A DNA stretch of 52,194 nt, taken from contig JBHGNT010000210.1 in the NCBI GenBank assembly GCA_043228905.1, forward strand, positions 1 to 52,194. The letters are read 5' to 3'. Positions 1 through 52,194 of this stretch are shown here, in pieces; position 1 is the first letter of the stretch; each line of letters begins with the position of its first letter. Under the pieces are notes generated by a model that worked only from the letters and a program-made list of their open reading frames with translations, had not been told where the DNA came from and did not search any database. This stretch comes from Azolla caroliniana. Lineage: Eukaryota; Plantae; Polypodiophyta. A program made the translations under genes and the position numbers.

Positions 1-354
1 ACCCATATGGAAAATATGCAGAGAATGGAGAAGATCAGAAGGGATGACTAAGGATAGAAGCAAAGATACACATCAATTAGTGAGCCATTTTGAGAGATTT
101 AAGATGTTTGGGTTTGGAGATCAGGGATCAGGGAGAAGATTAACAATCAAGGCTTAACATGGTCGGATCAGATCAGATCATAGAGCGACAGAAGAGAAGA
201 GATTAGAAAAAGTTTAGGACAGAGGAGAACAGAGATGAAATCAGAACAGAATCAGGAAGTGCAGGGGATGGGCGATTCGGAATCTGAGGCAGATTCGTTT
301 TGAATGAATTGGGTTGCGACCCGATCTTGAAGATTGAGGGGGAAATTGGAGAAA

Positions 355-357
<3 letters not shown>

Positions 358-390
<33 letters not shown>

Positions 391-432
391 CAAGAAGGAG
401 GGAGAAGAATAAAAACTGAAGAAAGAAAGAGA

Positions 433-466
<34 letters not shown>

Positions 467-490
467 AGAAGAAGAAGAAGAGGAGGAGAA
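358..490. repeat. (AG)n and (GAA)n microsatellites in a purine-rich tract (CT-rich on the minus strand)
   Basis: Direct reading: (AG)n at about 358-387, (GAA)n at about 444-480. Confidence 0.95.
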
Positions 491-687
491 GAAATTAGAG
501 ATTGTGAAGAAATCCCAAAAACCTTGGGCCACCGGAGCAGTCGGTCACAGGAAGAAACTACCCGAGGGAGGACGGGAAGGAGCCGGTGAAAGGAGGGGGG
601 ATTAACCGGGAGGTTTAAGGGGGGGTTTACATACATAGAGAGAGGGGGCGGGGGCAGTTAGCGAGGGATTAGGAAGGGGGCCTCCAT

Positions 688-742
688 GATCTCAGCCGTT
701 GATCTTGCCAAGTCAGCCCCCAATGAGGGCTCGCCACGTGTC
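688..742 (-). promoter_or_regulatory. Possible proximal promoter motifs: MSA-like GATCAACGGCTGAGATC (minus strand, 688-704) and G-box/ABRE GCCACGTGTC (733-742)
   Basis: Matches to known plant cis-elements, upstream (minus sense) of a CT/CTT-rich tract typical of plant 5' UTRs. No coding exon is visible in the window. Confidence 0.35.
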
Positions 743-900
743 ATGGTCCCCACACCCAGCTTTGTTTTATTTGTGTGTGTGTGTGTGTTTTGGACTCATG
801 TGATGAGTGATGATCATCATCCCATGGCCCTATCCTCCCTCCCTTCTTTAAACTCACACTCCCTCTCTCACTCACTACATGCCAACCACCCACAACTCAA

Positions 901-902
<2 letters not shown>

Positions 903-959
<57 letters not shown>
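903..959. repeat. (GA)n microsatellite
   Basis: Direct reading. Confidence 0.97.
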
Positions 960-961
<2 letters not shown>

Positions 962-1399
962 CTGCTTGCCTTGCCTGCCACTTTTTGCTTGTTTAGTCAT
1001 GCAACCGTTCGCAACCTCCCTTTTCTATAGTCCATTTTGCTTACCTGACGTTGTTTTCGCTTGTGCCGGAGTTATCGGAGCATCGACCTGGGGGTTCCTT
1101 TGTCGGCCTCTTGCAATTTTTTAGATATACACCCTAAACATGAACCACGTTCTGCCCTTACTTCTCGCTTGCTCTAGGGATAGCTCAAATTTTCACTCCT
1201 CCGCGAGTGAGCCCCTCGACAAGTCTTAGGTGAATGCGGGCGACGATATCGCTCGATGAGGAACTACTTCAAGTCAAGTTTTAGACCAATATAACTCACA
1301 TGTCATTGTCACGCCCAAGAAATTCTTGCATGAATGTAGGCCTCGATGTTGCCAAAGTTGAGATTCGAAGTCGTTCGTTGATGCTCTCATTTGTGCATT

Positions 1400-2530
1400 A
1401 TGGTTAGGTATTTCGTCACTTGAGTTGATTGACTATATTGACTTCTTCTTGGTGGCCCCAATTGTACATAAATGAATGTGAATTGATATGTCGTAAACTC
1501 CCAACCCCAAGAACTAGACAATCTACCCAAACAATCCTCCCAAAGATAGGGGCATTTCTTATTAAGTGATTCCCGTATGAGAACATATTGTAATAACATT
1601 TTTGTGATCAAAATTACCTATATTAAATGATTTACCCAAAATAAGGTTCTTTTACTGATGACGTGATTGCCATGTTGGTGGCCATCTATGAATGCCATGG
1701 TTTTGAGAGAAGGTGTTGTCCTTATTGATTCACCCAAACTTTTCTAAGAGTTTAATGGTCTTTTCAATCAGATGATCTCATTGATGAAGTGATTAATAAT
1801 GAGATTATGAACAAGTCGGAATGTATTGTGGTTTGTTCAATGGGGTCCTAATTAATTGATCTATTAAATAAGATATCATTGACAAAATTCCCGATCATTA
1901 TATCATCTAATGAAAATTTTCTAAATTTGCTTTGTTCAATTGAAGCTACATGAACATGAAGACATCTTGTTGAAAAAAGAGAGTGTTGGGGACGTACAAC
2001 CTCTCCTTTAGTAATTTAAACCCCCTTGATGGTTCGATGAAATGATCTTCGCTTTTGTTACCAATCGAACGATTGGTTAATTATCTTGAACAACTTCTTA
2101 TTTGCAACAAATAAACAAATACGCCTAAGCAACATGCATATCCGTTGACAATATAAGATATAAAGTGGTCAGTGTCTTGTAGGACATGATGCCGATGGAC
2201 ATACCGTAAAATATACATTGCTCAACATGTTGTAAAACATGATGCAATGGATATCATAAGATACAAAATGGTCAACATGTTGTAAGATGTGTTTGGGGAA
2301 CTTTTGGTTGTTGATAATAAGAATGTGTATCATTGACAAAAAAAGGCCATCTAGATGGGTACCCAACGCCATGATCCACCATGAGAACAAAATTGATCTT
2401 TGAACCTCCAAGCATTTCAAAATTATACCCTTTTTGTTGGGCTATATGAATCATCTCATACATCACACAATACTCTTATTCCCTTGCTAGTCATGCATAA
2501 AAGAACGAGTTAAGAAAATGATTGTGCTTT
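1400..2530 (-). pseudogene. Highly eroded L1-type reverse transcriptase remnant
   Basis: Minus-strand translation across frames gives ordered faint matches to L1 RT motifs: FLTRSFMHD, YEMIHIAQQKG..NFEM..INFVLMVDHGVGYPSRW, RGCTSPTL, FVNDILF, LSLG-RIVWVD. The order matches the younger L1 in this window. Confidence 0.35.
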
Positions 2531-5500
2531 CTAACTTGTTAAAATATTTATTAATCATATAGTACAATAAAGTTATTCTTGGTTGATTGGTCTTAAGCAC
2601 CTTTACAACCTTTTATTTGACACAAAGTAAGTGACAACCTTCTTGTTTAATTGTGTGGATAATTGCGTAAAACACACATAAATCAAGCATCCATTTGGAG
2701 ACAATCTAGTGACCCCAATAAAACGAGTCATGGAAAAATTGAGGCTTAGGTATTCATAAGGCAAAAGTCTTGTAAATGAACACGTGTATATCTCGACTCC
2801 TTACCCATGACATAGTCGAGTTGATCGAGTTCGAATCCACAATTTCTAGGTATCAGTTTTACACTTGCTTTTAGAATAATTTAAGCATCACAACCACACA
2901 TTACAAGTATTTTTCACTCCACTAAAAAGGTGCATCCTAGTTGGACGCACATCTCATCCCCCCCTTCCTTTTTTTTAAATGAAGGGGCACATCATGCGCT
3001 CTATGAATTGGCTAAAATAAAATGCCTCTTTTTGTTCTTGGAAGTGTGTCTCAAGTTTTCGTTGTTGGGCACATCACACCTACCATTACACACCATGAGA
3101 AGGGTAAGAGGACACTTGGTAGGCTTCTATAATATACTAACATTAAAGAAGAGATCAAGTTGATAGTTTTAATGTATGAGACAAAAGTAGCGAGCATCTA
3201 TCTATGTGAGGAGATGGGTGGAGGAGAGAAAAGTAAAGAGAAGGTAAATTAACAATAGTAAATGTTGGGCATTGGCAACATCACATCCTAGTCCATTCCT
3301 TTTTCTATTCAACATTTCCCCCCTTGTTTTTTAGTTTCCTTCTTTTCTTTTGCTTAATAGGATCTTCTTGGGACCATAAAAGAACTAATAGAAAAGAGAT
3401 CGATCGAGAATCGCAAATGGAGATATCAATCAAAAGAATGTGTTATTTGTGTGAATACCCCTGGTCTTTCTAGGGTTTAAAAAAGGGCATGCTTCAATAT
3501 TATTAAAAAGAGTGGAATTGTAATTGATATAATTCCACATACAATTGAAAAATCTAAGATGTTCCCAGAATTCTTATGACTGTAACTACCGTGTTTTGTG
3601 TGGTGACAAAATATCATAAATACCATTCCCTTCTAGCTCGAGTAAATATACATCATACTCTTCCTCAATCTCAAAAGAGATTGGGGGATATGTTGCTTAG
3701 ATATAGACCTTAATGAGCGGGAAAATGAAATGGGAAAATATAAGCGCCATTAAAGTGAGGTTCTTGTTCTTCATTACAGCAATTAAAGAGTAACCCACTC
3801 TAACTATCATGCAACCTAATCACAACAAACTAATGAATTATGTTGTAACCTAATTAGCTCAAAATAATTAATTATGATACAAGCTAATATAATGACTTCA
3901 CAAATGATCATAATGGTTATTGTCACATTGTTAATGTGAATCGTAACTATAGTTATAACTTATAATGACTAGTATTAATATAAAAGGAAAGTTTTGCTAG
4001 TTGATCTTCAAGTATCATGAGAGGTTATACTCACTAACATAGAGTTTCATCAAAGAATGTTTGTTTGTTGTTTGCCATTACATAATGCTTATCTAACATA
4101 TTCCACAAAACAAATAACTATAGGACCAATCTGGTTCTACTTTTGTCTCTATTTGGTCCTAACTCCTAACATAGTTATATAAGTTATAACAAATGGTCAC
4201 ATAGGCCATTGCAAAATGAAGTGAACAAATTGTCAACCTTTCGCTGAATTTTAAAAATAGAAAATAATGTTTGATGAAAATCCATGTTCTTTTCTCGTAA
4301 GTATTGTATTTAGAGAGAATGTTGTAGCCTTTTTCTAATGACTGTATGTCACGAACTTGGAACTTATCCCAACATGATTTGTATGTCACATTTGTATTTA
4401 TGAATTAAACAAAAGAAACAGTTAATAACCTTTGAAGCCCAACCTTATCAAAATTCTATTGAGCATTTATTGTTTAGATGTAGAGATTTCAAAAGAGGAC
4501 AAGTTTGACATCGTACAAGATTATGCATCCACATTTACACATAATGCAAGAGTCAAGCCATCGAACATGCCGAGTCTATAAAGTATCCGCGTAGAATATC
4601 CACTAACGATGTTGCACATTCTCTCTCACTTTCTCTTTGTGTTTACTACCCTCATACGCATATAGCACAACCTATTAATGTATTGATGGCGAAAATGGCT
4701 ATTGGCTATTACAAATGGATTTTTAACACATGCAACACCCATATGTTTAACTAGGGCCACCAATTGCCATTTGCATCTACTAATTTAAATAATTGCTATT
4801 TAAACATAATGTACATCCATTGAGAAGTTTCATTTATCTTGGTATAAGAGTGTAAATTTGAAGGGCCAATATGTGAATTTACCTCCTATTTGGAGAAACA
4901 TCAAGGATCCCTTACATCAAGGAGACATCATCTTTTAAGTACTCTCTCTTGATCACATTCCTTCTTCTTATTTTTATGATCTACCAACTTCCATTCAATT
5001 GATTTATTTGTTTATAATTCCTCCTTTTCCAAATGGATTGCAATTTGCCATGCATATACATAACATATAATCCTAAAAGAACTCGTTGCACATGAGTAGC
5101 TCTTCACCCAAGAAAAGAGAAGATTTTATTTGTCCTCTTGTGCTTTTGGGAGCTCAAGACAACTTTATTGCATGTGTTTTTGTTCACATTTCACTTAGTC
5201 CATATAACCATTAATCCATATGAATTTGTATGATAAGCTTATACAACTCTGACAAATAGTTTTTCTTGTTTTGTACTCAAGGGATTTTGCATACACTTAA
5301 TTTATTTGAAAAGTGAGCTATGACCGGGGAATGAGAACACCAAAGACTCATGCTAGAATTGCATCGTCTTAGAAACAACAATTGATAATTTAAACTAGTC
5401 TTTGAAAGTTGAAATAAAAGAAAGACATGTTGCAAATGTCCATCCGTCATGCTTTAACCTAAGGTTTTCTGATACAAGAATGCATTGTGAGAAATTTCAA

Positions 5501-6475
5501 ATAATTGGTCACAAAGTGAGTTGAAATGAAATAAAACAGACTTATATGCATTATTTGAAATCCATGCTGTTCAACCTCAAAGAAGTATGGTGTGCTTATA
5601 GGTTTGATGTGTTATCTTGCAAAGCATAACTATTTTTCATGCTTTCATAGATGGCACTACAAAACAATAGAAGCTGATTATGATCTTTTGGTCCCCACAT
5701 GGATAACCTTATCAATTTATATACATCAATTCAATCTCTATCTTGGGGCTATACCATATACAACTTATAAGCCATGTTGCACCAATCAACGTATATACTT
5801 TTGGTCTCTCTAAATGCTCTACCCTATTAGTAAGATTTATAAAGAGATTGATCTTGCATAATGTAGGATTTTTACACTCTTGACTCTTACAAATCACCCA
5901 GTATCTTGTGAAATGTAGGGTATTGAACTCTCGCTAACTTACTTTATAATATCATGTGAAATGTAGGTTTAAAAGACATGGTTCAAGTCTTCATTAATAA
6001 ACCTTAGCAGCTGAACTACACTAGTTTGTTTTGTGTGTCCGCAGAATACTTTTGCACTCACATCAACCAACACGTTGGGATACATCCAAATAGCTTCATT
6101 CTCACACTATTCAAAGTGAAACATGGGCGATTGGTCTTTTTTAGCCATGTTGCATAATCATATAATTGAAAAGTGGCGCATGCAAATTAAGTAGACAACA
6201 TTTGAGAGTTTAGGGCATTGAGGACGAGGAACATGAAGTGAAGCATACATAAATTTTATAGAATTGTTGTTACCTTCCTTCGCATGATACCTTCTACTCA
6301 GCCAAATGATCCACCTCTTAATTGCATATATATGCTCTCCATTTGAGCACATAAAACATTTTGAAAAACAAATGAGTTGCATGTGTTGTACCCTCTACAT
6401 TACTAGAGGAGATTCCCTTGAAACACTTTTATGGGTCCCATTGTCATGTTGTTGGCATGCCGAGGACGGTAGTAC

Positions 6476-6500
6476 ATCATCATCATCATCATCATCATCA
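6476..6500. repeat. (CAT)n microsatellite
   Basis: Direct reading. Confidence 0.9.
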
Positions 6501-7412
6501 TATGCCCCTCTTCCCCCCACCATGTGCATATTTGTATGGTGCATAACCAATTTAAAACAATAACCTCACATGATTTCCCATTATTGACATGTGGAATATA
6601 ATGTTTTCTAAGTAGAATAATGAAATCTCGGCTTTTCAATGTATCACAAGACCATGTATGCATTATTCAACTCACACATGTAGAAATTTAGTTCTAATTC
6701 TCTAGACATCATGTGGATACAATTAAGTCATCAACTTTTTCTTGAATAAAGGTAAATTCGTTATGTAAAGTATTATGCATTTCGACATGTCATGCGGGAA
6801 TGTGTAAATGCATTTCCCATGGAAAGAAGTATTAAATGTGGAACAATCACATGTCTCTTGCCTTCACAATCTGCAATCGACGGATACAACTATTGTGGTA
6901 ATACAATCGGATGACATTTATATTTTGTTATGGAATCATATGACTCAAGAGCATGAGATAACAAATGCGTATATTGACATATTAAGAGAGTTTGTTAGTG
7001 CCACTATAGTTAAATGTGTGTGTGAAAGATTGCGTGCTTCAAAAATAGAGTGTATAATTAATTCAATAGTATTCCTTGCATTGGTATTCTAAGGTATTAA
7101 CTGCATGTGAGCATCCTCTACGTTCCCAATATACCTATTTTAATATCATATGCTTTAATGAATTTTATCTTCATGAAGTTGTTTGTCTTCACGCAAACAC
7201 TATAAAAGCATTTAATATACACTACTATAATTGTGGTCTTCCTTTCTCCTTTTCCCATCCTATACTTACAACTCTCTCCTAATATTTTTGGTTTATTATG
7301 CATGATGATTAACATGGTCAACTACTAAATCTTTGGTTACAAGTTTAAGAGTGCCTTAATTTTGGTAATCCTTGACACACAAGTTTGTTTGGCATATCTC
7401 ATTGTTCGAAAA

Positions 7413-7436
7413 TGTGTGTGTGTGTGTGTGTGTGTG
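7413..7436. repeat. (TG)n microsatellite
   Basis: Direct reading. Confidence 0.9.
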
Positions 7437-7967
7437 CATCCACATACATATATGTACATGTTCAAATAATTTATTCCCTGGAAGAATAAAAGTCTTGCAT
7501 TGCTTGCTATTTTGAGGGCTACTATAATACAATGTCAATGTAGCATGGACGAAAGGGACTCATACAAAATGGCTAAATTTCCACGGTACTTAAAATAAAA
7601 TATATGGTCTTTATGCAACCACTTGCAAGAGTTCTTACCTTAGATGTCTAATGGGTAATGCTTTATGATAGTAGTACCATGGGTTCATGAAGTGGAATTC
7701 ATGGCTTATGATCCAAATATGTTCCTTCTTTTGATCAAATCTCAACAAATATTTTCATAGGATACGATATATTCATAGGCACTCATGGACATACCATACT
7801 TGTAGACAACACAAGTAGTAAAGTAAATGTAAGATTAATGTCTTCTTTGATCAACTTTTTTTTTCCAAAAAAAACCTCCTTCCATTAGTTATAAAATTTT
7901 ACAAATGCGACTATTATGTACAAATCCTTGTAGGGATGCGATAGTTCTATCTTATGTGGATGCCCAC

Positions 7968-8788
7968 TCACTCAAGAAAGGGAGAGGACGACCATTGTTG
8001 GATGAAGGCTATTCGTTGTCTTTCAACTCCGTCAGAGCCGCCATTGAGGCCATCATATTGGCTCTTTAGAGTCGCTACAATTTCACTACATATCTCTTGC
8101 AGTAACCTTGTTAGATGCACGGTTTGGTTGGAGAAGACCCGTCTACACCGTTGTTTCCATAGAATCCAAAGAGTTATTGGGTTGACCAATTCCAACACAA
8201 CTTGAGATTTGTCATTAAGAGGAGTTGAGTGGACATTGCTGTTGGTGGAGAAAAAAACCTCTTGTGCTTTTATCACCAAAGTCATCCCCTCCTCCTGATG
8301 CTCGTATTTGCCAATTGGGGTTTGCCATGATAGCCAACATATATTTCCCCACTTGATTGAGCCTTGCACCTAGCATAAATGCAACCAACGGCCAACCCCC
8401 CACCATATTCGATGGGACGCTGGACAGTCCCACAAAGCGTGTCATATTGATATTACTACATTTGGGCACTCTACACAATTAGCAGAGCTAAGGTTCCCAC
8501 ATTGCCATGCTCCCACCGATAGTGACTTATGTATTAATAGCCATTGGAACGTGGTAATTCGTCTCACGTGTTGTTGTTTCCAGATTTTCTGCTAAAACTT
8601 GGTGATAATTGTGTGAGGAACTTGAAATGTGTGCCAGACCTTTGCAACAACCGGCTCTCGGGCGGTTTGAGTAGCTAGAATGTGGCGACCCAATCTAGTT
8701 GTGAATTGGAAGAAAGGGATGGGTTTGCTTCCTTGCCCTGCGTAAGGATCACGCCATGTCCATTGCAAAGGGTCCCAACTGACCTTAT
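7968..8788 (-). pseudogene. L1 ORF2 C-terminal region (after the RT; Cys-rich and LWILWKQRC-type motifs)
   Basis: ORFs 8215-8478 (CRVPKC) and 7968-8369 (LWILWKQRCRRVF) resemble plant L1 ORF2 C-termini. They continue the 13536-14830 fragment across the CTTAT TSD of Copia-1. Confidence 0.7.
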
Positions 8789-8972
8789 TGTTGAGAAGCA
8801 AGCTCAACATAGTATGTGATGCTTATTGGGAAATAAGCTATAGTAGCTATTTAGCTACTTGTGAACATAAAGGAGAAACAACTAATTAGCTACTGACAAC
8901 TATTTAGCGACTGATAGCTAATTAGCTACAGGCAGCTAATTAGCTGCATATGTAAGTAACTTATTACTTAGG
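8789..8972 (+). repeat. Copia-1 5' LTR, 3'-truncated and fused directly to gag sequence
   Basis: Near-identical to the start of the 3' LTR up to TTATTACTTAGG, then diverges into gag-like coding sequence. No PBS is present. Confidence 0.9.
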
Positions 8973-8978
8973 AATAAG

Positions 8979-11900
8979 ATGGATGATGTAAATAAAGGAA
9001 ATCTTGAGAATGAGGGGCAAGCCCTATATAATAGTGCTGGAAGAGGCCGAGGAAGAGGCCATGAAAGATTTGGCTCTGCAAGAACCAACAATAATGGTTA
9101 TCAAGGAAGAGGACAACAAACCATTAGAGGAAGAAACAACAACAGAGGCAGGGGGACCAACCAAGGTAGAGGTAAGCAAACATATGTAAATGATGATGGC
9201 TGTTGGTATTGTGAAAACCAGGCCACACACAGGCTGAATGTTACAAGAAGCAAAATGATGAGCAAAGAGGAAAGAGACAACAGAATAACTATGCCCAAAC
9301 TAGTGAAGATTGTGAAAAAGATGGTGCATTTGTGGTACAACATGAGATAGCAGCAGTGGCTGAAAGCTCACAGAAATGTAATGAAGAGTTTACATGGTAT
9401 GTAGACTCGGGGGCATCTAACCATATGACTGGACATGCAAACTGGTTTGAAAGTGTTGAGAGACAAGCTCAACATCGGCCGGATCGGCTGAAGAAGCCGA
9501 GGACCGGATCGGTTGGGACCGATCGGTTAGGCCGAATGCGTAAACCGGTACGCAGACCGGTGCGTAGGTAGGGCCGGATCGGTGCGTAAACCGGGAGGCT
9601 GTTAGGAAAGATATTCCGTGAGGAATATATTTGGGAGTTAGTGTAGGAGCTCTTAATGAGCATTGAAGTACTGTCAGTACTTTTGTCAGTCCTTCTAGGA
9701 CTTGTATAAAAGTGTTCATTGAACACACATATGTATAGAATGGTGAATAGAGATTGTTTGTTGAATATAGTTTTTGTGTTTTCTCTCTCTCACTCTCTCT
9801 GTCTCTCCCGCATATACTGTGTAAGCTCAAGCTCTCCATTAAACCTGAGTTTTCTTCCTCTTATTCGGTCTTCATACTTGCTTCCGCACGCTACTTTTTA
9901 CAGAAAGGTTAAGAGAACCAGAGATTCCTGGCTATGTACAAAGAGGTGATAATAGTACTCACCAAATAGAACATGTTGGAGATATCCCATCGTGGAAAGA
10001 AAAAGGAAAGACTAAGTATATGTTGAATGTAATGCATGTTCCAAATCTTGCTAAGAATCTGATTTCTGTTGGACAGATAGTAGAGCAAGGTATGCAAGTA
10101 AAGTTTAAGCAAAGTGGATGCTATATAGAAAAGAATGGGAAGCTCATTGCAAAAGGAAAATGACAAGGAAGACTGTTTATTTTGGATGTTGACATGCCTA
10201 GACAGATTTCAGCTATGTTTGCAAATGGAATGAGTGTAGTCTCAGATGTGGAAATGTGGCATAAAAGGATTGGCCACATAAGTATGCAAACCCTAAAGAA
10301 TATGTTGAGAAAAGATGTAGTGGCTGGACTGCCAAAATTGAAAAATTATGAAATGGGAAAGATATGTGGAGCATGTCAATATGGAAAGCAAAATAGGTTG
10401 CCATTCCCTCATGAAAGACATGTAAGTAAAAATTTGTTGGATTTGGTACATACGGATGTATGGGGACCAACTAAGAATGCATCTATCGGTGGCTGCAGAT
10501 TTTATCTAACTTTTATTGATGATTGCTCAAGGAAAACATGGCTGTATTTCATGAAAGAGAAAAGTGAAGTGTTTGAATGTTTTCGTAAGTTTAAATGTAT
10601 GGTAGAAAAGCAGGCAGGTACAAGAATAAAATGTTTAAGATCTGATGGAGGAGGAGAGTATTTCTCCAATGAATTTTCTGATTTTCTATGCAATCAGGGA
10701 ATAAGAAGACAATTCACATGTAGATATACTCCACAACAAAATGGAGTTGCTGAGAGGAAAAACAGAACATTGGTGAACATTGCAAGGGCTTTGACAACAG
10801 AGAAGAATATGCCATTGTACTATTGGGCAGAAGCTGTAAATACAACAAATTATATTCTAAATAGATGTATAACATCGGGATTGTTGGCTATTCAGAAGAA
10901 CAAAAAGGGTATAGATGCGATAACCCTGTAACAAAGAAGATTGTGACAAGTAGGGATGTAATCTTTGATGAGTTAGCCAGCTGGTACAGTCCAAAACAGA
11001 ATCCAGAGACTGATGAAGACAATGAGATTGAAGACAGAGACAAATCTGAAAATGTAGAAGACTGCCACAGAGATGGAAGCAAGATTGGACAGCAAAGTCC
11101 AACATCAACATAATGTTCTGGACCATCACAAAGCTCAGATGGTAAATCTGATTCGAATTATTGGAGTGGAAAAAGTGGAGGACACAAAAAATGTGACGAT
11201 AAAAAAGGAAAATAGAAAATGCCAGAGTATGAAATGTTGGATGACGTGTCTAAAAACATGGAAGATGAGGATTCAGATATGTCATTGGATGATCTTCTTG
11301 GTATAAGAAGATTGAAAATCCCTGGTATGGAAAAAGTATTGAAGGATGCAAATCAGAAACTGAGAAGATCAGATTGAGAGAAAAAAACTGTTGAAAGATT
11401 TGGTTATGATACATATATGGCTATGCATTATGCATATATGTCTAAGGTGGTACATATCCCTGATCCAAGTAGTTTTGATGAGGCTAAAACTGAGAAGAAA
11501 TGGGTGGATGCAATGCAAGAAGAGATTGATGCATTGGCTGAAAACAGAACATGGGATTTGGTGAAGTTACCAAAAGGAAAAAATGTGGTAGGTTGCAAAT
11601 GGGTCTACAAGACAAAGCATGATTCCAGTGGGAATGTAAGTAGACATAAAGCAAGATTGGTTGCAAAGGGATATGCCCAAATGCAAGGAATTGATTATGA
11701 TGAGACATTTGCACCGGTTGCAAAGATGGCAACATTGAGGACATTACTGGCTGTAGGTGTAGCAAGAAGATGGTTTCTTCATCATATGTATGTAAAAAAT
11801 GCCTTTTTACATGGTAACTTGGAAGAAGAAGTGTATATGTGTCAACCACCAGGTTTTGAAGATAGGAAGCATCCAGATTATGTATGTAAGCTGAAAAAGG

Positions 11901-12907
11901 CTCTCTATGGACTGAAACAGGCACCAAGAGCATGGCACAGAGAACTTTTAGATTATCTGAAAAAACTTGACTTCAAAATGTCAAAGGCTGATTCATCATT
12001 GTATGTTAAAAGAAAAGATGATTGTATTGTTGTGATTCTGATATATGTTGATGATCTCATCATTGGAGGTGATTCCATGGATGAAATAAGTAAGCTGAAA
12101 AGAAATTTGGAAATGCAGTTTCATATGAAAGATTTGGGAGATCTGAGATATTTTTTGGGTATTGAAATCATCAGATCTGAAAGTGGTATATATGTGTTGC
12201 AAAGACAATATGCAACAACTATGTTGAAAAAGTATGGTATGCTTGGATGCAAACCTATTGGAGTACCACTAGATAAAAACTGCAAATTGAGGGCTGATTT
12301 GGGAGCCAAAATAGAAGATGTAAACATGTACATGTCTATGGTGGGCAACCTTATTTATTTGACCATAACAAGACCTGATTTGAGTTATGCAGTTGGATTA
12401 GTCAGCCAATTTATGCAACAACCAAAAAAGTCGCATTTGGACTGCATTAGAAGAATTCTGAGGTATGTAAAAGCTACTCAAAACTATGGATTGTTTTACA
12501 GGGCTGATTTGGACATAAATCTGGAAGGATATACAGATGCTGATTAGGCTAGAAGCCTAACAGATAGAAGATCCACAAGTGGATATATGTTTACATTGGG
12601 AAGTGTAGGTATTTCATGGAGTAGCAAGAAACAAGCTACTGTTGCATTGTCTAGTACTGAAGCTGAGTATAGAGGAGCCGCCATAGCCACTTGTGAAGAG
12701 GTATGGATCAGAAGATTGCTTGCTGATTTGGGAGAGTATATAGATGGTACTATCACAATCTGGTGTGACAATATGAGCAACATTCAGCTTGCAAAAAACC
12801 CAGTGTTCCATGCAAGAACAAAGCACATTGAAGTGCATTATCACTTTGTTAGAGAAAAAGTGATTGAAGGAGAAGTTGATCTGGTGTATGTGAATACAAC
12901 TCAGTAG
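8979..12907 (+). pseudogene. pol: Copia-1 gag-pol (gag end, protease, integrase, RT, RNase H) with stops, frameshifts and deletions
   Basis: WYVDSGASNHMT; WHKRIGH..CGACQYGK; LVHTDVWGP, LRSDGGGEY, PQQNGVAERKN; KARLVAKGY, YVDD; [28 protein letters not shown]. Confidence 0.95.
9454..9902 (+). mobile_element. Solo LTR (Copia-3-related family) inserted in the Copia-1 protease region
   Basis: TG...CA ends and perfect TSD GAAAG (9449-9453, 9903-9907). Similar to the LTR pieces at 16124-16324 and 29750-29922. Confidence 0.93.
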
Positions 12908-13063
12908 GTTGCTGATATTCTCACAAAGGGATTGAGTGTGGAAAAGCATACACAGTTTTAGAACATGATGGGAGTTGTAGACACTGATATGATGGCTGAA
13001 AAGCATCATGGAAAAGAAATTGTAGATAACCCCAAGAAAGGATAAGTTGAGCTTGAGGGGGAG

Positions 13064-13530
13064 TGTTGAGAAGCAAGCTCAACATGGTATGTGATGCTTA
13101 TTGGGAAATAAGCTATAGTAGCTATTTAGCTACTTGTGAACATAAAGGAGAAACAACTAATTAGCTACTGACAGCTATTTAGCGACTGACAGCTAATTAG
13201 CTACAGGCAACTAATTAGCTGCATATGTAAGTAACTTATTACTTAGGTAAAAAAGTAAGAGAGTAGGCAAGTAAGAAATATACAGGAAGTAGAACTCTGA
13301 GAGAGAGAATGAGGATAGAGAGGAAGAACTCAGAGAGTGAGAGTAGAAGAGAGAAACAGACGAGAGCAAGTAGAGCTCTGTGTGTAATGAAATAGAAGAA
13401 GTTTTGGCTGCTACAGAGGTAAGTCTCCTTCCCCCTTCCCTTTTGTGTTTGAGCACCAAACGATCCAACACACCACGATCCGCCACGCACATAAGAAGAG
13501 CCCGAATGCCTTCTTCACGTTTTCTTAACT
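13064..13530 (+). repeat. Copia-1 3' LTR
   Basis: Starts TGTTGAG right after the PPT. Ends at a mutated terminus (TTAACT) followed by TSD CTTAT. Confidence 0.92.
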
Positions 13531-13535
13531 CTTAT

Positions 13536-14830
13536 GTAGCCATGTGTTTTCATGAGTACATATGTGCCAATCGGGTTGTACTTTGATCGGATCAGGATCT
13601 ACAATCCATTTATGACTAGTATAAGCGAGTACTTGAATTGCGTTATTCTGTGTTGGTGTCGCAGTGTCTCGCAATTCAGAGCCTTCGATCCTATCTGGTG
13701 TTCCCCTACCTCTCGGGATCAAATATCCATCCTCCTCGTAGCCTATCCATTTCTCCATTGTCGTCCTTTGAGTATTAGCTTCCCTAATCAGTAGAGCATT
13801 AATGATTTCCAATCTCATAGTCAATCCGCCCCTGATTCCATGGAGTATGTTGGCTTGATCTTGTAGTGGTAGTGACATAAACCGTCTCCAACATTCTATA
13901 CTTTTTCCTGGACCTTCTGCAATGTATCTCCATGACAACCCCTTACGTGATCCCGGTAGTTGATTAGATTCATCCTTGATACATGGGTTCCATAGGATAC
14001 GTTGATTGAGCCAAGTAGGTTCGGAACTTGGTTGATCGCACTTGAGCCCTCGTCTAATGTCACATCATGCCTTCCACATGGATGCACTTAATCTATCCTC
14101 CAATTGGTGGGAGAAACTAGGTTTGAGATCCATGTTTAGAATCCATCCCTTTTGGGGAGCCCAATTGACCCCTTTTCTTGGCCTAAAGTAAGCGAAACAT
14201 AACCATAGTAGAATTTTCCAACAGTCATTTCTTGGTTGGAGTCCTCGCACAAAATTTTTGGCAAGTACGGCTTTTGATTGTGAAACGGGATCAATAAGAC
14301 CCAATCCCCCTCTCGACTTAGGTGCTGTGAGTATAGGCCACGCCACCTTGGCACGCATTACATGATCTTCCTTACCATACCAAATGTAGTTGCGTACTAG
14401 TCGTTGAATCTGATCTATACTTTCCTTGGAGATTGTCCAACATGATAGATTGTACCATGTTGTTGCGAGTAGTACCTGGTTTGCCACTATGATGCGACCC
14501 CCTAGTGACAATTTTTTCAAACTCCAATGTATCAACTTTTGTTGAATGGAATGGATAACGGGTGCAATCATATTCTTTGGCGGTATGTTGAAACCAATTT
14601 GGAAACCCAAATATTTGGTGCTCGCTTCTTGATTGAACCATTTGAAAGCGGGATGTGGGTGCCACGTAGGATGTGGTTCATGAGAAAGCCATATTGCACA
14701 AGATTTGTGCCAATTGATCAAGGCATTGGAACTCTTGCAAAATAAGGCTAACCCACTTTCTAGCTTTTGGAGGTTTTCCAAGTCCCCTTGCAGGTAGACC
14801 GCTGTGTCATTTGCAAATTCTATATCCAGG
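13536..14830 (-). pseudogene. L1 ORF2, RT C-terminal half and downstream region
   Basis: EFANDT (FADD-equivalent), INWHKS, KYLGF, LSLGGRIIVANQVL, KVAW..PKSRGGLGL. Confidence 0.92.
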
Positions 14831-15221
14831 TGTAAAGAATCGGATATGATTCTTGTGAAGCGGAAGAGATGTGAGTTATGTGTGTGTATGAGAGAGAGAG
14901 AGATAGTGAGAGAGACAAGGAATAATACACAGAGAATACGCAAGGTAAAAGTATATTAACAAAGGAGAAAGACTCAACTTAATACAAGGTGGGAGGAGGA
15001 TGCTTTATATAGTCACCCTCTCTCTTCATTAACTACAAGACTCATGGAGCATGGGGAATGTGAAAGCTCATAAGTTATGTGTCATAGAATATGATTCTAT
15101 GACTCATACTAAATGCTAGAATACAAAGAGGTGACATAATGGTGACTCTTGACCGTTGGAGTGTCTATTCACTCTCAAGGTGAGTTCACACACTAGACCA
15201 AGTTGAGCTTGATTCTCAACA
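14831..15221 (-). repeat. Copia-2 3' LTR (minus orientation)
   Basis: Reverse complement of 16653-17053 with few differences. PPT at 15222-15233. Flanked by CCAGG (14826-14830). Confidence 0.95.
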
Positions 15222-15487
15222 CGCCCCCTCAAGCTCAAGTCGGGTTGGTTTCAGACGGTATCTGAAATCCGCTTCGACTTGCGTTCCGGAGTTCGCGTTG
15301 ACTCGCGTTGACTCGCATTTATGCGGAGTTGCGGAATCCGTGCTCCAGCTTGCGTTGTGCGTAGTTGCGAAGTCTGCGCTTCGGCTTGCGTCTTTCTTTG
15401 CGGCTTTGCGCGGTAGATCGGCTTCATTGCGTGGTTGTGTAATCCACGCGTTATTGCGTAGTGTGCGCAGTTTGCGGAATCCACGCG

Positions 15488-16123
15488 TTATTGCGTAATG
15501 TCTTCAGTACTCCCCCTCAAGCTTGGCAGGTCAGGGATCGTCAATCCGAGATCGGTCATGAATTGCCATAGCTTGTCGGCTCCTAAGGCTTTAGTGAAGA
15601 TGTCGGACGTTTGAAGGTCGGTGCTAATGTGTTGTAGGTCGACATCGCCAGCTAGAATGTGCTCTCGGATGAAGTGATAGTGCACTTCGATGTGCTTTGT
15701 TCGCGTATGGAATACCGGGTTCCGAGCCAGATAGATACTACTCATGTTGTCGCAGTAAAGGGAAGTCCGATCCTTGATGGGTATGCCTAGACTCTTGAGT
15801 ATCCTTTTGGGCCATACGGCTTCACATGTGGCCACTGCCGCGCCCCTGTATTCCGCCTCTGTGCTTGAAAGAGCAACGGTAGGCTGCTTCTTGCTACTCT
15901 AGGATATTGCTCCACTACCGAGGGAGAAAACAAAGACGGAGGTTGATCTTCTATCTGCTTTGTAGCCGGCCCAATCGGCGTCTGTGTACCCCTCAAGTCG
16001 TATTGGCATCGCGGTCTTGTAGAGGATACCGTAATCCATTGTGCCACTCACGTATCGTAGAACTCGCTTAGCGCAATCCAAGTGAGTATCACACGGTGTT
16101 TGCATGAACTGACTAAGGAGACC
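15488..16123 (-). pseudogene. pol: Copia-2 RT end and RNase H
   Basis: [46 protein letters not shown]. Confidence 0.93.
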
Positions 16124-16324
16124 GCAACCCTATTGTCAGGGCTTGTATAAAAGGTGCTCACTGAGCACGGTGTATGTACAGATTGAGTATTATTTTGAAT
16201 TCAGTTTTCTGTGTGCACTCTCTCTATCTCTCCCGCGTACTGTGTATATTCAAGCTCTCCATTAAAACCTGCGTATTTTCTGCATTCGGTTTTCTATTGC
16301 TTCCGCACATAATCTTTTTCAACC
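16124..16324 (+). repeat. 3' portion of the Copia-3 3' LTR (displaced by inversion)
   Basis: Homologous to the distal part of solo LTR 9454-9902 (CTTGTATAAAA, CAAGCTCTCCATTAAA, GCTTCCGCAC). Its missing 5' portion is at 29750-29922 on the minus strand. Confidence 0.8.
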
Positions 16325-16652
16325 AACAACAAGGTAGTGGTGGTGCTACTAGATTTTGAGAAAGCATATGACAGGGTATGTTGGAACTTTCTAGAAAGTG
16401 TGATGGGGAAACTCGGCTTTCAAGAGACATGGATCAAAGGCATTGCAGGACTTTATAGGAACAACAACAGTTGCGTTTCACTAGCAGGTGAAAGGGGCCC
16501 CTTTTTCCGAATATCCTGATCTGTACGACAGGGATGCCCACTAGCTCCATCCTTCTTTCTATTATACGCCGAAGCACTCTCTTGCTTTCTCAACTCGCGG
16601 TATCTCAACCTATGTGGTCTTCCCATACCTCATTCTCACCAAAGCATCCTGG
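16325..16652 (+). pseudogene. L1 RT N-terminal motifs (inverted relative to the rest of the LINE)
   Basis: LLDFEKAYDRVCWNFL..GF..W, SVRQGCPLAP. Ends in CCTGG and joins DIEFAND of the minus-strand fragment ending at 14830. Confidence 0.92.
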
Positions 16653-17053
16653 TGTTGAGAATCAAGCTCAACTTGGTCTAGTGTGTGAACTCACCTTGAG
16701 AGTGAATAGACACTCCAACGGTCAAGAGTCACCATTATGTCACCTCTTTGTATTCTAGCATTTAGTATGAGTCATAGAATCATATTCTATGACACATAAC
16801 TTATGAGCTTTCACATTCCCCATGCTCCATGAGTCTTGTAGTTAATGAAGAGAGAGGGTGACTATATAAAGCATCCTCCTCCCACCTTGTATTAAGTTGA
16901 GTCTTTCTCCTTTGTTAATATACTTTTACCTTGCGTATTCTCTGCGTATTATTCCTTGTCTCTCTCACTATCTCTCTCTCTCTCTCTCTCTCTCATACAC
17001 ACACATAACTCACATCTCTTCCGCTTCACAAGAATCATATCTGATTCTTTACA
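16653..17053 (+). repeat. Copia-2 5' LTR
   Basis: TG...CA ends, TATA (CTATATAAAG), preceded by CCTGG and followed by a PBS. Confidence 0.95.
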
Positions 17054-17065
17054 TGGTATCAGAGC
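17054..17065 (+). other. Primer-binding site, tRNA-iMet
   Basis: TGGTATCAGAGC immediately after the LTR. Confidence 0.95.
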
Positions 17066-17212
17066 GATTTGGTTGCTTGATCTAGCCCATTCACCTCATC
17101 GTGATCGTGTGTTGTACTCCACGCTGACGACCAAGAACCGGCTCATCGCTATTGTAGCTTCGCTACATAGCACGCATTCGAAGAGAGAAGAAGAAGAAGA
17201 AGAATCGACATA

Positions 17213-18802
17213 ATGAATACTCAAATGGGGAGCGCTCTCCCTACCGAGAAGTTGGATCAAAACAACTTCGCATCTTGGGAGTACAAGATGCACCAATACC
17301 TTGTCAGACAAGGCTATTGGAGCTACATCAAAGGAGCACATGAAGACCAACCTACCAAAGCGGCTCCCGGATACGCGACATGGGAGCAAGCCACAAGCCG
17401 CGTGATGTATTGCTTGGCGACATGTGTTCATGATCACATGTTCGGCTACATTCGCGAAGCCAAGACGCCGAAGGAGGCATGGGAAAATCTACGAAAGATT
17501 TTCGCGGCGAACACAACCGCAAGACGACTTCAACTCCGCCAAGAGTTGAACAACATTCAACAAAGGGACATGTCCATTACGACATACACCTCGAAGATCA
17601 AGGAGCTTTGCGATTCTCTCGGCTCAATAAGCGTAAATATTGATGATGATGAGATGGTTCAAATATGCCTCGGCAGCCTCACACCACGGTTCGGCACGAT
17701 GCGAACCACCGTTCTAGCACGGGAGAAATCTCCCTCCTTCTTCGAGCTCCAATCAATGCTATTGGTCGAAGAAAACCACGTGCGTACAAGGAGCAATGAG
17801 TCGGAAGGCCATGTGCTCTACACGCACCCAAACAGAGGAAGAGGACGCAGACGGTCGAGAGGCCGATTCGGCCAAGGACAAGGCGGACGAGGTCCGACCT
17901 ACGATAACAACTCCCAATTTCGGCCGCAAAACGGAAGCCAACAAGGAACCTTCGAAAGAAGGGGGAGCTTCCACTCCGGCCCGAGCCATCAAAACACAAC
18001 CGAAAGCGGATATTGCGGAAAGCTCGGCCACCACGAAGAAGAGTGCCGAAAGAAGATGCGTGAATCGGCTTCCACAAGCCGACAACTCACGAATTACGCG
18101 CACAATTCCGACTACGAAGAGTATAATGAAATGTATGGACACAACTTCGACTACGAAGATCGTGGAGGAATGTATGCAAACAACTCTAACCGTGGCAGAA
18201 TGTACGGGCACAACCTTGACTACGAAGATCGTGGCAGAATATATGCACACAATTCCGACCGTGGCGGAATGTTCATGATGAAACATAGAGCAAACTCTAT
18301 GTCGGCCTCTACCTCAACTCGTGCCCTCAATCCGGAGGACGTATGGTTGTTGACTCCGGAGCCTCAAACCATATGACATCCCACAAAGAATGGTTTCTCG
18401 AACTTCGAGAGCCGGAGCGACCCGGCTATGTCAAAACCGGAGATGACACTACGTACCCGATTCGGCACATCGGCAATGTTCCGTTCGGAAAAGAAGGTAA
18501 GCAAAATTACATTAAAAATGTCTTGCATGTACTCACCATTACGAAGAATTTGGTCTACGTTGGCCAAATTGTAGAGCAAGGGATGCAAGTTCGATTTAAT
18601 CAAGGCGGTTGCTTCATAAAAAAAGAGGGCTGACTCATCGCACGCGGACGAAGAGAGAGCCGAATGTTCATTCTCGACTCACACGAGATGAAATCGGCCA
18701 TGTTCGCAAAGGGCATGAAAGCCGACTCCGTCATAGAGTTGTGGCAAAAACGAATCGGCCACATCAATCTCAACAAACTCAAAGCAATGAAATTGAAAGG
18801 AG
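17213..18802 (+). pseudogene. gag: Copia-2 gag, protease and start of integrase (frameshifted, cut by the Gypsy insertion)
   Basis: EKLDQNNFASW, TPKEAWENL, degenerate zinc knuckle (YCGKLGH..EEC), VDSGASNHMT, LWQKRIGH. Confidence 0.92.
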
Positions 18803-19191
18803 TGTTGTCTGCCTGGCCGGACTAGCCTCAACACAGGTGTCTATCCGACACTTCTCCAAAGGGGTGGTAAGGAGTGGATGCTAGGTTACACGCGTAAGAT
18901 GATTACACTAAGCACAGACGGTAAAACAATACAAAGATACAGATAAACACGCAATAATTACTTTTGTATTACTTCCGTAAAGCCTTTACAAATCATCGGA
19001 TCCTTTTATAGGCATCCGGCAATGTTACAATCGGTGCGCTTAGGCAACCGGCATCCGAATCGGTCCGGATCCAGATCGATACAACTGTACCGGATCTGTC
19101 CCTCCGAATAATAATTATACTATTATTTACTTCCTATTATCCGATCCGACTCCGCCTTCCCACTTGTCCTTGCTCTTCTGATCGGTCAACA
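18803..19191 (-). repeat. Gypsy 3' LTR
   Basis: TGTTG...CAACA ends; TATA CCTATAAAAGG on the minus strand. Shares motifs (ACAGGTGTCTA, GACACTTC, CCAAAGGG, ACACGCGTAAGAT) with solo LTRs 20012-20423 and 35424-35859. Confidence 0.85.
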
Positions 19192-19241
19192 CATGGCACG
19201 CCCGTGGGAAAGTGCCTTGCACTTCGAATCCACTCCCGGCC

Positions 19242-22200
19242 TCATTCTTCCTCCAAAATATCGAGCACACTCTGCTCGAAGGTGTCAAGTGGTGCTTCTC
19301 CCTCCAACTGGTCCTTGCCTGCCTGGTCTCTGACCTCCGGTTGGGTTGGCTGTTCCGTAAAAATTTGCTGCTCCGGCTCTGCTTGATTCTGTGGTGCCGG
19401 TGCTTCCTCACCGCTCCGTCCGGGTTCTTCCTGTTCTCCCTCCGTTTCAGGCTCTGTTCTGTTACCAGTGTCGCTTTCTCCGGTCTCGACTGGTCGGCTC
19501 GGTGCGCCTTCTTCCTCTGCTCCGGTGTCTTCCGGTCTCAGCTCTTCTTCTTCTCCGGGATCGGTCTGCTCCTGCTCTTCTTGATTTCCTTCGAACGGAA
19601 GTTCTTCTTCGGGTATTCCTTGTCGGGGTTGTTCGGTGTCGGTTGGTTCAACTTCAGCCGGTCGCTCTCCCTCACTTATAGTGATTGGCGTCGTTCTTCC
19701 CTTGGCTTCCTGTCGTAACCGGTCCTGCTCGTATTTCTCCAACTCCAACTGAGTTGCGAGCTGCCCGTCATCCAACCTCTCTACCAACCCTCAGATTTCT
19801 TTGAGATGTTCTTCCGCTAAAGCGTAGAAATCCTCCGACAATTCTTCCCGAATGGCGACGATATTTTCTTCATCCATCTTGTAGAACTTGTCACCAGTCT
19901 TCCTCCGATTCTCGGCATCAGCTCGGAGTGTCTGCGGCTCGGCTGCCTGTTGTGACCACTCCTTCCATAGCTTTTCCGTACTTTCATTGATGCTTGCCTG
20001 AGCTCGGGTACTCCAGAGTGGGAAACGGAGAGCTAATTAAGTAGTAGGAATGTGGTTGTAATTAAGCTATGAGTGTGGACGGACGGACCGGAATCGGTAT
20101 GCCGTTCCGGATCCGGACCGATCCCGAACAGGTGCGGATGGCACCGTTTTGTAATACAGACCGGAAACCTATTTAAAGGCCCGGATACAATGTAATAGTT
20201 AGCGGTTAATTAATGAAAGCTTAAGCGTTGTTATATCTCTGTGTCAATTGCCGTTCTGTCTTAATTGTTATATCTTACGCGTGTTATGAAGACGATCCTA
20301 ATAAGTAACTTAACTAAGTCGGATTAAGCGTTGAAGTCTAATCCGGTTGCCGTAACACCCTTTGGTGAAGTGTCTCACATAGACACCCTGTGTTAGGCCA
20401 TTGTCCGGCCCGAAGAGTTAACACCTGACATGATGAGCTTGATCCGGTCAACCCCCGCCTTAGCATGCGCATAAGCTTCTTGCTTTTCCTTCCTTGCCCG
20501 TTTTATAATGTCAGCCATTATTTGAGCCTGGGCCTCGTAATCCGCTTTCTACTTTTCATAGGTACTTTGCAGTTTGTTGATCGTGAAGGTCGATCTTTCC
20601 TTTTCTTCATTCCTGATCTTGGTTAGATCCAGCTTTTCCCGCCTTAGCGCCTCTAATTCCTTCCTTCTCTCCGTCGCTTGGTTTATTTCTGCCGACAATG
20701 CTTCCTTTTTGGCACTGACCTCGTCCATTGTCTTAGCCAGGTCTAATCGGGTCTCTTTGAGCTGTTCTTTCAGCTTCTCTATTTGTCGGTCGTAGTCTGC
20801 TGCCCGTTTCTTGTTGTCCGACTCGGCCTGCTTGTGATCTCGGTAGCGTCAGTCGAAGTCCTCCGTCTTCTGCTTTAGGCGTCGGCTTACCTGAGCTCTT
20901 AACCGGTCGTCCCGGTCCTTCTGTTGTCGGAGTTCTTCCTGCAGTCGTTCAATCTCCTGCTCGGCATGTCGACGCAGTCGGTCCTTCTCCTTTTGCAGCT
21001 TCTCTTTCTCTTCTTGCAGTCGGTCATTAGTGGCTCGGCCTTTCCGGAGGCCTTCTTCCATTTTCCGTCTGTCGTCCTCCACCGCTTTCCGCTGCTCCCT
21101 TTCTTTTTCCCTTAATGCCTCCTGAGCTTTTAACTCCTCTCGTAAGGTTTCTATTATTTTTTCGGTCTCAGGGCCGGTTTGCAAGGCTACCGGTTCTGGT
21201 TGCTTCCTTGTTGTCCCGACCGGCTCGGTGACAACTTGTGCTTGTTGAATTCCTTCCCTTGCCTGCAACAGCTCCCCTTGCAATTCCTCGATCTGTGTTC
21301 GGAGCGTGACCAACTCCTGGGTTGCTGTATGCGTCAGATGTTGCCTACACGTTTCTTCTTCCTCTAACTGGTCCGCTACTCCCGATAACTGCTCCGAAAG
21401 CCATCACAGCCATTGTGGCTTTGTGCTTCCTGTGTCGGGGTAGCATTGCTCACTTCTACCCCTTAACTCAGGCTGTTTTTACGGCCTTTTCTCTGGCTCC
21501 GACGCTTGTTCATTCCTCTTCTTTGGGATGACCGGTTCTCTGAAGTCCGGCAAAACCGGTGTCGGTGCTGCTTCCCTCGGTACGGGTTCCGGTACTGCTT
21601 CCGCCCCGGCTACTGGAGGTGGTCCTTGCGCCCTCTGCTGAGTTTTGTCAATTGGTGGAGCCGGTCGTCTCGCCCGTCTCTCCCGACCTTGTCTTGCTGG
21701 GAGTCTTACCAGTGGTTCAGATGAGTCTTCTGTTTCAGCTTCCTCCTCCGGTGCGGCTACCAGACGGACCTTTTGTATAAAGAACTCTGGTTCCGGTTCC
21801 GGCCGTCGCAGCGTTATATTGATTGGTTTGAGCGCTACCAGTTCCTCCTCGGCCGATTTTCCTTTGCCTTTTCTTGCCAGTTTTGCCTTTGTTGCCGGTT
21901 CCTGTTGCTGTCGGGATGGTCCTTCCTCCTGCTGTTCTGCTTCTTCCTGGGTCCATCCGGGGGTGTGTTTCTCCAGGATATGTCGGCGCTTTGTGACCTT
22001 TTTCGGCGTCGTCTCCTTCCGACCTCTTTTCTTTTGTTTGATGGGGAGCACCGGTGGGACTAACACCGTTAGCCATTGTGCTATCCCGGCCCATGGCTTT
22101 TTTCCTTCCACAAGGTTCTTGATTGCCTCCTTCAATCCTTCGGTTATGAAATGGAGCCAGTCCACTTGTAATCCTTCGTACGTTGCAATTAAGAACGTTG

Positions 22201-22555
22201 CCCGGTACCTGGCTATGGCCGGGGGACGAGGATTCACGAATCCGTATTCCATCATGGCGCGGGCCACTTCTCCGAACAGCAGGTTCTCTCCGCCCTGTGT
22301 TCGGTACGCCTTGCTACTGATGGAATACTCACCGAAATATTCGAACAGGATTTCACTTGAAGGGTTTTCGATTGTTTGAAGTCCTCCTGCTTTTATCCCC
22401 GTGAGCGCCTGCACCGCTCCTTCCGTGATTTCTGATAAATCAATCGATGCTGCCGCCTGCTCTGGTTCTGCGTGTGGTGGAGCGTCGGCGATCCGCAACA
22501 ATCCTTCTAACCCGTTCTCCCTCATCCATTGGCGTGCCTCCTCCGACAATGCCAT
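19242..22555 (-). pseudogene. Extra ORF of the Gypsy element: globular N-terminus, Pro/charged linker, long coiled coil, acidic tail; disrupted
   Basis: ORFs 21479-22555, 20849-21313 and 19242-19787 on the same strand, between the integrase stop and the LTR. Interrupted by stops and by solo LTR 20012-20423. Confidence 0.75.
20012..20423 (+). mobile_element. Solo LTR (Gypsy-related), missing about 20 bp of its 5' end
   Basis: Near-identical reverse complement of 35424-35859. Ends TTAACA. TATA CCTATTTAAAGG. Confidence 0.9.
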
Positions 22556-25500
22556 TGGTTCGAATTCTTCTTCTGCTGTCTATTGTTCGGGATCGGGCTG
22601 TGTGTGCGCTGTGCGTCGGATCGCTCTTCTGTGCTTCAGCGCCTGTGTGTAGGAAAATTCTTAAAAAGTAAGTCCTTCGCAGGCCTGTGTCTTATATAGT
22701 GGCTTTTGCCTCGAGCCGCCCTTTTTCGTTTCCCGCGCATGTCCATCTCCCGCCATAATTAGTATGTCTTTTCTTGCTTGCCGCGTGTGAGTAACCTCGT
22801 ATGTCGGTGCCCACGTTCCATGCTTTAAATAGCAAGTACACGCACGTCCTCCTTTACTTCATGGCGCCTCTTCGTTGCATGGTGGCGCTCCCACCTCTTG
22901 TGATCTCCCCATCATTACTATGATTTTTTCTTCTTTTTTTTTTCTTTTTTTTTTTCTGTTTGTTTGGACCACGTCATTTTCTGGTCCCCCCCGATTTGTT
23001 CGGGTTGGTTTGCGCTGATACCGGATCCTTCTGTCGGTTTTCTAGGATAGTCTTTGTCAGTATCGGTGTTGGTTCTTCCTCGATCCGGATATCTGCAGCA
23101 GCGTCTGTCGGTGTCGGTTCTTCCTCGGTCCGGATTTCCAGGTTTTGCTTGAACGGGTTGGCTGGCATATTTCCCTTATACGGCTTTAGCCGAAACCCAT
23201 TTGCCCATTTACCGATGACTTCCCCAGACAACGTGCCGAGCTGATACGACCTATTGTACTGCTTGGTGATCCAGAACGGTCCGGTCCACCGAAACCGCAA
23301 CTTTCCCGGCATGTTCCCCATTCGTGTCTGGAACAGTAGCACCGGTTTCCTGACTTTGAACTCCTTTTCGTTGCCACGCCGGTGTCGGTCCACGAAAGCT
23401 TTTCTCCTCCTTTGCTCCAGTTTGAGTTGTAGTAAGCTGGCTATTCGGTTTTCTTCTAATTCCAACAACGTCGCCAGCCGAATTCGTTCAGACTCCTTCT
23501 CACTTAAGCGCTCCTTTACTTGGATCCGTAAGCTGGGGATTTGGAACTCTACCGGCATGACCGCTTCTAAACCGAATGCTAGTCGGAACGGGGTTGTTCG
23601 GATGCTGGTTTTGTACGTTGTTCGGTACGCCCATAGCGTGCTCTGCAACTTCGTATCCCAGTCGGTCCGGTTCTCGTTGACGATTTTTCGTAGGATGTTC
23701 TGCAGAGTTTTGTTCGTCGATTCCGCGAGTCCATTGGCTTGAGGGTAGTAGGGAGTACTCCTTTTATGTACCACCGCGTAAAATGCAGTCAGGCTTTCTA
23801 CTACCTACCCGAGAAAGTGTCCTCCTTGGTCACTTATAAGCTCGATCGGGCATCCATACCGGCACCATATGCACTCGTACAGGAACTTTGCCGTGGACAC
23901 GGCCGTGTTGTCCCGTAAGGCCTTTGCTTCTACCCATTTGGTGCAATAGTCGGTCGCCACTATGACATACCGATTTCCGGTTCGCATTGCCGGTGGCTTG
24001 AAGGGACCGACAAAGTCCAAACCCCACTTTTGAAATGGTTCCAATGGCAAGACCGGGTGGTGTGGCATCCGGGCCTGCTCCGTAGGTTGGCCCAGTCGTT
24101 GACACAAATCGCATTCTCTGCTATACTTCACGGCATCTTTTAGGGTGGTGGACCACCACAGTCCGCTCTGCCATATTTTCCGAGCGGTTGCGTCGCCGGC
24201 ATAATGCCCGCCGGCAATTCCATAGTGGGCTTCCCTGAGGACTAGATCCTTCTCATCGCTCCGCACTGCTCGTCTCCAGATGCCATCTGCCCCCTTGTGA
24301 TAGAGGGTGTCTCCAACCAAGTAGAAATGTCTGCTTCTTACTGCTACCCTTTTCCTTTCATCGCGGTCCATGTTCTCCGGGGGTACTCCGGTGCTCAGGA
24401 ACTGATGCATCTCAGTTAGCCATGTGTCTTCATCGGCTACCGTTGCATCCGTTGCCGGTTCCGTCGTGATCCGGAACAACTCGGCGTCGGGGAACACATC
24501 CTGGACGCCGTCCCCTGCTTCTCCGGATTCGAGTCTGCTTAGGTAGTCCGCTACTACATGCTGCGCCCCGGGTTGGTGGAAAATGTCGAATTCAAATTCC
24601 TGTAACAGTAGTGTCCATCGTGCAATTTTTCCCGTCAGGGATGCCTTCGAGACCAGGTAGAGTAGTGTCGAATGGTCGACATGGAAGGAAAACTTCCTTC
24701 CGAGCAGATAGTGCCTGTACTTTGTGACACTGTACACCATTCCTAATGCCTCGCGTTCCGTCGTAGAGTAGTTCCGTTCGGCTTTTGAGAGTTTCCGGCT
24801 TGCGTAGTACACCGGCCGGTACCATTTCGGCTCCGTGAGTTGCATCAGAACGCTGCCGATTGCTACGTCCGACGTGAAAGCTTTTACTCCAATCCGGCGG
24901 TTGCACCACCGGAGCTTGCGACAACATAACCTTCAACGCTTGGTAGGCTTTCTCCTCCGTCTCCGCCCATAGGAAGGGTACTCTGTGTACAGTGGTATGC
25001 AAAGGTGTAGCGAAGTCTGCGAGGTGCCGTATCATCCGGCTATGCCACCTTATTTGGCCCAGGAACCGGCTTAAAGCCTTTGCGTTATTTGGTGCTGGTG
25101 CCTCAAGAGTCGCCTTTACTTTATCCGGATCTACCGCGATTCCTTCCTTACTCACCACGTGCCCTAGTAAGTTGCCGCTTGCCACTCCAAAGACGCACTT
25201 GGCCGGGTTCAGACTCAACCGGTACTCGCGGCACTTCTCCAAGCACAGCCGGAGGTGATCGAGATGCTCTCAGTTGTCGTGAAGATCCGTCACTACGCGC
25301 GGATCGTGAGGCGGAACCGCCGGGGTTCTGGACCAGAAGGATTTAGAGTCGATACAAGCTTTGGCGAGAAAGTACTTAAGATAGATTGGAAAAGAGAGAA
25401 GTTGAGATTACACGATCAATTTGATAACGAATTTCTTCCTCTTAATTTTCATAAAAAAAAAAAACCATGTTTTTCTCCTCCCCCTTCCCTCTTTTATAGA

Positions 25501-25678
25501 TGCTCTCATGCATATGATGCATGTGAGGGTACAAGACATGCATAAATTGCATGTTTGCCATTTGGCGCTTAAGTATTACATGTGGTGCATGCTAACCATG
25601 TCACTCATTTTAGCACTCATGGATGAGAATTTACATGTAAAAGTACAATGATAGAAATATAATTTCAACTAAATACTA

Positions 25679-25740
25679 TGGCTTAATGGTAAGCCATTTG
25701 ACTCTTAACTTGGAGGTGCAAGGTTCGAATCCATACTTGC
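25679..25740 (+). promoter_or_regulatory. tRNA-derived Pol III internal promoter (A box and B box), tRNA-Lys(CTT)-like relic
   Basis: A box TGGCTTAATGG (25679-25689), anticodon-loop-like CTCTTAA (25702-25708), B box GGTTCGAATCC (25722-25732). No intact acceptor stem. Confidence 0.6.
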
Positions 25741-25774
25741 CCTCCTTGTATATGTAAATATGTATATATTTTTT

Positions 25775-25922
25775 GACGCCGGATGCCGACGCCGGATACC
25801 GGTGCCGCCGCCGGATGCCGCCGCCGGATGCCGACGCCGACGCCGCCGTCGCATGCCGCCGCCGGATGCCGACGCCGGATTGCGGTCGGATGCCGTCGGA
25901 TCACCGGCTCCATCGCCGGTCC
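25775..25922. repeat. GC-rich degenerate minisatellite (GCCGGAT/GCCGAC/GCC units)
   Basis: Direct reading, inside the 25275-26298 element. Confidence 0.9.
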
Positions 25923-28049
25923 GGTTTTGGTTGGCCAAAACCCTTTACGAGTAGCTAGCCACCTCCACTCTAAGTTCAAGTTACCTTGAACTCTCTATGC
26001 TCCACACATAGACACAAAGATAATATCTTTTGCTCCACCTTATATATGATGAGAGCCGTATTTGTCGTGCCTATGTGGGATATCTCACAATTTTCTCTTT
26101 TCTTTTCACAAACTTTATACCCTCATATCTTGACATTTAGTTGTCCATTTCTCGTGTAATAAAGTGCATTCGAAACCTCCATCATTTTGTACTTAGATAT
26201 TAAAAATGTTATCTTCACAATTATTGTATTACATGATTCATACTCGATTTTGTACGTTTTATGGGATTTTCACACTATTGCCGAAAATCTTCACGACACC
26301 GTGCCGGCTGTAGACCGCGAAATCGTCAAGGAAGACCTGCATAAAACCGGGGATATATTCCCTGAAAATTTCCATTATTATCCTTTGAAAGGTCGCTGGA
26401 GCCGTCTTTAGTCCGAACATCATCACGACCGCGACGAACACTCCCCATTCCGTAACGAACGCTGTCTTCTCCTGGTCGGCCGGGTTCATTCGTATTTGGT
26501 TGTAGCCGCTAAATCCATCCAGGAAGCTGTAAACTTCGTGGCCGGCTACCGCATCTAACACCCCGTCCGTAAATGGTAGTGGAAATGCATTGGTCACTGT
26601 TGCGGCATTTAGTTTTCGGTAGTCCACGCATACCCGGATTTTGCCGTTCTTTTTCGGGACCACCACTATCGGACTCAGCCAGGTTGCCTGCTTGACCGGT
26701 CGGATAAATCCGACCCGGAGGAGCTTATCAATCTCCTCCTTCACCTTCGCCGCATAATTCGGATTCATCCGGTACCTGCGTTGAGCGATCGGTTTCGTGT
26801 CCGTACTTAGGTGAATTTGGTGCTGATAGAGCTGGGGGTCCAGCCCTCGCATGTCTTCGTACGACCACGCGAACACATCCTTGAAGTCTGTTAATAATGC
26901 TATCATTGCCTTCTTTTCTTCCTTCGGCAATTCCTTTGCGACATTTACCGGTCGGGGCTTGTTTGTTGTGCCGAGGTCCACCTCCTCTAGTTGGGATGCT
27001 TTTACCCTCTGGGATATCGTCATTTCCCTCTCTAGGGATTCCTGCGCTTGTCGCAATTCCCGGATCGCCGCTTGGTCCGGTTCGTCCGGCGTCGTGGTGT
27101 ACGGTTCTATTGCCGCCGTGATATCCACCTCAAATAGTGGGACGATTCGTGGGTGTTCCTCAAGGTACCGCTCGACTTCTTCGTCCGGTAATCCCTCCAA
27201 CATGTTGATGCTTTCCGCATACAATGGAGTTGCTTCCTTACTGGCGATCACCCGTGGTTGCGTCGTTACTCGTACCTTTGTTTTCCCTCGCCGGAATGTG
27301 ATAATGTTCTTTTGCCAGTTCTGCTTGATATGCGCCGTTCGCAGCCATGGTCGTCCTAGCAGTAGGGGGTACGCGCCTTGTACATTCAGCTGCAGCACCA
27401 CGACCGATATCCGGAATACGTGGCCTCCGATCGTTACTTCCAAATCCCAGATAAGCCCGGTCGGTCGGACTGAGCTGGTATCCGCCATGCGTAACCAGAA
27501 GGGGCATGGTTCCCATTCCCAGATGCCCAAGTTATCGCATGTCTGTCGGCTGATGACATTTACCCCGGAGCCTCCGTCAATAGTCGTTCCAGCAATTTCC
27601 TTTCCTTTCACGATTGTCGTGATCGTCGGGCTACTTGTATCGACCACCGCTGGTCCTTCCTCCGGGTTGGAGAAGAATGTCGGTGCTGGCGTTGGCTTCG
27701 GTTTGCTCACGGATGCCTGTAAGTCTGCGGTAAACCGTGGCACCAACTATAGTAGCCGTGCTAACGGCAGCACGATTTGACAGTCCTATAGCGCTTGCCA
27801 CGTCGGGTTTTCTCCTGGCTGTATGATTTCTTCGTCTTTTGGCATATTTTGGTCTCTTACTTCTACCGCATTCTGTTCATTGGCCTCCTTGATCCATTGC
27901 GCCGCTTGTTTTCTGATTGCCTCCTGGGCTTCCCACTCTGCGGTCTTTCCCTTTGACCGGGTTGTGACCTGTTATACTTTTGTTATTTCGGCTGTAACCA
28001 TGTTGACTGTCGGCTGCTTGTCATTGGTTTTGCTTGGGCATTGGTTACT

Positions 28050-29745
28050 TTAATGGCCCTCCTTACGACAGTAATAACAGTACACCTTGTGACTGTTGCT
28101 CGTTTCTCCTTTGTCCCCGGTTTGGAGGGTGGGTATACTTCGGCGGTCGTCTTCGGTTGTTTGGTTATCCGGTACCGATACCGGGTTGTCATTCCTTGCT
28201 GCCTCCCGACGTTCCTCTCTTCGGAAAAATCCACGCTTCTGATTCCGTCGGAAATTTCGGTTCCCTTGTCGCCTCTCTTCTCTGCGTCGTTCGTATTCCG
28301 GGGATTCGTCTCGGTCGTACGGGTCCCGGGGGTAGCTATCTCTGCGTTTCTCCTCTCGGTCATAGTTATCACGTCTTCTATCAGCGTATCTGTTACCGCG
28401 TTCGCGTTGGTAGCGGTCGTCTCTCCGGAATCGATCTTCATCCGGGTTCTGATTGCGCGGTTCTATGTGTCGAACCACTGCTGCCTGCCGATTTAACAGG
28501 TTATATTCGCATCGGTCCGTTGTATGGGCTCGAGAGTTGCAGATCATACATTGTGTCCGCAGGGTGCAGTCTACCGTTGAGTGGCCCGAGTTTAGGCATG
28601 TTGTGCATTGTAAGGCCTGTCGGAACCTCAGGTCTTCCTCCTTCGGGAGTGCCCGGTGTAACATCCCCATCGACAAGAAGGAGCTAGTCTTGTCCATTTC
28701 TAAGACCCGATCAATAACTTGGTCCATTGTGCTGGTGCGGAATTCAAGGACTCCGCACATTGTTCGAAGTGGCTCTTTCAGCGCGGCCAAAAAGACTGCT
28801 TTGGCTTCGTCTTCGGGTGGTGCTCTCGTCAGTTGGCTGTGTAGGGTCTGAAACCGAATGATGAATTGTGGCACAGTCTCGTTCTCTTCCTGCCGGGTAG
28901 TGTAGAACTGCCCGACCAATTCCCTTTGCTCAACTTGTCTGTGAAAAAGCCTGAGGAATTTGGCCTTCAAGGCATCGAATGTGGCAAAGCTGCCCGGTAA
29001 GTGCTTTGCGTGCCATCGGGCCACCGGTCCTTCTAAGGTCATGCCGAATTCGGCGACTTTGGATCGTTCGGCTTCGGGCTCCGTCAGTCTTTGGGAGACA
29101 TGGTTGGCTTCCCATGTTTGGAGGAATGCGTACACGTGTGCCTCCGCATCGGGCTCATCCCAGTACTTTGGGTATGGGTACGGCATCGTGTCGTCCAACT
29201 GACTCTCCTGCTTTCTCCGCTCTCTGTCCGCTGTTGGCGTTGGTGTGAGAACCTTTGGTTCCTCCGCGGTTGGTGCCGGTATCCGTTACTTCAGTTCCTC
29301 CGCGGGTGTTGCCGGTGTCCGGTCCTTTGGTTCCTCCGCGGGTGTTGTCGGTATCTGCTCCTTCGGTGCCTTCGCGGGTGTTGTCGGTATCCGCTCCTTC
29401 AGTTCCTTCGCGGGTGTTGTTGGTATCCGGTCAGCCTCCCTCAGCGATTGCCGGTCACCGAACTCCAAGGTTATTTCTTCATCTGGCTCCGGTGTTACTG
29501 AGTCTTCCGACCCCTCTTCCCCCAGGTCGTTTGGTGTGTCGTGACTGCTTTTATACCGGGATGCAACGCTTCCGTCGCTTTCCGACTCCGCCTCAAGTGT
29601 TGCGAATGCTTCGGAGTCCCCGTCGCCCCCGGCGAGCGTTTGTAGTATCGTTTCCGCCTCTTGCAGGCTTGTTATGCTACTGCCTTCGTCGGGGACTTGC
29701 AGAACCCGGAACTGCAGTGCTTCTTCTGCGACAATACTTGACCAC
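28050..29745 (-). pseudogene. gag: Gypsy gag (5'-truncated) with N-terminal tandem peptide repeats and zinc knuckles
   Basis: Retrotransposon gag-like LEGPVARW..F.ALKAKF..F, Q.ENETV..F; CTTCLNSGH..C, CMICNSRAH..C, CYYCRKEGH. About 39-nt repeats encoding EEPK/RIPTTPA at about 29257-29430. Confidence 0.9.
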
Positions 29746-29749
29746 TCAT

Positions 29750-32749
29750 AAATGAGCCTACTGCACTAACTCCCAAAATTATTCCTTACGAGGAATATCT
29801 TCCCAACGGCCTTACGGTTTACGCATTGATACGAGCATGTTATGCGTACCGATTTACGCACCCAGTCTACGCACTGGGTTATGCATCGTATTACGCATGA
29901 ATGTTGAGCTTGTCATTCAACACTCCCCCTCAAGCTCAACTTGAGGTTCCACCTGCTCCACCGGATCTACGCTCCGGTTCCGTCTGGCTTCACGCCTCGC
30001 TTGCGCTCCTCGACCTGTTCGATTCCGCGCGCCTCGACCCTTCCGGTCGGCTTGTCTACATACACGGCCATTCTAAGCTTCTTTGCTGTTGCGGTGTTGG
30101 CGCCTCTTCTGCTGCCTTCTCTTCCGCTTGGCCCTTGGTTGATTCAGCGTATCTGAATGAAACATCCGAACCGACTCGGCTTCCTCCGATCGGTTCTCGC
30201 TCTCGTCCGAGTTTGCTATCTCCAACTCGTCTTCGGTCTTCTCGCCCTTGATGGCTTCGTCTCCCCCACGCTTGGTTGGCTTCGGCTCTTTCTTTCGACT
30301 GCTCCCCTTATGTCCGCTTTCGGACTCTTCCGTGGATCTGCCCTCGGCTTCTTCAGCTGATCCGAAATCGAAATCGTTATCCGACTCGGCGTCACGGTCT
30401 GTTCCGCTCCTTTCTTGCTCCCTTCCATGGTCATCATGGACGTATCTCCCCTTCAAGTTTGGCACGTCGAGGTGACGCAACCAAGCGCACCCGAGAATTG
30501 CCCGTTGCAACTTGTCCAGACCAAGAGGCTAGGTGAAGATGTCGGCGTTTTGCCAATTCGTCGGAACATACTGAAGTTCGACTTCACCGGAGAGGACACG
30601 CTCATGGACGAAATGGTAGTGCACCTCAATGTGCTTAGTTCGGGCGTGGAAGACGGGGTTCTTAGCTAGCTGGATGTTGTTGAGGTTGTTGCAGTAGATT
30701 GTCGTTGGATCAGATACCTCCACCTGTATATCCTTAAGTAGCCGCTTCAACCATATGGCTTCGCATGTCGCGACAACCGCTCCTCTATACTCGGCTTAAG
30801 TGCTTGACAACACAACTGTTGGCTGCTTCTTGCTACTCCATGCGATCGCGGCACTCCCAAGGGAGAACACGAAACTGGTCGTGGATCGGCGATCGCCGGT
30901 GTGTCCGGCCCAATCAGCATCGGTGTAACCAACCAACTGCACGGCAGTATCGGTCCGATATAGTAACATCGGTCCTTAGTGCCATTGACATACCAAAGTA
31001 CGCGTTGTGCGCACTGAAGGTGCTCCTCGGTCGGTCACGCCATGAACTTACTAATCACCCCGACCTGGTAGCTGAGATCTAGTCTGGTGATGGTCAAGTA
31101 TATAAGGCTTCCGACTATCTGTCGGAACTTTGTCGGGTCGCATACCTTTCCGAAATCGAGGCGAAGCTTGACAGTTCTATCCAGAGGGGTTGTGATGGAC
31201 TTACAATCGGCCATCCCGAATTTGAAGAGCATACTCAGCACGTAATGCCGTTGGTTGATTAGTATGCCTTCGGAGGTGCGGATCACTTCGATCCCGAGGA
31301 AGTAATGAAGGTGCCCCAGATCCTTCATGTCGAATGATGCCGCAAGCTGGAGCTTCATGCGGTCAATCTCACCTAGGTCGGCGCCGGTGATGACCAAGTC
31401 ATCAACATAAAGTAAGATGCTAACCGGCCCAAGTCGACATTTCCGGATGAACAGTGAGGAGTCTGATTTTGACGTCGCAAAGCGCAACCGAAGCAATCAT
31501 TGCATGATCTTTGCGTTCTAGGCACGCGGGGCTTGCTTTAGTCCGTAAAGGGACTTCTTCAATCGGCACACCGCCGAAGTGTTCGTTCTGGAATGAAATC
31601 CGCGGGGATGTACCATGTATACCTGTTCCTCAAGCTTACCTTGTAGGAACACATTCTTTACATCCATTTGATGTAAGTGCCACCCCTTTGCCGCAGCTAC
31701 CACGAGCAAAACACGGACGGTCGTCATCTTCGCGATCGGTGCAAACGTCTCATCGTAGCATTTTGCCACTAACCGGGCCTTGTATCGGTTGACCGAGCCG
31801 TCAGTGTTGTACTTGACCTTGTACACCCACCTACATCCGATTGACTTCACACATTTCGGTGCGTCAACCAGGTCCCAGGTTTCATTCTCTGGTAATGCGC
31901 GCATCTCTTCCTCCATTGCGGCGCCCCAATTTGCGTCCTTCGCCGCTTCTGCGTAGCTCTCCGGCTCACGCACTTTTGCTACACGGGTCATCTACGCATA
32001 GTGATGCACCATGTACTCATTGTATCCGAACTGCACAACAGGGTTCTTCTGGCGGGTAGATCGGCGCAATTGCTCATTAGCCGACACGAACTTTGCTCTT
32101 GAAGGCCTGTCATCACTTCCCTTGGAGTCGGACTCGCGTCGATCCGAATCGTGCCTATTTGTACTGAAATGCTACTGAAAACTCTCAAGTGTCGCAAATT
32201 TGGCTTCCTTCCGAAATACAGCTCATGCGTCGACACTTTTTCTCCGATCTGATTTTGAATGTACACCGCGGTTCGTACCGCCTCGGCCCAATAGAACTTG
32301 GGCAAGCTCTTCTCCTGCAACATTTCCTGTGTTGCTTCTACAATTGACCGGTTCTTCCTCTCGGCTACGCCGTTTTGCTCGGGCGTGTATCTACAACTGA
32401 ATTCGCGCCGAATTCCCATCTGTTGCAGATAACTATTGAATTGACCGGAAAAGTACTCTTTTCTGCCATCCGACTGGAAGCACTTGATCTTTCGTCCTGT
32501 TTCCATTTCCACGAACCCTTTGAGGTCCCGGAAACAGTCGAAGACTGCACTCTTCTTCTCGATGAGGTAGATCCACATGTGCCGCGTATAGTCGTCGATG
32601 AAGGAGACAAAGTATCGACTCCCGCCAAGACTAACGTTCTGTGCCGGCCCCCATACATCGGAATGTATCAAGTCGATCTTGTTTCGGCTCCAGTTACGCT
32701 TGTTAGGGAAAGGAAGTCGGTGTTGCTTCCCGTTGGCAGGCTTCACAAA
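29750..32749 (-). mobile_element. Ty1/Copia element (Copia-3): integrase, RT, RNase H, 3' UTR, PPT and first part of the 3' LTR
   Basis: [47 protein letters not shown] at 29923-29934, LTR start at 29922. Cut at 32749 by Copia-4. Confidence 0.92.
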
Positions 32750-33313
32750 TGATGAGAAATATGCGGAATAATCTCCGGCCACAACCGAAGCGTAGATCAC
32801 TTGATGACAATCAAACACAGAAGAAATGGGAATGGAGGTAAGTACACAAACAGAAAGAGAATACACAGGATGTTAACGTGGAAAACCTTGAGAGGGAAAA
32901 ACCACGGGAGTCTACAGACTCCAAACTATCACTATGTCAAGGAGTACAATAGGGAGTACAAAGACAATGAGCTCTTGCTCACAATCTTCACCTGGCGGCG
33001 GTTACAACAGAGACATGCTCTGTATCGCTCTCTCTCTCTCTCTCTTAGTACAGTCGTTACACCAATAACACTATACAAAGATAATAACAACAACTATAAT
33101 AATAATACACACTGTTTGGCCTAGGTCACATTTATACTAATATGACATTAGGACTATTTACAGATATAGCCCCAATGGGCTCTTAGAAACATATCTACAT
33201 ATATGTCCCTTCATCCGGTGAGAGGTTCTCACCGGGCCTGCAACATTCGGTTCTCACCGGGTCTTCTGATGCCGGGCCTTCGTATCCCATCCAGAGGGAC
33301 TGAGATCCTAACA
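32750..33313 (-). repeat. Copia-4 3' LTR
   Basis: TG...CA ends; matches 38489-38630; followed on + by AACTCCCCCTTCAC (PPT complement). Confidence 0.9.
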
Positions 33314-35423
33314 AACTCCCCCTTCACTCCGGCATGGGATGCCTCCTCAATCCAATCCGCTTCCGGCATGCGTCTAGCTTGTCGGGCGTTAGCACCTTGG
33401 TCAACATATCCGACCCGTTCTCCTCCGTGTGGATCTTCGTCAACACGAACTCTCGGTCTTCTACTCGCTCCCGAATCTAGTGGTACCTCCTCTGGATGTG
33501 CTTCGTCCTGGAATGATACGCTGCGTTCTTCGCAAGGTGGATTGCACTTTGACTGTCGCAATAGAGCCGGTATTCCTCTTGCTGGATCCCTAGCTCTTCG
33601 ATGAAGTCCTTCATCCATAGTATTTCCTTGCCGGCTTCCACAACTGCCATGTACTCCGCTTTCGTGGTTGACAACGCAACCGTCTTCTGCAGCCTCGATT
33701 GCCACAAAACAACTCCCCCCGCATATGTCATGACATATTAAGATGTTGACCGGTTGGTATCCGCATGAGCCGACATATCCGAATCGGTGAAACCGTGAAG
33801 TTGGGGTTTATCGGAGCCGAATCGGAGGCACAACTTGAGGTGCCTTTCAAGTATCGGAGTATCCATTTTACTGCATTCCAGTGCTCCTTGCCGAGATTTC
33901 TCATAAACCGGCTCACCACTCCGACTGCATATCTGATATCCGGTCAGGTACACACCATTGCGTACATTAGGCTCCCGACCGCAGAGGCATATGATATCTT
34001 CATCATACCCGCCTTTTCTGCCTTCGTCTTTGGGCTTTGCTTACCGGATAACCTGTAGTTTGCTGGAAGTGTTGACCTGACCAGTTTCACATCTGACATG
34101 TTGAACCGTTGAAGCACTTTTGTCACGTACTTCTCCTGTGACAGCCACAATTGCTTCGTTGGCCAGTCTCGGATGATATGCATCCCCAACATCTGTCTTG
34201 CCGGACCCAAGTCTTTCATTGAGAAGGTCCGGTTCAGGGCCTTCTTCAGCATTCATATCTTGACTTGGTCTCGTCCGACGATCAACATGTCTTCCACGTA
34301 CAAGAGGAGTATCAGGAAGTCTTCACCTTCGAACTTCTTCACAAATACGCAGTGATCGGCCTGCGGCTTGTGGTACCCTTGATCGGTCATGAAAGAGTCG
34401 AACTTCCGGTACCATTGCCGGGGAGCCTGCTTCAACCCGGAGAGGCTCCTTTTTAACTGGCAAACTAGGTGCTCCTTCCCTTTCTTCACAAATCCCTCTA
34501 GTTGCTGCATGTAGATCTCCTCTTCGAGCTCGCCGTGGAGGAACGCCGTCTTCACGTCTAACTGCTCTACCTCGAGGTCCATGCTTGCCGCTATGCTCAG
34601 CATTGTCCAGACGGAAATCATCTTTACTATCGGGGCAAATATCTCGTCGAAGTCCATGCCCTTCTTTTGTTGGAACCCCTTCACCACGATCCTGGCTTTG
34701 TACCTTGGAGGGTTGCCGACATCTCCCGGTTTCAACTTGTACACCCAGTTGTTTTAGAGTGCAGTCTTTCCTTTCGGCAACTCCACCAATTCATACGTGT
34801 GGTTCTCATGCATGGAATCCATCTCGTCCTGCATGGCACTCAACCACTTGCGGCTATGGGTGTCATCCTTCGCTTCTTCGAAGCTTTCCGGCTCCCCCTC
34901 ATCGGTCAGCAGCACATGCTCTGCATCCGGAAATCTCCAGGGGGGCCTTCTCTCTCTGAGAGGATATCTCCATCTTTGGCATTCGGCAACCGGCTCCTCT
35001 ATTTGTTCTTCATTCGAATCCGATTCGGTGTCTTGGCCGGTTCCGGTTTCAACTTCCTCTACTTCTTCTTTTGCCGGTTCGGTATCCTCACCGTAACCGG
35101 CTGGTTCCTCGAGTGTCAACCGGCTCTTAGTCGGGTGGGTCTGAATCTCATCGCAGTTCATTATCTTCTTCTCCGACTCCCAGTGGGCAAGAGTCTTGTC
35201 CTCCATGAAGATAATATCTTGGCTCCGGAAAACCTTCTTGTCAACCGGATTCCACACTCGGTAGCCGAACTCATCATCGCCGTATCCAAGGAATATGCAT
35301 GGCCGGGTCTTTGGATCCAACTTTCCTCTCCGGCCTTAGCAACATGCACGTACGTGAGACACCCGAACACCTTCAAATTCCGGTAGGACACTTCCTTACT
35401 GGTCCACACCTTTTGCGGCGTGT

Positions 35424-35859
35424 TGTTAAATCTTCGGGCCGGACAATGGCCTAACACAGGGTGTCTACGGGAGACACTTCACCAAAGGGGGTTACGGCAA
35501 CCGGATTAGACTTCAACGCTTAATCCTACTTGGTTAAGTTACTTATTATGATCGTCTTTCATAACACACGCGTAAGATATAACAATTAAGACAGAACGGC
35601 AATTAACATAGAAAGATAACAACGCCTAAGCTTTCATTAATTAACTGCTAACTATTACATTGTATCCGGGCCTTTAAATAGGTTTCCGGTCTGTATTACA
35701 AAACGGTGCCATCCGCACCTGTTCAGGATCGGTCCGGATCTGGAACGGCATACCGTTTCCGGTCCGTCCGTCCACACTCATAGCGTAATTACAACCACAT
35801 TCCTACTACTTAATTAGCTCTCCGTTTCCCACTCTGGACTCCTTTGCCGGCCGGTAACA
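35424..35859 (-). mobile_element. Solo LTR (Gypsy-related) in the Copia-4 integrase
   Basis: TGTTA...TAACA ends; TSD CGTGT/TGTGT (one C-to-T change). Removal restores PLDGDT-PQKVW. Confidence 0.92.
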
Positions 35860-37317
35860 TGTGTCTCCATCCAAGGGCACTGAGGATGATCTATTTATCA
35901 CATACGTTGTTGTTGACAACGCCTCAACCCAAAACTTCTTGGGTAGTTTAGCATGTGCTAGCATACTCCGGACCCTCTCCATTACGGTCTGGTTCATCCT
36001 TTCGGCTAGCCCGTTTAGTTCCGGCGTCTTCGGCACGGTAAATTTGAGCCGGATTCCCTTTGAGCGGCAGTACTTCTCAAAGTGCCCTCGGTATTCCCCT
36101 CCGTTATCTGCTCGAACCACCTTCAACTTCCGTCCGATTTCTCTTTCCACTCTTGCGTGGACCTCCTTGAAGAGAGATAACACCTGATCCTTCGTCTTCA
36201 ACGGTGTGGCCCACAGCCTCCTGTTGTGGTCATCTATGAACATCACGAAGTACTGTGCTCCGGCATGGGACTTCGTGTCCACTTGACACACATCGGTATG
36301 CACCAACTCCAATGGTGCATTACGTCTCATCGGTGGCCTTGATTGGAAGGAGGTTCGGTTTTACTTACCGGCTAGGCAGTCGGTGCACCTCTCAAGATGC
36401 ATGTTCTTCACCGGAATGAGGTTGTCATCGGCAAGCCTCTTCATCCCCTTCACACTCATGTGACACAGTCTCTTGTGCCACAGCTCACCGGCAGTGTCGG
36501 AAGCCACGTTCACTTCTTCCGGGCATAACCGGGCATTCATCAGGTACAACGTGTTAACCTTCCGGGCCCGAGCCACTATCAGGCTCCCTTTGCTGAATTT
36601 CATGACTCCGTTGCGGATGCTACCCGTGTAGCCTTCATCATCTAGTCGACTAGCTGATATCAGGTTCAATCGAACCTCCGGAACGTGTCAGACATCCTTC
36701 AGCAGCAGCTTGCATCCGGTTGGTGTTGTCAACCACATGTCTCCTATGCCAACAATTCGGCATGTACCTTCATTCCCCATCTAGACACAGCCGTGATCAC
36801 CGGTTGTGTAAGATGAGAAGCATTTCCGGTCCGGGGTAAGGTGGAACGACGCTCTGGAATCGACAACCCACGCTGTCTTGTCGCCGGCAAGGTTCAACTC
36901 ACTCTCCTCGGTGACGAGCATCAACTCTTCTTCACTTGCCGCGATTGCCGTCGTTCCCTTATGGTCCAGTCCGGTCCGGTCTTTACCATTCCGGTCCAGT
37001 GTCCGCTTTGAATCGGTACCGTCGGTTTCCTTGTCTTTTCGGAAGTGCCGACAGTTCTTCTGGAAGTGTCCCGGCTTGCCACAATAGAAGCAAGTAGGCA
37101 TTTCCCTTGACTTTGACCGTGTCCCCGACTTTTCCCGGTTCTGGGGACTACGGTTCCTTTGTCTTCCGCGTTCCGATTCGGTAAGGAGCGCTTTGGAGTC
37201 GGAGCTCATATCCTTGTCTTTCCGACGTGCCTCCTCATCTAGCAAGCTCTACTTCACTCTTGCTAGGGATAACCGTTTCCCTTCCGGCCCGGCGTTGCCC
37301 AAAGTGACAACCAACGT

Positions 37318-37985
37318 TGTCGCGTTGATACGCGCGTGCGTGTAGAAAGAGGCGGGACCACGGGGGCCTTGAACCGAGGAGAGAGAGAGAGAGAGAGAAG
37401 AGAAGACTTGCAGATACGCAAAGGGAGAAGGAAAAAGAAAGAAACAACACTCTTAATTACAGTATCTGTCGATTACAATATCCAGAGATTGCAAACTCTG
37501 ACGATTACAACCGGCAAGGCGACGATGGTCCTGATACAGGGATCCTACTCACGCACACAGATAGAACACACTCAACTCAAAGAAACAAAAGGGGGAGAGC
37601 CTCTTTTGGAAGCACACGGGCTGTTAATGAAGCAGAGGCGGCGAAATCCCGACACCCACAGAGATCGATGATCAGAGGAAAAGAGAGAGCTCGGCACTCT
37701 GTTTTGCAGCAGCACTTCGTCCTTGCCAATGCGCGATCCCTTTCTTCCTCCTTCTCCCCCTCCTTAAATAGTTCGCAATTCTTCCTTAGTCAAATCGCTT
37801 TATTCCCTGTCCCTTTCGACAGAGATACGCACAATCCCTTGATAAATGTATACTACTTAGTATTTACATTAGCCGACCCATTTATGAATCATGTACAAAA
37901 TATAAATTCACACGTCCATCCATGTAAGAGCCGGTTCATGCGCCTTTTTCTCCGATTCCGCCTATGGTCGGTTTTCTTTATGACA
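37318..37985 (-). mobile_element. Solo LTR with a 4-bp TSD in Copia-4 gag
   Basis: TGTC...GACA ends; ACGT at 37314-37317 and 37986-37989. Removal restores LPDSWETLVVTL. TATA CTATTTAAG on the minus strand. Confidence 0.88.
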
Positions 37986-38473
37986 ACGTCTCCCAGCTAT
38001 CTGGGAGGGAACTGAGCAAGAGTAGTGCTAGTACCTCATCGGCGAGAGGTACTTCCAATGATGATGCCTGGTGGATCAGCCCCTAGAAGGCATTCATGCG
38101 CTCCGCCATGCTGGAGCCATCTTGGTACCGGAGTCTTACTAGCTTCTGAAATACCGAAACCTGATTAACTACATTTTTGTTCTGAAACATAATGCTGATC
38201 TTCTCCCATAGCTCATGAGCCTTGCTCTCTTCATTGAAGTTGTTGTATAGACTCATGTCGATGAAGCACCATATGTACACCGTTGTCTTCATGTGCATCA
38301 CCTCCCATATCGTGGCATCGATTTTGTCCGGTCTCTTGTCCCCGGACTGAACCGGCAACCAAAGATCTTTAACCATGAGCATGTCCCTCATCTTCGACTT
38401 CCACACTGAGTAGTTGGAGCCAGTGAGCTTGAACATGCCTCCCAACGAATCGTCCATTTTTCTGTGTCGTTTT

Positions 38474-38485
38474 GCTCTGATACCA
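38474..38485 (-). other. Primer-binding site, tRNA-iMet (Copia-4)
   Basis: GCTCTGATACCA on + is TGGTATCAGAGC on minus, 3 nt from the LTR. Confidence 0.93.
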
Positions 38486-38630
38486 AATTGACGAGAAATA
38501 TGCGGAATAATCTCCGGCCACAACCGAAGCGTAGATCACTTGATGAGAATCAAACACAGAAGAAATGGGAATGGAGATAAGTACACAAATAGAAAGAGAA
38601 TACACAGGATGTTAACGTGGAAAACCCTGA

Positions 38631-40133
38631 CAAAACAAGCTGCTTGACTGCATAGGGCATCTTTGATCTTAGGCTTGGACTAGTCCTCTTGTGCCGGAAA
38701 CAAGAGTGGAAAAGAAATTGAGGTCATCGGTAGTCTATTCTTGTGTACCGCCGATACATGTACCCTTATTTTGTCCACTATCGTATGCCCTATACCTAGC
38801 CATTTCAGAGCATTTTGCGGGTGTGGTTCAAGGTCCTGGCTAGATGTATCACACTCATTTATGGTTGGGAAGGCTATGATCTGAGGCGTGATATTCAAAC
38901 TACTGCCTTGGTTTGTTGTTTCTCCATTGGGTGCAGTTCTATTAAAGCTCCGCATTAGGGTCTTAACGTGACTTATCCTTCGCCGCTTCCATGTTTTGTA
39001 AGCTTTAATGAGGATTTTCTCTTGTGTGTTTGGAGTCACCTTGGGCCTTTCCTTGGGGTTTAAGAAAGCACTAGGGGAGTGTTTATCTATGGGAGGGAGA
39101 TCTTATAGTAGATCAAAACGATTGGGACTCACTGTTGATGAAGGATTTTGTGACTGTGGAGTTTTACGTCGGGCATGGGATTTCCCCACCACTCGCCATT
39201 CCATCACAACCTTATCGGGTCGTGGTGGGGGAGGCTTCTGATTTTCTATGGTGTCCCGACCTTCCAAGGTCTCCATGGTGGGATCCTTAATGCGTCTCAT
39301 GGGGCAGTTCTTTTTTAAATGACCAAGCTTTTTGCATGCAAAATATTGTCCCGGTGCGTCGATCACTTCTATGCGTTGTTCAATCCGTATTCCGTTTTCC
39401 CTGGAATGAGGATCTTGGAAGGAAGTTTGTAGATGTCATGCACCTAGAGGCAGATAGAGGGATGGCCTAGGTGTTTCTTTAGCCTGTCCGCTAGCGTTAG
39501 TTCCTCGTCCAACATCAAACCCAATGAGTTTCCAATAGTAGGAAGTAACATGTTGTATTCTAATGATAATCCCGGAAACAACATTGTTACCTTCTTCATG
39601 GAATCATCTTGTTGCACGGCTTTCTCTGGGTTAAAACCATGTGTCCATTTACGCATGAACAACCATGTGTTTCGGACCTGGCAGGGAGATATTGCTATGA
39701 GGTTTGTTGCAGAATCCTTGTCCTCTAGTATGATTTGATAGAAGCCTTTACCAAGTGGTTGGACTTCTTTTATACCACCTATTTGTGAATGAAATTTAGC
39801 TTGCAACATATCTCGCAACAATCCTCAGTTTGGTCGTGATCCCATCAGGCGGCATATGACCGCTATTCACTCAAGGCACTCTATCTCTTGCTCAAGTAGA
39901 ACTATTTCTTCGTTATTGAAAATAATCTCAACAGGACCCCTGCTATTAGAGTTGTGTTTATCTTGCATTTTTCCCACTTTTCGAACTATTAGGGGGGTGG
40001 TGTCTCCCACTTCTCGAACTGGGAGGGGAAACCTAAATGAGCAAGGCGAGGAGGCTGTGACGACACTGACTGTGGGTCGTCTACAGAAATGGGCAGAGAG
40101 GGGCTTTTGTGCCCCACGTCTGCAGACCTCCAC
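38631..40133 (-). pseudogene. L1 ORF1 (DUF4283-like region plus zinc knuckle), fragmented
   Basis: LGKGFYQI..LFMRKW..GFNP, LFPGL..EY..L..IGNSLG, FACKKLGHLKKNCP. Confidence 0.85.
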
Positions 40134-40858
40134 CCTGCATTAGCGCGGTTCAAACCTGCTTTGGCTTCGTTTCCGCTTCACCTCTTTCTCCGCTGCTCCG
40201 CTGCTCCGCTGCTCCGGATCTCCTACTTCATTGTTGAAGTGCTCACGCCCCACGTCTGCAGACCTCCGCCTTACATTGGCACGCCGTTTCCGCTTCACCT
40301 CCTGCTCTGTTGCTCCGCTCTTTGATCAACTTTTCTCTTTGAGCAAATTATGGGTAATGATGATCACCTTAAATAATATTATGTGATATCCACTCCACAT
40401 TGATGTAAATTATTTGAGAGTATTTCAAACCTTGTAAAATAAACACTTACTTAAGAAAACCACTTCAGCTAAATCTTATTGTTTGTAATGGAAGATTACT
40501 TTGCAATTGTCAAGCCAACATATGCAAACTATATGAAGGTACTTCAAACCTTATGAAATAAATAAGTATTTAGTAAAAAACTTCTAGCAAAAACTTATCA
40601 GCCTTTATGGAAAATCAAGAGCGAGTTTAGATGCAATCACAACCACAGGGCATTTTTATTAAAAACACCTCCTAAAATTTATTGTATCTATTGGAAGATC
40701 AAGATCTGTCATGTGCTTGCCACAAAGCAATCACCATAAGGAAACTCATAAGCCTTTGTTAGTTAACTGTCTTACACCTAGTGCCTACATATTTTAACAA
40801 CATGGACATCAACATTGGTATCCAACACCAAGTGTGATACAAGGAAAAATGGGGGGGA

Positions 40859-40860
<2 letters not shown>

Positions 40861-40935
<75 letters not shown>
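40861..40935. repeat. (AG)n microsatellite
   Basis: Direct reading. Confidence 0.97.
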
Positions 40936-40940
<5 letters not shown>

Positions 40941-41395
40941 CAAGTTTTAACCCGTTGTTGTTTGAGACCTCAGCAATGGGTTTCTCAATATGTTCAAAAT
41001 GGTTCAAATGATGAGATGGAGATATTGTTTCAATTTTTATGTTATTGGGGTCTACAACACAATTGGAATATGCGTAATGCTTTCATGTTTGATAATAGAC
41101 ATGGGGTGAAAGACTATATAAAGAAGCTTAAAGGTATTCTCATGTGGATTTTTTGGATGTTAGAGCATGGTGGGATCATTTCCTCAAATGTATATTAAGG
41201 TTTTTTAATAGCGTTACAGAATGTCCCTCTCCCTACATAGGCATATGATAGGTAGAGGAGACTAAGAAGTGTTGTAACTAAGTGGATTTTACATACAATT
41301 AATATAATTGTGTGCTTGCTTTTACCAAAAGAGATAGATAGATAGATTATATTATTGTCTTCGGAGGTCAAATATGACCTATGAGACCAAAAATA

Positions 41396-44300
41396 TTACA
41401 TTTCACGTGATACGTGTGAAGGTGAGTAGCGACTCTTGATGTTCAAGAACTTTACCAATGAATGTTGGAATCGAGAGTGCACATCGTGATTGTGAGAGAA
41501 ATTTGTGCAAGGATTGGGCTTGATCGAAGAGATGTGGAAAGCATGGTCGAATATGATCAAGGCAGAGCATTGTATCAAAGTGTGATACTCCGACTCTTGA
41601 ACTTGTTTAGGGCAAAGTGTGCATAGTCGGCCACTCTCATCACTTGTGCCCCAACGCCCCGTCTCACATCTCAATGCGTGCGAGCTAAGACACATGGAAG
41701 CAATGGTTCGAATGGCAAATATCGGGATGGGCTCTAACATGTATCGATGTGTACGGCTTCCCCGTTCCACGAACAATATAGTTTTGTAGTTAGGTGCAAC
41801 ATTTGTAGTATAATGTGTGAAGCATGAGCCACCACATTTGTCCCATGTCATGATACATTGGCGTTGCAAAAAGGCCTCATTTACAGAGGAATCTAGTGAC
41901 GCATCATGAAGCAAGTGTCTTGCATCCCATCTACCAAACCATTTTTCTAAATCTTGCATCCAATCGGAACACAAAATTTTGCTTTTATGCGTCTTTTGGA
42001 TCTTTTTGCTTGCTTCCCATGCAATTCTAGGAAGTCGATGTGAGGGGCTTTTTTGAACCTTAAGCATGTATTCAACAACCCTTTCCATGGCCATGATCTC
42101 AATGGGAAGCGATCCCCTCTCAAGGAGGAGGAGGGTGTAGGGTGTTTGTTTCTTAACTTGTAGAAACTTTGTAAGAAAATGTTTTTGGACATTTTCAAAT
42201 TCTTTCCACGTAGATTTAGGGATGCTACCACCCCATACTTCCACCCCATAGAGAAGAACCGGGGTCACCAAAGTGTTAAAAAGATATTTCTTGAGGACCC
42301 AACACTTAATATCTCCAATATTGCATGTGTTCTCAAATGAATAATATGCTCGCTTACCCGCCTCTAAGTGGCGTGTAGCACATTCATTCCATTTATGATT
42401 TGAAGGAACTTCAAGGCCAAGATATTTGAAGCTTTCCACACATTCAAGTGGCTCATTGTTGTATGTAATGCATGGTTTATCTCTTTTTTGACTCTTCACA
42501 AGCATAATCTTTGTTTTAGAGCTATTGACACTTAATCTAGCATGCATGCAAAATTTTTCCAATGCCTTCATAAGCTTTTGTGCATCTCCTGAAGTATTTG
42601 CAAAAAGCACTACATCATCCACATATAACAAAAGCATAATCACAACATTCCCAATGGCAACTTCTTCAACACATTCTTCCTTTACAAACTTGGTAACCAT
42701 TTCTTCTAATTCATCAATGTATAGACCAAATAATGTTGGTGTGAGTGGGCATCCTTGCTTAACACCAATAGTGCTATTAAAAAAATCTGAAAGTCTATCT
42801 CTCATACGCACACAACATATAACCTTCTCATATATTCGGGAAATTGCAAGCATATATTCACTTGGCACCTCAAGTACTTCCATCCGCCGCCTCCAAAGAT
42901 GCTCACGAGGTACCATATCAAAAGCTTTCTTGAAGTCTACAAAGCAACAATATAAACCTTTACCCTTAAGGCGACTTTCCTCCATTAATACTCGAAGAGT
43001 GACAAGATGATCAATGGTGCTATGGTGTTTTCGAAAACCAGCTTGTCCATAAGATCTCTTACCATTTTTTTTGCCCATACACTTATGTTTGATTCCATTA
43101 TACATCCAAATAGTTTTGCCATTAATGAGCCAACCATGACATTGGTTTGATAGTTGTTTACATTATTTACATCTCTGCCTTTATGTAAAGGTTTGATCCA
43201 ATTTGTAGTCCATTCATATGGCATATCATGTTGCAATGCATCATTAAACATATCACATATCCATATATGTGCTTCCTTTCCCGTCCATTTGAGCATTTCA
43301 GCTTTTATACATTGAAGATTGCTTGCCTTTCGTGAGGCCAATTTCTTAAGTCCTATGCATATATCTTCAATTGTAAAGAAGGGAGACATATGTGAAAGAG
43401 AACTATAACACATCATCTTTCTGGCAAGAGATAACTCATATAAATTCTTACAATGCATAGACAAGTCATGAAGAGTTAAGTCACCATAACTCTCAACACG
43501 TTTCCCCTTTAGGTTTCCCCAAAATTTAGCACATGCATGTGCTTTCTTTGCGTTTGGAGAAGTTGTTGGGTAACTTCCCATATTCGTCTCTTTCTTTGAA
43601 TAAGCCTTTAATAGTCACACAAATGCTTTTGGTAATATTCTTTATCCTTAACTACATCCAAAACCATAAGGCACTTTCGAGCTTCATGAAATTCTTTATC
43701 AAACCATTTTTTCTTCCATTTCTTGGTGCATTTCCACGATGTGTGGTTGGTTGAAAAACATTTGTTTGTACAAGAGAGAACGACATTCTTAAAAGCTTCC
43801 CATTTGCATTCTAGTGTGGCACCATGTTGTGTCTTTGTAATTTGTAACATATCCTCAACCATCTTGGAATACCTGGGCACTTGCTTAAGATTCATGCTCA
43901 CGTGCGTTTGTTTACTATCTTCAATGACCTTCTCGCAATCAAACCTATGCATACATTTGAGATCAATACATAAATTCCTATGATCGAATTCCGGTGTCCA
44001 TTCCCCCAGTGAGAATTTATGTATACGATCCAAAATACCTTCGGAAAGTAGCACATAGTCAATCACACTATTTCCATTGTGTTTTCTACATGTAAAGCCA
44101 TTAGTATTGGGCCATAAGGAAACACCATTTGCAATAAGCAATCTGGTACTATTGCACATTTGTAGGAGTAGTTTCCCAAATTGGTTTGGATCTTTTTCAT
44201 TGCTAGAAGATCGACTATACATTTGCATATCCTCTTGCATCCTTGAGATATGTGGCATAGAAGATTCTTGTGAATCAAGTTGGAAACTTCTTGTACGAGC

Positions 44301-44780
44301 ATTCATGTCACCAAAGACAATAACTTCCCCTTTGGATTTGAAATAAGCAATATCATCTTCTAGATTTGCAAAAGGTTGATCTTTATCCAAATAAGCATAG
44401 AAGTTAGAATCTTGATGAGTAATGTAACATCCAATGACAAAAGTGGGCAAATCATTAGGTGTTTCTATTTTGAGCCATATGTAGCATTTATGTTCCTCAT
44501 TTTTTATGATTGTCACATATTTCTCTATTTCCTTCTTAATCAAACATGCCACCCTTCCTTGTCCTCTTCTTTGTCTTGGATTTTTCTCCCATATCAAAGA
44601 GTGTACATTATAGTTTCCTAAACCTTGAATCCTTTGAGTATCATGCTCCCATGTTTCAACAAGAAGTGTGATATCCGAGTCCTCGATGAACTCCTCTATG
44701 CCGAATCCCGCATTCCATGGGTATCCATTGCAATTCCAAAAACATAGTCGTAAAAGATGTGGTTTAGTCTCATAGGTCAC
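41396..44780 (-). pseudogene. LINE ORF2: AP endonuclease, RT and C-terminal Cys/His motif; frameshifted
   Basis: FWNCNG, LVETW, GDMNART, SVIDYVL, DHR; QAGFR, VDFKKAFD, GVKQGCPLTPTLF, YVDD, FKYLG; LRCETGRW..CTLC..ESEYH..C. Confidence 0.93.
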
Positions 44781-44786
44781 GTGTTC

Positions 44787-45638
44787 CTATTTGCCTACAT
44801 TTCCATCTTTAAGCACATCCTTAACCTTATTTTTCAATCTTTCTTCATATGATTTACGACGGGCATTTTGTTGTGAGATAGTACGATCTTCACTCACAAA
44901 GCATTGCGTACCTTTGAGGTATACCCAACTATTTTCGAGTATGATCCACCGCTTTGTATCATCTGTCATTGTGCATACAATGGGCCATTCTCCGGAGCGA
45001 GTAACACCATGTTTCCCAACTGGGTGTGCCTCATATACATTCACATCTGACATCCCATAATGTATGCTAAAAAATTCACCAATGACCTTTCCAAGGGAAG
45101 TGGGTGTTTCCATACTCTCCTCTTTAATCCCATGGATAACAATGTTCTTTGATCTTCGTTCACGCTCTTTCAATTCTAGGGCATCTATATTTTCTATATT
45201 AGATGAGTTTGATACCCCATCCCCACCACATACATCGGCCCATGATTTCGTTGTACATACATTTTTCATCTCACTTACATCCCGCCTCATTGTGTCAAAT
45301 TTTTCTTCTTTTAATGCTTCCTTTAACTCAATCTTATTAAGGTGCTCATTTGTTTCGAAAGAAGCTCTTTTACATTCTTGAATCGATTCTTCAATTTTTG
45401 CAACCACTTTCTTAAGAATTTCATTCTCAATGGCAATAGTTTGGAGCTTAGCATTCTCTTTCATTAACATCCTAATCTCTTCACCTTGCTTGTTTATGGT
45501 TTCTTGAAGAGAAATCAAGTGACTCATAAGCATTTTGTCCATTGTGTTTATTATATTGGAATCAACATTTGTTGGTGATTTCGGTTCATTATCAATCATA
45601 CTCCCGAATTTTGAGGCGGCCTTACGAGTGTGTGTCAT
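44787..45638 (-). CDS. LINE ORF1 (coiled coil plus RRM-like domain), open 283 aa
   Basis: Heptad-rich N-terminal half; ERRSKNIVIHGIKE and FVSEDRT motifs typical of CR1/L2/RTEX-type ORF1; lies directly upstream of ORF2. Confidence 0.8.
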   Translation of the reverse strand: MTHTRKAASKFGSMIDNEPKSPTNVDSNIINTMDKMLMSHLISLQETINKQGEEIRMLMKENAKLQTIAIENEILKKVVAKIEESIQECKRASFETNEHLNKIELKEALKEEKFDTMRRDVSEMKNVCTTKSWADVCGGDGVSNSSNIENIDALELKERERRSKNIVIHGIKEESMETPTSLGKVIGEFFSIHYGMSDVNVYEAHPVGKHGVTRSGEWPIVCTMTDDTKRWIILENSWVYLKGTQCFVSEDRTISQQNARRKSYEERLKNKVKDVLKDGNVGK

Positions 45639-47181
45639 TGTAGAACCAAACCCTATGAGAAGAGAGAGAGGGAGAGAGAAAATGTACCTTTCACTTGATT
45701 TAGGGCTTCAAAATATACCTTGCGTTTGGGGAGCCGTGGGGCAAAGATGGATGTGGATGAAAATGCTCATAACTTCTGACCCCAGTAATGGAATTTAGTA
45801 AATGAACATTCCTTAGAAAGCTCTCTGAAAGAGCTTTCCAATGAGTTATAGAATGTAAAAAATGATGGCTGGAGTGAAACGAGAGAGAGAAAGAGAGAGG
45901 ACGAGAGAGAGAGAGAGAGAGAGTCCATTGTTATTTGCCATTGTTACACATCCTTTGTTAGTAATGTTGTCCAATCTTATGGGTGGTGTTCATATTGTGG
46001 GCTTGCATTAGTAGCACAAGCTCAAAAGAAAATCTTGAAAGGAGTACACAAGTTTGGGATAAATTTGTCTTGGCTTTAGGCTTGTATATAAATGGGAGGA
46101 AGTCTCGCCTTATTTTTTTATGGAGAGTGATTTGGAATGTTTGGGATGACGACGGTTAGAGATTACACGAGGATCAATTTATCGACATTTTGGGTATCCA
46201 GTGGGTGTGTGCAAATGTCCAATTGATGGAATGGGTTCATGTGGTTGATTATAAATATACATTGAAACAACATTGTTCAATTTGGGTGACTATTGATTGT
46301 AGTAACTCATTCTTTTAGGAATCACTACTAGAATTGATGTCTCAACTTTGTAAACATTTGGTTCTCCTCATGCTAATTCTTTGAACAAATGTAGATTTTG
46401 CATGTTATGGGACAGAAGTTGTAAACTTCTAGGGGATAATCATGCGGATGGTGTGATGACAAGAAGGCAAGATTGATATGACGTTATCGCGAAAAGAATT
46501 CTATTTGTAAAAAACCGCTTACAATATTTGTTTGCCAAAAGTTATTTAGCAAGATTCGAACTTAAATCCTCTCTTGGAAACAAGGTTTATCAAATAAACC
46601 ACTTCAACTACTCTCTTTCTCTAATAACTTAACTTTCTTTCTTACATAACTTGTTTATCATTGAACTCACAACCTGTATTTGGGAAAAGTTTATGAGATA
46701 AACCACTTAACCAATTTTCTTCTCTTGTTTTGTCCTTTTTACTAGTATTTGTCTTGGATTACGCAAGTCACCATCTTCTTGAGCAACCACATGAGCTTCT
46801 TTCCTTGCGTTCCTCTCTTCTTCCTCTTCTTCTTTCGTCCTCTCCCTTTAGCCACGCTGGGAGTGGCTTTTATAGGGGGTCAACCACCCTGCCACCCTCC
46901 TTGAGGTGGTTCACAAACCGCCTCATGCATGGGCGGTTGCGTCTCTCTCTCTCTTATTAAAATTAATTAATTAACTATTATAAGTTTTTACAAATTCTAT
47001 TTTGTAATTGTACATTTTTGAATCCCCTATTTGATATAATTACACATTTGTCCCGAGTAGCATTGATCCTTCCGAAGGCTGTATCTTGGGCTTCTGAACT
47101 CTAATTCATGAATCAAAAAATTGTACAAAGCAAGCTCCAGATGGAAAATTTACTTCTCAAGATTTTTAACATTGTTTCGAT

Positions 47182-48295
47182 CAGGGCCTGAATTTGACGG
47201 GTTGGTCTTGTTTTTTGACGGTCACTTTTTAAAGATGTATGTCATATGACATGAGACTACCAAAACTAACATGTCATTTGACATACAAGTTTTAATAATG
47301 AAAACCATATGATACTTGAACTATAGAAAGTATACAAAGATACACAAATAAACATAACTACCTCACAAAGATAATGAAATCATACAAATTGAATATTTAA
47401 ATCATCATATATTTCTTAAAACCCAAAAAACACAAAAAATGTTTATCATACATTGACTCCTCATATTAAGCATTGTAAAATATGTGTCTACTTCAATGAT
47501 AATATCCTTCTCTCTTTTTTTTCATACCAAAGGTTAAATATATCCCTCCAACAAATGTTTGAAGTATCTTGAGCATTCAAGGATATAAACATCAAAGCAT
47601 CTAAAGTTTCCAAAGATAAACCGTTTCTAATATCATTTTTTATGATATTTTGACGTGAAAAATCTCGTTCACATGCTGTTGTACTAATAGGAATAGTCAT
47701 ACATAGTTGCCACAATTGCATAATACCCGGAAATAATTACCACCAAGGTTGTGCTTTGCAACAAATATCCCATGCATCATGCATTCCTCTTCCTTTAGCA
47801 ATTCTAACAAGCATACCAACAAAATCTTCTCGTTCATTGAAGCATCTTTTCATGTCAACAATTTGCCTATCAATATTAAACTTCGCAATAAGTTTGTGCA
47901 ACCATTCCGTTGTCTTTTTCTCTCCTTCATTTTCCTCAATGGGATATGAAGACGGATTAAACAACTTGACAGCATTGAAAAATGTAACATCTGGGAAACG
48001 ATTGTTTAAGTCATCAATAACATGTTGGAGAAAGTCCTTTCCAATGCTAATGCATTCATCCAAACTACCATTTTCCACATTACCATGAAACATATTCAAG
48101 TTGAAATCACTATCTTCATTCTCACTATCAAGACCACTTACTAGTCTTCTAGATCGTTTTGTTACCTCCTTTGGGTTTGGAATTGGTATAAACTTCAATA
48201 GATGTGAATGCATAACATTATCACATCCAATATATGTGAGTATGCCATCTTTCACATTATCTAGAAAGTTTGCAAGAAACATAGACTCAGTGCCA
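47182..48295 (-). mobile_element. hAT DNA transposon 3' remnant (transposase C-terminus with dimerisation domain, plus probable terminus)
   Basis: DLNNRFP and TIPISTTACERDFSRQNIIK..RNGL..ETLDALMFI (47488-48282). CAGGGCCTGAATTTGACGG at 47182 resembles a hAT terminus with TTTGACGG subterminal repeats. Confidence 0.8.
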
Positions 48296-48349
48296 AATCA
48301 AAGTGCCTAACAATCAAGAAACATTCCTTTTTTGAGAATAGTGGCCTAG

Positions 48350-48900
48350 CAATCGAAGTGCCTAAGATCAAGTTCATGGTGAGAAGCAATGTCTAATCTG
48401 ACAGTCAATAGCCTGTAGAGTATCATGAAGAGGAGGCATTTGAAGTGGTTCACAGTTTCAAACACCTCAGTGTTGCCATACCTAGTCAGCACACTTGGAA
48501 TACATGGTGAATGAAACCACACAGATTCATACTATGAATTTGAGAGCATGTGGCACTTGAGCACAACCCAAAGATGGGAGATTAGAACAATGTCATTTGT
48601 ATGCATGCATCACACAAATTCTGCTTTGCAAAAAAGGTATCGGAGGAAGCATTTCAGCAAGCTCGTGGAATGAAACAATGAAAGTATAAAAGAGATTTCA
48701 CTGCCTTCATTTAGGGGGTTAAGAGCACAACCCCAATACATCTAGAAACGGGACGAAAGCTAATCAAGTGGTGTGAACTTCAAAGGGGTTATTCCAAGAA
48801 AATATCGAAAGTAAGGATGACAACATGAGATTGTATCCTCAATGCAGAATGTGAGACCATGTTTTACTCTACGAGAGGTCATATGAAATGGAGATTAGCT
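48350..48900 (+). pseudogene. Eroded RT fragment related to the 41.3-45.8 kb LINE
   Basis: KIKFMV, EAFEVVHSFKHLSVAIPSQHTWN, GGSISASSWNE, VKSTTP..LETG align by eye to EPLECVESFKYLGLEVPSNHKWN, GGSIPKSTWKE, VKKQTP..LERG. Confidence 0.7.
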
Positions 48901-50245
48901 AGTCATAGATCTAAATTGAAGTGCTATTCCAGGTGCATTTATACTCGATATTAAGAGAATTATTGGGGAGGTTGGCCAATGCCCAAGCACAAAATAGGTC
49001 CAAACATGAGATTAGTTTCTTGTAATAATTTGCGATCTCTCACTGTTTGTTAAGACAAGAATAGGGGAGGGTAGGAGGAGAGACAAATAGATTGATTTGT
49101 CATATTATTGCCGCCCATGATGACCCCCATGACTATGGCCACCCCTCAAATAAGTGGGGATCGAACCCGAGTCAAATAAGCGAGGAATGCATTCGAGCGA
49201 GAAAATAGAGAGAAATAGAAAAAAAAGAAACAAATACATACCTCAGAGTGGTGGCAAATAGCAGATGTGCAATCACCGAGAAGCGACAAGGAGCAACGAG
49301 TAGTGAGTGTGCTGGGAGCAATGGGCAACGACCAAGGAATAGGGAGTAGGAAGCGAGAAGAAGGAGCAGGAAGAAGGAAAGCAAGAAAAGAGAAAAGAGT
49401 GGGAAAAGAGAAAGAGGGGGGATTTGGGAATTTAGAAATGAAACATTGAAAGCATAGTTATTAGTCACGACTCACTACTCACATTATACATAATACATAT
49501 ACAGTTATACTTTTATAAAATGTACATACTACAATGTACATTATAATAGTATATGTCTTTGTAGTATCATGTATGTACATTTTATGGTATGTACATATAC
49601 TACAATCTACAATATATATAGTACATATTACAATATTAAATATACTATATATAATATTTATTATGACATTATACAATGTCATATATATATGACATGGAAA
49701 ACAAATTTTTAGCATGTCATTTGACTTGTATAAGTTTTGGGCGCCTTTCACATGAAAAATGAAAATTGTAAGTTTTGTTATACGCAGTGCTCGGCCACAA
49801 CCGAGAAATAGGATTAACTTTCAGAAAACAGGAATTACAAAATACACGAAGATAATGGGGAGAAGAGTACACAGGATATTTTACGTGGAAAACCCTAAGT
49901 GGGAAAAACCACGGGAGTCCTCAAACTCCAACTATCACTATATGCAGAGATGTACAATGATGAAGCTACAAGGCAACAACCTTGAGCTCACAGTCTTCGC
50001 CACAGGCGGCGGTAATACACTGAGGCAACGACCTCTTCGTCTCTCACACTCTCTCGGCTGCTCTCACTTCGCTCCCTCTTCGTGGAAAACAGAAAATGAG
50101 CAACAACAACATAAAACTGTTTGCCCTAAGTCATATTTATACACATATGACTTTTGGGCTATTTACAAATATAGCCTCAAGGGCTCTTGGCAAACATATT
50201 CACAAATATGTCCCCGCATCCGGATCTCTCTCCGGGTACATTCGT

Positions 50246-50490
50246 CATCCGGCTCCGTAACCGGGGTCTTCAGCATCCGGCTCCGTAACCGGGGTCTTCA
50301 TCATCCGGCTCCGTAACCGGGGTCTTCATCATCCGGCTCCGTAACCGGGGTCTTCAGCATCCGGCTCCGTAACCGGGGTCTTCATCATCCGGCTCCGTAA
50401 CCGGGGTCTTCATCATCCGGCTCCGTATCCGGGTACTCTTTATCCGGCTTCATGCCGGGTACTCTTCATCATCCGGTTCCGTAACCGCAA
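50246..50490. repeat. 28-bp tandem array in the U3 region of the Copia-5 LTR
   Basis: Unit CATCCGGCTCCGTAACCGGGGTCTTCA(G/T), about 7 near-perfect copies plus degenerate ones, with no spacers. Confidence 0.93.
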
Positions 50491-50558
50491 CCGGGCTTGC
50501 CGTCATTCATCTCCGGACATCCCATCCGGAGGGACCGAAATCCCAACAAACTCCCCCT

Positions 50559-52194
50559 TCACTTCGGCATGGGATGTCTCTCCAATCCGACTCTCTTCCG
50601 GCACGCTCCCAGCTTGTCGGGTGTGAGCACTTTGGTCAGCATATCCGACCCGTTCTCGTCCGTGTGGACCTTCGTCAGCACGAACTCCTTGTCTTCTATC
50701 CTTTCCCGGATCCAGTGATATCTTCGCTGGATGTGCTTCGTCCGGGAGTGATAGGCCGCGTTCTTCGCAAGGTGGATGGCACTCTGACTGTCGCAGTAGA
50801 GTCGGTACTCCTCCTGCTGGATACCGAGCTCTCTAATGAAGTCCTTCATCCATATTATTTCTTTGCCGGCTTCAACAGCCGCCATGTACTCCGCCTCCGT
50901 GGTTGACAACGCAACCGTCTTCTGCAGCCTCGACTGCCACGAAACAGCTCCCCCTGCATACGTCATCACATACCCTGATGTGGACCGGCTGGTATCTGCA
51001 TCAGCCGACATATCAGAATCAGTAAAGCCTTCGAGTTCGGGCTTACCGGAGCCGAATCGGAGGCACACGTTTGCCGTGCCCTTCAGGTATCGGAGTATCC
51101 ACTTGACCGCGTTCCAGTGCTCTTTGCCGGGATTGCTCATGTACCGGCTCACCACTCCAACTGCATATCCTATGTCCGGTCTTGTACACACCATTGCGTA
51201 CATTAAGCTTCCGACGGCAGAGGCATATGGTACTTTCATCATGTCCTCCTTCTCAGCCTTTGTCTTGGGGCTTTGCTTGCTGGACAACTTGCAGTTTCCC
51301 GGGAGGGTTGACCCGACCGGTCTTGCTTCCGACATGTTGAACCGGTGAAGCACCTTTGTCACGTACTTCTCCTGTGACAGCCACAACTGCTTCTTCTTCC
51401 GGTCCCGGATGATGTGCATCCCTAATATTTGCCTCGCCGGACCCAGGTCCTTCATTGAGAAGGTTCGGTGAAGCGCTTTCTTCAGCGTCCGTATCTTGAC
51501 CTGGTCCCGTCCGACGATCAACATGTCGTCCACGTATAGGAGGAGTATTAGAGAGTCTCCTCCTTCGAACTTCTTCACAAACACGCAGTGATCGGACTGC
51601 GTTTTGTGGTACCCTTCGTCGGTCATGAAGGAGTCGAACTTCCGGTACCATTGCCGGGGAGCCTGCTTCAATCCGTACAGGCTTTTCTTCAATCGGCATA
51701 CAAGGTGCTCCTTCCCTTTCTTCTCGAATCCTTCCGGTTGCTGCATGTAGATCTCTTCTTCGAGGTCACCGTGAAGGAATGCCGTCTTCACGTCCATCTG
51801 TTCTACCTCGAGGTCCATGCTTGCCGCTATGCTCAGCACCGTCCGGATGGAGGTCATCTTCACTACCGGGGCGAATATCTCGTCGAAGTCGACGCCCTTC
51901 TTCTGCTGAAACCCCTTCACCACGATCCTGGCTTTGTATCTCGGGGGGTTTCCGGCATCTCCCGGTTTCAGCTTGAACACCCACTTGTTTCGAAGTGCCC
52001 GCTTTCCTTTCGGCAACTCCACAAGTTCATATGTGTGGTTCTCATGCAGGGAATCCATCTCGTCCTGCATGGCACTCAACCACCTGCGGCTCTGGGTGTC
52101 ATGCTTTGCTTCTTCAAAGCTCTCCGGCTCCCCTTCGTCGGTTAGCAGCACGTGCTCTGGTTCCGGAAATCTCCGGGGGGCCCTTCTCTCTCTT
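50559..52194 (-). CDS. pol: Copia-5 pol C-terminal part (RT and RNase H), uninterrupted; 5'-partial
   Basis: 530-aa open frame (50559-52151) with [62 protein letters not shown]. Confidence 0.95.
   Translation of the reverse strand, partial: RERRAPRRFPEPEHVLLTDEGEPESFEEAKHDTQSRRWLSAMQDEMDSLHENHTYELVELPKGKRALRNKWVFKLKPGDAGNPPRYKARIVVKGFQQKKGVDFDEIFAPVVKMTSIRTVLSIAASMDLEVEQMDVKTAFLHGDLEEEIYMQQPEGFEKKGKEHLVCRLKKSLYGLKQAPRQWYRKFDSFMTDEGYHKTQSDHCVFVKKFEGGDSLILLLYVDDMLIVGRDQVKIRTLKKALHRTFSMKDLGPARQILGMHIIRDRKKKQLWLSQEKYVTKVLHRFNMSEARPVGSTLPGNCKLSSKQSPKTKAEKEDMMKVPYASAVGSLMYAMVCTRPDIGYAVGVVSRYMSNPGKEHWNAVKWILRYLKGTANVCLRFGSGKPELEGFTDSDMSADADTSRSTSGYVMTYAGGAVSWQSRLQKTVALSTTEAEYMAAVEAGKEIIWMKDFIRELGIQQEEYRLYCDSQSAIHLAKNAAYHSRTKHIQRRYHWIRERIEDKEFVLTKVHTDENGSDMLTKVLTPDKLGACRKRVGLERHPMPK

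Follow-up and report, generated by a model that had tools for sequence, protein, structure and literature searches.

A Gypsy retroelement family with a tRNA-Arg 3′-end copy in the place of its polypurine tract

Results and discussion

A family of Gypsy retroelements, one broken copy of which lies in the window (the whole 52,194-nucleotide stretch of Azolla caroliniana DNA analysed here, contig JBHGNT010000210.1), lacks a polypurine tract (PPT) at its 3′ LTR and carries in its place a copy of a tRNA-Arg 3′ end. Comparison of the sequences of family members confirmed that the loss of the PPT is a family trait and not a private mutation, a conclusion that holds under each of three mechanistic readings. 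We lean towards the reading in which a host tRNA-Arg would prime plus-strand DNA on the minus-strand cDNA, with tRNA likely starting both strands and the PPT abandoned in favour of a symmetric reverse transcription; the same leaning covers the claim as a whole, including that this is a high-copy Gypsy lineage of land plants.

Anatomy and coding strand of the element

Remnants of plant Copia, Gypsy and LINE elements lie nested in one another across the window. Pfam profiles and open reading frames placed gag, PR, RT, RH, INT and a long extra ORF of the Gypsy element all on the minus strand and in Gypsy order, from position 29732 down to 19242. Gag with an N-terminal extension occupies 28050-29732, and the protease and the RT N-terminus (26259-27746) are split by an insertion of about 1 kb (at about 25280-26298) from the RT C-terminus, RNase H and integrase (22974-25269), a segment with a frameshift and a stop and with neither aRH nor chromodomain. 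The extra ORF (19242-22579, minus strand) belongs to no Pfam family, and weak matches under the cut-off (NleF_casp_inhib, TcpS and T3SS_basalb_I) were taken as noise. It is broken in the window, being interrupted by an LTR in the opposite orientation (20012-20423, plus strand) whose first 21 or so nucleotides are replaced, and forms a single open frame of 917 aa in L065, a relative with its 5′ end kept, and of at least 1003 aa in L068. The Pfam domain order of the window recurs in L065, in a frame of 1944 aa.

The 3′ LTR (18803-19191, minus strand; 389 nt, TG...CA) sits in a Copia integrase region and belongs to what we call subfamily A. A TATA-like box, CTATAAAAG, lies about 180 nt from its sense start; such a box was found on the sense (minus) strand only, both here and in the LTR of the sister subfamily B, and none was found on the opposite strand of either. 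Since the box and all coding regions share the minus strand, 18803-19191 is the 3′ LTR, as had been proposed, and the sense sequence preceding it ends in CCA-TG. The other related LTRs of the window, at 20012-20423 and 35424-35859, belong to the sister subfamily; the latter is a solo LTR (35425-35859 as a feature, minus strand) within a Copia integrase, with flanks ACACA/ACACG that match at 4/5 positions. The window copy can be matched to L065 as far as 29732, next to the remnant of a Copia LTR, and no further, which means that the 5′ LTR and its primer-binding site (PBS) are absent from the window copy, again as anticipated.

A tRNA-like sequence at the 3′ LTR

Read on the plus strand, the CA that closes the LTR at 19191 is followed by CA (19192-19193), by TGGCACGCCCGTGGGA (19194-19209) and by AAGTGC-CTT-GCACTT (19210-19224), exactly the arrangement of 16-mer, 2-nt distance and hairpin that the original prediction had described. 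In sense orientation (minus strand), 19194-19209 reads TCCCACGGGCGTGCCA and matches 16 of 17 nt of a tRNA-Arg 3′ end with one base missing; it would act like a PBS on the minus-strand cDNA and stands in the place of the PPT. The 2-nt spacer between its CCA and the LTR (19192-19193, minus strand) is TG in sense. Behind the motif comes a 13-nt insert (19210-19222, minus strand), which folds into a hairpin of 4 bp with AAG as its loop and is predicted to loop out of a tRNA duplex. The tRNA match continues past it to 19233 with T-loop and T-stem sequence (19223-19233, minus strand; GTGGATTCGAA in sense, GTGGGTTCGAA in L056 and L063). Between the motif and the stop of the extra ORF (19242-19244, minus strand) lie 32 nt, close to the 30 nt first estimated.

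The sequence before the 3′ LTR had been called not purine-rich, and this was borne out: in the window and at 13 related loci, purines made up 0.53 of the last 15 nt, and no purine run in the last 30 nt exceeded 4. No PPT was found at either internal LTR edge of the relatives, in either orientation, and it was likewise absent from L034, in which the tRNA-like site itself carries a deletion. A purine run at the end of the extra ORF, 45-60 nt away, was rejected as a PPT, since it is interrupted in subfamily B and lies at too great a distance from the LTR edge, which is fixed. Ordinary purine tracts precede the 3′ LTRs of Copia elements in the same window.

Junctions in related copies

Metagenome contigs were searched with a motif common to the three related LTRs of the window, which gave 69 loci; 11 of these showed no LTR similarity and were dropped as chance matches, leaving 58 family members. 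The loci come as collapsed contigs of a few related assemblies, some of them duplicates, and show junctions rather than independent insertions. Upstream of the LTR, the contig continued into element-internal sequence at 14 loci and into unrelated flanks at 19, and was too short at 25. The tRNA-like 16-mer stood 2 nt before the LTR in 13 of the 14 loci reaching this 3′-LTR junction, the exception being L034 with an 11-nt deletion within the site. Downstream of the LTR, 19 loci had internal sequence, 33 had unrelated flanks and 5 were too short, with L036 set apart as having the motif described next but little internal sequence. Of the 19 loci with internal sequence, 18 (one of them with a C-to-T change) have a sense PBS-type TGG motif, TGGCGACCAC, at a distance of 6-7 nt behind the gag-side LTR, and the remaining locus, L023, carries a deletion.

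Both internal LTR edges of the relatives, which the original prediction had proposed to compare, could accordingly be read together: a sense TGG PBS before gag and a tRNA copy before the 3′ LTR. The TGGCGACCAC motif leads into gag on the same strand in L065, L003, L022, L040, L047, L067 and L068, and pol or the extra ORF runs into the tRNA copy and then the LTR in L054, L063, L068 and L008. The order of the element, as assembled from these relatives, is LTR, 6-7 nt, TGGCGACCAC, gag-pol, extra ORF, tRNA-Arg copy with hairpin, 2 nt and LTR, with one coding strand. No single copy with two LTRs and a target duplication was present among the family loci. At 5′ and solo LTRs, unrelated flanks directly abut the TG of the LTR.

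When four public DNA runs with three organism labels were mapped on 18700-19400, the bins covering 19180-19227 were among the deepest in all four, and none of the 40 run differences listed (81 more being unlisted) fell within 19187-19228. In three of the runs, the TGGCGAC motif could be read from loose ends at the opposite edge of the LTR. Among viral contigs there was no relative of RH-INT, a single 30% RT match and no match to the junction pattern.

Conservation of the site and of its hairpin

In the window, the 16-mer occurs once even when 3 mismatches are allowed; since 17 of 100 shuffles also matched at that tolerance, this count alone says little about chance. The case against chance comes instead from the comparison of subfamilies. 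Between A (the window) and B, the pol proteins are identical at 707/833 positions, fourfold sites at 114/307 and LTRs at 268/370, and the 16-mer and its spacer are the same in both, with 11 of the 13 loci equal to the window letter for letter and two showing one transition each. At the fourfold rate, the probability of 16 identities is about 1e-7, for a segment that was picked after the fact but by position. Such identity across subfamilies with saturated synonymous sites argues against a chance resemblance. Subfamily C, represented by one copy on the other strand of L057, reads GGGCGTGCCA, again with a 2-nt spacer and with a hairpin behind the same end of the extra ORF, though its LTR and the letters of its spacer (AA) differ from those of A and B. 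The part corresponding to the T-loop varies: it is bulged in B, differs by one base in the window and has decayed in C.

The 4-bp stems of the hairpin are GTGC/GCAC in A, GTAC/GTAC in B and GGGC/GCCC in C, so that two of the four pairs are changed on both sides, and 95% of cells pair. None of 500 shuffles reached the pairing or the covariation score, and 51 of 500 reached two doubly changed pairs, in a comparison comprising three subfamilies. Folding of the 80-nt region as a whole is weak support for a structure: it was not clearly beyond that of shuffles (z from -0.04 to -2.2), and RNAalifold picked another structure, without double changes. A longer helix, GGCCGG with the LTR start, was dropped because it is absent in subfamily C and also has no double changes.

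The corresponding tRNA

A scan of prokaryote genomes with a pattern built partly from the motif, of which only the Arg identity is informative, gave 55 matches; 41 of these overlap no tRNA call, and 14 are tRNA genes, all of them tRNA-Arg. Each of the 14 has one more base than the element between CCCAC and GGGCGTG, at the passage from T-stem to acceptor strand, matching the single 1-nt gap noted initially. ARAGORN found no tRNA genes in the window, and in the 58 family loci only two tRNA-Lys genes, both in L007.

With a bacterial tRNA-Arg(UCU), L081, standing in for that of the host, the last 30 nt of the tRNA were predicted to form 27 (window), 29 (L056) and 27 (L054) pairs with the minus strand, in a duplex that loops out exactly the 13-nt hairpin. 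The predicted energies, for which RNA:RNA parameters were applied to an RNA:DNA hybrid and our own shuffle routine was used, were -47 to -51 kcal/mol compared to shuffle means of about -24, a level reached by 0 of 300 shuffles in each case. For subfamily C, the duplex had a broken pattern and -38 kcal/mol.

Mapping of the four host runs on L081 yielded, in every case, contigs that cover its last 30 nt, with 0-3 differences. Loose ends lead on to an anticodon arm with TCT in each run, and a few to a D arm that we take to be eukaryote-type. The deepest of the tRNA-matching host contigs include the TGG and sit after LTR-like ends, which marks them as element-borne copies. Read from contigs and loose ends rather than from a whole gene, a tRNA-Arg(UCU) type is present in the host DNA runs. 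Where a normal PPT in relatives, an unconserved motif or a lack of any matching host tRNA had been named as outcomes that would count against the idea, the family members had no PPT, the motif was conserved and the host runs contained the tRNA-Arg(UCU) type.

For the PBS at the other end, the first 12 nt of TGGCGACCAC equal an ERV9 PBS, labelled Arg or Trp in a passage of a vertebrate paper (PMC4724089). Apart from that passage, a literature string search returned only primers and unrelated text, and the supplement files covered by a search for plant tRNA or PBS strings contained none.

Proposed priming mechanism and alternatives

In the mechanism towards which we lean, sense RNA would be packaged, and at the TGGCGACCAC site a first tRNA would start the minus-strand DNA. 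Once strand transfer has taken place, RNase H would clear the RNA upstream of U3, so that the minus-strand DNA would present a complement to about 27-29 nt of tRNA-Arg(UCU), comprising the acceptor 3′ strand, T-stem and T-loop. A host tRNA-Arg ending in GGGCGUGCCA would then anneal as the plus-strand primer, with the 13-nt hairpin looped out of the duplex, and its CCA end would be extended, so that the plus strand would begin 2 nt before the TG of the LTR. A 2-nt overhang of this kind is usually trimmed by integrases. RNase H would finally remove both tRNAs. As the internal site would never be copied from a tRNA, nothing but selection would preserve it; the fixed one-base gap and the insert are in keeping with this. 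The abutment of unrelated flanks to the TG implies that the primer of the second strand must end within a few bases of it, which is where the CCA ends. What the sequence shows is the anatomy; from it we infer the annealing and priming, the packaging of a second tRNA and the trimming.

A tRNA paired to DNA is a substrate of RNase H, which counts against tRNA priming, as does the unexplained packaging of a second tRNA. No second packaged tRNA would be needed if the element's own tRNA-like RNA were the primer, surviving RNase H with the help of its hairpins, being cut just after the CCA and then extended, as a PPT made of something other than purines. This is the main alternative, but we hold it to be rather doubtful. 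It gives the same 2-nt geometry, and GTGGG and CCCAC of the sense RNA can pair into a stem like that of a T-arm, with the covarying hairpin enclosed; moreover, the extra A of subfamily B lengthens that stem yet bulges the tRNA duplex, which suits a structural role. This last point and the RNase H sensitivity of a tRNA on DNA are its strongest arguments. An RNA that is paired to its own DNA copy would, on the other hand, have little reason to be colinear with a tRNA through the T-loop, or to carry its insert exactly at the loop-out point, and it would copy a different tRNA end than the one fitting the sense PBS. Nor did the 3′ motif have a partner in the element's own RNA, where the longest sense complement was 7 nt (-14 to -16 kcal/mol with the PBS region), which speaks against an acceptor stem in cis or self-priming. 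The original prediction had left the choice between a tRNA or tRNA-mimic primer and a packaged genome antisense to gag-pol. The comparison of both LTR edges favoured its first branch, with a PBS upstream of gag in addition to the 3′ motif. Its second, by which the 2-nt-spaced site would be the minus-strand PBS and TGGCGACCAC would prime the second strand, is disfavoured and in our view highly improbable. The 3′ site does have the more usual PBS spacing (2 nt compared to 6-7) and the longer tRNA match, but a long spacer is not unique, since near-perfect complements of tRNAs also occur in other repeats of the host, at about 5 nt from LTR-like ends. The TATA-like box lies on the sense strand only in both subfamilies, and two full-length transcripts would be required. 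The gag-side LTR has no plus-strand PPT: read in antisense, it lacks a purine tract (purine fraction 0.6, longest run 4-5), so dual tRNA priming would be needed anyway.

It is very unlikely that the motif serves some other function (packaging, dimerisation, a second tRNA contact in the style of Ty3/gypsy, or a small-RNA decoy) while the plus strand starts by an unrecognised route. Ty3 and Drosophila gypsy do have tRNA contacts at the 3′ end, that of gypsy being non-priming, according to passages of PMC5371799 and PMC1635307, and the sense RNA of the element also pairs partly with the tRNA (-31 to -36 kcal/mol, a value free of shuffle control). The known 3′ sites are, however, complementary to the tRNA on RNA, and those elements keep their PPT, whereas the motif found here is identical to the tRNA end, has the CCA and, in three subfamilies, holds the position of the primer with an unvarying distance of 2 nt. 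The prospect that a chimera, inversion or mis-assembly has joined the 5′ LTR and PBS of one element to the body of another is slimmest of all and largely refuted. The window copy, nested and broken, has lost its 5′ end, and in the metagenome contigs repeats are collapsed, but the same junction recurs in the window, in 13 loci and in four runs, and single contigs span both the passage from extra ORF or pol through the motif to the LTR and that from LTR through PBS to gag.

PPT priming is treated as a fixed step in the replication of LTR retroelements and retroviruses, and annotation tools score elements by their PPT; a successful lineage without one means that this step is replaceable. Host tRNA priming of both strands would be a new way of copying a retroelement. 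If a tRNA primes, the reverse transcriptase would extend it on a DNA template before destroying it, which bears on primer selection by RNase H and on the origin of the two priming steps. As the tRNA and the element's RNA differ by the 13-nt insert and one base, a primer of either kind could be told sharply from the other.

Comparison with known systems

The element has gag followed by PR-RT-RH-INT between direct LTRs, as in Ty3/gypsy, with the LTR junctions taken from relatives, and a tRNA PBS lying downstream of the 5′ LTR, which is present in relatives and deleted in the window. No chromodomain follows the integrase (Pfam Chromo), and no second RH domain (aRH) was detected in L065 or L068 at E 0.1. 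The native RNase H has four acidic residues, D, E, D and D, in its motifs, as judged by eye. With its aRH lacking and its native RH not degraded, as far as the domain sequences tell, the element is not Tat in the REXdb sense. Its domain make-up fits the aRH-less Tat Z1/Z2, of which it is a candidate member: in the passages of Biryukov and Ustyantsev (2023, PMC10508981) concerned, these are GAG-PR-RT-RH-INT elements without aRH, with an undegraded native RNase H, and occur in ferns, mosses, liverworts and gymnosperms. Those passages contain no mention of PBS, PPT or primer, and the terms PBS, PPT, primer and tRNA do not occur in the main text of PMC13468544. In a quick RT tree, built without labelled lineage references, the named relatives that came closest were those of Adiantum, with 55-60% over the RT core, Riccia, with 54-57%, and Pinus, with 46-52%.

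In the full-text literature covered, chiefly outside subscription journals and Repbase reports and including passages of PMC11963269, no account turned up of a PPT being replaced by a tRNA site. The REXdb non-chromoviruses (Athila, Tat/Ogre/Retand, Phygy and Selgy) resemble the element in their lack of a chromodomain, a length of about 10 kb and a long extra ORF at the 3′ side, as given in passages of Neumann et al. (2019, PMC6317226), where a tRNA-Arg PBS is common in Ogre, TatIII and Retand and a tRNA-Trp PBS in Phygy and TatI. Athila has a tRNA-Asp/Asn PBS; the PBS of the element matches, in its first 12 nt, the Arg/Trp-type motif of the vertebrate passage (PMC4724089). The 4-bp NCGN target duplication of Phygy was not recovered, only 3 of 13 upstream host flanks ending in NCGN (by eye); LTR insertions in the window suggest a target duplication of 5 bp. 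In the self-priming Tf1 and Tcn1 the site pairs with the element's own RNA, a pairing that the 3′ motif does not offer.

In canonical Ty3/gypsy elements and HIV-1, a tRNA at the PBS and an RNase H-resistant PPT serve the two strands, as set out in passages of PMC5371799 and PMC13191261. The element shares with this scheme the TG...CA LTRs, the gag-PR-RT-RH-INT order, a TGG-type PBS after the 5′ LTR and a primer position next to U3, but holds in the place of the PPT a CCA-ending copy of tRNA-Arg that is complementary to the tRNA only on minus-strand DNA. The bipartite or double PBS of Ty3 and Drosophila gypsy comes close in having a second tRNA-related site near the 3′ end of the genome; in the passages describing it (PMC5371799, PMC1635307), these 3′ sites have their complement in internal segments of the same tRNA, at the level of the RNA, and a PPT is present. 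The 3′ site of the element, in contrast, corresponds to the 3′ end of a different tRNA, in the opposite polarity and at the primer position.

The extra ORF and repeats within the window

The Gypsy family carries a sense extra ORF of approximately 900–1100 aa, which lies at 19242–22579 in the window and at L065:450–3203 and L068:3319–6330 in two of the metagenome loci of the family. No Pfam family was matched by this ORF, and the nine homologues found for its N-terminal part are all unnamed metagenome proteins. Within the window copy, the ORF is interrupted at 19997–20428 by an LTR of the sister subfamily. CCTGA flanks this LTR on both sides, and 10 different bases stand in place of its first ~21 nt. 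At another metagenome locus, a distant Gypsy pol (L020:153–2288; ~27% identity) was located upstream of an extra ORF and LTR of subfamily B, an arrangement that could represent a nested insertion, a chimeric contig or a recombinant.

The RT of the window's Gypsy, which belongs to subfamily A, is split directly past its catalytic motif by an insertion of ~1 kb (25280–26298). The ends of this insertion are rich in AT, and a GC-rich repeat of 13 nt lies inside it (25769–25880). Elsewhere in the window, two inverted copies of ~400 nt each (14831–15222 and 16652–17053), 97% alike and 1.4 kb apart, are probably oppositely oriented Copia LTRs. A Copia LTR contains a tandem array with a 28-nt unit (50213–50492), which is missing from the related LTR near 33220.

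Other loci of the family

Family LTRs with a tRNA site or PBS were also found at L031 and L045, where there was no match to the family's proteins; these loci are possibly non-autonomous derivatives that have retained the priming sites. One recombined double LTR, with a B-type part fused to an A-type part, is common to three contigs (L052, L055 and L064), and in L007 two tRNA-Lys(UUU) genes (550–622 and 811–883), 188 nt apart, adjoin a family LTR end.

Putative priming sites and the 5' junction

Comparison of the host sequencing runs with a bacterial tRNA-Arg(UCU) gene (L081:145–228) showed another host repeat with a near-perfect complement to at least 45 nt of this tRNA, including both the CCA and the anticodon arm, ~5 nt past an LTR-like end. 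This complement may represent a PBS of unusual length or the ancestral form of the Gypsy 3' site.

At the 5' junction of the Gypsy family, the 20 nt counted from the TGG of the sense PBS are identical in subfamilies A and B, and this PBS lies 6 nt from the CA of the LTR in subfamily A and 7 nt in subfamily B, so integrase or RT would have to trim a longer overhang there than at the other end. A small hairpin follows 5–6 nt after the sense PBS, in the L065:9150–9215 region and at other 5'-junction loci, reading CTGCA-AAG-TGCAG in subfamily A and occurring as variants in subfamily B, and thereby mirrors the arrangement at the family's own 3' site.
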